From: an uncultured bacterium
Lineage (GTDB): Bacteria; Patescibacteriota; Saccharimonadia; Saccharimonadales; 2-12-FULL-41-12
Assembly (NCBI GenBank): GCA_963834265.1
Contig: CAWIAU010000002.1
Span: 11,929-75,928, forward strand
Reading direction: 5' to 3'
DNA length: 64,000 nt
Shown: positions 1 to 64,000 of the stretch, one piece after another
How positions within the stretch are numbered: position 1 is the first letter of the stretch
Layout: each line of letters opens with the position of its first letter
Notes under the pieces: generated by a model
The model's database searches: none
What the model was told of the DNA's origin: nothing
The model's input: only the letters and a program-made list of their open reading frames with translations
Translations under genes and position numbers: made by a program

Positions 1-363
1 GCGCATTCGTCCACGCTGGGGTCGTTCATAGCGCCATAGATTAGGTATAGAGAACCAGCGCAAAGGATACGCAAGTTCCTGTCGCTTCGCGGCCACCATC
101 CGGCTGACAGTCGGTGTCATTTCCGGCCGGATAGCGACCTCCCGCCCGCCGCGGTCTACGAAGCTATACAACTGTTCATTCACAATCTCGTCTCCGGTCT
201 TGGCCCGATACAGGTCCAATGGCTCAATCAACGGAGCATCATACTCCTCATAGCCGTAACTGTGCGCTACCTGCCGCCATATATCAAATATATAATCCTG
301 TAATCTTTTTTCCTCAGGATAAAAATCCCTTGCCCCTTTATACGGTTGTGTACTTAGTGTCAT
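1..363 (-). CDS. hisS: Histidyl-tRNA synthetase, N-terminal 121 codons (gene runs off the left edge)
   Basis: Not in the ORF track. Reverse complement from ATG at 361-363 reads [18 protein letters not shown]...[16 protein letters not shown]...[20 protein letters not shown], the conserved class II HisRS N-terminal region. Confidence 0.85.
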
Positions 364-625
364 AATTACTATTAATCATACATTAATTCCCTTACATCTG
401 CGCTTTCCATTAGCTTGGTCAGGTTATAAAATATTGTGTAATTTCTAAATTTTGTGTAAGCTTAAAAGGAATAATAAAATAATAAAAAGTTAAGATTATG
501 AATTCAACAGATTTCCTGAGCATTGTTTCTGCAGCTGCCTACTCTATAGCAACGCTGGTAATCTACCAGATAGTAAAGCGCCTGCAAAACCAGGACATAG
601 AATAAAAGTTTTAACTAAGCTTATT

Positions 626-1279
626 CTAGATAATCTCGGCCCGACCGAAAGTCGCTGTTACGGGTCGAAATGAGCTTGTTGCTATAAAGAGATAAGTTTT
701 CAGGTCTGCTGCCCGTTCCTGAGTATTAGTTTCTGCAAAAGTAACCAATTGCGCACGCATATGTAGCATCTCAGTAGCACCATAAACGTTTATAATCTTA
801 TTCCGTTCTGCCTGGGTTCTCTCTTTTTCTTCTCCATCAAGATTTACATACATCCCTACATATCGGGGTGCATTTCCTTCATGGGTTGGCCCTTTTATAC
901 CTATATTCCCCAACATACAAGTTATAGGACTCCTGAAACTGCCGGATGATAGTAATTCTTTAAGCTCCTCTTCTACCTCATAACGGTCCTTATTTCCGGA
1001 AGCCAGACGCGCATCGGTAGGAGTAGTCAGTAACATACCGCAAAATCTCGGTCTTTCAGATTCCCTTAGCACAGTCGTGAACTCTTCCATGTCAGCATTG
1101 AGAGAGATAAGGGATCTTCCTGTTAAGAGTCCTCCGATGCTTCTCACATGTGGTTTTACTGAATTATCTGTTTGAGCCAACACTCTTTCCGGATCTATAA
1201 AACCTCTGGCAGCATGTTTTCGAGCTTTACTGAGACGGCTACGATTCTCATTTTTCCCTCGGTTCGATCCCCTTTTCAT
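626..1279 (-). CDS. Hypothetical protein with a strongly basic N-terminus (KRGSNRGKNENRSRLSKARKHAARG)
   Basis: 217-aa ORF with no competing ORF. No family recognised by eye. An extended -10 box lies directly upstream. Confidence 0.55.
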   Translation of the reverse strand: MKRGSNRGKNENRSRLSKARKHAARGFIDPERVLAQTDNSVKPHVRSIGGLLTGRSLISLNADMEEFTTVLRESERPRFCGMLLTTPTDARLASGNKDRYEVEEELKELLSSGSFRSPITCMLGNIGIKGPTHEGNAPRYVGMYVNLDGEEKERTQAERNKIINVYGATEMLHMRAQLVTFAETNTQERAADLKTYLFIATSSFRPVTATFGRAEII

Positions 1280-1287
1280 ACTATAAT

Positions 1288-1296
1288 ATTATACCA
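1288..1296 (-). promoter_or_regulatory. Extended -10 promoter element (TGgTATAAT) 8 nt upstream of the ATG at 1279
   Basis: Minus-strand sequence is tgaaTGGTATAATattatagtATG. TATAATATTATA is palindromic, so a TATAAT also faces the divergent gene at 1395. No SD is present, implying a leaderless start. Confidence 0.4.
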
Positions 1297-1394
1297 TTCA
1301 AATTCATTTACGACTAATAGCATATCTCCTGTAAAAGTTATTAAAGCTGTACAGGCTTATAAAACTGGTTATATGCCGGATCTTACTGTATCTT

Positions 1395-1760
1395 ATGGAA
1401 ATGGATAAAGTAATAAACAATATACAAAGACGAGCCGCGAGGCAAAAAAAACTTATGGCGCGGATGCGACTTCAAACGCGTCGAAACGATGCGCTGTTTG
1501 ATGGATGGAGTATTGTCCATCTGGGCAGTGGCGTTCTGATGGGATGGCTTATGGCTCCATTCATTGCACTGGTTCTTCTAGTAATGTGGGAACCGTTGGA
1601 GATACTTATTTTGTCTCCGTTTTTAGCAAAACACGGTATCGAATTTGGCTATGAATCCCTCCGTAATGCTTTATCAGACATATTCTTTGACGTAATAGGC
1701 GTAATCATAGGTGCATGGATAATTACGGAATTTATTGCTCCGCCTTTTCATCTGTTTTGA
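1395..1760 (+). CDS. Hypothetical small membrane protein
   Basis: 121-aa ORF with a basic N-terminus followed by 2-3 hydrophobic segments (WSIVHLGSGVLMGWLMAPFIALVLLVMW; FFDVIGVIIGAWIITEFI). Confidence 0.5.
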   Translation: MEMDKVINNIQRRAARQKKLMARMRLQTRRNDALFDGWSIVHLGSGVLMGWLMAPFIALVLLVMWEPLEILILSPFLAKHGIEFGYESLRNALSDIFFDVIGVIIGAWIITEFIAPPFHLF

Positions 1761-1776
1761 GTTGTAGCGATAACAA

Positions 1777-1895
1777 TGGTGCGGATGAAAGGATTTGGTC
1801 ACGTTCCGCAACCCCGGAAGTTCATGATTGCAAGCACAGCTTGCATCAGAACGTTCCCTTGCGAACTGCCACAGGCAGATCTCACCTTCACGCCT
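1777..1895 (-). pseudogene. tRNA-Leu 3'-half pseudo-copy interrupted in the T-loop by an 86-nt insert
   Basis: 1777-1797 matches the tRNA-Leu 3' end (1959-1979) at 20/21. 1884-1895 matches 1981-1992 at 12/12. The blocks are 1 nt apart in the real gene and 86 nt apart here. No 5' acceptor, D or anticodon arm is present. Confidence 0.6.
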
Positions 1896-1958
1896 GGGGT
1901 TCGGTTCAACTCATCAGCAATCAAAAAAGACCGTTAAACCTCGACTGTCATTTTTTGA

Positions 1959-2043
1959 TGGTGCGGATGAAAGGACTTGAACCTTCACGCCTTACGGCAC
2001 TAGCTCCTAAGGCTAGCGTGTCTACCAATTCCACCACATCCGC
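1959..2043 (-). tRNA. tRNA-Leu, anticodon UAG, class II with long variable arm, CCA encoded
   Basis: Hand-folded cloverleaf: GCGGATG TG GTGG AATTGGTAGA CAC G CTAGC CTTAGGA GCTAG TGCCGTAAGGCGT GAAGG TTCAAGT CCTTT CATCCGC A CCA. It aligns arm for arm with E. coli tRNA-Leu. Confidence 0.95.
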
Positions 2044-2092
2044 ACAAGTATGAATCATTATATCAGCCACTTGCTCTGTTACACTAGTTTAT

Positions 2093-3055
2093 ATGCTTAC
2101 TTCCAGTAATCACCCTTTCCTAAATAATTGTCCGGTTATGCAATCTTCTGAATGGAAAGATTTTCAGGAAGCTTTAGGTAAATCTGTCGTGCAGCTGGAG
2201 GGGAATGGTTGGAAATGTGTATTGATCGAGAGACGGACGAAACCAGGGAACTACTGGCTGGCTCCTTATGGGCCTGTTTTAAAGGACTCAAAAGTTTTGC
2301 CGGAAGCATTACTAGCTATTAAACAGGCAGCAAAAGAAAATGGAATATCGTGGGTCGTTGTCGAACCTTTCGGCCGTAATCTCAGCTATCGAGCAGGATC
2401 TTTGGGGCTAAGAAAGGCAAGAAAAAGTTATAATCCGTCATACACCGTGATTAATGACCTGAGCCTCGATCGAGCCACTCGCTTCAGTGCGCTTTCACCA
2501 ACCTATCGTAATCTGATTAATCGCGCGAAAGGACGCGGCTTAAATTTGCGGTCCTCGACAAATCCTGCCGAAATTACGATTTTTACTGACATGATCAATA
2601 CAGTTGCAGATCGTAAAGCAATTTTACTGCACAACGCTGATTATTTCCGGACTCAGGCAGAAATTTTGATGCCGAAAGAAAATGCAGTTTTAGAAATTGC
2701 TTATTTCGAAAACAAGCCGATTGCCAGCTGTTTTATTCTCTGGCATGGGGCTGTTGCCCACTATGCTTATGCCGGGTCATACCCCGAATTTCGTAAGCTT
2801 GAGGCAGGTACGGTATTGCTCTGGCAAGCTATGCAAAATGCTAAAGATCGAGGTGTGCAGTGGTTTGACCTATTTGGAGTAGCACCACCCGATTCTTCTG
2901 TTTTGCATCCGTGGCAAGGCTTCAGCACTTTCAAGCGTAAATTTGGAGGAGAAGACATAGAGCTCGGTGGCACATGGGAACTCCCAATAAATTTGCCTCG
3001 CTATAAAACTTACAAAATGACGCTTCCGTTTATTCGTAAAATGCAACGATTGTAA
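2093..3055 (+). CDS. FemAB-family peptidoglycan interpeptide-bridge aminoacyltransferase (FemX/MurM-like)
   Basis: 320-aa ORF with family-typical features: N-terminal QSSEWKDFQ, HYAYAGS, FRKLEAGTVLLWQAM, GVQWFDLFGV, GFSTFKRKFGG. The true start may be the internal Met at 2138. Confidence 0.8.
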   Translation: MLTSSNHPFLNNCPVMQSSEWKDFQEALGKSVVQLEGNGWKCVLIERRTKPGNYWLAPYGPVLKDSKVLPEALLAIKQAAKENGISWVVVEPFGRNLSYRAGSLGLRKARKSYNPSYTVINDLSLDRATRFSALSPTYRNLINRAKGRGLNLRSSTNPAEITIFTDMINTVADRKAILLHNADYFRTQAEILMPKENAVLEIAYFENKPIASCFILWHGAVAHYAYAGSYPEFRKLEAGTVLLWQAMQNAKDRGVQWFDLFGVAPPDSSVLHPWQGFSTFKRKFGGEDIELGGTWELPINLPRYKTYKMTLPFIRKMQRL

Positions 3056-3072
3056 TTACAAAGTATGCAAGT

Positions 3073-3369
3073 TTATGGGTTAGGCCTCGGATACTCTGCT
3101 CCAATCAAACCTACATTACCGATTGGCGCATGCATGGGGACTTGAATCGCAGGCTGAATTAAAGCATCACTGATACCGTCAGGAGCAATGCGTTCAGCTG
3201 ACCGGGCTTCAGGCATAGTTACGGCCATAGTACTAGCAAATATTAAATCTGCAACTAAAAAAGCCGCACATACAATTTGATTACCGCTTGGAGCTTCAAA
3301 TTGTGATGGCGGTGGTACTCTACTCCTTAAACTTTTTAATAAGGCCATTTGTCTTAATAATATGATCAA
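3073..3369 (-). CDS. Possible small hypothetical protein (weak call)
   Basis: 98-aa ORF downstream of rsmD on the same strand, with one hydrophobic segment. No motif or clear start signal. Confidence 0.25.
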   Translation of the reverse strand: MIILLRQMALLKSLRSRVPPPSQFEAPSGNQIVCAAFLVADLIFASTMAVTMPEARSAERIAPDGISDALIQPAIQVPMHAPIGNVGLIGAEYPRPNP

Positions 3370-3391
3370 AGCACAGATTTTTGCAAGAACT

Positions 3392-3925
3392 TTATTTTTT
3401 ATTCTTATAGAAAATCAGCTGGCTATCGCCGTAGTTTTTGGACCGGACTATGTGGATATTATCGAACGTCAAAGGCTCATGCTTGCCTGGCAGATTTACT
3501 ACTAATACACCCCCTTCTTTCAAGTGGCGGATTAGTTTACGGAGAGTTTTGTAATCGATAGCATCAAATGGCGGGTCGCAAAGAATAAGATCAAATTGCT
3601 GGTCAGGATGGCGATTCGACCAAGCTGAGGCATTGGCACGAACTGCTTCCATAAGGTCTTTGATATCTAATTTATTGATATTTTGAATTATAGAGGTGTG
3701 AGCCGCTTTATCTACCTCCACAGCTGTTGCATGTTTGGCACCCCTGCTAATTGCTTCAATCGCTAGTGCACCACTACCCGCAAAAGGATCAAAAACTGTA
3801 AGTCCTTTGATATCCCCTAGCGCGCCAAATAAGGCTCCGCGGGTTTTCTCGCTCATAGGATGTGTCCGATGACCTTTCGGCGAATCAAATATCCGCCCAC
3901 CCAACCAACCTGCAATAACTCTCAT
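3392..3925 (-). CDS. rsmD: 16S rRNA (guanine966-N2)-methyltransferase RsmD family
   Basis: 177 aa. SAM-binding VFDPFAGSGALAIEA and the catalytic DPPF motif (LILCDPPFD). Size and layout are typical. Confidence 0.85.
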   Translation of the reverse strand: MRVIAGWLGGRIFDSPKGHRTHPMSEKTRGALFGALGDIKGLTVFDPFAGSGALAIEAISRGAKHATAVEVDKAAHTSIIQNINKLDIKDLMEAVRANASAWSNRHPDQQFDLILCDPPFDAIDYKTLRKLIRHLKEGGVLVVNLPGKHEPLTFDNIHIVRSKNYGDSQLIFYKNKK

Positions 3926-3937
3926 GAACCTATTCTA

Positions 3938-5968
3938 TCAGTTCAGATTTGTAACGGCGCGGAGTGATTGTACATTTGTGGCAAGTCCAGGGTATTTGGA
4001 TAGTTTTTCTTTGGACTCGAGGAAAGTTTGTGCAGAACTGCGAGCCACAGTAATCAGGCGGATATCTGACAGTTTGGCAACCCGTAAATCGAGCTGCCCG
4101 GACTGGGCTGCACCGTAAATTGCACCCGGGCCACGGATTTCCAGATCCAGTTCGGCAAGGCGAAAGCCGTCATTTGACTGTTCGATAGCACGCAAACGTT
4201 TAGTTGGAGCTTTGCTATCGCTCATTACAAGATAACAAAAGCCTTGTTGCGTACTGCGTCCAACCCGTCCGCGTAGTTGATGCAGCTGGGCCAGACCGAA
4301 GCGTTCTGCACCCTCAACCAGCATAACTGTCGCGTTGGGTACATGTACGCCGACCTCTATGACTGTCGTAGAAACCAGAATATCCAGCTTGCCTGCCAAA
4401 AATTGTTCCATAATTGCTTCTTTTTCTTCCGTTTTCATCTTGCCGTGCATCAATCCTACCCGGCGATGTTTAAATACTTTCTGGGCCAAGCCCTCATATA
4501 CACGCTCAGCACTGAGAACATTCAGCACTTCTGATTCTGCAATAATCGGACAGACTACGAACATTTGCCTGCCAGCTGCTAATTCTTTATCAATAGCCCG
4601 ATACATTTGTAATCTGGAGTTAGGCGACACAACTTTGGTTATGATCGGCAAACGTCCGCCGGGCATATCTTCCAGCAACGAAATATCCAGTTCGCCGTAA
4701 AGTGTCAGAGCCAGACTGCGCGGGATAGGTGTAGCCGTCATACTGAGCACGTGAGGCATGTGTCCGGCTTTCTTTTGCAGTTTGGCTCGCTGATCGACAC
4801 CGAAGCGATGCTGTTCATCGACAATTATAAGACCGAGTTTATGCATATCAACTTTTTCACTGATCAGGGCATGCGTGCCTATGATGAATTTTGCTTTGCC
4901 TGATGCAATGGCCTGATGCGCCCGCTTCTTCTCTGCCGGTTTCATGCTGCCGAGTAATAATGAAATATTCTGATGTTTACCAATGGCTGCCATCATAGTG
5001 TGCAGACTTTCGCCGTGCTGGCGGGCTAATAACTCAGTGGGAGCCATAAGCGCCACCTGATAGTCCTTCGCCATGACCATGAGCGCTGCCATAGCTGCTA
5101 CAACTGTTTTGCCTGAGCCTACATCGCCCTCAACCAGACGGTTCATCGGAACTGGTTTTTGCAGGTCCTGATATATCTGCCAGATGACTTTGCGCTGAGA
5201 ATTCGTAAGGTCGAATGGCAAGCCGGCCACAAATTGACGGGCCAGCTTTTCGTCAAACTGAATAGCAAGAGCCGATTCCTTTTGATTCGCCTGCCTGTTG
5301 AGCAGACTGGCCAGAGTCAAAGCGAATATTTCCTCGAACCCCAGCCTGCGTTTAGCTTCCGTAAGCACAGCACCGGACACAGGAAAATGCATATTGGCAA
5401 CTGCCCTGGCATGACTCATCAACCTGTTATTCTCTATTATCTCTGCCGGCATCGTTTCCGGCATATTATCTATATTGTGCCGTAAGCCGGCAATCAGTTT
5501 ACGGATTACTCCGGAGTTGAGTCCTTTTGTTTCGCGATAAATCGGAATAATACGAGCTGTGTTAACCGGAAAATCGCTTGCCAGTTCCATAGCCGGATTC
5601 ATAATAGCCAATCGGCCCGCACTAAGTTCGAATGTGCCGGAAATGAAATATTCCTGATTTTTTTTGATAGCATTTTCGCGGTATGGCTGATTGAACCAAA
5701 CTAAACGCACATTACCGGTATCATCACTGGCTACTGCCTCGGTAATGTGCATTCCCCTGCGCACATAACGTCCTTTGACCTGCTTCACCCCGGCTTTGAT
5801 ACTTACTGCCCCGGGTTTTATCTTCACAATCGGAGTCATAACCGAGTAGTCATCATATCTGCGGGGAAAATACTGAATCAGATCCTGTACCGTATGAACA
5901 CCCAGTACCGCCAGCTTTACTGCAATGGTAGGCCCTACTCCTTTTAGTGATTCAACTGGTTTATCCAT
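3938..5968 (-). CDS. recG: ATP-dependent DNA helicase RecG
   Basis: 676 aa. N-terminal wedge region, Walker A GDVGSGKT, DEQH box (VDEQHRFG), helicase C motifs (QLRGRVGR). Confidence 0.95.
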   Translation of the reverse strand: MDKPVESLKGVGPTIAVKLAVLGVHTVQDLIQYFPRRYDDYSVMTPIVKIKPGAVSIKAGVKQVKGRYVRRGMHITEAVASDDTGNVRLVWFNQPYRENAIKKNQEYFISGTFELSAGRLAIMNPAMELASDFPVNTARIIPIYRETKGLNSGVIRKLIAGLRHNIDNMPETMPAEIIENNRLMSHARAVANMHFPVSGAVLTEAKRRLGFEEIFALTLASLLNRQANQKESALAIQFDEKLARQFVAGLPFDLTNSQRKVIWQIYQDLQKPVPMNRLVEGDVGSGKTVVAAMAALMVMAKDYQVALMAPTELLARQHGESLHTMMAAIGKHQNISLLLGSMKPAEKKRAHQAIASGKAKFIIGTHALISEKVDMHKLGLIIVDEQHRFGVDQRAKLQKKAGHMPHVLSMTATPIPRSLALTLYGELDISLLEDMPGGRLPIITKVVSPNSRLQMYRAIDKELAAGRQMFVVCPIIAESEVLNVLSAERVYEGLAQKVFKHRRVGLMHGKMKTEEKEAIMEQFLAGKLDILVSTTVIEVGVHVPNATVMLVEGAERFGLAQLHQLRGRVGRSTQQGFCYLVMSDSKAPTKRLRAIEQSNDGFRLAELDLEIRGPGAIYGAAQSGQLDLRVAKLSDIRLITVARSSAQTFLESKEKLSKYPGLATNVQSLRAVTNLN

Positions 5969-6040
5969 CAGTTACTAAGTATACGCCGATATTATATTCA
6001 TCGACTTTTAGAATGCAGGAACAGCATTTTGATAATTATT

Positions 6041-6529
6041 TCAGGCCGGCCGTACACCATAGACAGAATCTACCTGATCAGTTATTGCAAAGTGCTCCTG
6101 TTCAAGACGAAGTACCGGCATAACAGCTGTTCTGACTCTGGATGCCCTGGCACCCGATGGCAGCCATAGACCGGTTATTTCTGTTCTTTCGTCCAGCCAT
6201 TCGACCATATCCCCCAGAACTTCAATTTCAGCAGCTCTGACACAGAAACCGCCATATTCTAAAGCATCTTCAAGCCGGAAAGATAACGGCAGACCATCAG
6301 ACTCTGTATTTGTGATTGCAAATCCTGCCATTGATCGGGCACAAAGTCTGTAATGTTCCTGTAATTCTCCTGTTACTAAAGCGTGCCCCGATGACAGTCT
6401 GAAATCATTAGCCCGTTCGGCATGGTCGATTGCAACACCGAATAATTCACCGGCAAAACTGTCTGAAACACCGTCGGCAGTCAGTCCACCCACAAACCTG
6501 AACTCCAGGCCATTCTGATGTCTATACAT
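6041..6529 (-). CDS. Hypothetical protein, divergent from the purH-like gene
   Basis: 162-aa ORF with no hydrophobic segments and no recognised motif. It shares a 127-nt divergent intergenic region with 6657..7703. Confidence 0.5.
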   Translation of the reverse strand: MYRHQNGLEFRFVGGLTADGVSDSFAGELFGVAIDHAERANDFRLSSGHALVTGELQEHYRLCARSMAGFAITNTESDGLPLSFRLEDALEYGGFCVRAAEIEVLGDMVEWLDERTEITGLWLPSGARASRVRTAVMPVLRLEQEHFAITDQVDSVYGVRPA

Positions 6530-6656
6530 TAATGTAATACTATGCTCTGGAAACAGTTATCTTGTCAATAAATTCTTAAGCTTATTTTACTTTTTTCCGA
6601 CTTCGTAGTAACTTAAATAAGTAAAGAGCAGGATTACTTGAACTGAGGGAAAACAG

Positions 6657-7703
6657 ATGACCGAGGAGTTTAATCCCCGTACGATGCCTGGTGAGAAAAA
6701 AATATATTGTAAATACGGCGAGAATGCCTGGCAGAAGGCTTATTTTGAGCCGGCAAAAGATGATGGTGGTGATTCTCTGGCATTGCAGAATTTTGTACGC
6801 GCACCGGCAGGTGCCCCTTCATATAACGATATGGTCGAACTTGACCGCAACATACAAACACTAACCCATATTGCCGCCGGCGCAGACGTTAACCTGGGAA
6901 TAGTTCCCTATATGGGCATTGCAACCAAACATGGTAATCCCTGCGGAGCGGCGATCGGCAACACACGCGAAGAAGTTGTAGAAAAATTATTAACCGGTGA
7001 CCAGATTGCAATCTTTGGCGGTACTATTACGGTCAATTTCAAAATTAACCGTGCTCTGGCCGAAAAACTTGTAATGTATCCGGAGAATAAGAAGCGCTTT
7101 CTAGGAAGTGTGGTAGCTCCGGGGTTTGACGACGAAGCATCTGACTATCTGGTCAGCGCAAGTAAAAAAATGGCGCTGTACACAAACCCTGAACTTGCTA
7201 AGTTAGACCGTAACTCTCTGGATAGTCAGCAAAGATGGCGCTATGTCCGAGGCGGACGACTGGTGCAGGACAATTACACTTTTGTGCCAAAGATTTCTGA
7301 AGCCCGGCATTTACCCGACGGACCATTCACCGAGCAACAGTATACTGATATTGTACTAGCCTGGGCAATCGGCAGTACCAGTAATTCTAATACAATAACT
7401 GTGGTTAAGAACGGAGAAATGCTTGGTAATGCGGTAGGTCAGCAGGACCGCGTTGGTAGCGCAGCCCTGGTTGTAATGCGCGCCAGACGGGCTGGCCATG
7501 ATCTGGACGCCGCTGTTGCATATAGCGATAGTTTCTTCCCGTTTAGCGACGGTGTACAGGTCCTGATTGATGCCGGCATTAAAATCGTTTTTGCAACTAC
7601 CGGTTCTATACGTGATAAAGAGGTCCAGCAAGCCTGCACGGACCGGGGTGTCAGCCTGTTGCTACTTCCCGATGCCGAAGCCCGCGGCTTCTTCGGCCAC
7701 TAG
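6657..7703 (+). CDS. Stand-alone AICAR transformylase (PurH C-terminal AICARFT domain) protein lacking the MGS-like IMP cyclohydrolase domain
   Basis: 348 aa. Motifs: YGENAWQ, SYNDMVELD, ATKHGNPCGAA, IFGGTI, VVAPGFDDEA, RYVRGGRLVQD, AYSDSFFPFSDG, C-terminal ARGFFGH. Good SD (GAGGGAAAACAG-ATG). Confidence 0.8.
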   Translation: MTEEFNPRTMPGEKKIYCKYGENAWQKAYFEPAKDDGGDSLALQNFVRAPAGAPSYNDMVELDRNIQTLTHIAAGADVNLGIVPYMGIATKHGNPCGAAIGNTREEVVEKLLTGDQIAIFGGTITVNFKINRALAEKLVMYPENKKRFLGSVVAPGFDDEASDYLVSASKKMALYTNPELAKLDRNSLDSQQRWRYVRGGRLVQDNYTFVPKISEARHLPDGPFTEQQYTDIVLAWAIGSTSNSNTITVVKNGEMLGNAVGQQDRVGSAALVVMRARRAGHDLDAAVAYSDSFFPFSDGVQVLIDAGIKIVFATTGSIRDKEVQQACTDRGVSLLLLPDAEARGFFGH

Positions 7704-7796
7704 TCACAGTCAATTCCGTGAACAGGTGTTATTTTTGTCACAGTCCATTGCCGTACGTTAAACTTTATGACTTTATAATCAGACGTCAGCGGGAAA

Positions 7797-8564
7797 TTAT
7801 TTCTTTTTCAAAAGAAAGAATACGCTCGGACCGAAGTAAGTACGCGCTAATGCCGGCTGCATAATACGTTCCAGATTAAGCATGATTACCCGGGGAACAA
7901 GTTTTTTCAGTTTTTGTGATCGCAGATTGGATACAGATAAAACTTTTTCGATAGTAAATCCTGCTTTTTCGATCTGTCTGATTACTGTTTTAGGATTATG
8001 ATTAACAAAAGCTATCTTATCTGTACCCCGGTTTTCGACTGAACGAATATCTACCGGCTCCACAGGCAGCTTCTTTCCCTTTAACAAATACTTCACACGA
8101 TTGCGGCCATGAGCATAGTTGGCAACTTCCAGGATAAATACTCCTCCTCTGCCTAGAACACGATAAGCCTCAGCAAATTCACGGGTAGGATCGGGCAAGT
8201 GATGCATGACACGGATCATAGTCAGTAAATCCATAGAGCTATCAGGAAACTTCAGATCATCAGCCTGCATTAACTCCATGCTAATATTCGGGTGGTCATT
8301 TAAAAAAAATTTTGCAATTTCAAGCTGGCTTTTGGCTGGCTCTGCCAGGGTCACTTTTTCGGAATATTCTTCAAGAAGAATACATAGTCGCCCGTAGCCA
8401 CCGCCGATATCAGCTGCTGCACGGAAATGCTTTCGTCCTAATAGACGACGGATCGCAAGTTCTTCGGCCGCATGTTCATAGTCTCGTCCCTGCCAGTAAT
8501 CCAGATAATTATAGTCTTCGTCATACTGGTCGGCTTTTTTAGTAATTTTTCCGGACACAGCCAA
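7797..8564 (-). CDS. Class I SAM-dependent methyltransferase
   Basis: 255 aa. Motif I ADIGGGYGRL, then VTLAEP, then MIRVMHHLPDP and GGVFILE, a typical Methyltransf_11/25 layout. Confidence 0.8.
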   Translation of the reverse strand: MAVSGKITKKADQYDEDYNYLDYWQGRDYEHAAEELAIRRLLGRKHFRAAADIGGGYGRLCILLEEYSEKVTLAEPAKSQLEIAKFFLNDHPNISMELMQADDLKFPDSSMDLLTMIRVMHHLPDPTREFAEAYRVLGRGGVFILEVANYAHGRNRVKYLLKGKKLPVEPVDIRSVENRGTDKIAFVNHNPKTVIRQIEKAGFTIEKVLSVSNLRSQKLKKLVPRVIMLNLERIMQPALARTYFGPSVFFLLKKK

Positions 8565-8584
8565 AAGTATACCACGATATCGGG

Positions 8585-9811
8585 TTATTTTTTTTCAACA
8601 ATAGCGAAGTTATTTTTGCCACGGCGCAGAAGATTATTTCCCTTTACAAAAAGATCCAGATTTTGCGGACCGGCCTTCTGGCCATTAATAAATATCGCGC
8701 CACTGTCGAGGAACTTACGAGCTTCGATTTTGGATGTAGCCAATAAGGCGTTTACTATTATTTCCGGCAGATCTTCACTTGCAGATACAACAGTTAACTC
8801 CCTTTTAAGCAATACCATCTGGTCCTTAGCCAGCTCCAAAAAGTCACCTTCGCCAAAGAGTATTTCAGTCACTTTCTTTACCTCATCAGCCCGCTTTTTA
8901 CTATGTACTAATTTTGTCACCTCATATGCCAGGGCTCGTTGTGCAATGCGGCCTGCACGATTTGCTTCGAATTCGGCCATAAGTACTTCGATCTGCGCTT
9001 TGTCGAATTCGGTGAATATTTTGAGGTAGCTTTCTACTCCCGCGTCATCAACATTGAGCCAGAACTGATAAAAATTAAGTGCTCTTGTACCGGACTCATC
9101 CAGCCAGATTGCACCGTCTTCACTTTTGCCGAATTTCCTGCCGGTAGCATTGTTGATAATAAGGGGCATGGTAATAGCATGAACATCTTTACCTCTGGTC
9201 CTGCGTACTATTTCTACTCCGCTCAAACAGTTACCCCATTGATCTGAGCCGCCAAGTTGTAAACAACAGCCGAATTTATCAAATAAATGGAGGTAGTCAT
9301 AGCCTTGTAACAATGTGTAGCTGAACTCTGCATAGCTGATACCAGTAGCAGGATCATTAATACGCTGGGCAATATAGTCCCGCTGTACCAGCGACGCCAT
9401 ACCGAAATGTTTGCCAATATCTCTCAGAAAAGGTAATAATTTAACATCCTTGAGCCAGTCAAGATTATTGACTACTCTGACTTTGCTATGCAATATACGG
9501 TTTATTTGCTTTTCAGCATTAGCGGTATTTTGCTTAATGACTTTTTCGTTCTGAACAGGACGTTCCTTGTCTTTGCCGCCGGGATCACCTATCAAAGTAG
9601 TTGCACCTCCGAGTAACATAATAGCTTCGTGACCATGACGCAAAAATACTTTATCAAACATGAGTCCTGCCAGATTTCCAATAGTCTGAGAATCAGCGGA
9701 TGTATCGTAACCGTGGTAAAATGTCCACTTTTTGCTATCCAGTGCTGAGAAGTCACCAAATGTTGACTGCTGCACAAAACCGCGCCAGAGTAATTCTTCG
9801 GATAGCGTCAT
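8585..9811 (-). CDS. tyrS: Tyrosyl-tRNA synthetase (HIGH motif degenerate: TIGN)
   Basis: 408 aa. Motifs: GYDTSADS, LLGGATTLIGDPGGK, GGSDQWGN, KMSKS-type KFGKS, C-terminal S4-like domain. Residues 43-46 read TIGN where HIGH/HLGH is expected. Confidence 0.9.
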   Translation of the reverse strand: MTLSEELLWRGFVQQSTFGDFSALDSKKWTFYHGYDTSADSQTIGNLAGLMFDKVFLRHGHEAIMLLGGATTLIGDPGGKDKERPVQNEKVIKQNTANAEKQINRILHSKVRVVNNLDWLKDVKLLPFLRDIGKHFGMASLVQRDYIAQRINDPATGISYAEFSYTLLQGYDYLHLFDKFGCCLQLGGSDQWGNCLSGVEIVRRTRGKDVHAITMPLIINNATGRKFGKSEDGAIWLDESGTRALNFYQFWLNVDDAGVESYLKIFTEFDKAQIEVLMAEFEANRAGRIAQRALAYEVTKLVHSKKRADEVKKVTEILFGEGDFLELAKDQMVLLKRELTVVSASEDLPEIIVNALLATSKIEARKFLDSGAIFINGQKAGPQNLDLFVKGNNLLRRGKNNFAIVEKK

Positions 9812-10018
9812 AATATACGCTTAAGTATATAGGATTTTCCTGTTTTTCTACACCCCTGCACTAACTTAAATTGGCTGCAAACTCCCTGTCTTTTCTTTAT
9901 ATACCTATGGCTGCTTCTTATAGAGCTAAAAGATTTTCGCTACATTAGGACTATTCCGGAAACTATAGAAAATCAGGAAAATACTATACGGAAAATCTGC
10001 TTATTTTCGAGGTCAGAA

Positions 10019-10027
10019 TGATATAAT
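10019..10027 (+). promoter_or_regulatory. Candidate extended -10 promoter (TGaTATAAT) upstream of the PBP gene
   Basis: Sequence ggtcagaaTGATATAATggttaggattATG lies in the 280-nt divergent tyrS/PBP intergenic region. No convincing -35. Confidence 0.35.
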
Positions 10028-10090
10028 GGTTAGGATTATGAGCACGGAGTTCCGAAGCATAGGGGTTATCACTACTATCTGACTTTTATT

Positions 10091-13000
10091 ATGAGCAAAC
10101 TCAACAAAAAACCGAAGCTGGACCGCTTGAGCAAACAGCCTAGGGCTGCCAAAAATCAGTACGTCACAAAGAATGGCCAGAAGATAAAACTACATCGTAA
10201 TCTGGGGTCACGCCTTAAAGCGCGTAAAGATGCACGCATGCGCAAAAAAGCTGCTTATCTGGCTACTCTTCCGAAAGGGCGTATCAAACGTACCATGTAC
10301 CGTATGCACCCTAAACGCATGGCAAAATACTGGTTTAGCCGTCAGGGAGCTATTATGGGTCTCAAGATTACCGGAGCCGGTATTCTGGTTATGTTTCTTC
10401 TTCTGGTGGGCATATTTGCTTATTTCCGCAAGGACTTGCCGAATCTGCGTGATATTTCAGGCAATAACATTGGTGGTTCTATTCGTTATTACGACCGTAC
10501 AGGCAATACTTTGCTGTTTGAAGACTACGACACTGTCAAACGTAATCCGGTAGAAGATCCTGATATAGCACAGGTCATGAAAGATGCTACCGTAGCAGTA
10601 GAAGATAAGGACTTCTTTAAGCATGGCGGTTTCGATGTACGGGGCATCACACGGGCAGGTGTGAATAACGTTGTAGGTGGTGGCAGTACCCAAGGTGGAT
10701 CAACTATAACCCAGCAACTCGTAAAGCTCACGCAGAACTGGAGCAAAGAGCGGACTTACACTCGCAAAGTCAAAGAGCTTATTCTTTCTGTGGAACTTGA
10801 ACGCAGCTATACCAAGAAAGAAATTCTGGCAGGATACCTCAATACTGCTCCGTATGGAGACATTACTTATGGAGCAGAGGCAGCCATGCGCGACTATTTC
10901 CAGAAATCTGCTAAAGATATAACATTAGATGAAGCAGCATTTCTGGCGGCTATACCCAAATCGCCGACTCTTTACTCGCCTTATGGCAGTCGATACGATA
11001 AAGGATCACTGATAGGCCGGCAGCATTACATTCTGGATCTGATGGCCGAGCAGGGCATGATTACCGGCGCTCAACGGGACGAGGCCAAAAAAATTGACAC
11101 TATAGCCAATATTAAACCCCGTGCGCCCAGTAAGTACACGGGTATTACAGCACCATGGTTTGTACTGACGGCAAAGGAATCGTTAATAGCCGAGCGTGGT
11201 GCCGAAACAGTGCGACTGGGTGGACTCAAAGTTATTACGACGCTTGATCTGGACAAACAACGTCTTGCCGAAGAACAGGTACAAAAGGGTTTACGTCAGG
11301 TACAACGACAGGGCGGAGACAGTATAAGCTTTGTGGCAGAAGATGTTAAGACAGGACAGGTAGTTGCCCTTGTGGGAGGTGTTGACTTCAACAATAAAGC
11401 ATACGGTGAAAATAATTATGCACGCGCCAAATTGCCTCCCGGATCGAGCTTCAAACCATATGACTATATATCAGTTATCGAAAATACCGATCAATTCGGC
11501 GCCGGTACCGTACTCTATGATTCCCCTGACCCTCTGGAAGGCTATCCCTGCACCAATAAAAATGATCCCAAACGTGGCGGCAACTGTCTGCGAAATTATG
11601 ACCTACGGTATCCCGGACCGGTTACCATACGTTATGCGCTGGGAGGCTCACGCAACGTACCGGCTGTCAAGGCATTTCTGACTGCCGGAGCGGACAAAAC
11701 TATCGATGTAGCCAACAGGCTGGGTCTCAAAGACAAAGGCGGCGATATTGAGGGAAATGGCTATAAATGCTATGAGCCGGGAGATGAAAGCTTAACCAAA
11801 GAAGCACAATGTGGCGGCTCTGCAGCCATTGGCGACGGAGCCTATCTGAAGCTGGATGAGCATGTCCATGCTTATAGCACTATCTCACGCAATGGCCGGC
11901 TTATACCGCAAACGTATATTCTGAAGATTCAGGATGCTTCTAATAAGACCGTTATGGAGTGGAAACCCAGTGAGGGCAAGCAGGCAGTTCGTGAAGATTC
12001 TGCTTATATTGTGGCCGATATGATGTCTGATCCGAAAGCCAGCTATTTCAGCAATCCTAAACCCCAGACAGGTGCAAACGGCTGGAAATTCAGCCTGAAG
12101 ACCGGTACTACCAACGACCGCAAAGACGGCTGGATGCTGGGCTTCTCTACACAATATTCTGTAGGTGTATGGGTCGGTGATCACACAAATCAGGTAGAAA
12201 TGACCGGAGCTATGGAAAACATGACCTTACCGATCTGGAATGGCTGGATGAAAGAAGTCCATAAGAATATCAAAAATGAAGAGCGGCCACGACCAAAAGG
12301 CGTGCAATCGCTGCCATCATATATAGTTCGCAGTCATGTCGGCTTTGGTTCTGTCGAACCAAGCCCGACCAATGACCTGTATCCGTCGTGGTATAAGGCT
12401 AAGCAACGGGGCTCCGGTAATCAGACCATTGACATAGTTTCGGGCAAGTTAGCGACGGATTGTACTCCGGGAAGAGCCAGACAAAATGCTGCTAACGCTG
12501 CAGCCAATATATTTTCGAGTGATAAGTTCCACCCGGGAGGTGGAGGAGCCTCATCATCAAATACGAGTGAAAAAGATGATGTTCATAAATGCGAAGACGC
12601 CAAGCCCAGCATAACTATTACCGGTCCCGCCACATGCGCAGGCAACTGTAGCTTTACTGCTACTGTTACTCAGGGAACACATCCTTTGTCAGGTGACCGA
12701 TTCCGCGGGACGATCAATTTCAAAGTCGGAGATCAGATTGTTCAAACCAAAACTGTCAGCAACAGTCCGTCCACGGTTCAGTTTGATTACAACTCTACTA
12801 TAACCGGTCAGCAGGGAGTTTCGGCAGAGATAATTGATAGCGTGCTCTATGACAGTGTTGACAGTCTGACAGTGTCTTTCAGCGGCCCGGAGAGCGGGAG
12901 TCCAGCAACTCCGACGACGATAAGCCTGAGCGTAAGCGGAAGCGGGACTAACTTTAACTTTAACTGGACTACGATTTCCGGAGGCGCACCATATCAGCTA

Positions 13001-13147
13001 TGTATTGCGTCGACGACCAGCGCCAATAATTTTGTTTGTTCTGCCGCCGGTAACCCTGCCAGTGAACCCAGAATTGTAACAGGCAATAATAAAAAGGCAT
13101 ATGTAAAGTCCAGCAGTGGCGTCCAGTCAAATACTGCCGGATTCTAG
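10091..13147 (+). CDS. Class A penicillin-binding protein (GT51 transglycosylase + transpeptidase) with a ~240-aa C-terminal extension
   Basis: 1018 aa with an N-terminal TM. GT51 motifs EDKDFFKHGGFD and GGSTITQQLVK. Transpeptidase motifs SSFKP, SRN and KTGTT. The tail is Cys- and Ser/Thr-rich and looks beta-rich. Confidence 0.92.
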   Translation: MSKLNKKPKLDRLSKQPRAAKNQYVTKNGQKIKLHRNLGSRLKARKDARMRKKAAYLATLPKGRIKRTMYRMHPKRMAKYWFSRQGAIMGLKITGAGILVMFLLLVGIFAYFRKDLPNLRDISGNNIGGSIRYYDRTGNTLLFEDYDTVKRNPVEDPDIAQVMKDATVAVEDKDFFKHGGFDVRGITRAGVNNVVGGGSTQGGSTITQQLVKLTQNWSKERTYTRKVKELILSVELERSYTKKEILAGYLNTAPYGDITYGAEAAMRDYFQKSAKDITLDEAAFLAAIPKSPTLYSPYGSRYDKGSLIGRQHYILDLMAEQGMITGAQRDEAKKIDTIANIKPRAPSKYTGITAPWFVLTAKESLIAERGAETVRLGGLKVITTLDLDKQRLAEEQVQKGLRQVQRQGGDSISFVAEDVKTGQVVALVGGVDFNNKAYGENNYARAKLPPGSSFKPYDYISVIENTDQFGAGTVLYDSPDPLEGYPCTNKNDPKRGGNCLRNYDLRYPGPVTIRYALGGSRNVPAVKAFLTAGADKTIDVANRLGLKDKGGDIEGNGYKCYEPGDESLTKEAQCGGSAAIGDGAYLKLDEHVHAYSTISRNGRLIPQTYILKIQDASNKTVMEWKPSEGKQAVREDSAYIVADMMSDPKASYFSNPKPQTGANGWKFSLKTGTTNDRKDGWMLGFSTQYSVGVWVGDHTNQVEMTGAMENMTLPIWNGWMKEVHKNIKNEERPRPKGVQSLPSYIVRSHVGFGSVEPSPTNDLYPSWYKAKQRGSGNQTIDIVSGKLATDCTPGRARQNAANAAANIFSSDKFHPGGGGASSSNTSEKDDVHKCEDAKPSITITGPATCAGNCSFTATVTQGTHPLSGDRFRGTINFKVGDQIVQTKTVSNSPSTVQFDYNSTITGQQGVSAEIIDSVLYDSVDSLTVSFSGPESGSPATPTTISLSVSGSGTNFNFNWTTISGGAPYQLCIASTTSANNFVCSAAGNPASEPRIVTGNNKKAYVKSSSGVQSNTAGF

Positions 13148-14496
13148 GTATGCAGATATGTATTTAAGGCCGTACGAATATCCGGAACAGGCTGGAGTAA
13201 AGCTGATTTCCTGCCTCCCGAAGGGCGAGGACAGATAACTGTGTCGAAACCAAGTTTTTTGGCTTCTGTCAGGCGCTTTTCGGCAAACGGCACATGGCGG
13301 ACTTCGCCGGATAAGCCGACTTCACCGTACACAACGGCATTGCCTTTGAGCTGTAAGCCCTTTGCTGCTGATCCGATTGCCATACATATCGCCAGATCAG
13401 CAGCTGGTTCAGTAATCTTCATGCCGCCTACTATATTGATATAAATATCCTGATCTGATAATTGCAATTTTGTCCGACGTTCCAGCATTGCTATCAGCAA
13501 ATTTAATCTGTTCAGCTCGATACCGCTGGCAGCTCGTTTGGGATAACCATAGGATGTTTTGTTGACCAGAGCCTGAACTTCAACAAGCAAAGGACGACTG
13601 CCTTCCATGGTAGCCAGAACTACCGACCCGTCGCTGATCTGGCGCTCAGCCAACAAAGCTGCTGATGGGTTAGATACCTCTCTGAGACCGTCGTCCTGCA
13701 TTTCAAATATTCCCGCTTCACTTGTCGATCCGAAGCGATTTTTGATACTACGCAGTATCTTAAATCCGCCATAACGATCACCCTCCAATTGCAAAACCAC
13801 ATCCACTACATGCTCCAGAACTTTTGGTCCGGCAATACTTCCTTCTTTAGTCACATGCCCGACTAATAACACGGCTGTAGCCGTTTGCTTAGCGGCACTC
13901 ATTAGCAAATGGGTACTATTGGTTATCTGACTGACACTACCAGCCATAGATGGCACCCCGTTTACAGTCATAGTCTGGATAGAGTCAACTATTACGACGT
14001 TATACTCTTTTTTGGCAATAGTGCCGGCAATATCTTCTGAGCTGGTACTGGTCGCCAGTTTCAGTCGGCTTACATTGGCATTCAGGCGCGACGCGCGTAG
14101 TCCGATCTGGTGTACTGATTCTTCTCCGCTAACATACAGAACTTTGGCTTTATCTGATAATAACGCAGCAATCTGCAGCATAAGGGTGCTTTTGCCGATA
14201 CCGGGCTGACCGGCGACCAGTGTTACGCTGCCCGGCACAACACCGCCGCCCAGTACTGTATCTACGTCGCGAAGTCCGGTGATTAATCGTGGCAGATTAT
14301 CAACTTCAGCAACTTGCGCTGCTGACACTGCTTCGATCTTCTTCCCGGCCTTAGCCGTTATACCGGTTGCTGTGACTACCGCAACTTCTTCCTGTAGAGT
14401 ATTCCATTCCCCGCAGCTGGCACAGCGTCCGGCCCATGCCGCGTACATCGCCCCGCAATTAGTACATACAAACTGACTACTCTGCCTCTTTGCCAT
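13144..14496 (-). CDS. radA: DNA repair protein RadA/Sms
   Basis: 450 aa. N-terminal zinc finger CTNCG...CASCGEWNT, Walker A GQPGIGKST, KNRFG motif, Lon-like C-terminal domain. Confidence 0.95.
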   Translation of the reverse strand: MAKRQSSQFVCTNCGAMYAAWAGRCASCGEWNTLQEEVAVVTATGITAKAGKKIEAVSAAQVAEVDNLPRLITGLRDVDTVLGGGVVPGSVTLVAGQPGIGKSTLMLQIAALLSDKAKVLYVSGEESVHQIGLRASRLNANVSRLKLATSTSSEDIAGTIAKKEYNVVIVDSIQTMTVNGVPSMAGSVSQITNSTHLLMSAAKQTATAVLLVGHVTKEGSIAGPKVLEHVVDVVLQLEGDRYGGFKILRSIKNRFGSTSEAGIFEMQDDGLREVSNPSAALLAERQISDGSVVLATMEGSRPLLVEVQALVNKTSYGYPKRAASGIELNRLNLLIAMLERRTKLQLSDQDIYINIVGGMKITEPAADLAICMAIGSAAKGLQLKGNAVVYGEVGLSGEVRHVPFAEKRLTEAKKLGFDTVICPRPSGGRKSALLQPVPDIRTALNTYLHT

Positions 14497-14502
14497 TCTA
14501 AT

Positions 14503-14508
14503 ATTCTA
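14503..14508 (-). promoter_or_regulatory. Candidate -10 box (TAGAAT) 6 nt upstream of the radA ATG
   Basis: Minus-strand sequence is gaTAGAATattagaATG, inside the 22-nt gap after the upstream gene. No SD at functional spacing. Confidence 0.3.
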
Positions 14509-14518
14509 TCACTCCTGA

Positions 14519-15490
14519 TTATTGTTTTTGTTCGGCAGGTACGGAGTTGCTGTCTATGGCCTGTGCCAGTTCCTGTTCTGTTGTGGCTGCTGCATTGCGC
14601 TTCTCTACGATACTGTTGTATTCGATAATAATACGTTTTGCCTGCCCTACCAGATTATTGTATTGATTTACCAGACTATTAAAGCCCGGTACCATGGCAT
14701 TGTATTGCTCAGTCTGCTTATTGGCCAATAGTTCATTCAGGGTTGTCCGTTGAGCTTCGACAGTCTTACCCAGGACATCTATTTGCGATTCATTTGCTTC
14801 GATCCGGGTTTTCAGCCGTGTTAACTGAGCGTCGTAATCAGCAACCTGACTCCGGAGATTCACAAACGTCTGTTCGTATTGTTCAGAGAATGCAACGACT
14901 TTTTTGCGATCAGTGAAATACCGTCCGAAGTATTGCTCCAGTTCGGGCGTTAGATCACGTATTTCTGTGCCAAGAATAGAATGCAATTCCGTAGGCACTA
15001 CATTCGGATCCCTGGCCCGGTATTGTTCAACAGTTTTCGCTATACGTTCATCCTTCAGATTGGCGAAAAATTCAGCAGTTAATCTGTCGATACGTTTGCG
15101 CTCCGATCCACTAAGTCTGTCATACTCAGCATGTAATATTTCATGAGCGGCAGTTACTTCGATAATTCCTCTCAATCGGGGGTCGGTTACATCAAGCAGG
15201 AATATGCCTCTCCGCGTATCGTAACAACCAAGCACAATTGACTGCTCCTCAACGCCACACTGGCTCCTGAAAGCTGTTTTATCATCCAGCTCCGGATGAT
15301 TGATATAAAATACGCGGCGCGTGGGATCCCGCATAGTTGTCTGATCGGCAAGTTGGACAATCCTGGCCGGTGGCTGGTAATTTCTGAGAGCGGCATAGTC
15401 GAATATATCCTGCTGTCGCGTAACTGCCACAATACAGAGCGATATAAATGCTGCAAGGAAAAACCAAGGTAATAGTTTTCTTTTATTCAT
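14519..15490 (-). CDS. Membrane-anchored hypothetical protein with an HExxH motif and a long C-terminal coiled coil
   Basis: 323 aa. N-terminal TM (LLPWFFLAAFISLCIVAV), AAHEILHAEY (HExxH), and a C-terminal third that is heptad-like and Q/E/N-rich. Confidence 0.65.
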   Translation of the reverse strand: MNKRKLLPWFFLAAFISLCIVAVTRQQDIFDYAALRNYQPPARIVQLADQTTMRDPTRRVFYINHPELDDKTAFRSQCGVEEQSIVLGCYDTRRGIFLLDVTDPRLRGIIEVTAAHEILHAEYDRLSGSERKRIDRLTAEFFANLKDERIAKTVEQYRARDPNVVPTELHSILGTEIRDLTPELEQYFGRYFTDRKKVVAFSEQYEQTFVNLRSQVADYDAQLTRLKTRIEANESQIDVLGKTVEAQRTTLNELLANKQTEQYNAMVPGFNSLVNQYNNLVGQAKRIIIEYNSIVEKRNAAATTEQELAQAIDSNSVPAEQKQ

Positions 15491-15503
15491 GTTCTGATGA
15501 CTA

Positions 15504-17984
15504 TTATGCCAGAGATTTTTCTCTGCTTACATGGAAATTTAATTTTCCGGAGCGCAGGGAGACGGTAATAACATCACCTTTCTGATATGTGCCCTCTAAT
15601 AATCCCCTGGATATGTGATCTTCCAGCTCATTTTCGAGTAGCCGGCGGAGGGGCCGCACACCGTTCTGAACATCATAACCCTTTTCCATAAGATTCTTTT
15701 TGGCCGCAGAATTAAGTTTAATAGCAAGGCCCTGATGCAAGAGTCTCTTTGACAGCTTATCCAGATGCAAGTCCAGAATTTTCAAAATTTCATCCCTGGT
15801 CAGAGCATGGAAGACAACCGTCTTATCGATTCGGTTCAAAAGTTCAGGACGCATCATTTTACGTAAAGATTCGAGTACTGAGGAGGCGTTACGCTCGTGT
15901 AAAGCCTCCAGATCATTCTTGTCCTTGATGCTGCGAACCGAGAATCCGAAATCGGCTTCTTTTTGTAGCTTTTCCGCCCCCAGATTACTCGTCATGATAA
16001 CAATAGTGTTGCTAAAATCAATTGCTCTGCCCTTGCCATCAGTCAGGCGGCCATCTTCCAGAATCTGCAGCAGAATGTTGAAGACCTCGGGGTGGGCTTT
16101 TTCGATCTCGTCGAATAATACGAGACTATAGGGCTGACGTCGGATTTTGTCTGTCAGCTGGCCTCCATCGTCGTAACCAACATAGCCCGCCGGTGCACCC
16201 ATCAGACGTGACACATTGTGATGCTCGCCGAATTCTGACATATCGATCTTGATCAAAGCATCATGACTACCGAAGAACTCACGAGCCAGTACACGAGCTA
16301 GTTCTGTCTTGCCAACCCCCGTAGGTCCCAGAAAAACAAAAGAACCAATAGGTCGTTTGTCGTCAGAAATACCACTGCGATTACGACGGATTGCCTTTGA
16401 TACAGCTTCGATAGCTTCACTTTGGCCGATGACATGTCCGGACAGAATTTTCTCCAGATTTAACAGATAGCGGGCCTCGCTGCGGATAACTTTGGTTACG
16501 GGTACGCCGGTAATGCGGGCTACAACTTCTGCCACGTCATCACTGTTCAGGCTCAGCGTGCGACTATTCTGATATTTACTCTGCAATTTGATGATGTCTT
16601 TGGATAGCTGGCTGGCTTTTGTCTTGTACCTGGCTGCAGCCTCATAGTCCTCGTTCGCGGCGGCATCTTCTATACGAACCTGCAGCAGACGCAGCTCTTT
16701 CTGACTTTTACGTAGTTCCGGCGGGGTTTTGCCTTTGCCTACCCGCACATGAGCTGCAGCCTCGTCCAGAAGATCGATTGCCTTATCCGGCATAAACCGA
16801 TCATTAATATACCGCCCGGCGAATCGAACAGTATCTTCGATCACTTCATCGCTGATGCGGATACTATGAAATGCTTCGTAGTGCTTTCGCAGACCTTTGA
16901 GAATACTAACTGTCTCGCTCGCTGTAGCCTCAGGAACTATTACCGGCTGGAACCGGCGTTCCAGTGCGGCATCTTTTTCGACGTATTTGGTATATTCGTT
17001 CGTCGTCGTAGCACCTATCAACTGAATTTTGCCACGGGCCAAAGCCGGTTTAAGCATATTTCCGGCGTCCATTGCACCCTCTGCTGCTCCGGCGCCGACA
17101 ATCAGATGAAGTTCATCAACAAATATTATAGTATTTTTATCATTTTCCAGTTCGGCCATAACTTTCTTCAACCGTTCTTCGAACTCACCACGATATTTGG
17201 TACCGGCTATCATGCCAGCCAGATCGAGCATAATGATTCGCTTACTGATCAGACTATCCGGCACATCTTCGGCAACTATACGGGCCGCTAAACCTTCTAC
17301 AATAGCCGTTTTACCCACACCAGGCTCACCGATAAGTACCGGATTACTTTTGGTCCGACGGGATAAAATAGTAATAACTCTTGCAATTTGAGCGTCACGG
17401 CCAATTACAGGATCAAGTTTGCCTGACCGGGCTTTTTCGGTCAGATCTGTACCGAAGAAATCCAAAGCAGACTTACGGGATTTTTTGCTGGTCCGGCCAT
17501 GCTCCAGCGATGAACCGTTAGTTTGCTGACTGCTCAGAAACTGGTCAAGTTCGCTAACCAGAGTATTGACTTCTACGCCCATAGCCCGTAGCATTTCGGA
17601 AGCACGGGCATTTTTCTGACTGAGGATGCTGTAGAGTATATGTTCAGTACCACAATATTCCTGATTATAATCCTGAGCAATTTCGTAAGCCATCTTGAGC
17701 GTCAGCTTTGCCACCTCGCTCAGGCCCTTAGCACCGAGGGCAGCTAATGGAGTGGAGTTTATATTCAGTGCTAATTTCGCTTTTTGTAGAGTTACCCCTG
17801 CACCATCTAACAACTTGGCACCAATCGATGATTCCTGCGCCAGTACACCCAGCAACAAGTGCTCGGTACCAACGTAGGGACTACCGCTACTACGGGCTAT
17901 CGCATCAGCATGACGTAAGCTGGCAAGCGCGTTTTCGGTCAGATGATTCAAAAATTCCTGAAAGTCAGGAGAAGCAGGCATCAT
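15504..17984 (-). CDS. clpC: ATP-dependent Clp protease ATP-binding subunit ClpC
   Basis: 826 aa. Double Clp_N repeat, Walker A motifs GEPGVGKTA and [12 protein letters not shown]-like [10 protein letters not shown] linker, and an FGF ClpP-docking loop (ADFGFSV). Confidence 0.9.
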
Positions 17985-18050
17985 AAACTAATAATCCTAT
18001 TTATTAATACATTGTGAACTCTTAATGATCACACTATCCATAATATCATT

Positions 18051-18076
18051 TAGCACTCAAAGGTCAAGAGTGCCAA
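18051..18076. promoter_or_regulatory. CIRCE-like inverted repeat (putative HrcA operator) upstream of clpC
   Basis: TTAGCACTC-aaggtcaa-GAGTGCCAA versus the consensus TTAGCACTC-N9-GAGTGCTAA. One arm mismatch; by my count the spacer is 8 nt, not 9. It lies 67-92 nt upstream of the clpC ATG. Confidence 0.55.
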
Positions 18077-18171
18077 TATTACTGATTATTGTATTTTATG
18101 GAGCCCAGCAGTATGTTAATTTTTCTGAGAAGTTTAGTGAAATGCAGCCTTAGCTCCGGAGCCAGTATTAT

Positions 18172-18390
18172 TCAACGCTGTTCGACATGAGCCGGAATGT
18201 CAACCTCCAAACCAGGAATAGAATCGGCATCAGGTCTGCCGTCTCTTAATGCGCTTGTACAGCCATTCATAACTTCAGGGCCTGCAGCAAAGGCAATTAC
18301 TACAGCTGCAAGTGTACATATTCTGCCAACGGTAGAAAAACCATCTTCTGCGTATGCCCGGAGTTGTATTTTTCTATCGTAATCAAGCAT
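18172..18390 (-). CDS. Possible small hypothetical protein (72 aa)
   Basis: ORF between nusA and clpC on the same strand with one hydrophobic stretch (ICTLAAVVIAFAAG). A same-size antisense ORF exists, so the coding call is weak. Confidence 0.3.
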   Translation of the reverse strand: MLDYDRKIQLRAYAEDGFSTVGRICTLAAVVIAFAAGPEVMNGCTSALRDGRPDADSIPGLEVDIPAHVEQR

Positions 18391-18410
18391 AAGATAGAAC
18401 TCTGCGACAT

Positions 18411-18710
18411 TTACTCTTCAGTAAGTAATGCCGGTGCCTGAACTCTTTCAAGTCCGGCTCTTCCGGGCGCTGAAGGAAACATAACCGATACACCTTCGTT
18501 AAGCTTGCAGGCGTGGGGATCGTCAGATTCAGGTGTGACATATTGTTCAACTCCTTCTTTCTTCATAGCGGCCTCACCTGTAGGATACCCATTTATTGGT
18601 AACTCAGCAGCTTCCAGCTTTCTGCCATCAAGTTGCGACAATGCGATAATTACCCGCGCTGGTGGCGTGGGAACTAATTTAAGCGGTGGGAATTTACCTT
18701 CTAATTGCAT
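18411..18710 (-). CDS. Possible small hypothetical protein (99 aa)
   Basis: ORF starting 39 nt downstream of the nusA stop on the same strand. No motif recognised. Confidence 0.4.
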   Translation of the reverse strand: MQLEGKFPPLKLVPTPPARVIIALSQLDGRKLEAAELPINGYPTGEAAMKKEGVEQYVTPESDDPHACKLNEGVSVMFPSAPGRAGLERVQAPALLTEE

Positions 18711-18748
18711 GCTCAGTACTATATCACATAATACTATACATTGTCAAT

Positions 18749-19930
18749 CTAAGATTTTTTCTCGTCGCCGTGTTCTTCGATAGCTTCGAGCAGGCTGGTC
18801 TCCAGAGCTTCTTTCTTCCTGAGGCGCTGGCCACTAAGAGGCGTAGAAGTTTTGATTTCTGTGACAGCTTCCGGACCGGTATCAGGAGCTGTTTCATTCG
18901 ATACAATATCAACTTCATAACCTGTTAACTTACTGGCCAGACGAACATTTTGACCACTTTTACCGATCGCAATGCTTAGCTGATCTTCCGGTACTGTTAC
19001 GATGGCTTTTTTATGAACATCATCGATACTGACCTTGCTGACCTTAGTAGGACTCAGAGCACTCTCCAGAAAAGTAGCCGGATCATCGTTCCAGACAACA
19101 ATGTCAATCTTTTCCTGTTCGCCTACTTCACTCATGACCGCATTGACACGTGTGCCATGGCCCCCTACAAATGTTCCGACAGGATCAACACCCTGCACAG
19201 TACTGGCAACAGCAATTTTGCTGCGCACGCCGGCCTCCCGGGCTATGGCTTTGATTGTTACTGCACCGCTCTCCATTTCCGGTACTTCAGCACGGAATAG
19301 CCATTCCATAAATTCGTTGCTGGCACGGGACACAATCAGTTGCGGCCCCCGGAAACCGCGTTCAACATCTTTCAGATATACTTTTAGACGCTGACCGGCA
19401 TGATAACGTTCGCTGCTAATTTGTTCGCTAACCGGCATAATTGCTTGCGCTTTACCCAGATCAATGCGCACCAAACGACCTTCCACCCGCGCGACGATAC
19501 CATTTATCACTGTTCCTATCTTATCCTGATACTCATTAAGTATAATCTCGCGCTCCGCTTCGCGGAGTCGCTGCATTATGACCTGTTTGGCAGTCTGTGC
19601 TGCTACCCGGCCGAAATTATCGGCGGTACCCTGAATCTCAACGGTTTCTCCCACAGCTGCGTTTTTACGAATGGCTTGTGCCTCAGTTAAGCTTATTTCA
19701 AAGTTAGGATCGTCGACTTTATCAACAATTTCTTTGGTGATAAATACATCGATTGCTCCGGTATTCAGATTAATACTGACTCTTACTTCTTGTTCACGTT
19801 CGCCAAAATCCTTGCGATACGCAGCAGCCAGTGCCTGCTCGACAACTTCCTGTACTGCTTCTTCCGGCAGGTTCTTTTCTTCTGCAATAGTCTTGATAAC
19901 CAATCCCAGCTGTTTAATATCTAAATCCAT
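18749..19930 (-). CDS. nusA: Transcription termination/antitermination factor NusA
   Basis: 393 aa with N-terminal, S1 and two KH domains (GVDPVGTFVGGHGTRV; IGKSGQNVRLASKLTG). SD AAGGAG is 5 nt upstream. Confidence 0.95.
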   Translation of the reverse strand: MDLDIKQLGLVIKTIAEEKNLPEEAVQEVVEQALAAAYRKDFGEREQEVRVSINLNTGAIDVFITKEIVDKVDDPNFEISLTEAQAIRKNAAVGETVEIQGTADNFGRVAAQTAKQVIMQRLREAEREIILNEYQDKIGTVINGIVARVEGRLVRIDLGKAQAIMPVSEQISSERYHAGQRLKVYLKDVERGFRGPQLIVSRASNEFMEWLFRAEVPEMESGAVTIKAIAREAGVRSKIAVASTVQGVDPVGTFVGGHGTRVNAVMSEVGEQEKIDIVVWNDDPATFLESALSPTKVSKVSIDDVHKKAIVTVPEDQLSIAIGKSGQNVRLASKLTGYEVDIVSNETAPDTGPEAVTEIKTSTPLSGQRLRKKEALETSLLEAIEEHGDEKKS

Positions 19931-20070
19931 TTTAACTCCTTTGGTTATAAAAAATCTGGTCTGCTGAATGAAAAAAGCCGACCCGCTGGCCGACTAACTG
20001 CACCCATTGTAGCCGGTTTATACATAACAAGCAAGACCCTCTCTTGTTGTGGGCCATCGGATTAGTAGCG

Positions 20071-20076
20071 TACAAT
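20071..20076 (+). promoter_or_regulatory. Candidate -10 box (TACAAT) 8 nt upstream of the pepN ATG
   Basis: Sequence is agcgTACAATatagttctATG. No SD. Confidence 0.3.
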
Positions 20077-20084
20077 ATAGTTCT

Positions 20085-22652
20085 ATGGGCAAAAAAGTGA
20101 AGCGACTATTTGAGCAGTTTCATCCGGAAAATTATCGGCTGGAACTGGATATTAACCGGGAATCAATGAATTTTTCCGGAACAGTTTCTATAGCCGGCAA
20201 AAAAGTTGGCCGGCCAGCTCAACGCATAACACTGCATCAAAAGGATCTCAAAATTATTTCAGCAAAAGTTAAAAAATTTTACAAAGGTGAAACAACAGAG
20301 ATTCCGGTTGCACGAATAAATAATCAGAAAACTTACGATGAAGTGCGATTGCATGCAGACGAAATGATCTATCCGGGTGAATATGAACTGGAGCTTCAAT
20401 TCTCCGGCAGGATAACGGAAGCAATGCATGGTATGTATCCCTGTTTTTTTGAACATGAAGAAATCAAAAAATCATTAATTGCCACTCAGTTCGAGAGCCA
20501 CCATGCACGCGAAGTATTTCCTTGTATTGATGAGCCGGAAGCTAAAGCAACCTTTGACCTGATACTTATAACTCCTGCAGGTGAAACTGTGCTTTCGAAT
20601 ACTCCGGCCAGCAAACAAGTTACAAAAAACAATAAACAACAGACAACTTTTGAGACTACTCCTGTTATGAGTACATATCTGCTGGCGTTTGTATTCGGGG
20701 AAATGCATAGCGTAGAAGCGACAAGCGGTACAGGTGTTCTGGTTCGGAGCTGGGCAACTAAGGCACAGCCTGAATCGTTTTTGAAATATGCCAATGATGA
20801 AGCTGTCAGAATTTTGGAATTTTTTACCGGTTATTTCCAGACTGCATTTCCACTACGAAAGCTTGATCAGGTTGCTCTGCCGGATTTTGAAGTCGGCGCT
20901 ATGGAAAACTGGGGACTTATTACCTACCGCGAAATTGCCTTGCTGGCAGATCCGGTAAATCGTTCTCAATCTTCTGAACAGTATGTCTCAATGGTAGTAG
21001 CTCACGAAGTAAGTCACCAATGGTTTGGTAATCTGGTTACAATGATGTGGTGGGACGATCTGTGGCTCAATGAAAGCTTCGCCAGTCTTATGGAGCATAT
21101 TGCTCTTGATCATCTTCATCCTGATTGGTTCCAGTGGGAACAGTACGCTGTGCAGGATATTATTGCCAGTTCAAATCGCGATTTATACAAAGATGTTCAG
21201 TCGGTACGGGTGGAAGTAAATCATCCTGACGAAATTCACACACTATTTGACGGAGCAATTGTCTATGCCAAAGGCGGACGCCTGCTTAAAATGCTGAAAG
21301 ATTATATAGGCGACAAAACATTTCGTACCGGACTCAAGAACTATTTTGCTAAACATGCTTACAAAAATACTGTCCGTGATGATCTGTGGAAAGAGCTTGC
21401 AGCCGCCAGCGGCAAAAATATTAAAGCTTTGATGGATCCATGGCTGGAGCAGTCCGGTATGCCTCAGCTGGATGTACGCCGCACTTCAGACGGATTCGTA
21501 CTTGCCCAGAAGCGATTTATTCTGGACGCTGATAATGATAAAAGTATTTGGCCAATCCCGTTATTAGCAGACAAAGCACTGACTACTGAGCTTCTGGATA
21601 AGCAGTCAGCAAGGATAGATTTTCCGGACAATGATCCTGTTCTTTTTAACGCGCATGGTAGTACACATATGGTTGTTCGCTACGATGACGAACCGGGCAA
21701 AGAATACGTCGAACATGCAGTAGCCAACCGTACAGTACCTTCTGAGTCACGCATAAACATTCTGAATGACTACATATTATTAGCCAAAAAAGGCGAATTA
21801 TCAATTCTGGAAGCACTGGAGATTGTCGAAGCGACAGCAAGTGAACCGCGCGAAGCTGTCTGGCAGCAAATGAGCAGAGTTATCGGCACAGTCGGAACCC
21901 TTTCTGAAGGCAACGAAGATATTGAAGCAAAACTAAAACGAACACGCTGCGATCTGGCCCGCCAGTGGTACGGGGAACTTGGATGGGATGATAAACCCGG
22001 GGACGATCCCAATACCAAAGCTCTGCGCCAGACAATGCTGGCCTTTATGCTGAGCGGCGAAGACAAAGATGCTTTGGCAGAGGCGAAGAAACGATATTAT
22101 GCAGCAAAGAGTGTCGGGGATTTGCCCTCAGAGCAGCGAGGATTAATAGCCGGCGCAATGGTACGCCTGGGCGAACCCATTACTGACTCACTTCTTGAGC
22201 AACATCAGGCAACTCAGAACTCTGATCTTCAGGGATCTATCGCATCCGCACTTGCCAGCACCAAGGATCCGCTTGCAGCCAAAAAAATTATTGATATGGC
22301 ACTGGGCAAAAAAGGCTTCGTCCGCCCGCAGGATATCGCCCGCTGGTATGCTTACTTTATGCGCAACCGCCATGTAAGAAAAGCCGCATGGCAATGGCTG
22401 ACCAGCAGCTGGAACAGATTGGAAGAACTATATGGTGACGGCAAGTCATTCGACTACTTTATAATCTACTCAGCCGCTCCGATCACCACAAAAGTCTGGC
22501 AGCAACAATTCGAAACTTTCTTCATACCAAAGAAAGATACTATTGCACTCCAGCGCAATATAAACATAGCCATCTCAGAAATTCCCGCCCGTATTGCCTG
22601 GCGCGAACGCGAAGAACCCAAAATCAAAATATATTTCAGCAGAACTAAATAA
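20085..22652 (+). CDS. pepN: M1-family aminopeptidase N
   Basis: GAMENWG exopeptidase motif, HEVSHQWFGNLVT zinc site, WLNESFA. The track ORF starts at GTG 20049; ATG 20085 (MGKKVKRLFEQF) is more plausible. Confidence 0.92.
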   Translation: MGKKVKRLFEQFHPENYRLELDINRESMNFSGTVSIAGKKVGRPAQRITLHQKDLKIISAKVKKFYKGETTEIPVARINNQKTYDEVRLHADEMIYPGEYELELQFSGRITEAMHGMYPCFFEHEEIKKSLIATQFESHHAREVFPCIDEPEAKATFDLILITPAGETVLSNTPASKQVTKNNKQQTTFETTPVMSTYLLAFVFGEMHSVEATSGTGVLVRSWATKAQPESFLKYANDEAVRILEFFTGYFQTAFPLRKLDQVALPDFEVGAMENWGLITYREIALLADPVNRSQSSEQYVSMVVAHEVSHQWFGNLVTMMWWDDLWLNESFASLMEHIALDHLHPDWFQWEQYAVQDIIASSNRDLYKDVQSVRVEVNHPDEIHTLFDGAIVYAKGGRLLKMLKDYIGDKTFRTGLKNYFAKHAYKNTVRDDLWKELAAASGKNIKALMDPWLEQSGMPQLDVRRTSDGFVLAQKRFILDADNDKSIWPIPLLADKALTTELLDKQSARIDFPDNDPVLFNAHGSTHMVVRYDDEPGKEYVEHAVANRTVPSESRINILNDYILLAKKGELSILEALEIVEATASEPREAVWQQMSRVIGTVGTLSEGNEDIEAKLKRTRCDLARQWYGELGWDDKPGDDPNTKALRQTMLAFMLSGEDKDALAEAKKRYYAAKSVGDLPSEQRGLIAGAMVRLGEPITDSLLEQHQATQNSDLQGSIASALASTKDPLAAKKIIDMALGKKGFVRPQDIARWYAYFMRNRHVRKAAWQWLTSSWNRLEELYGDGKSFDYFIIYSAAPITTKVWQQQFETFFIPKKDTIALQRNINIAISEIPARIAWREREEPKIKIYFSRTK

Positions 22653-22653
22653 T

Positions 22654-22992
22654 TCAGATTTGCTCCAAAAATTCTATTTTGAAATCAGGGCCGGAGACTT
22701 CGGCGGCGGATAATACATACTCTCCGTTCCAGCGGTTCATTGATACCCAAAGGCCGGCAGCAAAGACCATTTGACGTTGCTTTGATACGGTAATATAGTC
22801 ATATCCGGTTCCCTGTGCCGGATTAGCACGATATTTGACCTCCACAAAATGAACTCTTTTAGCTTTTTGTGCCACAATATCGATCTCGCACCATTTTGTT
22901 TTCCAGTTAGTATCAAGAATTTTATATCCGCGATTCTCAAGATAATCTGCAACGGCTTCTTCGGCAATACGGCCATCATCATTATGCTTCAT
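22654..22992 (-). CDS. yraN: YraN-family (UPF0102) endonuclease-like protein
   Basis: 112 aa. Motifs: EEAVADYLENRGYKIL, EIDIVA, VHFVEVKYR. Classic position next to rnhB, with a 4-nt overlap. Confidence 0.8.
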   Translation of the reverse strand: MKHNDDGRIAEEAVADYLENRGYKILDTNWKTKWCEIDIVAQKAKRVHFVEVKYRANPAQGTGYDYITVSKQRQMVFAAGLWVSMNRWNGEYVLSAAEVSGPDFKIEFLEQI

Positions 22993-23552
22993 ACTACCAA
23001 AGCCCTGATGGGTTTAAAGCTCATACGATGCGATGATGTGATACCGTACTTTTCTAATGCTTCTATGTGAGCTGCTGTTCCGTAACCGACGTGCATATCG
23101 AAATTAAAATCCGGAAACTTTTTGGATAGCTCCTGCATATAAGCATCCCTGGCAACTTTCGCGACAATACTTGCCGCACAGACTGCCGGCACTAATGCAT
23201 CTGCTTTGATAATTGCTTTAGCTCGTAATTCATTTGGCAAATAGTTAATAGAGCCATCGATAATAATTTCGTCATATGGTGCACGAATCAGTTCGAGTGC
23301 ACGTTCGCATGCCAGTGTTGTAGCAGCGGTGAGTCCCAGCTCATCAACTTCACCCGCAGATACAAAGCCAAGACCTGTGGCTATAGCCTGCTCATTAATA
23401 ATACCTGTCAAAAAGGTTCGTTTTGATTTTGTTAAAATCTTGGAATCATTTAAACCCGGTATGTGTCCATTCGCCTTTAATAAAACAGCTCCTACGACGA
23501 GCGGGCCAGCCCATGCACCCCGCCCCACTTCATCAATGCCCACAATTCCCAT
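22989..23552 (-). CDS. rnhB: Ribonuclease HII
   Basis: 187 aa. Motifs: GIDEVGRGAWAGPLVVGAV, DSKILT, ASIVAKV. Confidence 0.92.
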   Translation of the reverse strand: MGIVGIDEVGRGAWAGPLVVGAVLLKANGHIPGLNDSKILTKSKRTFLTGIINEQAIATGLGFVSAGEVDELGLTAATTLACERALELIRAPYDEIIIDGSINYLPNELRAKAIIKADALVPAVCAASIVAKVARDAYMQELSKKFPDFNFDMHVGYGTAAHIEALEKYGITSSHRMSFKPIRALVV

Positions 23553-23585
23553 AGGGCTAGTATACCAGGTTAGTACGCGGGAAAC

Positions 23586-24134
23586 CTACTTTGCATCTGT
23601 TGGCTTTTTGTCTTTGGTTTCTTTTGAAACTTCAGGTTCAGCTTTAGCTGTTTTTTTATCTTCAGTTACTTCAGCCTTCTCAGAAGGAGATGCCTTAGTT
23701 GTTGGCTGGATTGGTTCTCCGGCAGAAGCTTCGGCTTCCGGTGCTGCCTCTTCCTCGGGCGGTACAAAATTAGTAGTGTCCCGGTCGAAAGGTATGCTGG
23801 AAAGACGAGCGGATTTGCCCGTACGTTCACGCATATAAGTCAGATAATTGCGACGAACTTTACTGCGCTTTGTAACTTCGATTCTTACTACCAGCGGACT
23901 GTGTAGCAAATAAGTCTTCTCGACTCCGATACCACTCGCTATACGACGTACGGTAATAGTACTGGTGTGGCTACCCTTACGGTCCATACGAATCACCAGT
24001 CCTTCAAAGATCTGAATACGTTCTTTGCTGCCTTCACGAATTTTCTGATGGACTTTAACGGTGTCGCCACTATGCACATCGACAACATGTGACTTCTTGT
24101 ATCTCGCTTCAATTTTCTCAATCACAGATTGCAT
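23586..24134 (-). CDS. rplS: 50S ribosomal protein L19 with a ~65-aa charged C-terminal extension
   Basis: The first ~115 aa are canonical L19 (GDTVKVHQKIREGSKERIQIFEGLVI...VRRNYLTYMRERTGKSARL). The tail is E/K/A/P/T-rich. Confidence 0.95.
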   Translation of the reverse strand: MQSVIEKIEARYKKSHVVDVHSGDTVKVHQKIREGSKERIQIFEGLVIRMDRKGSHTSTITVRRIASGIGVEKTYLLHSPLVVRIEVTKRSKVRRNYLTYMRERTGKSARLSSIPFDRDTTNFVPPEEEAAPEAEASAGEPIQPTTKASPSEKAEVTEDKKTAKAEPEVSKETKDKKPTDAK

Positions 24135-24207
24135 CAGGGCTATAACCTCTACATTAGTTTACGATGTTCGGATAATTATATCACATCTGTTATAAAGATG
24201 AAATATA

Positions 24208-25815
24208 TTAGCCGACGACACGGTAGATTTCTTCGATTGTCGTGTCGCCGGCTATTGCTGCCAGAATGCCGGCCTGCAACATTGTCAGCATGCCCTCTTC
24301 GACAGCTTTTTTTTCCAGCATATCGGTAGTTATCTGATTTGGTGGTAACCGAAGCATCTGCTGAATCCCCGGAGTCATTCGAAACTGCTCGCGGAGTGCC
24401 ACGCGGCCTTTGTAACCGAATGGTGCATCGTCTGAACTTCCGGGATTATACAAAGTTATGTTATTAATATCCGGACGGTCCATATCAGGCGGCATGGTAT
24501 CAATAATTAGCTGCAACTGTTGCTTCAGTGCGTCATCCGGTTGATACGCCTGCTTGGTATCGCTGTCCAGACGCCTTACCAGCCGCTGTGCCATAACCAG
24601 GTGCATAGCGCTGGCAAAGAGCGGATTGACACCAATAGCATCCAACATCCTCGTCAGTGCAGCGGCGGCAGACGAGGCGTGGTATGTCGATAGTACCAGA
24701 TGTCCTGTCAAAGCTGCCTGCAGAGCAGTACGCGCTGTATCCTGATCGCGAATCTCACCGACCATAATTGCGTCAGGGTCCAGTCGGAGGACAGCACGCA
24801 GTTTCTCGGCAAAACCAAGCTTATTGTGATCTCCCTCAACGGGAATCTGGACAACCCCGGGTATGAAGTACTCAATCGGATCTTCCAGTGTAATAATTTT
24901 TCGCTCAATCGTATTAAGCGTATTGATAATTGAATAAAGTGTGGTCGTCTTTCCGGAGCCTGTCGGTCCAACAATAAGTACCATACCCGACGGATGCTTT
25001 ATGACGTCGTCCACCGCTTCCCGTTCTTCAGGGTTCAAACCTAAACTGTCAAGGCTCAGAAATTCCAGTTCGAAGTTGAATAGCCGCATTACAACATCTA
25101 GGCCGTAGGCCGTAGGTACAGTTTCAACCCGTAAGTTAACATTCACTTCTTCGCCGGTAGCTAATTTGTAATTTTTATTAATATGTCCGGTTTGAGCATC
25201 CGGACTACCTGTACTGACATTTGCAGCAATGGCGATTGATGATAAAACCTGACGATATTTATCCTGACTTATCCCTGCTATGGGATGAAGAACCCCGTCA
25301 ACACGAATTCGTATGCGCACCTGGTCCTTTTGGCACTCGAGATGTATATCTGAGCCCTTTAACTGATATGTCTGCTTAACCAGATATGCAATGATATCAT
25401 CCGATAGAACATGATTAAGTGTTTCTGTCACTTTACGGAATAAATCCCCGTCGTCTGTAGCAGCTATTTTGACATCATCATATACTATCTCTTTCGGGGG
25501 GTTATAAAGGTGCATATAATCCAGGAATCCTGTGTCAGAAATAAGTGCGAAGCTAATTCTCTGGTCCAGAAATCGTCCCCGCAGACTGTCCATTGTCTGA
25601 TGCGAGGTTGTATTGGTAATACCAAAGTTAATATGATGTGCATCAGCATGCAAGGCCACAATCCGCAACTTCTCCATTTCATCAATGCTCAAAAGATCTT
25701 TATAGAGAGATTTATCCCCGGCTACTGTCGTATCAAAATATGTCAGTCCCAGAATCCGTGAGCGTCTTTGGGTAGCCTGCTCTTCATTGACACGTGCGTC
25801 ATGACTCATATCCAT
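24208..25815 (-). CDS. pilB: Type IV pilus assembly / type II secretion ATPase (PilB/GspE family)
   Basis: 535 aa. N-terminal GSPII-type domain, Walker A GPTGSGKTTT, Asp box (ITLEDPIE), Walker B (IMVGEIRD), His box (GHLVLSTYHA). Confidence 0.88.
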   Translation of the reverse strand: MDMSHDARVNEEQATQRRSRILGLTYFDTTVAGDKSLYKDLLSIDEMEKLRIVALHADAHHINFGITNTTSHQTMDSLRGRFLDQRISFALISDTGFLDYMHLYNPPKEIVYDDVKIAATDDGDLFRKVTETLNHVLSDDIIAYLVKQTYQLKGSDIHLECQKDQVRIRIRVDGVLHPIAGISQDKYRQVLSSIAIAANVSTGSPDAQTGHINKNYKLATGEEVNVNLRVETVPTAYGLDVVMRLFNFELEFLSLDSLGLNPEEREAVDDVIKHPSGMVLIVGPTGSGKTTTLYSIINTLNTIERKIITLEDPIEYFIPGVVQIPVEGDHNKLGFAEKLRAVLRLDPDAIMVGEIRDQDTARTALQAALTGHLVLSTYHASSAAAALTRMLDAIGVNPLFASAMHLVMAQRLVRRLDSDTKQAYQPDDALKQQLQLIIDTMPPDMDRPDINNITLYNPGSSDDAPFGYKGRVALREQFRMTPGIQQMLRLPPNQITTDMLEKKAVEEGMLTMLQAGILAAIAGDTTIEEIYRVVG

Positions 25816-25869
25816 TCAGTATAACCTCTAGCATGATAATGGTAAATCTATGTTATCCTGCCGATATAC

Positions 25870-25875
25870 TACAAT
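25870..25875 (+). promoter_or_regulatory. Candidate -10 box (TACAAT) 6 nt upstream of the ATG at 25882
   Basis: Sequence is gatatacTACAATgctaatATG. No SD. Confidence 0.3.
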
Positions 25876-25881
25876 GCTAAT

Positions 25882-26376
25882 ATGAATCACCTTGTTCTGA
25901 TCGCCCACAATCTACGTAGTGCGCATAATGTTGGTTCACTGATGAGAACCTGCGAAGGTTTAGGTGTCGAAGAGCTTTACCTGACCGGTTATACGCCGTA
26001 CCCTTCGCATAGTGTTGACCAGAGATTACCGCATATTGCACAGAAAATTACAAAACAAATCCACAAAACCGCTTTAGGCGCTGAGTCAATGTTGAAATGG
26101 CAGTATCATTCCGAAATTACAGAAGCAATACAAGAGCTAAAGAATCGGGGTTATGCTATCGCTGCTATAGAGCAGACAGGTAGTTCTGTACAGCTACCTG
26201 AATTCAGGCCACCCGAAAAACTTGCGTTAATTGTTGGCCGAGAGACAGAAGGTATCGAGACAGAAATCTTAGAATTATGCGAAACGGTCGTTGAAATTCC
26301 CATGCTGGGAAGAAAAGAATCATTTAATGTCGTACAAGCCGCAGCCATGGTACTTTACCACTGCCGTTATTTCTAA
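25882..26376 (+). CDS. SpoU/TrmH-family RNA 2'-O-methyltransferase
   Basis: 164 aa. Motifs: RSAHNVGSLMRTCEGLGV, LIVGRETEGI, IPMLGRKESFNVVQAAAMVLY (SPOUT knot motifs). Confidence 0.85.
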   Translation: MNHLVLIAHNLRSAHNVGSLMRTCEGLGVEELYLTGYTPYPSHSVDQRLPHIAQKITKQIHKTALGAESMLKWQYHSEITEAIQELKNRGYAIAAIEQTGSSVQLPEFRPPEKLALIVGRETEGIETEILELCETVVEIPMLGRKESFNVVQAAAMVLYHCRYF

Positions 26377-26459
26377 ATACATCAAATAAGTTACAGACTA
26401 ATTGAAAAGCTGCTTATGTGCTAATATAAACTCATAAACTTAAACTTAAAATAAATACT

Positions 26460-27365
26460 GTGCCAGTCAAAACAAAACGAACCCACCATCGCCCTCCCCA
26501 CGACAAAAGCGGACATCGACGCAGCAAGAAATTTCTGAAAGTGTATGCTCCTTATATACCCCTGTTACTGATTCTCGGAATAGGTTTTATCGTATCATTT
26601 CAAAAAGACCTGCGAAATCAGGTTACCGGCGTACTTAGCTATGCCATAAATATGAATGACGCCGGCCTTCTTGAGTCCGCAAACAAAGAAAGAATTGCCA
26701 AAAACAAGCAGCCGCTTAGCCTGAATGCCAGACTAACGCATGCAGCTCAGAAAAAAGCAGAAGATATGGCCACCCGTAATTACTGGGCCCATAATACTCC
26801 TGATGGTCAGGAGCCTTGGGTATTCATCCATAACGCCGGATATACATATAGTCAGGCGGCAGAAAACCTTGCCTACGGATTTGCTACCAGCGAAGCAGCT
26901 ACTATCGGATGGATGAATAGCCCCTCGCATCGCGCAAATCTGCTGAATGGGGATCTTAGCGAAGTAGGATTTGGTATTATGAATGTTGAAAGTTATCAGA
27001 ATAACGGACCGCAGACCATAGTTGTTGCAATGTATGGTACGCCATCGGGAGCAGGCGCGGTTCTTATGCCCAATACTCCTGTCGCACAATCCCCTGCAGT
27101 GCAAACTGCCGCCGTTCCTGAACAAAAGAAAATTACTGTGGCGCAATCAGTTACAAATGGTTATGCGCCATGGATCAACCTGCTGACAGGAGCGCTGTTG
27201 GGGGGCACGATAATGTACCTGCTATCGAAACATGCATGGAATTTGAGACGGGCTATTCATAGAAGTGAGCGATTTATACTTCATCACCCTTTGCTGGACA
27301 TAACTTTGCTTGCCTTATTGGCCCTAACAACTCTGCTGAGCCAGACAACCGGCATAATCCACTAA
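26460..27365 (+). CDS. Membrane-anchored CAP/SCP (PR-1-like) domain protein
   Basis: 301 aa with a GTG start and N-terminal TM. CAP motifs: LTHAAQKKAEDMA, YWAHNTPDG, AENLAYG, WMNSPSHRANLL. Two C-terminal hydrophobic segments. Confidence 0.8.
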   Translation: MPVKTKRTHHRPPHDKSGHRRSKKFLKVYAPYIPLLLILGIGFIVSFQKDLRNQVTGVLSYAINMNDAGLLESANKERIAKNKQPLSLNARLTHAAQKKAEDMATRNYWAHNTPDGQEPWVFIHNAGYTYSQAAENLAYGFATSEAATIGWMNSPSHRANLLNGDLSEVGFGIMNVESYQNNGPQTIVVAMYGTPSGAGAVLMPNTPVAQSPAVQTAAVPEQKKITVAQSVTNGYAPWINLLTGALLGGTIMYLLSKHAWNLRRAIHRSERFILHHPLLDITLLALLALTTLLSQTTGIIH

Positions 27366-27369
27366 TTAT

Positions 27370-30300
27370 TTACTGATATCTAACCGACGATTCGCCAAAA
27401 ATGTTTGTAATTTCTGCCAGCAGCTCACTGTGAGGCTCTACTTTATTGGGCAACTTTATTATTTGCTTCCTGTCTTCAGGTCCCACAACCAGTATTACAG
27501 GCGTTGTGCCGGGCCGGCTATCGATAGCTAATTTAAGTCTGGTCAAACCTATCTGATCATCACTACTCGGCAAACGGACATATATTCTGGTCTCTGGAGA
27601 GTTTGGTTTAGTAGTTGCAGCTTTGGTTTTTTTGCCCGATGATTTTCCCGGCGAAGGTACTTTAGGCTTTTTCCCGGTTGCCTGGTATCCGGATGCCTGA
27701 TCGGCAGTCAGTTCACGGGCATCATCAACCATAACTTTTAAATCCGACCCGTTCCCGTCTTTGTCTTTGCTTGAAATCTTACCGTTTATTAATAACACTC
27801 TGTCGCGCTCCCACAGACCAAATGTTTGCTGATAGGCACCGGGGAACAGAATAAGTTCCAGCTCACCGGTCAAATCTGCAAATTTTACAAAAGCCATCTT
27901 CTGACCATTTTTTGTTGTAATCTCGCGTGTTTCCGTTATTGACCCTCCTATTCGCACGGAGCGGCCGTCCATTGTGACATTCAAATCATCTATTTGAACA
28001 CATTTTTCTTCCAGAAATACCTTATACTCTTCTAACGGATGCCTGCTTAAATAAAGCCCTAACAATTCGCGCTCCCACGCTAATTGCTGACCGGATGTTA
28101 CGGCATTTTTCGTTGTATCAAGCGCTAATTTAGCAATCAGATTTGCGCTGGTCCCTTCTCCTCCGAATAAATCAGTCTGGCCACTGGCCTGATCTTTCTG
28201 TACACGATTAGAGTAGGCAAGCAAAGTATCTACGTTATTAACGAGAACGCTGCGATCACCAAAGGCATCAAGAGCTCCGGATTTGATGAGACTTTCCAGC
28301 GCTTTACGGTTAACAGCTTTCGGGCTTATTTTACCCAGAAAATCTTCCAGATTGAGGAAAGAACCATCTATTTTTCTTGCCCGTAATATTTCCTGAACGG
28401 CACCTGTACCAACATTTTTAACAGCATTCATGCCAAATCTTATACGATCTTTGCCGTTTTCTCCTTTCATAACAGCAAATTCAGTAAATGACTCCGATAC
28501 ATCCGGCGCAAGTACATCAATTCCCATCGATCGACATTCCGCAATCTCAATAGCCAGACGATCAGTATCATCATAGTCGCTTGTCATTAGAGCCGCCATA
28601 AATGCAGCCGGATAGTGAGACTTGAGGTATGCTGTCTGGTACGCAATTAAGGCATAGCAGGATGCATGGGCTTTTGGGAAAGCGTAATCAGCGAATTTCT
28701 CTAACTCGGTCCAAAGTTTCTCTACAATTTCGGATCTTACACCGCTGGTTTTTATTGCTCCGTCAATGAATTCCTGTTTCATTTTTGCCATAACATCGCG
28801 CTTTTTCTTACCGATTGCCTTGCGAAGTGTGTCTGCCTGGCCACCTGTAAATCCGCACATATCTTTGGCAATCTGCATCACCTGCTCCTGATACACCATG
28901 ATCCCGTAAGTGTTTTCAAGAGCATTTTTCATCACTGCATGTAGATACTTGATATTGCTTTTGCCGTGCTTGCGCTCAATAAAATCTTCAATCCACTGCA
29001 TGGGTCCAGGCCTGTAAAGTGCATTCATGGCGATCAGATCATCAAAAACTGTTGGTTTCAGCTTTTTCAAATAACGCTTCATCCCGGCAGATTCAAGCTG
29101 GAAAACGCCAGTTGTATCGCCGCGCTGAAATAATTCATATGTTTTTTTATCATCAAGCGGAAGATTGTCGATACTGATATTATCGCCATAGACCCTATTT
29201 ATAATACGAAGTGTGTTTTGAATAACGGTCAGGTTGGATAGTCCTAAAAAGTCCATTTTCAGTAGACCAATGTCCTCGATCGGACCCATGGAATACTGAG
29301 TGGCCACCACTCCTTTTTGAGCCATTTCCAGAGGCACGAATTTGACAATATCATCCGGTGCAATTACTACTCCTGCAGCATGAACACCATGGCTACGAAT
29401 AGTTCCCTCCAGCTTTACTGCAAGATCAAATACTTCTTTGGCCGTAGCATTCGTTTCGTATTCGCGTTTCAGATCAACATTTTCTTTGAGAGAAGTAGCT
29501 AACAGAATATGTCGCCCCTGTACGGGTGGCGGAATCATTTTGGCTAGACGATCAGCTTCCGTATAAGGTACTTGCAGGACTCTCGCAACATCACGAACAG
29601 CATTTCGGGCTGCCATACGACCGAAAGTGACAATATTTGCAACCCGATCATAACCATATTTTTCCACGCAGTAGCGAATCACTTCATCGCGGCGCGTGTC
29701 CTGAATATCAATATCAACATCAGGCATGCTGATACGGTCCGGATTAAGAAATCGCTCAAATAACAGATCGTATTTTAGAGGATCAAGCTCAGTAATATTT
29801 AAGGCATAGGCAACAATCGAGCCCGCCGTGCTGCCACGACCAGGACCAAATACAATACCTTGATCTTTGCCCCAGTTTACAAAGTCTGACACAATTAAAA
29901 AATAACCATTGAAACCCATTCTGTTTATGACTCCAAGCTCGTATTCGGACCGTTCAGTAATTTCTTTTGTTAATTTTTTGCCGTATTTTTTTGTGAGGCC
30001 GTCGTTAACTAATGTCTGTAGATATGTTTTTTCAGACTTTCCTTTAGGTACCGGGAAGCTGGGGATCAGAATCTTGCCAAGTTCAATAGTAACTTCACAG
30101 CGATCAGCAATGACTCTCGTATTGGTAATAGCTTCCGGGTAGTCTTTGCCCCAACGGTCAATAATTTCCTGCGGATCAGCTACATGGAGCTCAAATTCTT
30201 TCAGACTCATACGTTTTTCATCTGTCAGAAATGATCCGGTTTGTACACAGAGTAAAATTTCGTGTGCCTCCTGATCCTCTTTATTCAGATAATGAGCATC

Positions 30301-30960
30301 GCCTGTAATAACAGTCGGAATATCCAGCTCATCGGCTAATTGGATAGCCTGACGATTAACCTCAAGCTGATCTTTCCAGTGACTGGGGTGATCAGGATGA
30401 CCATGATCCTGCAGTTCAATATAGTAACGGTCATCAAATACCTTTTTGTACCATTCTGCGACACTTCTTGCCTGATTATACTGATCCGTACGAAGAGCAT
30501 CACCTACTTCTCCGTTAATACATCCGGACAAAACTATCAGGCCTTTATTATACTTCTCCAGTAAATCATGATCAATTCGTGGTTTGTAATAAAATCCGTC
30601 CAGATTTGCGGTAGTGCTGAGCTGCATAAGATTCTGATAGCCCTGGTTGTTCATGGCCAGAATAATCAGGTGATAATACTGCTTATCAAGAGCAGCATCT
30701 TTATCAGTATGTTTTCTTGGAGCAACATAGGCCTCAATCCCAATTATTGGTTTGATCTTCTGGCTATTTGCCATTGTATAAAATTCGATAGCTCCGGACA
30801 AAGTACCGTGGTCAGTCATAGCCACGGCCTCCATCCCCAGTATTTTTACCTGATCAATTAAAGCCGGGATTTTGGTCAGTCCATCCAGCAAACTATACTG
30901 CGTGTGATTGTGCAGGTGCACAAAATCTGAAGCCTCCGGTTTCTGCTTTTGAATAACCAT
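27370..30960 (-). CDS. dnaE: DNA polymerase III alpha subunit
   Basis: PHP domain FVHLHNHTQYSLLDG, polymerase core, HhH and OB domains. The track ORF begins at TTG 30969; ATG 30960 (MVIQKQK) is more likely. Confidence 0.95.
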   Translation of the reverse strand: MVIQKQKPEASDFVHLHNHTQYSLLDGLTKIPALIDQVKILGMEAVAMTDHGTLSGAIEFYTMANSQKIKPIIGIEAYVAPRKHTDKDAALDKQYYHLIILAMNNQGYQNLMQLSTTANLDGFYYKPRIDHDLLEKYNKGLIVLSGCINGEVGDALRTDQYNQARSVAEWYKKVFDDRYYIELQDHGHPDHPSHWKDQLEVNRQAIQLADELDIPTVITGDAHYLNKEDQEAHEILLCVQTGSFLTDEKRMSLKEFELHVADPQEIIDRWGKDYPEAITNTRVIADRCEVTIELGKILIPSFPVPKGKSEKTYLQTLVNDGLTKKYGKKLTKEITERSEYELGVINRMGFNGYFLIVSDFVNWGKDQGIVFGPGRGSTAGSIVAYALNITELDPLKYDLLFERFLNPDRISMPDVDIDIQDTRRDEVIRYCVEKYGYDRVANIVTFGRMAARNAVRDVARVLQVPYTEADRLAKMIPPPVQGRHILLATSLKENVDLKREYETNATAKEVFDLAVKLEGTIRSHGVHAAGVVIAPDDIVKFVPLEMAQKGVVATQYSMGPIEDIGLLKMDFLGLSNLTVIQNTLRIINRVYGDNISIDNLPLDDKKTYELFQRGDTTGVFQLESAGMKRYLKKLKPTVFDDLIAMNALYRPGPMQWIEDFIERKHGKSNIKYLHAVMKNALENTYGIMVYQEQVMQIAKDMCGFTGGQADTLRKAIGKKKRDVMAKMKQEFIDGAIKTSGVRSEIVEKLWTELEKFADYAFPKAHASCYALIAYQTAYLKSHYPAAFMAALMTSDYDDTDRLAIEIAECRSMGIDVLAPDVSESFTEFAVMKGENGKDRIRFGMNAVKNVGTGAVQEILRARKIDGSFLNLEDFLGKISPKAVNRKALESLIKSGALDAFGDRSVLVNNVDTLLAYSNRVQKDQASGQTDLFGGEGTSANLIAKLALDTTKNAVTSGQQLAWERELLGLYLSRHPLEEYKVFLEEKCVQIDDLNVTMDGRSVRIGGSITETREITTKNGQKMAFVKFADLTGELELILFPGAYQQTFGLWERDRVLLINGKISSKDKDGNGSDLKVMVDDARELTADQASGYQATGKKPKVPSPGKSSGKKTKAATTKPNSPETRIYVRLPSSDDQIGLTRLKLAIDSRPGTTPVILVVGPEDRKQIIKLPNKVEPHSELLAEITNIFGESSVRYQ

Positions 30961-31044
30961 AAACCCCAATCAGTTACTACTGACATTATACATTAAATGC
31001 GTATACACAGGACTTTCCACCGGAGAAGATCAAAGAAATATAAT

Positions 31045-31446
31045 TTATTTCCTGAGGAATTTGAAGAGTTCAGTTTTGGCTTTTTTTGCTTCTTTCAAAG
31101 CTTTCTGAAGATTTGGATCATCTGCATCACCGTCGTGCAAGGCACTAAGCAGCAATTTGGCTTTATCTTTTGCAATCTTAGCTTTTTCGGCGGCAATCTT
31201 TAATTCTGTGGATGCTTTGGTTCCGGCTTTTACTTTTTGCTGATCGGCCTTATCCAGCAGCTCAGCAAGCTCGCTATGAAGTTTTTTCAGTTGTTTTTCT
31301 CCCTCTGTCTTGGATCTGCTTGCACTCTTTGCGATACCTTTGCGCGTCTCACGGCCGCTTTTGGGAGCGGTTAATATGCCTATCAGATAGCCTGCACTGG
31401 CAGCTGCAATAGCACCAATTGTGAAGTTACTCTTTTTTGAAGCCAT
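31045..31446 (-). CDS. YtxH-like general stress protein
   Basis: 133 aa. N-terminal GAIAAASAGYLIGILTAPKSGRETRK (YtxH signature), then K/E/A-rich helices. It follows a DUF948-like gene, as in B. subtilis ytxG-ytxH. Confidence 0.75.
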   Translation of the reverse strand: MASKKSNFTIGAIAAASAGYLIGILTAPKSGRETRKGIAKSASRSKTEGEKQLKKLHSELAELLDKADQQKVKAGTKASTELKIAAEKAKIAKDKAKLLLSALHDGDADDPNLQKALKEAKKAKTELFKFLRK

Positions 31447-31448
31447 AA

Positions 31449-31718
31449 TTATTTTTCCCTGTTTCTGCGAGATTTTTTATAAAATGTCTCGCTGATATTA
31501 GTCATTAATTTGAATAAAGCAATCGGGGTAGCTGATTTTTTGAAAAAATCCGTAATATACTCAGCTTTGTCGGCAACCGCTTCTGCCTGTTCAGTGATAC
31601 GTTTGGCCGTATTAGCAATTTGAATTAGCTTGATAATAAGAGCAATGCTAAGCAGTAAAAAGAATGCCAGAATCACTGACAATATTATTACTAAAGCACC
31701 AAACCAGTCGCTATTCAT
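31449..31718 (-). CDS. DUF948/YtxG-like small membrane protein
   Basis: 89 aa. N-terminal TM (WFGALVIILSVILAFFLLLSIALII) plus a helical tail. A 2-nt gap separates it from the ytxH-like gene. Confidence 0.55.
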   Translation of the reverse strand: MNSDWFGALVIILSVILAFFLLLSIALIIKLIQIANTAKRITEQAEAVADKAEYITDFFKKSATPIALFKLMTNISETFYKKSRRNREK

Positions 31719-31790
31719 ATAAATGCCTCCTCTGCATGCATTATTATACTACTATAACGCAATCAGCCTATCAATATTTCTAAAATATTA

Positions 31791-32684
31791 TCATGCATCT
31801 TTGACTGTTTGCTGCAAGAATGTCAGTACATCATCTTTTATGTCGTCGTGTTTTAATGCAAAATCAATGACTGTTTTGATGTATTCCAGTTTGTCACCGG
31901 TATCGTAGTATTTGCCGTTCTGAATAGTCAGTCCCCAGACTTTATGCCCGTCTCCTGCCATACGCTCTATTGCAGGCTGCATAATAAATTCGGTGCCTTG
32001 CTTAAGATTTCTGAGATCTTCGTGCAGGTATTCAAACAACTTCGGTTCGAACAAATAGCCGCTTACTGATGCGGTTTTAGAGTTTACAGCCTCGAAACTG
32101 CCGGGTTTCTCGACAATTTTATCTAATGCTACTAATCCTTCTTTAACTTCATTTCCGACAATAAAAGCATACTTTTTATAGTCTGCTTCTTTGGCCACTG
32201 TTACGCAGCTGAGGACACTGCCTCCGGCTTCTTCATAAGTACTAACGAGTTGTCCGAAGCGGCTGGGGCTGGCCTTAACGAAATCATCAGCAAAAGCAAA
32301 AATAAATGGCTCGTCCCCAATCAGGCGTTCAGCATTCAGAAGCGGCGTGGCATTGCCATAGGGACCCTTTTGCCGGATATACACAAAATTTGCCATATCC
32401 GATATTTTCCTGGTCTGCTCAAGCAATTCTGTTTTACCCGCTTGTTCAAGATTAATCCGCAGATCGGCACTCATCTGGTCAAAATGATCTTCAATAGAAC
32501 GTTTATGATAACCGGTGACTATAACTATGTCTTCGATGCCGGCTTCTACAAGCTCTTCGACAATATACTGTATAATCGGTTTATCAATCAGCGGCAACAT
32601 CTCTTTGGGCATAGCCTTAGTCTGTGGTAAAAATCGTGTTCCGAAGCCGGCAGCGGCGATAACAGCTTTACGCACTTTTTTCAT
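31791..32684 (-). CDS. galU: UTP--glucose-1-phosphate uridylyltransferase
   Basis: 297 aa. Motif KAVIAAAGFGTRFLPQTKAMPKEMLPLIDKPIIQYIVEE, with VEKP downstream. Confidence 0.9.
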   Translation of the reverse strand: MKKVRKAVIAAAGFGTRFLPQTKAMPKEMLPLIDKPIIQYIVEELVEAGIEDIVIVTGYHKRSIEDHFDQMSADLRINLEQAGKTELLEQTRKISDMANFVYIRQKGPYGNATPLLNAERLIGDEPFIFAFADDFVKASPSRFGQLVSTYEEAGGSVLSCVTVAKEADYKKYAFIVGNEVKEGLVALDKIVEKPGSFEAVNSKTASVSGYLFEPKLFEYLHEDLRNLKQGTEFIMQPAIERMAGDGHKVWGLTIQNGKYYDTGDKLEYIKTVIDFALKHDDIKDDVLTFLQQTVKDA

Positions 32685-32691
32685 AGTATTA

Positions 32692-34161
32692 TTACACTCC
32701 TAGTTGTTTTTTAATGAGATTTTGGGCCATTTCCGGATTTGCCTGCCCTTTAGATTCTTTCATAACCTGGCCGACAAGGAAACCTATTGCCTTCATTTCA
32801 CCGTTTTGTATGTCTTCGGCAGCTTGCGGATTATCACTGATAACCTGTCCGATAATTTTGGTAATCTGATTTTCGTCAGATACTTGCACATAGCCATTTT
32901 TTTCTGCATATTTTTCGAGTGACGCAGGCGAGCTGTTAGTAGAGATCAGCTCGAGCAACAAGGCAGTAGCTTTATTAGAGTTCAGTTTACCGTCAGCAAT
33001 TAATTTATAGACCCCAGTAAAGATATTGCTACGCACTGTGTCATCGATGACTATGTCTTCGGTCGTCTCAATAAGTCCACGGCGCAGTGGTACTTCGACA
33101 TTGATTATCCAGTTGGCAAATGCTTTGGCCTGTTCCTTGTTGTTCAGGTTCTCTTCAATCAGTTTCAGAAAATTCGTATTCAGTTCCAGCTGAGCATCAA
33201 GCAAAGTTTCGATAACTGCTGTTTCCAGCCCCAGCTTCTTAAGTTTGATCCTCCACTCGTGCGGCATCACAGACATCTGAGCTTGTGCGTTAGTGATCTG
33301 ATCTTCACTTAGTACAATTGGCGGAATATCAGGATCAGGGAAATATCTGTAATCATGAGCTTCTTCTTTAGTACGCTGAGAAAATGTTTTTTGCTTAGCA
33401 TCATCCCATCCGCGGGTTTCCTGTACAATTTCTCCGCCTTTTTCGAGAATTTCTATTTGTCGCCTGATCTCAAATTCAACAGATTTTTCGACTGAACGGA
33501 AACTATTGAGATTCTTTGTTTCGCTGCGGGTGCCGAGGACTTCTCCATCTTTACTGACGCTGACATTGACATCGAAGCGCATATTGCCATGGTACAGGCT
33601 TCCCTCTGTAACATCAGCGTACATCATCAGAAGATAAAGTTCGCGGGCATATGCTTTGGCTTCGGCGGCACTATGCAGCTCAGGCTCGCTGACAATCTCC
33701 AGTAAAGGCGTGCCTGCGCGGTTAAGGTCCACCAGACTATAGTCCTTACCCGCAGGATGCGTACTTTTGCCGGCATCTTCTTCCAGATGCGCACGTGTTA
33801 CTCCAATAGTCTTAGCTTGTCCGTCAATAAATATTTCAACTTCGCCCCCGGCAATAACCGGATGATTAAACTGGCTGATTTGATAGCCTTTTGGCAGATC
33901 AGGATAAAAATAATGCTTGCGGTCAAATTTGCTGAAAATTTGCGGTTTAGTTTTAAGCGCCAGCGCGGCACGAATAGCCAGAGTGACAGTTTGTTCATTG
34001 AGGACAGGCAGTGCTCCGGGCATACCGAAACAAATATGGCTGATGAGTGTGTTCGGCGGAGCCTCACGGGCATCATTGGCAATAGCCGCAAAGAGCTTGG
34101 TCTGAGTTTTGAGCTGCACATGACACTCAATACCTATCGTCGGAATATATGTATTATTCAT
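32692..34161 (-). CDS. gatB: Asp/Glu-tRNA(Asn/Gln) amidotransferase subunit B
   Basis: 489 aa. Motifs: IGIECHVQL, HLEEDAGK, RFDVNVS, C-terminal YqeY-like domain. Confidence 0.95.
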   Translation of the reverse strand: MNNTYIPTIGIECHVQLKTQTKLFAAIANDAREAPPNTLISHICFGMPGALPVLNEQTVTLAIRAALALKTKPQIFSKFDRKHYFYPDLPKGYQISQFNHPVIAGGEVEIFIDGQAKTIGVTRAHLEEDAGKSTHPAGKDYSLVDLNRAGTPLLEIVSEPELHSAAEAKAYARELYLLMMYADVTEGSLYHGNMRFDVNVSVSKDGEVLGTRSETKNLNSFRSVEKSVEFEIRRQIEILEKGGEIVQETRGWDDAKQKTFSQRTKEEAHDYRYFPDPDIPPIVLSEDQITNAQAQMSVMPHEWRIKLKKLGLETAVIETLLDAQLELNTNFLKLIEENLNNKEQAKAFANWIINVEVPLRRGLIETTEDIVIDDTVRSNIFTGVYKLIADGKLNSNKATALLLELISTNSSPASLEKYAEKNGYVQVSDENQITKIIGQVISDNPQAAEDIQNGEMKAIGFLVGQVMKESKGQANPEMAQNLIKKQLGV

Positions 34162-34565
34162 AGGGCTCCGAGGTCCTTTAAGCCCTGACGAAGACCCAGT
34201 AATGCACGCTTTACGTGCTGCTTACGTACAATTAGCTCCGAATCAGCCCTGAGGCGCATGCTGAGTTTATGCCCGAACCAAACCGCATCGTTATCGGTAA
34301 ATTCCTTCTGAACATTTACCAGCCTTTCACCCATAGTTTTACCTTTGATACGGCGTTTTTTTAAGGCTTCGTCCAGAAGCTGATCGGCTTCTATGATTGT
34401 TTGCGTCCATTGTTGTTTATCAGGAAGCTGTGACTGCAGTTCCTGCCACTTGCTAAGAAAATACCGGGGTTTTAGCCGCCTTGGCAAACGTCGCAATAAA
34501 ATAATAAATACCACAAGTCCGATCACTATTCCGACGATTAAACCAGTGATAAATTCTGCACTCAT
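34158..34565 (-). CDS. Hypothetical single-pass membrane protein inserted between gatA and gatB
   Basis: 135 aa. N-terminal TM (FITGLIVGIVIGLVVFIILL) plus a basic helical domain. It overlaps the gatB start by 4 nt. Confidence 0.6.
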   Translation of the reverse strand: MSAEFITGLIVGIVIGLVVFIILLRRLPRRLKPRYFLSKWQELQSQLPDKQQWTQTIIEADQLLDEALKKRRIKGKTMGERLVNVQKEFTDNDAVWFGHKLSMRLRADSELIVRKQHVKRALLGLRQGLKDLGAL

Positions 34566-34644
34566 CCCGCTAGAACTTCCTTATAATCCAGTGCATCGAT
34601 TATTTTTACATACCCTGCCAGCAAGTAGTTAGTTCTATCGGGAC

Positions 34645-36093
34645 TCATTTATTCAGGCCCTCGAAAGCTTTAGAGATTCCCAGTAACTCGCGGTCCTTAC
34701 CTGCCGGAGCAATAATCTGCAAGCCTACCGGCAACCCATCGCTCATACCGGCCGGTACGCTTATGGAGGCATTACCGGCCAGATTTGACCCCGGCATCAA
34801 CAGGTCAGCCAGATACATCTGCAACGGATTCTTGGTTTTCTCGCCTATTTTGAACGGTGGAGTAGGTGAAACCGGCCCCAGCAAAAAATCCACCTTATCA
34901 AAAGCTATATCAAATTCTTTGATAATTTTGGTCCTGACCAACTGAGCTTTCTGATAGTAGGCATCGTAATAACCGCTGCTCAGCACGTAAGTTCCGATCA
35001 TAATACGCCGCTTCGCTTCATCGCCGAAACCAATTGAACGACTCTTAGAATAACTTTCTTCCAGATTTCCGGTGTCTTTTGCCGAGAACTGATAGCGTTG
35101 TCCGTCATATCGACTCAGATTACTGCTTACTTCTGCCGGGCATAAAATGTAATACACAGCCAGACCGAGATGAGTGGAAGGCAGACTTATATCGACTATT
35201 TCTACACCCTGTGCTTTCAGCGTTTCAACTGCTGCTATGATATTGTCTTTGACACTTTGGTCAACATTCTCATCCATATATTCTTTTACGAGGCCTACCT
35301 TAAGGCCATCCAGATCTGTATTGAGGTCACAATAAGATTTTGGATCTCGCTCAATTGTTGTCCCATCCAGCTCATCTTTGCCGGACATAATATCAAGTAT
35401 CAGTGCAGCATCATCAACTGTTCTGGCCAGTGGTCCGATAACATCGAGGCTGGAGGCCATTGCAACTACCCCGCTGCGGCTTACAAGTCCGTACGAGGGC
35501 TTAAGTCCCACTACTCCGCAAAATGCTGCCGGCAAACGCACAGAGCTACCTGTATCGGTGCCTATGGAAAACGGAGCGATACCGAGCGCTACAGAAGCCG
35601 CAGAACCTCCTGAACTACCGCCCGGAACACGGGTCATATCATAAGGATTTTTGGTTGTGAAGAAATCGCTGTTTTCGGTACTGCTACCATGGGCAAAGGC
35701 ATCCATATTAGCTTTGGCTACGCAGATTGCGCCTTCTGCTTCCAGACGCTCAATTGCTGTTGCCTGATAGGGCGCTTCAAAACCTTTTAGCATATTGCTG
35801 GCTGCCGTAGTGTCAGCTCCGAATACCAGGAAGTTATCTTTGGCAATGAATGGCACCCCCGCCAAACGACCGGCATTTTTACCGGCTTTTATCTTCGTAT
35901 CTATCTCAATTGCACGTTTGCGTGCAGAATCTTCCAGTCCTGCTATGATAGTCTGAAATTCTGTATGTTTCTTTATTCGATGCAATGATTTTTCTACCAA
36001 ATCCGTTGCTTTATACTCACCACAATTCACGCGGCTGGCAATAGTTACGATTGGTTCCCACTGTTCATCACTTAACAGACTCAGATCACTCAT
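34645..36093 (-). CDS. gatA: Glutamyl-tRNA(Gln) amidotransferase subunit A
   Basis: 482 aa. Amidase signature GGSSGGSAASVA...GTDTGSSVRLPA. Confidence 0.95.
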   Translation of the reverse strand: MSDLSLLSDEQWEPIVTIASRVNCGEYKATDLVEKSLHRIKKHTEFQTIIAGLEDSARKRAIEIDTKIKAGKNAGRLAGVPFIAKDNFLVFGADTTAASNMLKGFEAPYQATAIERLEAEGAICVAKANMDAFAHGSSTENSDFFTTKNPYDMTRVPGGSSGGSAASVALGIAPFSIGTDTGSSVRLPAAFCGVVGLKPSYGLVSRSGVVAMASSLDVIGPLARTVDDAALILDIMSGKDELDGTTIERDPKSYCDLNTDLDGLKVGLVKEYMDENVDQSVKDNIIAAVETLKAQGVEIVDISLPSTHLGLAVYYILCPAEVSSNLSRYDGQRYQFSAKDTGNLEESYSKSRSIGFGDEAKRRIMIGTYVLSSGYYDAYYQKAQLVRTKIIKEFDIAFDKVDFLLGPVSPTPPFKIGEKTKNPLQMYLADLLMPGSNLAGNASISVPAGMSDGLPVGLQIIAPAGKDRELLGISKAFEGLNK

Positions 36094-36383
36094 GTAATCA
36101 TTCTCTTAACTTTGATCATATTATTTTCGAGAGCCGGCACACCTTTGAGCAGATCGGCAGGCTTAGCCTGATATTCGTGTACTTCGTCCGGACGCATCAC
36201 ATTCGTAAGACCAGTTACCTGATCAGTCGGCTCTAAGCCCTCTACATCTACAGAATTAAGCCGTTCAACATACTCCAGAATCGAAGGCAGTTCAACAGCA
36301 AGTCTGTCCAGCTCATCGGGACTCAACTCCAGCCGGCAAAGCTGAGCCAATTTTAATACATCATCGCGCGTGATCTGACTCAT
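36090..36383 (-). CDS. gatC: Glutamyl-tRNA(Gln) amidotransferase subunit C
   Basis: 97 aa. VLKLAQLCRLELSPDE...ILEYVERLNSVDV is typical GatC. 4-nt overlap with gatA. Confidence 0.9.
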   Translation of the reverse strand: MSQITRDDVLKLAQLCRLELSPDELDRLAVELPSILEYVERLNSVDVEGLEPTDQVTGLTNVMRPDEVHEYQAKPADLLKGVPALENNMIKVKRMIT

Positions 36384-36442
36384 ATAAGCTAGTAGTATAC
36401 CAGAGACGGGGGCCTAATTTAAACCGTAATTCAGGCAATTTG

Positions 36443-37696
36443 TTAATTACTTAAGGTATCTTCGGGATATGTCTGATCATCGTATAGACGATTATTCGGA
36501 AAATTGTCGCTGCTATATGACTCTGATTCAAAACACTGATTTCCTTTACCGTGCTTGTAAGGATCGCTGTTATCGGATTGATAGTCATCGTACGGATATG
36601 AGCTGCCGCTGAACGCTTCCAGCGGGTTTTGACTGCCTGTATCTTTTTTGGTCTTGGTATCCGTTTTAAATATTGCACATAGTTCATAGCTACCTGAAGT
36701 CTTTTTATAACTATAATCATATTTTTCGGCGCGTGATTTCTGTTGATCATTCAGCTTTATATCACTCAAATCCGAGGGTAATCTACCCCGATTATCTGAT
36801 TTATAATTACTGATTTTACTCTGAATTGAGTTTAAATCGCCGCTGATAGCATCATCGATAAATGACGCGCGCTGGTCTTTAAAAGCGGTAGTCATATATA
36901 TAAGTGACAATATTATAGCGATAGCAATCAGCCCGTAATGATGAGTACTGACAACCATGGGTCTGATTACCTGCTGATTACGGTAATCATGACTGTATAG
37001 CAAGGCTGTGAACACGAGAATGAGAGTACCTAGACCGTTAGCCAGCAGACTCCGCCACGGGAAAGTATTATTATCAGTAATACCAAAACTTGCAAAATAC
37101 GAAATCATGTCATAAACGAAAGCAATAGAAAATCCAAGTCCCCAGAGACCAACATTTAGCAAAAAGAACCCGAGGAAACCTTTCCGCCAGCCACGATTTT
37201 TTATATCAGGCGCAGCATCTTCTACTTTATTAATACGTTTAGTGAGCACCAGTATAAGTGGAATAATAACCATCAGGGTTGCAATCATTGATATTGAGAC
37301 AGTGTAGGCGAAACTTGAAAAGTATCCGTATTCATCGTTATTGTATTTCAGAATAGTATTGAGCATTGATATGACTACGCCCAGCAAAATTCCAATTGAT
37401 ATCAGAACAAGCGCGTACTCGACCAGATAAGCTCTGGCTTCACCTACCCATCCTGCCAGGCCAAGGCGTTTCGGGACAAAGTTATAGTTCTCGCTTTGTG
37501 CGTTATCCGATGATATTGCTGTGTCAGCGGTTCGACTTTCTGCGGGGCCATAAGGTGAGGTATCTGTCGAAGTATGCAGCTGTTGAGATGCCACAGGATG
37601 GCGTGGCGCAGCTGAGTGGAATTCCGAACTTCCGGCGCGAGGTTTGTGGGGCATGGCATCAGAACCGTTCTCTGGCCCGTCATTTTTTGGATTCAT
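36443..37696 (-). CDS. Hypothetical polytopic membrane protein with a disordered N-terminus and a D/Y/S-rich C-terminus
   Basis: ~417 aa with about 6 hydrophobic segments. The track starts at GTG 37699; ATG 37696 has AAGGAG 7 nt upstream. Confidence 0.7.
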   Translation of the reverse strand: MNPKNDGPENGSDAMPHKPRAGSSEFHSAAPRHPVASQQLHTSTDTSPYGPAESRTADTAISSDNAQSENYNFVPKRLGLAGWVGEARAYLVEYALVLISIGILLGVVISMLNTILKYNNDEYGYFSSFAYTVSISMIATLMVIIPLILVLTKRINKVEDAAPDIKNRGWRKGFLGFFLLNVGLWGLGFSIAFVYDMISYFASFGITDNNTFPWRSLLANGLGTLILVFTALLYSHDYRNQQVIRPMVVSTHHYGLIAIAIILSLIYMTTAFKDQRASFIDDAISGDLNSIQSKISNYKSDNRGRLPSDLSDIKLNDQQKSRAEKYDYSYKKTSGSYELCAIFKTDTKTKKDTGSQNPLEAFSGSSYPYDDYQSDNSDPYKHGKGNQCFESESYSSDNFPNNRLYDDQTYPEDTLSN

Positions 37697-37702
37697 CACT
37701 AA

Positions 37703-37724
37703 ACTCCTTATTTTAATAGGAGTA
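37703..37724 (-). promoter_or_regulatory. Hairpin pairing the SD (AGGAGT) with an upstream anti-SD (ACTCCT)
   Basis: mRNA sense is ...agtatACTCCTattaaaataAGGAGTttagtgATG. A 6-bp perfect stem with a 9-nt A/U loop includes the ribosome-binding site of 36443..37696. Confidence 0.3.
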
Positions 37725-37795
37725 TACTCTTATTGTTGTTTAAAAAGCAAATGGTTACATAATTTATCTTTAAAACTAAATTCTTAATACTAGTT

Positions 37796-39757
37796 CTAAA
37801 TTTTGGCTTTGATTTCGTTGATAAAATCGCGAAGTTCAGCTGCCCGTTCGAACTGCAAATTGGCAGCTGCCATATCCATCTGTGATGTAAGATCACGGAT
37901 CAGGTGCTTGTACTCATCCCGTGGAATCTTTTTTAAATCAAGTTTAGGCTTCTCGCTGTCCGGCAGATCAGGACGCATGCCTTTGTCAATATTTTTGGCT
38001 ATACCGGCAGGCGTAATACCGTGCTTCTTATTGTGTTCTTCCTGAATTTTACGGCGGCGGTTTGTTTCATCAATTGCACGCTGCATGCTCCCGGTTACTT
38101 TATCCGCGTACATTATCACACGACCCCTTTCGTGTCTGGCAGCACGGCCAATTGTTTGAACCAGAGATTGTTCACTTCGCAGAAAGCCCTCCTTATCTGC
38201 ATCCAGAATAGCTACCAAACTAACTTCCGGCAAATCCAGTCCTTCCCGGAGCAGATTGATCCCGACGACCACATCATACACGCCCAATCTCAGATCCCGC
38301 AGGATATCAGTCCGGTCCAGCGTATCAACGTCGCTATGAAGATATGCGACTTTAATACCCAGCTCTTTCAGATACTCGCTTAAATCTTCTGCCATACGCT
38401 TGGTAAGCGTCGTTACGAGTACGCGATGATGATCACTAACCGCACTGCGAATTTCGGCCATCAGGTCGTCCACCTGATGCGTAACCGGCCGGACTTCGAT
38501 CTGGGGATCTACCAGGCCTGTCGGACGGATAATTTGCTGTATCGGTTCGGAACTGTGCGATAACTCATATTCTGCCGGAGTAGCACTTACATAAACGACT
38601 TTATTTATATGACGTTCGAACTCTGTAAAGGTTAACGGTCGGTTATCCAGAGCACTCGGCAAACGAAAACCGTGCTCAACCAACACTTCTTTGCGTGCGC
38701 GATCGCCGTTATACATACCCCTGACCTGCGGTATGGTCATATGACTTTCATCGATAAATAACAGATAATCATCAGGAAAATAATCCATAAGTGTTGCTGG
38801 TTGTTCGCCGGGTTCACGATTAGTCAGATAACGGCTATAGTTTTCTATACCTTTTACAAAACCTGTTTCTTCTAACATTTCCAGATCAAATTTTGTTCGC
38901 TGATTCAGCCGCTGGGCTTCCAGCAACTTACCATTGTCATTAAAATATTTTGTACGCTCTTCAAGTTCAGATTGAATTCGGCTAAGTGCCGATTTAAGCT
39001 TTCTTTCGGGTGTTACGTAGTGACTACCGGGATAAACTTTCAGATTCTTAAGCTGTTCTGCGATTTCGCCGGTCAGAGGGTCAATTTTGGTAATGCGTTC
39101 TATCACGTCGCCGAAAAATTCTATACGATACGCCATCTCCTCTCCGGCCGGAAATATATCAACCACATCGCCGCGCACCCGGAAGGTTCCGCGGTGAAAG
39201 TCTGTATCGTTTCGCTGGTACTGAATATCTGTCAGATGCCGTAATAATTTATCACGTTTTCGTGTTTCACCTGCTTTAATCTTGACCGACAGCTCATTAT
39301 AATCTTCAACTGATCCTATCCCATATATACAACTGACGCTGGCTACTATCAGTACATCGCGCCTGCTCAGCAGAGACGATGTAGCAGCGTGACGCAACCG
39401 ATCAATCTCCTCGTTTATCTGAGAATCTTTCTCGATATACGTATCGGATCGGGCAATATAGGCTTCCGGCTGATAATAATCAAAATAGCTGACAAAATAA
39501 TGCACTGCATTGTCCGGAAAGAACTGCTTAAACTCGCTATATAGCTGGGCAGCAAGTGTCTTGTTGTGGCACATGACAAGTGTGGGTCGCTGCATATTGA
39601 CGACAACATTGGCCATAGTAAATGTCTTGCCAGAGCCTGTAACTCCCAACAATGTCTGTTCTTTTACCTCGTTTCCCAGATTTTCACTGAGCGCAGCAAT
39701 AGCGGCCGGCTGATCCCCGGTAGGGCTGTAGTCAGATTTTATTTTGAATTTAGCCAC
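37796..39757 (-). CDS. uvrB: Excinuclease ABC subunit B
   Basis: 653 aa. Motifs: [11 protein letters not shown], Walker [11 protein letters not shown], helicase motifs, C-terminal UVR domain (FERAAELRD). GTG start. Confidence 0.95.
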
Positions 39758-39763
39758 CCGTCT

Positions 39764-39769
39764 ATTATA
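39764..39769 (-). promoter_or_regulatory. Candidate -10 box (TATAAT) 6 nt upstream of the uvrB GTG
   Basis: Minus-strand sequence is cagcTATAATagacggGTG, within the 27-nt gap after the upstream ORF. Confidence 0.3.
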
Positions 39770-39784
39770 GCTGAGAAGTCGGCC

Positions 39785-40606
39785 CTAGATGTACACATCC
39801 TCGCGCTCATTAAGATAGACTATTGTTGCATGAAGCGTAGCATCAGGCTTACTTGCCTGTTCTACCGCCACTGTAGTCGCAGTTCCAATATCTTCTCCCA
39901 CTGCTCTCAGGCTGGATAGAGCCAAAAAAGCTATCTCTGCCCGATTATTAAATAATGTATCCTGAGGCAGTCCGTTGCCTTCGCCAATTCCAACCACAGA
40001 AACCCAATTTGCAGGCAGGGAAACAACATCGGAAGGCTTATTTCGTCGTAAGCCTTTCTGTTGGGTTTTTCTATGCGACATTATATCAACTGGCATTGTG
40101 CTTTCGGTACAAAGCCTTATTAAATACTCCCCATATCCCAAGGAAGTAAGTTCAGCGGCGAGTGCATCAAGAGTCGTATACTCATCAGCACGTATAAATC
40201 TGTGGCGACCGGAATTGTACCATTTTGCCGATACAGTACCTGCAGGTACGAAGTCGCCTGTTTCTTCAACCTCTCCTCTTCGTCCTTTTGTTAAATCTCT
40301 AACCTTTTTTTCCATCTCCTTATTAAGAATGAGGTGATGATTTTTATCTGCCAGTATATCCTGTGGAGAGCTGCGCCTTGGACTACTTGCCACCTGTAAA
40401 CTATCGTGGATTACCGTATTGTCTGCGGCCCATGCCATAACTCTTCTTCCGATGCCAATATGACCGTCTGTTATCAAGCGGTTGTGAGATAACCCCTGGC
40501 GAGGCTCATTACATGCTCGCAGGCTGTCAATATCATTTGCAAGCAGACGAACACCAAGTCGTGCAACTTTTGTAATAGCTTTTTCGGCCGATCTTTGATT
40601 AGACAT
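39785..40606 (-). CDS. Hypothetical protein (273 aa), no recognisable domain
   Basis: Long ORF with no hydrophobic segments, codon usage like its neighbours, and only short antisense ORFs competing. Confidence 0.55.
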   Translation of the reverse strand: MSNQRSAEKAITKVARLGVRLLANDIDSLRACNEPRQGLSHNRLITDGHIGIGRRVMAWAADNTVIHDSLQVASSPRRSSPQDILADKNHHLILNKEMEKKVRDLTKGRRGEVEETGDFVPAGTVSAKWYNSGRHRFIRADEYTTLDALAAELTSLGYGEYLIRLCTESTMPVDIMSHRKTQQKGLRRNKPSDVVSLPANWVSVVGIGEGNGLPQDTLFNNRAEIAFLALSSLRAVGEDIGTATTVAVEQASKPDATLHATIVYLNEREDVYI

Positions 40607-40658
40607 AGATGCCTACTATGCTCTATTAATCTTATATTGTCTATCAGAACAGGGTGTC

Positions 40659-41258
40659 TTAATATGCTTCTAAAGAATCAAAAATTGAGCTGGCCGCCTT
40701 AGAAACTTCATCAAGCATTTTATCAGCCTCAGGATCATCAGGCCCCATCTGCGGGTAATGGAGAGCATAAAAATATTCGCCAATCACTTTGAGCATGCCA
40801 TTTTTTGCTCTATAAGTATCCTGTATCCTGACATCCGTTTCGCCAATAGATCCGGACAGATCGTTTATTTTCCACCTATAGATACCCCAGGCTCCTATAT
40901 ACGAAGCGTGTTCTGCTTCAAGTTTAGTATCGTATTTAGTCAAAAGTTTTATCGAGCCAGCCGGAGCATAATCTTTCGGAGTGACATATTCGTAGGTTAT
41001 ATTTTTAAAGTCCCTGGGTACCTTGGCTTTAACGCTCCATTCTTTGATCTCGAGATATTCGTTAGTAGTGCCGTCCGATTTTTTAGACTCATCTTGCTTT
41101 GGTGAGGCTGTAGAATCGTCCACTACCGAATTTTGACGTTTTGACGAATCCCGCTGGGATATGACAACATAACTAATTGCCCCGCCGACACATCCCAAAA
41201 CGAGCACGGCCAGAACAACTGCTGTAAGTGTAAAGCCTTTTTGATTATTAAATTTCAT
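40659..41258 (-). CDS. Pilin-like protein with an atypical prepilin leader (KG|FTLTA, no Glu5)
   Basis: 199 aa. MKFNNQKGFTLTAVVLAVLVLGCVGG resembles a class III signal but lacks the conserved E5. An S/D/K-rich linker precedes a globular domain. Confidence 0.5.
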   Translation of the reverse strand: MKFNNQKGFTLTAVVLAVLVLGCVGGAISYVVISQRDSSKRQNSVVDDSTASPKQDESKKSDGTTNEYLEIKEWSVKAKVPRDFKNITYEYVTPKDYAPAGSIKLLTKYDTKLEAEHASYIGAWGIYRWKINDLSGSIGETDVRIQDTYRAKNGMLKVIGEYFYALHYPQMGPDDPEADKMLDEVSKAASSIFDSLEAY

Positions 41259-41300
41259 TGTTATTTCCTTGGTTAGCTATTAAGCGTAAGCATACCTGGT

Positions 41301-41873
41301 TTAAACATATAGATCAAGATATTGCTTGTTTTGCTCATTTAGTAGTTTTGTTATCTGCTTTATCAGATCTACTGGTTCATCACTGAACAAGACGTTCTCG
41401 CTATGACTTTCGCCGGCAGCACGCAGTATACCCATGATCTCTTCGCTGATCCCGCCAGCGCCTTGCAAAAATCCTATGGGCGTTTCCATTTCCATTGCAA
41501 TTGTAAATTCATGCAAAGTACCGAGCCGTCCTCCGATACTGATTACAGCATCGCTCGAGCTAATTAGTAGTGAATCCCGGCCCACATAATGAAGACCGGT
41601 ATACAGGATGCTGTCATAGGCAATGATAGGTAACCGGTATTTTCGGACATGCTCAACTTTGCTTGCAGCCGGACTGATACCAAGGCTCATTTTGCCACCA
41701 GCCTTTTTATAGCCCTCGGCGGCATAATTCGGCAGGCCTATAGTGGCTCCTGTCAGAAGAGCATGTCCGGCTTTGGCAATGGCTGCACCAGCAGTAGTAG
41801 CCAGTTCCCGCCCCTCTTCGACACTTTTGCCTTTGGCTGCTCCCGAAACGCAGATTTGATACACGCTATTCAA
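41301..41873 (-). CDS. TIGR00725/SLOG (LOG-like Rossmann) family protein
   Basis: 190 aa. Motifs: ICVSGAAKG, HALLTGATIGLP, SDAVISIGGRLGTLHEF, the typical LOG/SLOG glycine-rich pattern. Confidence 0.75.
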   Translation of the reverse strand: MNSVYQICVSGAAKGKSVEEGRELATTAGAAIAKAGHALLTGATIGLPNYAAEGYKKAGGKMSLGISPAASKVEHVRKYRLPIIAYDSILYTGLHYVGRDSLLISSSDAVISIGGRLGTLHEFTIAMEMETPIGFLQGAGGISEEIMGILRAAGESHSENVLFSDEPVDLIKQITKLLNEQNKQYLDLYV

Positions 41874-41935
41874 TCGCTTTCGTTTATAGTTTTATACTTG
41901 TAATGCTTAAAATATAATATCACTGTTTTGTAGTC

Positions 41936-43117
41936 TTACTTCAGAATTTTACGAGCTAACGACTCCTCAGAGAGATACCGTATACGGAATTCATCCCACA
42001 GGGCTGCTTGCAAATATCCGGCTGTCCGGTCTTCATAAACCACTTTACCGGCGGCGTTTATAACGACATCGGAAATATGACAGGAAACGGGACCACCCGG
42101 TACGTGTTTGCCGGTAAAATGACTCCGCCAGAAAACAAACTCAGGTATCTTCGTGCTTAATAGTACTGAACTTGTAGGTACCACTGGATCTTCAAACTCC
42201 AGACCGGGGCCTAGTTCCGGAAACTGAGAGATCTGACTTCGGGCGGCTAATCCATGATAGACTGACCAGCTTGTCCCCAGAATTTTTTCTGAGCTTGCAT
42301 ATATCCCTTTTTGTAACGTATCGGCAACTTTTACTCCGAATTTAGGAAGCGTACTCAGGCTGCGAAAATATGTGCTGTACATATATCGTTCCCGTAAAGT
42401 TTCAATCAACATAGTCGCCATTAGCAATACGTCGTAATCAAATCTCTTCTCCGGCGGTACCACTACGATTGTTCCGGTCTCTCTCGCAGGCAAAATTAGT
42501 TCTTTCATGGGATAGCCGGCTTTCTTCAAAGTATTTCGTTGCCGGACAGAGAGTGTTAAAATATCAGCCTTTTCCTGATCAAAGTCGCTCACATTTAACT
42601 TTTTGTAACTACTATGCAATTTGGTAGTCCAGTCAGCCGGCTCAGTTAGCATTGACAGAGCCAGTAATTCACCCGGGTTCTGTCGCTTCAATACGGAGTC
42701 AATAGATCGGAGTCCGCAAATTTTCATCAGTTTTTTCGGCGGATGTATCTGCAAATACTGTCTTATAACGCTTGCCTTGATAGCCCAAACCGGCTGGGCG
42801 ATAGACAGATTTTTAACAAATTTAATCGTCTTTTTGCACATTTCGACAGAACTGTCGATTGGAGTAATTCCGATGTGCTGTGCGAGCTTTTGATTATCCA
42901 TAGCTGCGCGTTGTGCAAGGGCATAGTACAGTTCTCTGTCTGTCGTATCGGCAGGATCAAGCCCCAACATATCGTTTACTGTCCGGAGCGAGTGATTTAT
43001 CTCTGTTGCTAAATGTATATCAAGGCCTTTGCGGCCGCTTAAGTTCTCCCATTCGCGCACCAAATGGCTGAAATGCGGCTCAGGAGCCTGCAAAATATCA
43101 GAAATCAAACGTGACAC
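41936..43117 (-). CDS. Hypothetical protein (393 aa), no recognisable domain
   Basis: Long ORF with an uncertain GTG start and no TM. It sits immediately upstream of the SLOG gene on the same strand. Confidence 0.6.
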   Translation of the reverse strand: MSRLISDILQAPEPHFSHLVREWENLSGRKGLDIHLATEINHSLRTVNDMLGLDPADTTDRELYYALAQRAAMDNQKLAQHIGITPIDSSVEMCKKTIKFVKNLSIAQPVWAIKASVIRQYLQIHPPKKLMKICGLRSIDSVLKRQNPGELLALSMLTEPADWTTKLHSSYKKLNVSDFDQEKADILTLSVRQRNTLKKAGYPMKELILPARETGTIVVVPPEKRFDYDVLLMATMLIETLRERYMYSTYFRSLSTLPKFGVKVADTLQKGIYASSEKILGTSWSVYHGLAARSQISQFPELGPGLEFEDPVVPTSSVLLSTKIPEFVFWRSHFTGKHVPGGPVSCHISDVVINAAGKVVYEDRTAGYLQAALWDEFRIRYLSEESLARKILK

Positions 43118-43229
43118 ATCGGGCGCTTTCTCATAAAAATTTTAAAGATCAAAAAACAAATTTCAGATAAATTCCAGCTGCTTAAACTCAAATCCGAAAA
43201 CAGGTGGACTTTAAAATTTGATGTTTCTA

Positions 43230-43260
43230 TGAAGTTTGATTTTTGAAGTTTGAAGTTTGG
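43230..43260. repeat. Three copies of TGAAGTTTGA/G (two overlapping) in the pfkB 3' / ORF-393 5' intergenic region
   Basis: Sequence is atGAAGTTTGAttttTGAAGTTTGAAGTTTGGcat, 113-143 nt upstream of the GTG at 43117. Confidence 0.6.
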
Positions 43261-43264
43261 CATC

Positions 43265-44263
43265 TTATATGCGTTCGGGTTTATACCACTCTGGTGCTTT
43301 CTGTAACAGTTCTGCCAGTTTTTTCTCGCTCAACAGACCGGACTGTGCGCCCACATGTTGTACGACATTCATAGAGCTTATAGGGGCCCACTGTAATGCT
43401 CCGTCTACTGTATTTCCCTTTATGATCGCTGCCACAAAAGTAGATGTAAAGGCATCACCGGCACCCGTCCGTTCTACCGGAGGAGCCGGATCAGGATAGA
43501 TCGGCATTTTGAATCGGTTTTCGCCATCAGATGCATAACTGCCGTTCGGCCCGTCGCTTATTAAAACAATTTTTGGTCCCATTTCGTGCAGCCGGTTAAA
43601 TAAGTCATGTAAATCATCATAGTTACCGCCAGTTACTGCGGTTGCTTCTTCGCGGTTGAAGGCCAGTAGTTCACTTCGCGCATATACGTGCTTTAACCTT
43701 TCGACACCAGCAGACATCTGGAATGTTCCCGGTTGAAAAGCTAATTTAACTTCCGGGTAATTTTCGAGCCACTCGACCAGATCATCATGAAAATCCATGG
43801 CATTCTCAGAAATCGAACTGAAGTAAATCCATTTCGGAATTTCTTTAGGTTTAAGATGCGGCCAGTGATAGTCATAGTTTTCGTGCTTGATCAGTATGGT
43901 ACGTTCTTCCTTGTACCATAAAACATAGTGGTAGTTACTGGCCTTTTTCGGGTTGATGTGTACATACCTTGCGTCTACTTCGGCTTTACCCAGTGCCTGA
44001 ATAATATCGCGGCCTGCGCCGTCGCTGCCAACATTTGATACCAATCCGCTCCCGAGACCCAGTTTGGCGAAATTGACCGCTGCATTGGCGGCATTACCGA
44101 CTGCATGAAGTACTTCAGAATGGTCAAATGGCAATTTAGTTCCAAATGGTATCGCCAGCACAGGCCCCTTGTCAGTCTGGTGCACTTCTGCCTTGTCATC
44201 AAATAATTTAATAAACGCATCTGTTACTACATCTCCGACACTCAGTACATCAATCTGACTCAT
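43265..44263 (-). CDS. PfkB-family carbohydrate kinase (specificity unknown)
   Basis: 332 aa. N-terminal VLSVGDVVTD, a GG dipeptide region, and the C-terminal signature TGAGDAFTSTFVAA. Confidence 0.85.
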   Translation of the reverse strand: MSQIDVLSVGDVVTDAFIKLFDDKAEVHQTDKGPVLAIPFGTKLPFDHSEVLHAVGNAANAAVNFAKLGLGSGLVSNVGSDGAGRDIIQALGKAEVDARYVHINPKKASNYHYVLWYKEERTILIKHENYDYHWPHLKPKEIPKWIYFSSISENAMDFHDDLVEWLENYPEVKLAFQPGTFQMSAGVERLKHVYARSELLAFNREEATAVTGGNYDDLHDLFNRLHEMGPKIVLISDGPNGSYASDGENRFKMPIYPDPAPPVERTGAGDAFTSTFVAAIIKGNTVDGALQWAPISSMNVVQHVGAQSGLLSEKKLAELLQKAPEWYKPERI

Positions 44264-44332
44264 ATATTCTTACCACCCACATTAGTTATTATGCTTAATT
44301 GTGCCACAAATTCAAAGGTAAACGCAACATGT

Positions 44333-45244
44333 TTAGCCGGAGCTTTTGCCGGCGCTGCCGAAGGCGTCGATTTTGTCCTCTACTACGCCCTGGACTGCGC
44401 CAATAACCTGATCCATTAATTTTATGACAGCAAATTCTTCAGGATTGTCTTTAAGCACCTTTTCGAGTGTATTGCGGAAAGCAACCCGCATGTCAGAGTT
44501 GATATTAACCTTGGTAACACCTATCTTTGCTGCTTCGCTATAATAATGTTCCGGGGTTCCGCTACCGCCGTGCAAACTAATATTGCAGTCGATTGCCTCA
44601 CGGATCTGTTGTAGCAATTTCAGATCCAGCATTTTCGGAACCGGATATTTACCATGCAGATTGCCTATAGCTGCTGCGAAAGTATCTATACCTGTTGTTT
44701 CTGTGAATGCTCTGGCTCCTTCAGGTGTGCTGAAAGTCTTCCTGATCTCTTCATAATCAATATCTTCCTTGTGTACATTGGAACTGCCACCGAAATAATG
44801 CGGCTCGCTCTCTACCAGCGCGCCGGTAAGCCTGGCATAATCTACAACTTCGCGTGTTTTATCAATAATATCCTGATCGGATGCCTCGTGATTTGCTTGA
44901 GATATATCAATATGGATGAATTCGAAGCCGGCTTCAATCCCGGCAATAGCTGCCTCAACAGTAGGGCTGTGATCAAGATTGACATACATCTCAATACTTA
45001 GTTCAGTGCGATAATTGTCCACCATATCACGAATATTCTCTATACCAAGCGATTCTACTTCGCCGTGGCTGACTTCTACCAGTACCGGCGACTTCTTGAC
45101 AACTGCCGCCCTTGCTACTGCGATAAGAGTCTCCTGGTTATCGAGGTTAAAGGCTCCGACAGCGAAATGTTCCTCACGTGCCCGTTTCATGAGCTCGCGG
45201 GCCGCAGCACTATTATCTCTCATTTGTCGAAGCGTAAGCGGCAT
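44333..45244 (-). CDS. fba: Class II fructose/tagatose-bisphosphate aldolase
   Basis: 303 aa. Motifs: FAVGAFN, VNLDHS, HIDIS, NISLHGGSGTP, KVNINSD. Confidence 0.9.
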   Translation of the reverse strand: MPLTLRQMRDNSAAARELMKRAREEHFAVGAFNLDNQETLIAVARAAVVKKSPVLVEVSHGEVESLGIENIRDMVDNYRTELSIEMYVNLDHSPTVEAAIAGIEAGFEFIHIDISQANHEASDQDIIDKTREVVDYARLTGALVESEPHYFGGSSNVHKEDIDYEEIRKTFSTPEGARAFTETTGIDTFAAAIGNLHGKYPVPKMLDLKLLQQIREAIDCNISLHGGSGTPEHYYSEAAKIGVTKVNINSDMRVAFRNTLEKVLKDNPEEFAVIKLMDQVIGAVQGVVEDKIDAFGSAGKSSG

Positions 45245-45309
45245 ATTATCTGTTAGTATACCTGATTCTGTTCATGCTTGTACAGAAGATATATGGTATA
45301 AAGGTAGGT

Positions 45310-45561
45310 ATGGAAAGTAAAATGTTTAAACGCCGGCTGGCTTTGCCTCTGGCGATTGTTGCAAGTGGCATGGGCGGATCTGCATTAGCAGGAATTGACG
45401 CCCGCGATATTGTAAAAAGCGCAACTTTACTGGTCAAAAGTATAGATGATCTAATGCCGGAAGATTCATTTTGTGTGAGCGAAAATCCGGTCTCAGGAGA
45501 TCCTGCCGGTGAACCCGCTACATGTAACCAGAATCAGGACTCGTCGTATATAACCGGTTAG
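45310..45561 (+). CDS. Possible small secreted protein (83 aa)
   Basis: AAGGTAGG then ATG at 45310. Signal-like MESKMFKRRLALPLAIVASGMGGSALA, two Cys. It is the only plus-strand ORF between fba and tkt; its end overlaps the tkt stop by 4 nt. Confidence 0.45.
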   Translation: MESKMFKRRLALPLAIVASGMGGSALAGIDARDIVKSATLLVKSIDDLMPEDSFCVSENPVSGDPAGEPATCNQNQDSSYITG

Positions 45562-46541
45562 GACTGGTTTTTGCCAAGTAAAGCGTGGGCAGCGATTTGA
45601 ATGTGTTTGGCTGTGAGTCCGAAGTGATTCAGAAGCTCATCAGGATTTCCGGATTCACCAAAGTGATCGCGCATACCCATTCTCTTGAGCTTGCGCGGAC
45701 ATTCTTCGCTCAGCAGTTCGGCTACTGCTCCGCCCAGGCCGCCATTTATCTGTGCTTCTTCGATTGTTATCACCGCCTTAGTTTTCTCAACGCTTTTCAA
45801 AATTGTTACCGCGTCGAGTGGTTTGATCGTCGGGACATGTATTACTTCAACATCAATTCCCTGAGTATAGAGTTTCATGGCCGCTACCATGGCCTGATAG
45901 GTCATTGTACCCGTGGAAATAATCGTCAGATCGTTGCCGTGCGTATAAACATAGGCTTTACCGATCTCAAATGGTGTATCAGCAGTTGTAATTACAGGCG
46001 TGTTCTCGCGCGATAAACGAATATAATTCGGACGTTTGTCCTCAGCCATCGCCAGAGTCATCTTCTCTGCCTCGACTGCATCCCCCGGAGCCAGTACTAC
46101 CATATTGGGCAGAACCCGCATCAGAGCAATATCTTCCAGCATCTGGTGGGTGGCACCGTCTTTGCCGGTATAAAGTCCTGTGTGAGCTCCAACAATCTTG
46201 ACGGGTCTGTCATTCAGGCAAATTGTTGTCCTGATCTGTTCCCAGTTACGTCCAGGACTAAAGGCCGCATAGCTGGCCACAAACGGGATTTTGCCCATAG
46301 CTGCCAGACCGGAGCCTACAGTCACCAGATTCTGTTCGGCTACACCAATCTGTACGAATCGATCAGGAAATTCCTTTGCGAACAAACTGATCTTAGTCGA
46401 ATCCGTTAAGTCTGCACAGGCAGCCACAACATTGATGTTGCGTTTGCCCGCTTCCAACAGTCCCCGCCCAAACCCCGCACGATTGGCATCCAAAGCAATA
46501 TCTTTTGCCAAAACATCCTTAACCAAATGCAAATTATTCAT
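45558..46541 (-). CDS. tkt: Transketolase, C-terminal subunit (pyrimidine-binding + C-terminal domains)
   Basis: 327 aa. Motifs: FGRGLLEAG, FVQIGVAEQN, GKDGATHQMLEDIALMR. Confidence 0.92.
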   Translation of the reverse strand: MNNLHLVKDVLAKDIALDANRAGFGRGLLEAGKRNINVVAACADLTDSTKISLFAKEFPDRFVQIGVAEQNLVTVGSGLAAMGKIPFVASYAAFSPGRNWEQIRTTICLNDRPVKIVGAHTGLYTGKDGATHQMLEDIALMRVLPNMVVLAPGDAVEAEKMTLAMAEDKRPNYIRLSRENTPVITTADTPFEIGKAYVYTHGNDLTIISTGTMTYQAMVAAMKLYTQGIDVEVIHVPTIKPLDAVTILKSVEKTKAVITIEEAQINGGLGGAVAELLSEECPRKLKRMGMRDHFGESGNPDELLNHFGLTAKHIQIAAHALLGKNQS

Positions 46542-46843
46542 ATTTGATACTTTATTAGATTATCAATTGCCGCATAAAGAAAATATAACATTTGGATAAT
46601 AAGTATCGAAGAAGCAAAGTATCCTAAATTGTTACTTTTTTCAGCTAGTTTTACTAGTCGCCAAACAAAAATGAAATAAACAAGCAGGATTGGTCCGGCA
46701 AAAACTAGCGCAAGAGCAATTGAAGTAGAGGCATTACTCAATCCCTGGCTCAATAACGCTACAGTCATCAAAACAATCCAAATCGGTATAGACCATAAAG
46801 CAAGTCTGTAGTGAAGTAACTTTTTGGTAGATTTTTTACTCAT
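46538..46843 (-). CDS. Small 3-TM membrane protein encoded between the two transketolase halves
   Basis: The track ORF (to 46954) overlaps tktN. The internal ATG 46843 gives 101 aa (MSKKSTKKLLHYRLALWSIPIWIVLM...). Its ATG overlaps the tktN stop (ATGAGTAA) and its stop overlaps the tktC ATG (ATGA). Confidence 0.55.
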   Translation of the reverse strand: MSKKSTKKLLHYRLALWSIPIWIVLMTVALLSQGLSNASTSIALALVFAGPILLVYFIFVWRLVKLAEKSNNLGYFASSILIIQMLYFLYAAIDNLIKYQI

Positions 46844-47693
46844 GTTCGCCTCGGATTTTTCCTTGTAGTGTGCGGAGGTCATGTAGAGCTTCTTTGGCTT
46901 GTTCGTGATTCGGCGGGGCACCATGCCAATGGAAATCATATTCCATGAAGTCAACGCCTTTGCCCGGGATCGTATGAGCTATGATCATGACCGGTTTTTC
47001 GACAATTGCGCGCGCCAAGGCACAGGCATCGATAATTTCTTCCATGTTATTGCCATCAATCTCCAGCACATGCCACCCAAAAGCCTGCCATTTACCCGCC
47101 AGATCTTCCAGAGGCATCACAGTTTCTGTGGGACCATCAATCTGTATGTTATTGCGATCTATAATACCGATGACATTATTGAGACGATACTTGCCTGTCA
47201 GCATGGCTGCCTCCCAGATGTTGCCCTCGTCCAGCTCGCCGTCACCCATAACAACATACACCCAGCGGTGCTGAATTTTGTCCATGCGCATCGCCAGCGC
47301 CATACCGGCAGCCTGGCTCAGTCCACAACCCAACGGACCACTGGTTGTTTCCAGTCCCGGCAATTTTGTCCGCTCCGGATGGCCCTGCAGCCTTGAGCCA
47401 AATTGCCGCAGAGTCATCAGCTCTTTTTTATCGAAGTAGCCGGCGTGCGCCATGGTTGCGTATTGCACCGGTACGCAGTGGCCATTGCTGAGCAAAAGGA
47501 TGTCGCGCTGATCCCAATCCGGCTTCTTCGGATCATGTTTGAGAATATCAAAATAAAGCGCGGTAAATATATCGGTAAGGCCAAGCGGCCCGGCACTATG
47601 CCCGCTGCCGGCATGTTCCAGCATCCGGATTATATCCTTCCGGATCTCAACAGCCCTCTCCTCCAACTCAACCAAAGTATATTTTTTAGCCAT
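46836..47693 (-). CDS. tkt: Transketolase, N-terminal subunit (TPP-binding)
   Basis: 285 aa. Motifs: SGHSAGPLG, LSNGH, GSRLQGHPE, VVMGDGELDEGNIWEAAM. Confidence 0.92.
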   Translation of the reverse strand: MAKKYTLVELEERAVEIRKDIIRMLEHAGSGHSAGPLGLTDIFTALYFDILKHDPKKPDWDQRDILLLSNGHCVPVQYATMAHAGYFDKKELMTLRQFGSRLQGHPERTKLPGLETTSGPLGCGLSQAAGMALAMRMDKIQHRWVYVVMGDGELDEGNIWEAAMLTGKYRLNNVIGIIDRNNIQIDGPTETVMPLEDLAGKWQAFGWHVLEIDGNNMEEIIDACALARAIVEKPVMIIAHTIPGKGVDFMEYDFHWHGAPPNHEQAKEALHDLRTLQGKIRGEHE

Positions 47694-47749
47694 TACCCTA
47701 ATGATTATAACAATAAGTCAGAATTTATTATTCAGTTATGTGGGATATT

Positions 47750-48316
47750 TTAATTTGGATTCTTTACTATCCCATAGTTCTCTTCGACATTTTCATCTTG
47801 ACACTCTTCTGATATCTGACTAGGTACTTTGTAAGTATTCGCATCCTTGCATGGTAAAGCTACTTGGCCGGCAAAAATTTTTTTCCAGCTCTCATCTTCA
47901 TTTTTCCATATATGCGCGGCGCCGGTACACTCGCTAATTCCACCAGAAGCGAATTTATCTTTGTATATTTTGTTAACCGTTACGGTTAATGGTTGGCCAC
48001 ATACATCTGAAGCCTTTGGCACTTCTGGGACCAGACTGGCGATAAACTTCTTAAATGATTCGCTTGCACCACTTAATTTATTTACTTCAGACATTTTAGT
48101 TACTGAGACTCCTGTCGGGCTATAATCAATAAGATCTGGTCGCTTTTCTTCTTTGGAATTTTCTTCCATCTTTTGAGTTGATTGTGAGCTTAGAGTCGAT
48201 TCTTTTTTATCTTTGTTGGCGTTAACTACATAGAACCCTACACCTCCGATCAGTGTCAAAGCAATTATTATTAAAACAGCCTCAATTAATGCAAAACCTT
48301 GTTCATTTTTCTTCAT
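47750..48316 (-). CDS. Type IV pilin-like protein (prepilin-type N-terminus)
   Basis: 188 aa. MKKNEQG|FALIEAVLIIIALTLIGG is a class III signal with Glu5. An S/K/E-rich linker precedes a globular domain with 4 Cys. Confidence 0.7.
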   Translation of the reverse strand: MKKNEQGFALIEAVLIIIALTLIGGVGFYVVNANKDKKESTLSSQSTQKMEENSKEEKRPDLIDYSPTGVSVTKMSEVNKLSGASESFKKFIASLVPEVPKASDVCGQPLTVTVNKIYKDKFASGGISECTGAAHIWKNEDESWKKIFAGQVALPCKDANTYKVPSQISEECQDENVEENYGIVKNPN

Positions 48317-48354
48317 TTCAGGATCCTTCGGTTATATTGCTTGTGATTATAGAT

Positions 48355-48981
48355 TTACTTTAGTGTATCCACAAGTGCATTATAAGCGGCTTGGGGATCT
48401 TTGGCTTTTTGGATGAATCCGCCGACGTTTAGGACTTCTATGCCTCCATCGGCCAATTGCTTGGCGTTTTGGTCGTTGATACCGCCATCCCAGCCGATTT
48501 CTACATCCGGATGATGCTCCTTGGCCTCCCAGGCCTTCGCCAACTGATCCAGATCGGCTTTACCTCCGAAGTGGCCTAAATGACCTCCAAAAATTAAAAG
48601 ATGATCAAAACTATTCAGAATCTGTTCTACGTTGCCAATCGGTGTTTCCGGCAGGACGCAAAGCCCGGCCAATATACCCTCTTTGTGCAGCTCTGCCGCC
48701 ATATGCATATGGTGTACATCTGCCTCGGCATGAATTATCACCATGTGCGGTTTCAGTTGGAGTAACGTCTTCAAATGATCCATCGGTCTTTTATACATCA
48801 GATGCAGATCAGCTTTCACGCTATGAGGCCACCAAAGCTGCTCCAGATCAATCGACCTGGCATCTACAAATTCCCCGTCCATAAAATCAAACTGTATCCG
48901 CTTTGCAAAGCTAACACGCTTGAGCTGAACAGCAAATTCATGCTTATCCTTAGCCAAAATCGTAGGGCATACAACGCTCAT
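48355..48981 (-). CDS. Divergent ribulose-phosphate 3-epimerase-family protein
   Basis: 208 aa. Motifs: CPTILAKD, QFDFMDGEFV, ADLHLM, IIHAEA, GWDGGIN, an Rpe-like TIM-barrel pattern. 4-nt overlap with rpiB. Assignment rests on motif resemblance and context. Confidence 0.65.
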   Translation of the reverse strand: MSVVCPTILAKDKHEFAVQLKRVSFAKRIQFDFMDGEFVDARSIDLEQLWWPHSVKADLHLMYKRPMDHLKTLLQLKPHMVIIHAEADVHHMHMAAELHKEGILAGLCVLPETPIGNVEQILNSFDHLLIFGGHLGHFGGKADLDQLAKAWEAKEHHPDVEIGWDGGINDQNAKQLADGGIEVLNVGGFIQKAKDPQAAYNALVDTLK

Positions 48982-49469
48982 AACTGATCAATTTTATTTA
49001 CACGACGGGTGTGGCGTTCCGCTTCGCTGTACGGTGTTTTCAACCAGATTGTTACGGCTTTTTCAACCATAGTCTGGTCCAGAAATCGTCCGGCCAGACT
49101 AAGCATGTTGGCATGGTTATGCTGCCGGTTCAGACGTAAAATTTCAAATTTATCTTCAGTAGTATTACCGTCTGCATCAATCGCGCCGGAGGCTGTGGCA
49201 GGTCCGTAGAATACTCCGCACCTGACACCTGCGATACGATTTGCCATTATTGCTTCGCCCTGGCCGCTGCCCCCGAATATTATTCCTGCTTCGCACTCAT
49301 TATTTGCCACAGCCTGTGCTGCAGGAAATATAAAATCGGGATAATCATCCTCAGCATCGAAAGTCTGAGGTCCGAAATTAATACAATCGTGTCCCTGCGC
49401 CGTCAAAAATTCCTGCAATTGTTGTAGCTGCTGAAAGCCGGCATGGTCAGTACTGAGGGCTATTTTCAT
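48978..49469 (-). CDS. rpiB: Ribose-5-phosphate isomerase B
   Basis: 163 aa. Motifs: KIALSTDHAGF, GIIFGGSGQGEAIMANRIAGVRC. Confidence 0.92.
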   Translation of the reverse strand: MKIALSTDHAGFQQLQQLQEFLTAQGHDCINFGPQTFDAEDDYPDFIFPAAQAVANNECEAGIIFGGSGQGEAIMANRIAGVRCGVFYGPATASGAIDADGNTTEDKFEILRLNRQHNHANMLSLAGRFLDQTMVEKAVTIWLKTPYSEAERHTRRVNKIDQL

Positions 49470-49493
49470 GAATAGCTTAATTATATAGGACTT

Positions 49494-50510
49494 TCAGGAT
49501 TTATGGAGTGATTTGCCTACGTCAGCCACTACTTCTACAAGTCGGTTCGAGTAGCCCCATTCATTGTCGTACCACACGACTACCTTTGCCAGATTACCTG
49601 CTACCACATTGGTGAGCAGCAAATCTACAATGCCGGAATGACTGTTACCTATATAGTCGCTACTTACCAATGGTACGTCGCTGATATCGAGAATTCCCTG
49701 ATAAAAAGGCTCTTTTGAAGCTTTTTTTAAAATGTCATTGATTTCATCGACAGAAGTATCACGTTTGAATACTATCGTCACATCACTAAGTGACACAACT
49801 GGAGTGGGAACACGAATGCTCATGCCGTCAAATTTGCCCTTGAGCTGAGGAACGGTCAATCCTACAGCAATTGCTGCACCAGTGGTAGTCGGGACAATAT
49901 TTTCGGCAGCATTTCTGCCCTCGCGCAGATCTTTGGAAGGAGCATCCTGCAACACCTGAGAGGCAGTGTAGCTATGGATTGTGGTCAACATAGCCTTTTC
50001 GATACCAATTGCTTCGTCCAGAATCGACATAACTGCAGCAATGGAGTTGGTAGTACAGCTGGCATTACTGATAATATCCGTGGCGCCCTCCAGCTTTTCT
50101 TCGTTGGCACCGAGCACTATCGTATCAACGCCCTCACTCTTGCTGGGACCGGAGATAACCACCTTTTTGGCGCCGGCTTTCAGGTGCAGGGCAGCATCTT
50201 CCTGCTTGGTGAAGCGACCGGTAGATTCTATAACCACATCGATCTTGTGTTCGCCCCATGGCAACGCGGCAGGATCTTTTTCAGCACAAACCAGAATTTT
50301 CTTACCATCGACGCTAATGCTTGTGTCATCATGAGTAACTTCGTGTCCATATACGCCGTAATTGCTGTCATGCTTCAGCAGATGTGCCAGAGTTTTAGTA
50401 TCAGTCAGATCATTTATCGCTACAATTTCCAGATCAGACCTGTCAAAAGCAATTTTGAAGGCATTCCGTCCGATTCGCCCGAATCCATTAATCGCTACCC
50501 GTGTTTTCAT
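49494..50510 (-). CDS. gap: Type I glyceraldehyde-3-phosphate dehydrogenase
   Basis: 338 aa. Motifs: VAINGFGRIGR, SNASCTTN, WYDNEWGYS. Confidence 0.95.
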   Translation of the reverse strand: MKTRVAINGFGRIGRNAFKIAFDRSDLEIVAINDLTDTKTLAHLLKHDSNYGVYGHEVTHDDTSISVDGKKILVCAEKDPAALPWGEHKIDVVIESTGRFTKQEDAALHLKAGAKKVVISGPSKSEGVDTIVLGANEEKLEGATDIISNASCTTNSIAAVMSILDEAIGIEKAMLTTIHSYTASQVLQDAPSKDLREGRNAAENIVPTTTGAAIAVGLTVPQLKGKFDGMSIRVPTPVVSLSDVTIVFKRDTSVDEINDILKKASKEPFYQGILDISDVPLVSSDYIGNSHSGIVDLLLTNVVAGNLAKVVVWYDNEWGYSNRLVEVVADVGKSLHKS

Positions 50511-50581
50511 GTACCACCCCTTTTAATTATTTGCGAATAAAGCTGGTTATAGTATTACAACAATCACCTGTCGATACAAGC

Positions 50582-51109
50582 TTATGCTTTGTAGCGTTCT
50601 ATACACTCCCGGATTATTTCTTTGGCAGCCTCAATATCGTCCCAACCCAGAACTTTGGTACTGCCAGGTTTTTTGAGATCTTTGTAGTGGTTAAAGTGAT
50701 GCTCAATTTTTTGTTTCCATGAGCCATGCAGATCATCCAATGAGTTAATCTCGTCTCCGGTGTTACGATCATCAACCGGAGCACAAATAATCTTGTGATC
50801 CATCTCACCCTCATCTTCAAAATTAAGTATGCCGATAATTTTTGATTTGAGATATACTCCTGTTGGAACCGGCTCATTGGTCAGAACAAGTGTATCCAGC
50901 TCATCGCCGTCGCCGTCCAGAGTCTGAGGAATAAATCCGTAATTTGCAGGCTTGGCAAAAATACTTGGCTCTACACGGTCCAGCTCAAAACATGCCAGTT
51001 CGCGGTTCCACTCAATCTTGAGCGTCGACCATTTCGGAATTTCAATAATCGTATTGATAACTCCGTTGTCTACTTCCCCTGCTGTTAATATCTTATTAAA
51101 ATCAGGCAT
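50582..51109 (-). CDS. ppa: Family I inorganic pyrophosphatase
   Basis: 175 aa. Motifs: NTIIEIPK, YGFIPQT, DGDGDELDTLVL. SD AGGGGAG upstream. Confidence 0.93.
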   Translation of the reverse strand: MPDFNKILTAGEVDNGVINTIIEIPKWSTLKIEWNRELACFELDRVEPSIFAKPANYGFIPQTLDGDGDELDTLVLTNEPVPTGVYLKSKIIGILNFEDEGEMDHKIICAPVDDRNTGDEINSLDDLHGSWKQKIEHHFNHYKDLKKPGSTKVLGWDDIEAAKEIIRECIERYKA

Positions 51110-51149
51110 ACGTATATTCTCCCCTTAGACTATTTGATTCCTTATCTTA

Positions 51150-51155
51150 TATACT
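51150..51155 (+). promoter_or_regulatory. Candidate -10 box (TATACT) 7 nt upstream of the ATG at 51163
   Basis: Sequence is cttaTATACTataacaaATG. No SD. Confidence 0.3.
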
Positions 51156-51162
51156 ATAACAA

Positions 51163-51840
51163 ATGATTATAATTGCGCATCGTTGTGCTGCCGGTTTAGC
51201 ACCTGAAAATAGTTTGCTTGGCATAGAAAAAGCCATAGCGGCCGGCGCCGATTATGTAGAATGTGATGTATGGGCAACCAAAGATGGGGCTTTGGTTCTC
51301 TGCCACGACGATACTCTGCTCAGGATCAGCGGCAATCCCACCAGAATTAATGAAATAAGTCTCAAACATATTCACACTACCATTACCTACGGTGGCCAGC
51401 CTATACCTACGCTAAGTGAAGCACTGGAAAGCGCAAATAAAACTCCCCTGATTATTGAGGGCAAGGGGAATGGCTGGGCAGAGTCTCTGGCGAAAATACT
51501 CATGAAACATAAAGGCCCGGAACCAAAAGTTATTTCATATAATCATCGTGAACTTCTGGCTTTTAGCGATTTGATGCCGGATATAGAAGTGTATGCGAAC
51601 GAGGATCACAGACCAATTGAAGCCATACATATGGCAAAAAGGCTAAGGCTACATGGTCTGAGTTTCGCATCTACAATATATGCTCCATGGGTATACTGGC
51701 TGGCACGACGGGCTGGCCTCAAACTTATAACCTCCCCCATGAACCGGACATGGATAGTTAAGTTCTTTCATGCTTTTTATCCGCAGGCGATGATTACTAC
51801 TGATTATCCAAACCGATTCAGGCACCGTAAAAAATCTTAA
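51163..51840 (+). CDS. Glycerophosphodiester phosphodiesterase family protein
   Basis: 225 aa. Motif IIAHRCAAGLAPENSLLGIEKAIAAGADYVECDVWATKDGALVLCHD. Confidence 0.85.
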   Translation: MIIIAHRCAAGLAPENSLLGIEKAIAAGADYVECDVWATKDGALVLCHDDTLLRISGNPTRINEISLKHIHTTITYGGQPIPTLSEALESANKTPLIIEGKGNGWAESLAKILMKHKGPEPKVISYNHRELLAFSDLMPDIEVYANEDHRPIEAIHMAKRLRLHGLSFASTIYAPWVYWLARRAGLKLITSPMNRTWIVKFFHAFYPQAMITTDYPNRFRHRKKS

Positions 51841-52355
51841 ACTTCAGTTCTGTAAATCCACAAATTAAGCATCCCCCAGACGGTAACAATGGCCGCTATA
51901 AGATACTGCTGAGACAAGAACACATCAACAAAATAACACAGTGCTGCGGCCGAAATGGATAATCCTGCAGCAATGTAGTACCAGAAACCAGGCCGGTCAA
52001 CAAGTCCATTCCACACAAATCCGACCGCTTGTACGAGCAGCCAGAAGATACCCAGATATCCAACCAGTTGAGAAATTATGTCCAGTCGTACTGTGACGAT
52101 ACTTACTGCAATCCCTACAGATACAGGTATAAGCCAGGCCAGGAATATGCGCTTCATTTGAACTACTCTCAGAGGCATAATTTTATACATATATCCCAGG
52201 CCAATTGTCGATAAGATAAACCATACAAAGTTGATATTCTTGTCCTGATAATAGTGTGTAGCGATATAACCAACAGCCGTTAGTGCTGCCCAAAGCAGAT
52301 ATACCTTTGCCCGTGAATCCTGCCACAAATCTCTGAAATTAACTGTATCATCCAT
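51837..52355 (-). CDS. Hypothetical polytopic membrane protein
   Basis: 172 aa with about 5 hydrophobic segments. Convergent 4-nt overlap with the GDPD gene. Confidence 0.6.
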   Translation of the reverse strand: MDDTVNFRDLWQDSRAKVYLLWAALTAVGYIATHYYQDKNINFVWFILSTIGLGYMYKIMPLRVVQMKRIFLAWLIPVSVGIAVSIVTVRLDIISQLVGYLGIFWLLVQAVGFVWNGLVDRPGFWYYIAAGLSISAAALCYFVDVFLSQQYLIAAIVTVWGMLNLWIYRTEV

Positions 52356-52425
52356 TATATTTCTCCCGATAATAATGTTATTATACTATAGTTCATATTA
52401 TTAAGTACTTAAACATTAGCATATT

Positions 52426-53100
52426 ATGAAAGTCCTGTTTGATCATTCTGAAGAAATAGCCGGATCTATCCGTACATTCTGGTTCAGACCTGAAAAACCG
52501 GTACGCTATACGGCCGGCCAGTTTATTGAGCTCCGTATCCCTCACGACCACAAAGATAATCGCGGCGACAAACGCTGGTTCACGCTCTCCAGCTCGCCAA
52601 TCGATGAGCTGCTTTCGATTACTACCAAATTTGCTGCTGAGAACGGTAGCTCTTTTAAGCAAGCACTGGCAAGCCTGGAAGCCGGTACTGAACTCAATAT
52701 GGCAAGCCCGATGGGTGATTTTGTCCTGCCCAAAGATGGTTCCATTCCACTAACATTTGTTGCGGGCGGCATAGGTTGCACACCGTACCACAGCATGGTC
52801 AAATACCTAAAAGATAGTAGTGAATTCCGGACTATAACGGTTATATACGCGGCCAATAGCCAGGATGATATTGCTTTTATAGAAACATTTAGGGATCTTG
52901 GCAAACACTTCGTACGTGTCGTTGGTGAACGCCTGAGTGCTGACAAGATTTTGGAACTCAGCGGCAACCGCGAAGACCAATACATCTACCTGTCTGGCCC
53001 TGAACCAATGGTGGAAGCTTTGGACAAAGACCTAAAAAGCCAAGGATTCAACAAGAAATATATCCGGACAGACTTCTTCCCCGGCTACGACGAAATCTAA
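52426..53100 (+). CDS. Ferredoxin-NADP reductase-like FAD/NAD(P)-binding oxidoreductase
   Basis: 224 aa. Motifs: YTAGQFIEL, RWFTLSSSP (RxYS-type FAD motif), FVAGGIGCTPYHSM (NAD-binding), YLSGPEPMV. Confidence 0.8.
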   Translation: MKVLFDHSEEIAGSIRTFWFRPEKPVRYTAGQFIELRIPHDHKDNRGDKRWFTLSSSPIDELLSITTKFAAENGSSFKQALASLEAGTELNMASPMGDFVLPKDGSIPLTFVAGGIGCTPYHSMVKYLKDSSEFRTITVIYAANSQDDIAFIETFRDLGKHFVRVVGERLSADKILELSGNREDQYIYLSGPEPMVEALDKDLKSQGFNKKYIRTDFFPGYDEI

Positions 53101-53474
53101 AGCCGAGAAGCGCCAGCCGGTGAAAACACGAATTCTGCATCAGATTGCTGAGTATAAACACCCGGATCTTCAAAGCTTATTAACGCACAGCCAGTGTCAC
53201 CAATCGGCATGGCTGTTGCGAGAGAGCGACGACCGTCGCCTTTTGTTACTTCGCAAGAGTCCAGATCATCAGTCGAGCAAAATAGTGACATTGCTTCCAG
53301 CATTATCAAATTAGTCCTAAAGCAGCATTGTGCTCTTTGACTATGAGATAATATAGAACATTTAGTCGCTTGCCGTTTTTTGGGTTATAGTTTTTGTCGG
53401 CACAAAAATGGAACATTTTGCTACTTGGTTACAAGAAGATGTGTTTGGTTCTCAACCAGTAGAGTATAAAAAAT

Positions 53475-53930
53475 TTATCTGGTAATCTTGTAGTCTTTAC
53501 CTTCTGTATATACCACCACAAGGATATTTATTTTCGGATTGTAGTGATCGTGAAAATAAAATGACCCTTCCTCGTTCAGACTCACTTCCCAGGCCTCATC
53601 TCCTTTAAAGTCTCCCGATTGGAATTTTTTATTATCGTGCTCGTGTGCATCACCACCTTTGCCAAGACTTAGGCTATGAGTTTTACCATCCGCACTATTG
53701 AACCTTATAGTTGAGCCCGTTTTAGCCGTAAGCGTATCGGGCTGGGCTCCTGTTTCGGTAAGACTTACGCAGGCACTTACCTCGCATATAGCAGCTGATT
53801 CCCGATTAACTACTGGTTTATCCTGCCGAATACTGAGAGCAAATACAGAGGCAAATCCAACCAGACCGAAAACTATAGCAATTAAAATCGGTTGCTTTAA
53901 AAAATTTGTTGATGCTTTGGATTTTTTCAC
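53475..53930 (-). CDS. Cupredoxin-like paralog lacking the type-1 copper Cys/His/Met ligands
   Basis: 151 aa with an N-terminal TM. It aligns to the neighbouring cupredoxin (TLTAKTGSTIRFNSADGKTHSL; GSFYFHDHYNPKINILVVV) but has D/N/I where the neighbour has C/H/M. Confidence 0.6.
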   Translation of the reverse strand: MKKSKASTNFLKQPILIAIVFGLVGFASVFALSIRQDKPVVNRESAAICEVSACVSLTETGAQPDTLTAKTGSTIRFNSADGKTHSLSLGKGGDAHEHDNKKFQSGDFKGDEAWEVSLNEEGSFYFHDHYNPKINILVVVYTEGKDYKITR

Positions 53931-54400
53931 TCAACAACCTCGACAGCCGCTTTCATATACGGATGTGGCGAGCAGTTGTAAGAGTAGATTCCAGCCTTAT
54001 TGAACGTGAAGCTATAGGACTCGCCTTTTGCCAGCAGTTCGCTACCCGTAAAATCAGGACTTTCGACGTCTGGCGTAATGTCATGCTTGGCTTTGTCCTG
54101 GTTGGTCCAAGTAACTTTGGTACCTTTTTTGACGGTTATTTTCTTTTGGGTGAAGTCAAAGTTCTTAATTTCAACCTGGTCTGTCTGTTCGGCTTTTGCA
54201 GCGCCCCCGGATTCCTTGTGGTTGCCGTTTGCCGCGTCTTCCCCTTCGTGCGTAGAGGACTTGCTCGTGTTTGTCGCACTGCCAGAGGAGCTCTTTGAGT
54301 TATCCTTATTGTTCATAAATACTAAGCCGCCTATCAAAACAACTGCGATTAAACCTACTCCGATACCTAAGATATTTTTTGACATATTAGCTACTCCCAT
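53927..54400 (-). CDS. Blue (type 1) copper protein, plastocyanin/amicyanin-like cupredoxin
   Basis: 157 aa with an N-terminal TM. KKGTKVTWTNQDKAKHDI and GIYSYNCSPHPYMKAAVEVV supply the His, Cys, His and Met ligands. Confidence 0.85.
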   Translation of the reverse strand: MGVANMSKNILGIGVGLIAVVLIGGLVFMNNKDNSKSSSGSATNTSKSSTHEGEDAANGNHKESGGAAKAEQTDQVEIKNFDFTQKKITVKKGTKVTWTNQDKAKHDITPDVESPDFTGSELLAKGESYSFTFNKAGIYSYNCSPHPYMKAAVEVVE

Positions 54401-54522
54401 TTACCAGTTATTGTTACTCGTATACTCTTTAGTATAGCAGTTGGGGTTAATCGTTTATAAAGGTCAAGAGGAGCGCCGTAATATGAACGCTCCTCTGACT
54501 GTTTGCCCAATATATTTTAGAA

Positions 54523-55218
54523 CTAGTCTTTAAATTTATCAGGGCTTTGCTTAACGATGGCACCGGCCAAAGTATCTGCAATTTTGCCTGTGATTTGATC
54601 ACGAGCTTCCTGCTGTGCTGCGTAGCTGGCAGCGTAGTCGCCTGCACCGTGCTTATCAACAGCGTTTTTTAGTAAGCCAACGTGTTCAGTGACCAGACTG
54701 GCAACTGCTGCCTTAGGAAGACCTGTGGCTCCACCAAGCAAGTCAGAAATAGCTTCTACGTATCCGTTGAGATCAGATACTGCTTTGTCCATTCCTGCTT
54801 TGTCGCCACCCTTAGCAGCTACAGTGTAATTAACAAAAAAGGTAATGTGACTGCGCCAGATTTCCAAGAACCTAGCTTCTGCTTCCGGACCATAGACACT
54901 GCCAACAGCCTTTGAAAGGGCTACGGAATTATTGTCTAGAGCTTGTCCAGCTGCTGGGAACATTGGGCTGCCGTCAAAGCCGGCACGTGTTGCTGCTGAT
55001 GCCAGATCAACGTGCTGTGCTTCAAGACTGTTTAATGCTACCCGTAGATTAGCTGCTTTTGTGTCTGTTACTGGAGACTGGCTAGACGTGTTGGTTTTCG
55101 TGCCACCGTTAGAACCTTTATCTTCATTTCCACTGCCGAGCGCGAAGCCCGCGCCGCCGCCGATAAGTAATGCCACAATGGCTACTATCATGGCTGTTGA
55201 TTTTGCTGAACTTTCCAT
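54523..55218 (-). CDS. Hypothetical membrane-anchored/secreted helical protein
   Basis: 231 aa. N-terminal TM (AMIVAIVALLIGGGAGFALG), an S/T/G/N linker, and an A/L/K-rich helical domain with scattered His. First gene after marR on the same strand. Confidence 0.6.
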   Translation of the reverse strand: MESSAKSTAMIVAIVALLIGGGAGFALGSGNEDKGSNGGTKTNTSSQSPVTDTKAANLRVALNSLEAQHVDLASAATRAGFDGSPMFPAAGQALDNNSVALSKAVGSVYGPEAEARFLEIWRSHITFFVNYTVAAKGGDKAGMDKAVSDLNGYVEAISDLLGGATGLPKAAVASLVTEHVGLLKNAVDKHGAGDYAASYAAQQEARDQITGKIADTLAGAIVKQSPDKFKD

Positions 55219-55364
55219 ACTTATTTCTCCTTATTTACCTAACTTAACTTTAACACTAATTAGTATAAATAATTCATTTCATAAAGTAAAGTATATTATT
55301 ATAAATTGCATATACTACAACGATTTTCAGATGTTATTCAGTTTGAAAGAAAATTTCGCAGGAC

Positions 55365-55802
55365 TTATTTTACTCCCAATTGCTCAACGGTTTGCAAATA
55401 CGTTGCCAGCTGTTCACGTGGAATGTCGCTTAGCCACTTTCTCAACGCCTTTCTCATACTAATTTCAATTTTTTCAAGCAGTTTGCTTCCTTTGCGAGTT
55501 ATCTGCACATACCGAGTCCGGCGGTCTTTTTGGGAAATTTTTTGTGTTATTAAAGAAGCTTCATTCATGGTGGTAACAAGTGCAGTTACTTGGCTCAGAC
55601 GAATATCAAGCAAGCCTGCCAGCTCTCCCATAGTATGGCCGTGAGTTGACTTAGACGGCTGCTCGACGCTGGCTAGCAGCAGCCACTCCATACGGGTAAG
55701 TTTGAACGATTCAAGGTGTGAAGATACTAAATATTTTAAAACCCGCTCCGCTTTGGAGTGAAGCAGGCAAGCTTGGTACATAGTTACTCTGGATAGATCC
55801 AT
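55365..55802 (-). CDS. MarR-family transcriptional regulator
   Basis: 145 aa. Winged-HTH pattern: LTRMEWLLLASV...GELAGLLDIRLSQVTALVTTMNEASLITQKISQKDRRTRYVQITRKG. Confidence 0.85.
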   Translation of the reverse strand: MDLSRVTMYQACLLHSKAERVLKYLVSSHLESFKLTRMEWLLLASVEQPSKSTHGHTMGELAGLLDIRLSQVTALVTTMNEASLITQKISQKDRRTRYVQITRKGSKLLEKIEISMRKALRKWLSDIPREQLATYLQTVEQLGVK

Positions 55803-55866
55803 GCAAACAGTATATCAAATTAGTTCAGTTCGTAAAATAATATTATGATAAATAGATTTTAATTGC

Positions 55867-56811
55867 TCAATTACGTTCGAGGTCTTCCAGATATTTGCGC
55901 ATCATGAGAGCCGCTGTTGCTCCCTCACCCACTGCGCTGGCTATCTGCATTGTTGCCCCGGATCTGACATCTCCGGCAGCAAATATGCCAGGCACTGCCG
56001 TCTGAAGTGCAATGTCAGTTTTGATAAGTCCCAGCTCATCAAATTCCACACCGCTGCCAGTCAGAAATTCAGTATTTGGTTTGAGGCCGATAAAGATAAA
56101 TACGCCGTCAGTTTCGATATCTACAGATTCTTTACCATTTAAGGTGCCGGCTACACTTGTTACCTTATTGTCAGTCGCCTTTACTTCATCGGTGGTTGTA
56201 TTGTAATGAACCGAGATTTTATCAGCGTGTTTGATAAGTTCTTTCTGCAGAACATCAGATGCGCGCATCTTCGGTCCACGTACCAGCATGTCAATATGAC
56301 TCGCATATCTGGTCAGAAATAATGCTTCCTGGGCTGCAGAGTTACCGCCGCCAACCACTACAAGACGTTTATCACGATAAAATGCGCCATCGCAGGTAGC
56401 ACAGAAATGTACTCCCCGGCCATAATATTCGTTTTCGCCGGGGATTCCCAGCTTTTTGTAATCACTGCCCGTCGCAATCAGCACAGCCCGGGCTAGCATG
56501 GGTCCGCTGGATGTCTCGAGATTAATCAATCCGTCCTTAACACGCTTTAAGCTCATGACTTCTCCCAACTCAATGATCGCACCGAATCGTTCTGCCTGCA
56601 TACGTAATTTATCACCGAGTTCCATTCCGGCTACTCCATCCGGAAAACCCGGATAATTATCAACCCAGTCAGTTATAGAAGCCAGTCCCCCGATTACGCC
56701 CTTTTCGAATAGCAATGTCTCAATATCTTCTCGTGTGGTATAGACTGCCGCAGCCAAAGCCGTTGGCCCGGCACCCACCATAATAACTTCATGGACTTTG
56801 TTCTCAGTCAT
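55867..56811 (-). CDS. trxB: Thioredoxin-disulfide reductase
   Basis: 314 aa. Motifs: GAGPTALAAAVY, redox-active CATCDG, GGGNSAAQEA, GIFAAGD. Confidence 0.93.
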   Translation of the reverse strand: MTENKVHEVIMVGAGPTALAAAVYTTREDIETLLFEKGVIGGLASITDWVDNYPGFPDGVAGMELGDKLRMQAERFGAIIELGEVMSLKRVKDGLINLETSSGPMLARAVLIATGSDYKKLGIPGENEYYGRGVHFCATCDGAFYRDKRLVVVGGGNSAAQEALFLTRYASHIDMLVRGPKMRASDVLQKELIKHADKISVHYNTTTDEVKATDNKVTSVAGTLNGKESVDIETDGVFIFIGLKPNTEFLTGSGVEFDELGLIKTDIALQTAVPGIFAAGDVRSGATMQIASAVGEGATAALMMRKYLEDLERN

Positions 56812-56820
56812 ATATAGACC

Positions 56821-57075
56821 TTAGGAGACGGCGGGAGCAAGTTTAGCCAGATTATAACCTACGATAACTTCTTTTGTGTCATCATGTTTCGTAACAACTG
56901 TTACCGGCACTGCCAACTGGCCGGTCAGTTCAAAGGCTTCCTTCTGTCGTTCCGGATGTACGTCCAGATTGACTTCTTCGTATGTCATATCTTTGGATTG
57001 CAACCAGCGCTTCACCATCACGCAGTAGGCACAGGTATTGGTAGTAAAGATTGTTATATTTTTGACCATTATCAC
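56821..57075 (-). CDS. Glutaredoxin-like / NrdH-type small redoxin
   Basis: 84 aa. ITIFTTNTCAYCVMVKRWL contains a CxxC motif; thioredoxin-fold size. 9-nt gap to trxB. Confidence 0.8.
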   Translation of the reverse strand: MIMVKNITIFTTNTCAYCVMVKRWLQSKDMTYEEVNLDVHPERQKEAFELTGQLAVPVTVVTKHDDTKEVIVGYNLAKLAPAVS

Positions 57076-57154
57076 TCCTTTGATAGTATTTTGTAAAATG
57101 TCTTATTAGTATATATGGTGTTCTACCGCGAAGCAATAGCGCTATATGTTGTGT

Positions 57155-57742
57155 TTACTGCTCGATTTTGACAAGTTCAATATCAAATACGAGGGGTTCG
57201 TTCGGCCCGATAGGTGGCTTGCCTGAGTCACCATAAGCAAGGGCAGCAGGGATGATCAGACGCCGTTTACCACCTTCTTTCATTCCGGGGACTCCTTGTT
57301 GCCATCCCTGTATAACATTGGCAAGTGGAAAAGTAGCAGGCTGACCGCCATCAAGTGAGCTTTCAAAAATTGTGCCGTCTTTGACGAGAGCACCCGTGTA
57401 ATGAGCGGTAACCGTAGATTCTGCCTTTGCTTCGACGCCCGTACCCGGTGTCAGGTCGATTATCTGCAATGAGTCAACCTTGTCAATCGGCGTAAAGCCT
57501 GTTAGTTTTGTACCTTTCAATGCACCCTCCTTCTTAGTTTCCGGATCCTTATTTGCTTGTTGCTGCCTGAGTTGTTCTTCCAGTTGCTTCTGCGCGTCAG
57601 CTGCTGAATTTGTCTGCGACTTCTTATCCTTGTTGGCAACCATGTCATAAATCACCAATCCGGTCAGACTAAGCGATGATACAAAAAATGCCGCGACTAT
57701 AAATAAAATAATAATTCTTTGACCGTGCTTATTCGCACTCAT
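57155..57742 (-). CDS. FKBP-type peptidyl-prolyl cis-trans isomerase, membrane-anchored
   Basis: 195 aa with an N-terminal TM. Motif HYTGALVKDGTIFESSLDGGQPATFPLANVIQGWQQGVPGMKEGGKRRLIIPAALAYG. Confidence 0.9.
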   Translation of the reverse strand: MSANKHGQRIIILFIVAAFFVSSLSLTGLVIYDMVANKDKKSQTNSAADAQKQLEEQLRQQQANKDPETKKEGALKGTKLTGFTPIDKVDSLQIIDLTPGTGVEAKAESTVTAHYTGALVKDGTIFESSLDGGQPATFPLANVIQGWQQGVPGMKEGGKRRLIIPAALAYGDSGKPPIGPNEPLVFDIELVKIEQ

Positions 57743-57812
57743 TATGTGAACCTCTCGCTTTAATTTTCTTCCTGCTTATTGTACAGCAAAAATAAGGGCT
57801 TGTCCCGCGGGA

Positions 57813-59585
57813 TTACCAGCCACCGCCACCGCCTCCGCCACCGCCTCCGCCGGAAGAACCGCCGCTACCACTAAAGCCACTTCCTCCGCTGCTGCCCGGT
57901 GCAGTAAATGCCGTGTTAACCGCAGAGCCCACACCGCTCCCCAGACTGCTTGTCAGAGAATATGCGCTAAATGTAGTCCAGTTGCCGCTATACCAGTCAG
58001 GCGGTGAAGTATACAGTTCTTCGAATTGTTTTGACCACTTTTTCTCTACGCCAAGAACCATAGCATATGGAAGTAATTTTTCGAATAGTTCAACCGTTCT
58101 GACAGGCTCACCGGCATTTGCGGCATATCTGGCATCCGGACCCTGCATCATTTCCAACCGGTCTTTTTGGGCGGTTCCCAGATACAACTTCAAGCCCTGT
58201 ATATGTTCCTTAGCAGCTACTCCTTTCAATGTTCGGGCATCGAGGGATAATAAGAAAGGTAGTGCGATAAGTCCGCCAATCAAACAACCTATAGCAGTGA
58301 TTATCTGCACTGAAGTATCCTGTGCCAGAACAAATATTACCACTATAAAAACAGCCGTAATAAACATCCACCATTTTTTACGCGTCCAGATCTTTAAAGT
58401 GAAAGGACCGCGGCGAAAGTATTCCTGATCTTTCAGCTGGTCTTTAATGTCTTTTTTTATGGAAGTTGCTGTATTATAGAGCTTATTTTTACTTTTTGAG
58501 ATATCAGCTTCAGAGCCCACGTGCAGACTATTAAATAGAGCTGTCAGTAATTTTTTTTCTTCTGCGTCAAGAGCTGCAAAGTCAGGATTTATGAGTTTGA
58601 GCTTATACTCCAGCTTATCTTTGCCGATCAGTTTATTTTTCTTTGTTTCGATTATTTCTATGTAGCCTCTGACGGCCAGATCAATAATAGTCGCCGTAAT
58701 GTCACGGTTATCAACCTTGAAATCAGTCAGTGCCCCGACTGCCATTGGCTTGAGATTATCGGGAGCCTCAAACTGAGGCACAATAATTCCTCTGCCTTTC
58801 GCGTCCCGTCCTGATCGTCGCCAAAGCAGTGCACTTCCTCCCCCCAATCCCAGGACAGGCAGTACCAGACCAACAATGTGCTTCCAATATTCTCCGAATG
58901 TATCGGCCACTGCATGTGGACGAAAGTATCCTTTTTCAAACCCGGCAACAAAAGTCAGTGTCTGATTAGATGACAGGGGCATAGTTGTTTTTGCTTCAAT
59001 AATGTTTTTTTGGTATGTTATGCTGCAATCCTTCGAGGTACTGCCATATGATCCGGTGTAGCAAAGAGGTATTCCATACTGCCTTAACCCCTCCGGTAAA
59101 CGAAGTCTTACAATCACTTCCGTAAACGGCTGCTTCCACTGGTCTCCGTTAACATCCCAATACAGTTCGTCATACCCATCATAGAACCCGATTACATTAT
59201 TGACTGTATAATTAATAGTGTACTGCTGAAAACCTGTAACGGTGCGGTCAGGGTCGCCGATTTTTATAACAATGTTGCCATTAGAATCATATGTCGTTTT
59301 CGGTGTAGGGGCACTGGTGTCGGAAGAAATACCATCAATACGCAACTGCAATGGGTGCCCTTTGTAACTGCCTGGAATAGCTCTGAGGATTCCGTGGTTC
59401 TGATCAGTAAAGGTTACACTTATTTTCTCGCTTACTTTGAGTGTTCCCTGCGGGTCAGTTCTGCTTAGTGTATAGTCAGCTTCAAACTTATCGATTGTAA
59501 AATCATTGACATCGGCACGAGCGGGCGTGACAGGGATAAACATCGCAGATAAGATTATAGCTGCAGCTAAAATGACTTTTTTCAT
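57813..59585 (-). CDS. DUF2207-type membrane protein with a C-terminal Gly/Ser tail ending in a poly-Gly run
   Basis: 590 aa. Signal peptide, large N-terminal extracytoplasmic domain, TM segments, and a C-terminal GSSGGSGFSGSGGSSG(n)W tail, the typical DUF2207 architecture. Family call by architecture only. Confidence 0.75.
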   Translation of the reverse strand: MKKVILAAAIILSAMFIPVTPARADVNDFTIDKFEADYTLSRTDPQGTLKVSEKISVTFTDQNHGILRAIPGSYKGHPLQLRIDGISSDTSAPTPKTTYDSNGNIVIKIGDPDRTVTGFQQYTINYTVNNVIGFYDGYDELYWDVNGDQWKQPFTEVIVRLRLPEGLRQYGIPLCYTGSYGSTSKDCSITYQKNIIEAKTTMPLSSNQTLTFVAGFEKGYFRPHAVADTFGEYWKHIVGLVLPVLGLGGGSALLWRRSGRDAKGRGIIVPQFEAPDNLKPMAVGALTDFKVDNRDITATIIDLAVRGYIEIIETKKNKLIGKDKLEYKLKLINPDFAALDAEEKKLLTALFNSLHVGSEADISKSKNKLYNTATSIKKDIKDQLKDQEYFRRGPFTLKIWTRKKWWMFITAVFIVVIFVLAQDTSVQIITAIGCLIGGLIALPFLLSLDARTLKGVAAKEHIQGLKLYLGTAQKDRLEMMQGPDARYAANAGEPVRTVELFEKLLPYAMVLGVEKKWSKQFEELYTSPPDWYSGNWTTFSAYSLTSSLGSGVGSAVNTAFTAPGSSGGSGFSGSGGSSGGGGGGGGGGGW

Positions 59586-62143
59586 ACACGATTCGCGCCG
59601 ACGGAAGACTGCAGGACCGCGGTGACTTTATCCAGAATGTCAGAAAGGACCGCATCAGTCAGAGTCCGGACCTTGCTTGTGAGCGTAACACGGTAAGTAA
59701 TTCGTTTTTGATCCTTCAAAACATCCGATGCGTAAATATCGATTGGTTCCCATTCCACTACTTCCTGGTCGCCAAGGTTACTGGTTAAAACAGCGTCAAA
59801 TTCGTGAGCTAGTTTTGCATAACTCATGTTTGCCGGAACCTGCAAACATATATCCTGACTTACGCCGGGGAATCTGGAAAGTGTCTGATAAATTGGCTGC
59901 AAAAAAAACTTTTGTACAGCAGATATGAATACTTCAAAACCTGCGGAATTAACAGGCAGCTTGAGTTTCCGTGATAAATCGCGCCTGAATTCACCGACGA
60001 TACCTACCGGCATATTGCCGTTCCATATCAGCGCACTACGCTCAGTATCATAAGGAGCGATCATTTGCATTAAAGCCGGAAAATCATTTAAAAGTTTCTC
60101 GTCGAACGGTATAGTCTCCATGCAGGCAATCTGCATCAGGTATGCTTTGGCCTGATAATAAGCACTGCTCTTTTTGTCAACTTTGACATCAGCCGCATAA
60201 ACAAAAGCCAGCCGTTCAAATTCACGAGGTAAGCCTTCGTCATCAACCACGGCCTTAATATGGGTTTTACCCATCTCGAACAGTCCGAACTCTGCGTATC
60301 CGGCCTTAATATTTATATGTACCTTATCAAGTAAACCGGGCGTAAGACTCATCCGGTAATATTGCAAATCCGGGCTGAGTGCATTAATAATTTTGTATGC
60401 CAGATCTCGGTCCTGCCCAACCTTATCCAGCAGATTACCATGCACAAAACTGTAATTCAGTACTTCGTTTGCGCCCAGTGCCGCCAGTTTTGAGCGAAGT
60501 TGCTGTTTGAATCTAAGCAGAGTATCCTGTCCGACCGGTACAATGTTCCTTTTTGGCAGATCCAGGGATAAATGATCATAGCCATACAACCGGCCAACTT
60601 CTTCGACAATATCCTCAGAAATTTCAATGTCCGTCCGCCAGAATGGAGGCAGGGCTGTAACGCTGAGTCCGTTGCGTTCAATTTCAAATTCAACATTCAT
60701 TAGTAATTCTGATACATTCCCCGCGTCAAGGTTTAGCCCCAGCCTGTTATTGATAAAGTCTGTTCCTGTTCTGATTTCTGAAGTTGGGGGAAGGTTTCCT
60801 TTTACGTCATAGATACTTCGGGCCGGCGTTCCGCCTGTCTCACATACAATATGATTTATAGCGCAAGCAAGCACACTTTCGTTTTGATGCGGACTCTGAC
60901 CTTTAGTAAAGCGTGTAACCGCGTCAGTGAATAATCCGTGAGTCATTGATGTACGCCGGATAGAATACATATCGAAGTTAGCGCATTCCAGGATGATATT
61001 GGTCGTATTATCATCGACTTCTGTGTCCGCACCTCCCATAACGCCGCCAACGCCTATCAATTCTTTGTCAGTGGCAATCATTATAGCTTCAGGGCGTGGT
61101 TCAAGTTCTTTGCCATTAAGAAGTTTGATTTTTTCGCCGGATTTCGGGTAGCGAATGACAATTGTCGCCTCACCACTACTGCGGGCTTTAACTTTGTCAT
61201 AATCATAAGCGTGTAATGGCTGGCCGGTAAGGTGCATCATATAATTGGTGGCATCTACAATGTTGCTTATCGGCTTCATACCGATTTTGGTCAGATAAAT
61301 CTGCAACCATAGCGGACCTGGCCCGACAGTAACATTCTGCACGACCTGCGCCACGAAACGCGGAACCAGTTCCGGTAACTCATTCCGTATAGTTAATAAA
61401 TCTTTGTCGTCACCATGTTCGCCCGTTGTCTTTCCGCTTTTGTACCAGTACGGCGATTCAAATGATTTTTGTTGTATACCGGCAATTTCCCGGGCTATGC
61501 CAAGTGTCCCGAACAGATCCGGCCGGTGCGTAAACATCTTGTTCTCAATATCAATAATATAGTCATCAAGGCCATACAGTTTGGCAAAGTTATCACCCGG
61601 ATTAATCGATTGGCTGATTTTATGATGCTTCAGAGCATCTTTATGAGCAAATTCATTTTCCGGTGTTCTTCCAATAAATTCTTCCAGCCCGATTTCTAAA
61701 ATGCCGGAGTGATCATCGCTGAGACCCAGCTCGGCGGAACTGGCAAGCATGCCATTACTCATTTGTCCGCGAATGTCACGGGCCTCCAGCACCAACGGAT
61801 CTTTATCATATGTTGCAGGCACAGTTACGCCGGGCGGAAGCCACGCAACCAATATGCCTTCAGCAACGTTTGGCGCTCCGCAAACAACCTGAACATAACC
61901 GTTTTCGTCTCTACTGACATCAGGCGTATTACCACCATCGTCAATAGTACAGGTCTGAAGCTTATCTGCATCATGGTGTTTCCGGCAGGAGATTACCCTG
62001 GCAACAACAATTCCCTGATACTTTTTACCAATATCAGTGACTCTATCAACACCCCCCAGCTGCGCGCCAATTTTCCGGACCAGCTCGTCAACAGACAAAT
62101 CAATGTTCGTATACTTCTTCAGCTCATTAACGCTAACCTTCAT
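59582..62143 (-). CDS. pheT: Phenylalanyl-tRNA synthetase beta subunit
   Basis: 853 aa with N-terminal tRNA-binding OB, B3/4, B5 and C-terminal FDX-ACB domains. 4-nt overlaps with pheS and the downstream gene. Confidence 0.95.
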   Translation of the reverse strand: MKVSVNELKKYTNIDLSVDELVRKIGAQLGGVDRVTDIGKKYQGIVVARVISCRKHHDADKLQTCTIDDGGNTPDVSRDENGYVQVVCGAPNVAEGILVAWLPPGVTVPATYDKDPLVLEARDIRGQMSNGMLASSAELGLSDDHSGILEIGLEEFIGRTPENEFAHKDALKHHKISQSINPGDNFAKLYGLDDYIIDIENKMFTHRPDLFGTLGIAREIAGIQQKSFESPYWYKSGKTTGEHGDDKDLLTIRNELPELVPRFVAQVVQNVTVGPGPLWLQIYLTKIGMKPISNIVDATNYMMHLTGQPLHAYDYDKVKARSSGEATIVIRYPKSGEKIKLLNGKELEPRPEAIMIATDKELIGVGGVMGGADTEVDDNTTNIILECANFDMYSIRRTSMTHGLFTDAVTRFTKGQSPHQNESVLACAINHIVCETGGTPARSIYDVKGNLPPTSEIRTGTDFINNRLGLNLDAGNVSELLMNVEFEIERNGLSVTALPPFWRTDIEISEDIVEEVGRLYGYDHLSLDLPKRNIVPVGQDTLLRFKQQLRSKLAALGANEVLNYSFVHGNLLDKVGQDRDLAYKIINALSPDLQYYRMSLTPGLLDKVHINIKAGYAEFGLFEMGKTHIKAVVDDEGLPREFERLAFVYAADVKVDKKSSAYYQAKAYLMQIACMETIPFDEKLLNDFPALMQMIAPYDTERSALIWNGNMPVGIVGEFRRDLSRKLKLPVNSAGFEVFISAVQKFFLQPIYQTLSRFPGVSQDICLQVPANMSYAKLAHEFDAVLTSNLGDQEVVEWEPIDIYASDVLKDQKRITYRVTLTSKVRTLTDAVLSDILDKVTAVLQSSVGANRV

Positions 62144-63147
62144 TTGAATTGCCTCAGGAAATCCAGCTTGGCACTATGAAAATGCCGGACATCTTCGATA
62201 CCGTTCTTAACCATGACCATTCGCTCTATGCCACCGCCCCATGCGAAGCCGGTATAAATTTCCGGATCAATCTCAGCCGTTTTCAGCACATTAGGATGTA
62301 TCATCCCGCAGCCAAGCAGTTCTATCCAGCCGGTTTGACTACAGATATTGCAGCCTTTTTGGTTGCAGAACACGCACTCGGCAGCAAATTCAAAGCTTGG
62401 TTCAGTGAAAGGAAAATAGAACGGTTGCGTCATAACCTTAAGCTCACGCCCAAAATATTCCTGAAAAAATGTTTTGAGCGTTGCGATCAACATACCGGCA
62501 TGAACGCCTTTATCAACATATACGCCCTCCAGCTGATAAAAGGTGTGCTCATGCCGCGCGTCAAGGTCTTCATTGCGAAATACCCGGCCAGGAATTACAT
62601 ACGCAATCGGCTGATCTTTATCTAACAACTGTTTATTGGCCGTCAAAATCCGGTTCTGCATAGTACTGGTGTGAGCGGGTGCAATCAGTCCCTCTTCGGT
62701 CATAAATGTATCATAGTCATCGCGCGCCGGGTGATCTTCAGGAAAGTTCAGGCTGGTAAACATATGCCAGTCGTCATCAATCTGCCGTGATTCAGTGGCC
62801 GCGAAGCCCATGCGTGCATAAATATCCAACACGTTCGCAAGTTCATTCATTAACGGATGCACGCTTCCCTGAGATCCCAACAATAGTTCCGGCTTGCCGG
62901 AATTGGCATCCCACGGTGCAGTTACATCAATGGGTTTAGTATTCAGTACTGAAGGTTCGTTGTCCGCGAGCAGAGTCTGAAGTTCGACCTTCAGAGCATT
63001 AACTGCTTGTCCGAAATCTTTACGTTTTTCCGGAGTCAGCACCTTTAGTTGGTCATACAAACTCTTTAACTCTAAACTTCTCAGAACAGAGTTATCACCC
63101 GATCCGGCGCGTTCCCTTAAACCATTAGCCACATTTTCATCAATCAT
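62140..63147 (-). CDS. pheS: Phenylalanyl-tRNA synthetase alpha subunit
   Basis: Motifs: HPARDDYDTF, GRVFRNEDLDARHEHTFYQLEG, FPFTEPS, GWIELLGCGMIHPNVL, C-terminal FLRQFK. The track ORF starts at TTG 63165; ATG 63147 is more likely. Confidence 0.95.
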   Translation of the reverse strand: MIDENVANGLRERAGSGDNSVLRSLELKSLYDQLKVLTPEKRKDFGQAVNALKVELQTLLADNEPSVLNTKPIDVTAPWDANSGKPELLLGSQGSVHPLMNELANVLDIYARMGFAATESRQIDDDWHMFTSLNFPEDHPARDDYDTFMTEEGLIAPAHTSTMQNRILTANKQLLDKDQPIAYVIPGRVFRNEDLDARHEHTFYQLEGVYVDKGVHAGMLIATLKTFFQEYFGRELKVMTQPFYFPFTEPSFEFAAECVFCNQKGCNICSQTGWIELLGCGMIHPNVLKTAEIDPEIYTGFAWGGGIERMVMVKNGIEDVRHFHSAKLDFLRQFK

Positions 63148-63155
63148 TGCTTTAT

Positions 63156-63161
63156 ATTGTA
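63156..63161 (-). promoter_or_regulatory. Candidate -10 box (TACAAT) 8 nt upstream of the pheS ATG
   Basis: Minus-strand sequence is ttgcTACAATataaagcaATG, in the 22-nt gap after the upstream gene. No SD. Confidence 0.3.
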
Positions 63162-63169
63162 GCAAGAAG

Positions 63170-63718
63170 TTATGCGATCTTAGCTAAAGCATTCAACATC
63201 TGTTTAGCCGCTGTCAGATAATGACCGTCATCGATCAGATTATCCTGATCATCAAAAGCACGCTTCACTCTTTGTATCCCGACTATTGGCTGAACAATCT
63301 GCCATTTGAGTGCTGTAGCTGTATGACGCAAGCTATCTATCGAGTCAGCCGCGCCATGCGAGCCATAACCCACAAACCCGACCGGCTTTCCTATCCATTC
63401 ATAATAAATATGATCAATAGCATTTTTCAGAGAAGCAGGCATAGCATGGTTGTATTCGGGTATTACAAATATAAACGCCTCGGAGCTGTCAATAACATCC
63501 GACCATTGTTGAATATTTGAATCCGGATATTTTTTATCCTTGTACTCACTAGGTTCGGTGAACTCCATCCGGAGGGGTAAATTGTAGTCTGCAAGATCTG
63601 CGATTGTAATCTCAAATCTACCGTCATTCTCTGCAACCTCCCGGAACCAGTTCGCAACTTTCTCTCCCCGTCGTCCCACGCGAACCGAACAGATTACAAC
63701 CGTAAGTTTATTCTTCAC
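63170..63718 (-). CDS. NADPH-dependent FMN reductase family protein
   Basis: 182 aa. Motifs: LTVVICSVRVGRRG, FIFVIPEYNHAMPASLKNAIDH, GFVGYGSHG. Confidence 0.85.
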   Translation of the reverse strand: MKNKLTVVICSVRVGRRGEKVANWFREVAENDGRFEITIADLADYNLPLRMEFTEPSEYKDKKYPDSNIQQWSDVIDSSEAFIFVIPEYNHAMPASLKNAIDHIYYEWIGKPVGFVGYGSHGAADSIDSLRHTATALKWQIVQPIVGIQRVKRAFDDQDNLIDDGHYLTAAKQMLNALAKIA

Positions 63719-63771
63719 CCGCTAATTGTACCAGTTTTGCTATGTGCTCTCACTCATGCAAAAATAGATAT

Positions 63772-64000
63772 ATGGGAAATTTTTCTTTTGATATTATCAG
63801 TGACTATGACAAGGCCGAGATGAATAATGTCTTTGAGCAAGCCAAAAAAGAGCTGGGTAATCGCTACGATCTCAAGGGCAGTTCAGCTGCTTTGGAATGG
63901 CTGGACGGAGATAAATCAGGGCTCAAAATCACCGGCGACAATGATTACCATATAGATGCAATCCTGGATATTATCCGTAAAAAACTTGCCAGTCGGGGTC
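63772..64000 (+). CDS. yajQ: YajQ-family (UPF0234) nucleotide-binding protein, N-terminal 76 codons (runs off the right edge)
   Basis: Not in the track. ATG at 63772 reads MGNFSFDIISDYDKAEMNNVFEQAKKELGNRYDLKGSSAALEWLDGDKSGLKITGDNDYHIDAILDIIRKKLASRG, which matches the YajQ N-terminal pattern (SFDIVS...RYDFKG). Confidence 0.85.
   Translation, partial: MGNFSFDIISDYDKAEMNNVFEQAKKELGNRYDLKGSSAALEWLDGDKSGLKITGDNDYHIDAILDIIRKKLASRG

Follow-up and report, generated by a model that had tools for sequence, protein, structure and literature searches.

The window, i.e., the whole 64-kb stretch of DNA that was analysed, represents an ordinary chromosomal region of a Saccharibacteria/Patescibacteria-type organism. 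Relatives of its ribosomal protein L19 are recorded under 'Candidatus Saccharibacteria bacterium' and 'Patescibacteria group bacterium'. It carries an intact tRNA-Leu(UAG) gene, divergent from a FemAB-family gene (2093-3055) that is followed by rsmD, recG and tyrS. The 54 ORFs of at least 120 aa in the window either encoded housekeeping Pfam domains or had no match. None of them contained an integrase, transposase, reverse transcriptase or Cas/TnpB domain in the Pfam and PHROGs searches of the window, which spans only about 1.8 kb downstream of the tRNA remnant listed below; this agrees with the preliminary description, in which no integrase was seen. Two ORFs are located in the 1.8 kb beyond the remnant, neither of them with a Pfam or PHROGs match. 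The left-flank proteins (217 aa and 121 aa) were considered as mobile-element cargo and rejected, given that they had no match in either collection and that the 217-aa protein was unlike the 209-aa protein of a related locus (L008). The following features were assigned next to the tRNA gene:

1959-2043, minus strand: intact tRNA-Leu(UAG), 85 nt, type II, with a long variable arm and encoded CCA (ARAGORN; Rfam RF00005, 60.5 bits).
1921-1958, no strand assigned: 38-nt hairpin right after the tRNA, composed of an A-run, a weak stem and a T-run, a bidirectional palindrome resembling an intrinsic terminator (inverted repeat; fold; homologous hairpins in loci L131, L037, L095 and L041).
1899-1920, minus strand: decayed inverted copy of the 3' third of the tRNA (reverse complement, approximately positions 73 to 50), TTGCTGATGAGTTGAACCGAAC (local alignment to the reverse complement of the 3' 34 nt of the tRNA; inverted repeat).
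1884-1895, minus strand: direct copy (12/12) of the tRNA from the end of its variable arm through the 5' T stem to T54 (positions 44-54), AGGCGTGAAGGT (repeat search).
1798-1883, minus strand: 86-nt insert in place of T55, a conserved three-hairpin domain referred to as type 1 (alignments, RNAalifold, covariance model and pair counts).
1777-1797, minus strand: direct 20/21 copy of C56 through CCA (3' T-loop, 3' T stem, 3' acceptor strand, A73 and CCA), CAAATCCTTTCATCCGCACCA (repeat search).

Read along the minus strand, the tRNA (2043 to 1959) is followed by the 38-nt hairpin (1958-1921), TTGCTGATGAGTTGAACCGAACCCC, AGGCGTGAAGGT, the 86 nt and CAAATCCTTTCATCCGCACCA. The repeat search paired 1776-1797 with 1958-1979 (21/22) and 1884-1895 with 1981-1992 (12/12). 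The 12-mer and the 21-mer (up to 3 mismatches tolerated) each occurred exactly twice in the 64 kb, as compared to 0 occurrences expected from 100 shuffles. The two blocks are spaced by one base (T55) in the intact gene and by 86 nt in the copy. The tRNA call, both copied blocks and their spacing, as reported in the preliminary description, were therefore all reproduced. At the T54/C56 junction of the remnant the T-loop is split, T55 is lost and the overlap is not duplicated, and only 161 nt separate the two tRNA 3'-end repeats. The inverted repeat TCAAAAAA/TTTTTTGA, noted earlier beside the tRNA, was also found by the repeat search and lies in the terminator-like hairpin. The position after the tRNA is occupied by strong terminators in relatives and by a weak hairpin in the window. 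The inverted copy of the tRNA 3' end at 1899-1920 had been overlooked in the preliminary description.

Several short motifs of this segment were considered and set aside. No promoter-like site was found at the window element, and CTTGAACC, examined as a promoter, was without a -10 element at sensible spacing. The idea of a hammerhead was abandoned, as CUGAUGAG (1910-1917) is not kept in the homologs. In the window fold, GCUGAUGAG pairs with CUUUCAUCCGC because the inverted arm is present, and the acceptor stem is not maintained; the tRNA-like acceptor pairing GCUGAUG/CAUCCGC was consequently regarded as a by-product of that arm, being absent in L095, L037 and L041.

Related loci were collected by two routes, namely via FemAB homologs at 61-69% identity (syntenic loci L004-L010 and L131-L135) and by a metagenome scan with the 22-nt T-arm/acceptor sequence (L011-L130). 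A search of the genome contigs with the FemAB protein gave just three loci, all of them distant and irrelevant. Homologs of the 86-nt insert were found in three other Saccharibacteria/Patescibacteria-type contigs (L095, L010 and L075), all of them within tRNA-Leu(UAG) fragments. This does not fit the chance duplication that the preliminary description had allowed for, with unrelated sequence downstream of the tRNA-Leu of relatives and no other copy of the insert. The domain of L095 is located 3' of the tRNA-Leu, with the T54/C56 junction as in the window. L075 contains one downstream copy at T54/C56, cut by the contig end, and two upstream copies in a 5' tRNA fragment. The domain of L010 is enclosed by a 5' fragment (positions 1-37) and by C56-T65, and a different, intact tRNA-Leu lies downstream of it. 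In L010 and L075 it is found in rearranged fragments without a CCA tail. The left flank of the insert ends in GGT or TGT in every case, and the tRNA-derived flank bases track the local tRNA (variable arm AATGCGTG in L075 versus AAGGCGTG in L095). The type-1 copies probably descend from one insertion or replacement at T54/C56, and the left junction of L010 would have arisen by a deletion between two AGG triplets (AGG/AGG microhomology).

The spread of the element is patchy, with many related tRNA-Leu loci lacking it (e.g., L008, L012, L014 and L029), and no partner protein gene conserved near the domain was found. A search with the covariance model of the domain (R1) matched the window at 1795-1886 with 102 bits, and in the window together with 141 loci (approximately 0.9 Mb) it returned type-1 copies only, always at tRNA-Leu; no second type-1 copy was found in the 64-kb window. 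The domain had no match in INPHARED, and four motif/junction patterns had none in IMG/VR, for which reason an origin from a phage or prophage was rejected. Small palindromic elements, such as the Rickettsia palindromic elements and the IS200/IS605-derived PATEs, insert into RNA or protein genes. The window shares with them a hairpin-rich, ORF-less insert of about 90 nt, devoid of terminal inverted repeats or a target duplication. It differs in not being dispersed, as the 64 kb contain a single copy and all copies lie in tRNA-Leu remnants, and a search of the window revealed neither a Y1 transposase nor TnpB. Dispersed miniature elements (MITE, PATE or REP-like) are defined by several copies at unrelated sites, which were not observed. 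Of the alternatives listed in the preliminary description, the miniature mobile element is thus weakened by a motif never found away from tRNA-Leu, and the tRNA-derived small RNA fits best.

The insert folds into three helices, which together with the old T stem as closing helix (P0) form a four-way junction predicted by RNAalifold; in the lineage of the window, the domain comprises about 90 nt:

1860-1884, minus strand: P1, a helix of 10 pairs interrupted by a 1x1 A/G internal loop and capped by a UGU loop (4 pairs changed on both sides; 96.7% of cells paired).
1820-1852, minus strand: P2, bulged hairpin of 14 pairs (both-side changes in 10 of the 14 pairs).
1797-1813, minus strand: P3, 7-pair hairpin GGUUGCG-GAA-CGUGACC, the last base of which is C56 of the old T-loop (conserved G.U pair; GC-to-AU swap in L075).

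RNAalifold placed 40 pairs in P1-P3 and the closing helix, with compensatory changes in 19 of them. In the covariance-model alignment of six copies, 96.2% of the cells were paired and 15 of 31 pairs had changed on both sides, and so the folding of the insert, raised in the preliminary description, is backed by covariation across homologs. These six copies derive from four metagenomic contigs and probably from one ancestral insertion, so the phylogenetic depth of the sample is small. None of the 500 shuffles matched the type-1 domain in the paired-cell and pair-change measures, and controls with slid partners gave only 28-42% paired cells for the type-1 helices. The mean column identity of the four full copies was 84%. 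Their invariant blocks were GGUGAGA, GCC.GUGGC, UCGCAAGGGA and GGGGU.GC.G.A.GUGACC, and the joining nucleotides of the junction (GGUGAGA, UCGCAAGGGA and CGGGG) did not vary at all. The closing helix P0 is retained in L010 and in the second upstream copy of L075, despite flanks that are non-homologous to those of the window. In each of the four full copies, the fold of the tRNA-sense strand was 2-7 kcal/mol more stable than that of the antisense strand. All the short hairpins pointed out in the preliminary description are present in the sequence, and two of them, ctgcc/ggcag (P1) and tgcaagc/gcttgca (the tip of P2), are helices conserved in the homologs. The hairpin ttccg-N6-cggaa and the palindrome gaacgttc, on the other hand, are window-specific and clash with P3, which is supported by covariation. 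The search of Rfam (version 15, including ribozymes, riboswitches, tmRNA and introns) up to E=10 gave no match overlapping any of the four full copies. The type-1 domain therefore combines compensated helices with conserved unpaired nucleotides, as generally expected of a conserved RNA motif, and the locus apparently carries a structured motif that has not been described.

An insert within a T-loop raises the question of a degenerate intron, i.e., a former self-splicing or protein-dependent T-loop intron of a full-length tRNA-Leu that would have been decaying since an intron-less copy took its place. A single ancestral tRNA with an insert at T54/C56 could, through later deletions, account for every copy, as the microhomology in L010 illustrates, the closing helix is conserved, and the ends GUGAG...AC recall group II boundaries. 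We judged the latter likeness to be unlikely to be meaningful, as the domain falls far short of the size of group I or group II cores and an AGC hairpin resembling domain V is absent. No full-length interrupted gene was found, every carrier being a fragment, in keeping with the earlier statement that this is not a functional intron-containing tRNA. Rejoining of the flanks would give a 6-nt T-loop without U55, or UCCAAGU, and the type-2 replacements described below cannot splice to a normal T-loop. The domain consists of three simple hairpins with no bulge-helix-bulge motif and no Rfam intron match. A literature search for T-loop introns in candidate phyla radiation bacteria, or for integrases of Saccharibacteria tRNA-Leu, yielded nothing specific. 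We consider the intron to be the least probable of the explanations.

The domain is part of a larger arrangement. The 182-nt unit downstream of the tRNA (1777-1958, minus strand) has the same architecture in a clade of Saccharibacteria-like (Patescibacteria) genomes. It includes, in order, the tRNA (direct), a bidirectional terminator palindrome, an inverted arm, a short loop level with the variable arm and a direct arm. The latter has retained the T stem as well as the 3' acceptor strand with its CCA, and its T-loop is replaced. The inverted arm of the window is weak, with a score of 19 versus a shuffle mean of 13.3 (sd 2.8, i.e., about 2 sd), but it is positionally homologous to those of the relatives. 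The arms of L025, L131, L075, L037, L041 and L115 scored 26-39 and exceeded 300 of 300 shuffles. The arm was supported in nine loci, most clearly in L025 (TGGTGCGG-TG--CGGATTTGAACCTTCATG, aligned with the reverse-complemented 3' end of the tRNA), and it is decaying in most loci, including the window. The same scaffold carries other replacements of the T-loop, namely a 27-29-nt hairpin with covarying pairs (type 2; L005, L037, L041, L131 and L006), a 24-nt hairpin in L115 and an approximately 72-nt multi-hairpin insert in L025, where Tandem Repeats Finder detected no tandem array. Tandem inversion duplications, which form by snap-back at quasi-palindromes, have reportedly been described in Salmonella (Kugelberg et al. 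2010). The layout observed here corresponds to theirs in having three copies in direct-inverted-direct order, turn-arounds at hairpins (the terminator and the variable arm) and asymmetrically decayed junctions. The window differs by its arms of about 30 nt, a long evolutionary persistence and the presence of a selected structured domain in one arm.

A direct-inverted-direct layout would also be expected after integration of a folded single-stranded hairpin site. According to such an explanation, the structure acts at the DNA level, with arms and hairpins folding as single-stranded DNA into a duplex that mimics the T arm and acceptor (as in attP of CTX-type phages or integron attC), or serves as a signal for recombination or replication. 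The hairpins show strand asymmetry and contain G.T-compatible pairs, long palindromes join the terminator to the tRNA 3' end and to the inverted arm, and positions 1206-1287 of L075 were matched by miRNA-precursor models on both strands. The conservation of the hairpins fits a role in single-stranded DNA equally well. With the inverted arm decaying in most loci, however, the mimic duplex is not maintained. No single-stranded DNA phage, Rep or Xer-exploiting genes were found near the element, and the phage databases offered no match. A function as a DNA structure thus seems quite improbable.

Alternatively, the element might be neutral, functionless debris of a local duplication, its conservation being due to recent ancestry and gene conversion with the tRNA. 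The few copies, the patchy spread and the decaying inverted arm would agree with this, and quasi-palindromes, such as terminators and tRNA arms, are hot spots of template switching (PMC3820800). Nevertheless, the helices differ at many positions and are still paired, and the single-stranded bases of the junction are invariant. The type-1 copies are not recent, because the adjacent FemAB proteins are only about 61-69% identical. Moreover, loss of the 180 nt between direct repeats would be expected in streamlined genomes. We therefore regard mere debris as highly improbable.

The relatives also document turnover of the tRNA-Leu gene itself. In L131, the intact tRNA has the acceptor GGGCGAG/CTCGCCC, and the remnant is of the GGGGATG type and ends in CCTTTCATCCCCACCA. 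This remnant is older than the adjacent gene, since it represents the allele of the intact tRNAs in L005, L008 and L133. Fragments of the 5' part of a tRNA precede the intact or replacement tRNA-Leu in L006, L010, L075 and L112. A phage-type large serine integrase (phrog_95, E=3e-72) is convergent with the tRNA-Leu of L004, and a comparison of L005 (occupied) with L008 (empty) showed the presence or absence of a whole 131-nt type-2 unit before the same gene. The general idea of gene turnover or integration at tRNA-Leu is thus supported in relatives.

These observations bear on the possibility, put forward in the preliminary description, of an att-type scar or a miniature integrative element. 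It assumes integration at the T-loop of tRNA-Leu, with the 21-nt repeat as the displaced host 3' end (attR) and the 161 nt as the residue of an element, or as a non-autonomous element mobilised in trans. The repeat spans the T-loop to the CCA, as in T-loop-class tRNA integration, and the older acceptor type of the L131 remnant, the 5' fragments upstream of replacement tRNAs, the integrase of L004 and the occupied and empty sites of the type-2 element with a shared flanking gene all favour it. Disruption of a tRNA gene along with an element-borne replacement tRNA has a precedent in tRNA-dependent lysogeny (Guerrero-Bustamante & Hatfull 2024, PMC10865867). With the tRNA att repeats of integrases (T-loop and anticodon-loop classes; tRNA-dependent lysogeny, PMC10865867), the window shares a tRNA 3' end that is directly repeated from the T-loop onward. 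The relatives additionally share the disrupted old tRNA-Leu beside a replacement tRNA-Leu, with an integrase in one case.

In contrast to integrase att remnants, the window has no recombinase or element body, its T arm is split by a conserved folded domain, the overlap is not duplicated and an inverted tRNA-derived arm precedes the remnant. Hence, of the features that characterize an att scar, the repeat of the 3' segment was found, and neither a recombinase with element DNA (within the window, which spans about 1.8 kb beyond the remnant) nor a normal core with overlap was. A recombinase was likewise not found at the other type-1 loci. A crossover by a tyrosine or serine recombinase at T54/C56 was rejected, as one base is lost there and the duplicated overlap is absent. 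A double-stranded circle of 86-182 bp would be an implausible integrase substrate, and covarying helices with invariant junction bases are unexpected in a scar. The restriction of the motif to tRNA-Leu and its lack of matches in IMG/VR and INPHARED also speak against this reading. Genuine prophage att fragments of a related tRNA-Leu(UAG) in IMG/VR (L136-L141) begin at the anticodon stem and have the T arm intact. The helices with invariant junctions, the recurrent T54/C56 site lacking an overlap duplication and the inverted arm are not explained by a plain scar. We consider an att scar or miniature element to be the strongest of the competing explanations, but somewhat unlikely.

The reading that we favour is that the window element is a tRNA-derived structured RNA, to which we give a probability of roughly 40%, and the 86-nt domain is more likely an undescribed small RNA than junk. 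A small RNA on the sense strand is preferred because the invariance of the junction and the covariation of the helices constitute a signature of functional RNA, and because the domain folds better on the tRNA strand. The scaffold would have arisen as a tandem-inversion duplication, by snap-back or template switching at the palindrome of the terminator and the hairpin of the variable arm, or alternatively when a resident tRNA gene was replaced. The domain may have been kept because it works as a nucleic-acid structure. It could be transcribed on the tRNA strand, e.g., by read-through of the weak hairpin at 1921-1958, and the transcript might function as a small RNA of tRNA origin. Its T stem and acceptor/CCA tail would then form a tRNA-type 3' end that could serve in processing, in stability, or in pairing with tRNA-Leu or the tRNA-Leu gene, and the domain inserted at the junction would serve as the functional module, probably protein-binding or catalytic.

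Non-coding RNAs that are tRNA-like or tRNA-derived include the tRNA-like domain of tmRNA, bacterial YrlA (Y-RNA-like), mascRNA and viral tRNA-like structures. Common to these and the window is the use of a T stem with an acceptor/CCA-type 3' end as a module by a non-tRNA domain. The window differs in that the domain is situated in the T-loop itself, which destroys the elbow, and that no paired 5' acceptor strand is maintained; the Rfam search gave no tmRNA or YrlA match for the element. Counting against an RNA, the element of L095 is flanked by strong bidirectional terminators on either side, and transcription is not evident there. The few copies, the patchy spread, the missing CCA tail in L010 and L075 and the lack of a promoter-like site and of a conserved partner gene count against it as well. 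It is rather unlikely that the four-way-junction domain of about 90 nt represents a new functional RNA class with a recruited tRNA-Leu T stem and 3' tail, either a scaffold-plus-guide (structured 5' scaffold, then approximately 21 nt identical to the tRNA-Leu 3' end) or a small ribozyme, that acts on tRNA-Leu(UAG), its precursor or its gene with a protein encoded elsewhere.

If the domain is a functional RNA, a new family of structured RNAs would be added to Saccharibacteria/Patescibacteria, whose genomes are tiny and in which hardly any non-coding RNAs have been characterised. The element would then represent an unusual reuse of a tRNA gene fragment as a scaffold, with a new module grafted into the T-loop. 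The R1 covariance model makes the question of a functional RNA testable on larger sets of genomes and transcriptomes. Even without a function, the locus records repeated turnover of an essential single-copy tRNA-Leu gene, because it and its relatives preserve old-allele remnants, replacement tRNAs and direct-inverted-direct duplications. The finding is thereby relevant to the remodelling of tRNA genes by mobile elements and replication errors in streamlined genomes.

Duplicated and inverted arms of the tRNA-Leu 3' end were observed in the metagenome loci L025 and L115:

L025 3250-3520, minus strand: inverted tRNA 3'-end copy and a direct arm
L115 2551-2730, plus strand: large duplicated segment around a 75-nt body

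The inverted copy in L025 was the best preserved among the loci and was followed by the direct arm, which carried a different multi-hairpin T-loop insert of approximately 72 nt, and then by more T-stem-like fragments (GTCCTTTCCTCC). The L115 repeat (approximately 62 nt), comprising C56 to CCA, the whole terminator and ACGAGAT, was present on each side of the 75-nt body and was larger than the repeat of the other loci. In the metagenome locus L075, the miRNA-precursor models MIR6140 and MIR4227 matched both strands at 1206-1287, because a long palindrome is formed there by the tRNA T arm/3' end together with the terminator and inverted arm. These matches are an artefact, but they usefully point to the hairpin by an independent route.

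Fragments of the tRNA 5' part were present in the metagenome locus L112 and in L006, a related locus syntenic via FemAB:

L112 4466-4563, minus strand: two tandem tRNA-Leu 5' pseudo-fragments, upstream of the intact gene
L006 2700-2962, minus strand: 5' tRNA-Leu fragment, complete tRNA-Leu and old 3' remnant

Both L112 pseudo-fragments contained TTACGTAACAATC, which includes the palindrome TTACGTAA, in place of the D-loop ATTG, after which the sequence resumed at the variable-arm end. The L006 fragment corresponded to positions 1-24 of a GGGGATG-type tRNA-Leu. Behind it lay a complete tRNA-Leu whose acceptor differed (GCGCGGT) and which was flanked by the inverted repeat CCTGGTAGTAAAG / CTTTTACTACTGGG. 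Past this gene came the old anticodon-to-3' remnant with a type-2 hairpin in its T-loop.

A recombinase was encoded in another syntenic locus, L004:

L004 570-2189, plus strand: large serine recombinase (phage integrase phrog_95), convergent with tRNA-Leu
L004 2095-2179, minus strand: tRNA-Leu

Two small ORFs separated the tRNA from FemAB, and an antisense T-arm motif (CTTAAACCTTCA) was located 13 nt upstream of the tRNA; a similar motif was found 15 nt upstream of the tRNA in the syntenic locus L010. Classical att-type fragments were present in five IMG/VR contigs (L136-L139, L141); they belonged to a related tRNA-Leu(UAG), began at its anticodon stem and retained an intact T arm. In L136 and L139, an oppositely oriented intact tRNA-Leu was located at a distance of approximately 1.7 kb.

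The surroundings of the element in the window included the following features:

1395-1760, plus strand: 121-aa predicted membrane ORF, converging on the element
2093-3055, plus strand: FemAB-family peptidyltransferase gene, divergent from tRNA-Leu (1959-2043, minus strand)
14519-15490, 36443-37699, 39785-40606, 40659-41258 and 41936-43117, all minus strand: ORFs unmatched in Pfam

FemAB-family enzymes use aminoacyl-tRNA as a substrate, and the FemAB/tRNA-Leu pairing was kept in L005, L006, L133 and L010. Several sizeable ORFs (199-418 aa), lying amid housekeeping genes, had no Pfam match at E<=1e-5. The 121-aa ORF, which matched neither Pfam nor PHROGs, stopped 16 nt short of the remnant. Transcription of this ORF would continue antisense across 1777-1920, as far as the bidirectional hairpin (1921-1958), giving a 3' UTR with complementarity to the final 21 nt of tRNA-Leu.
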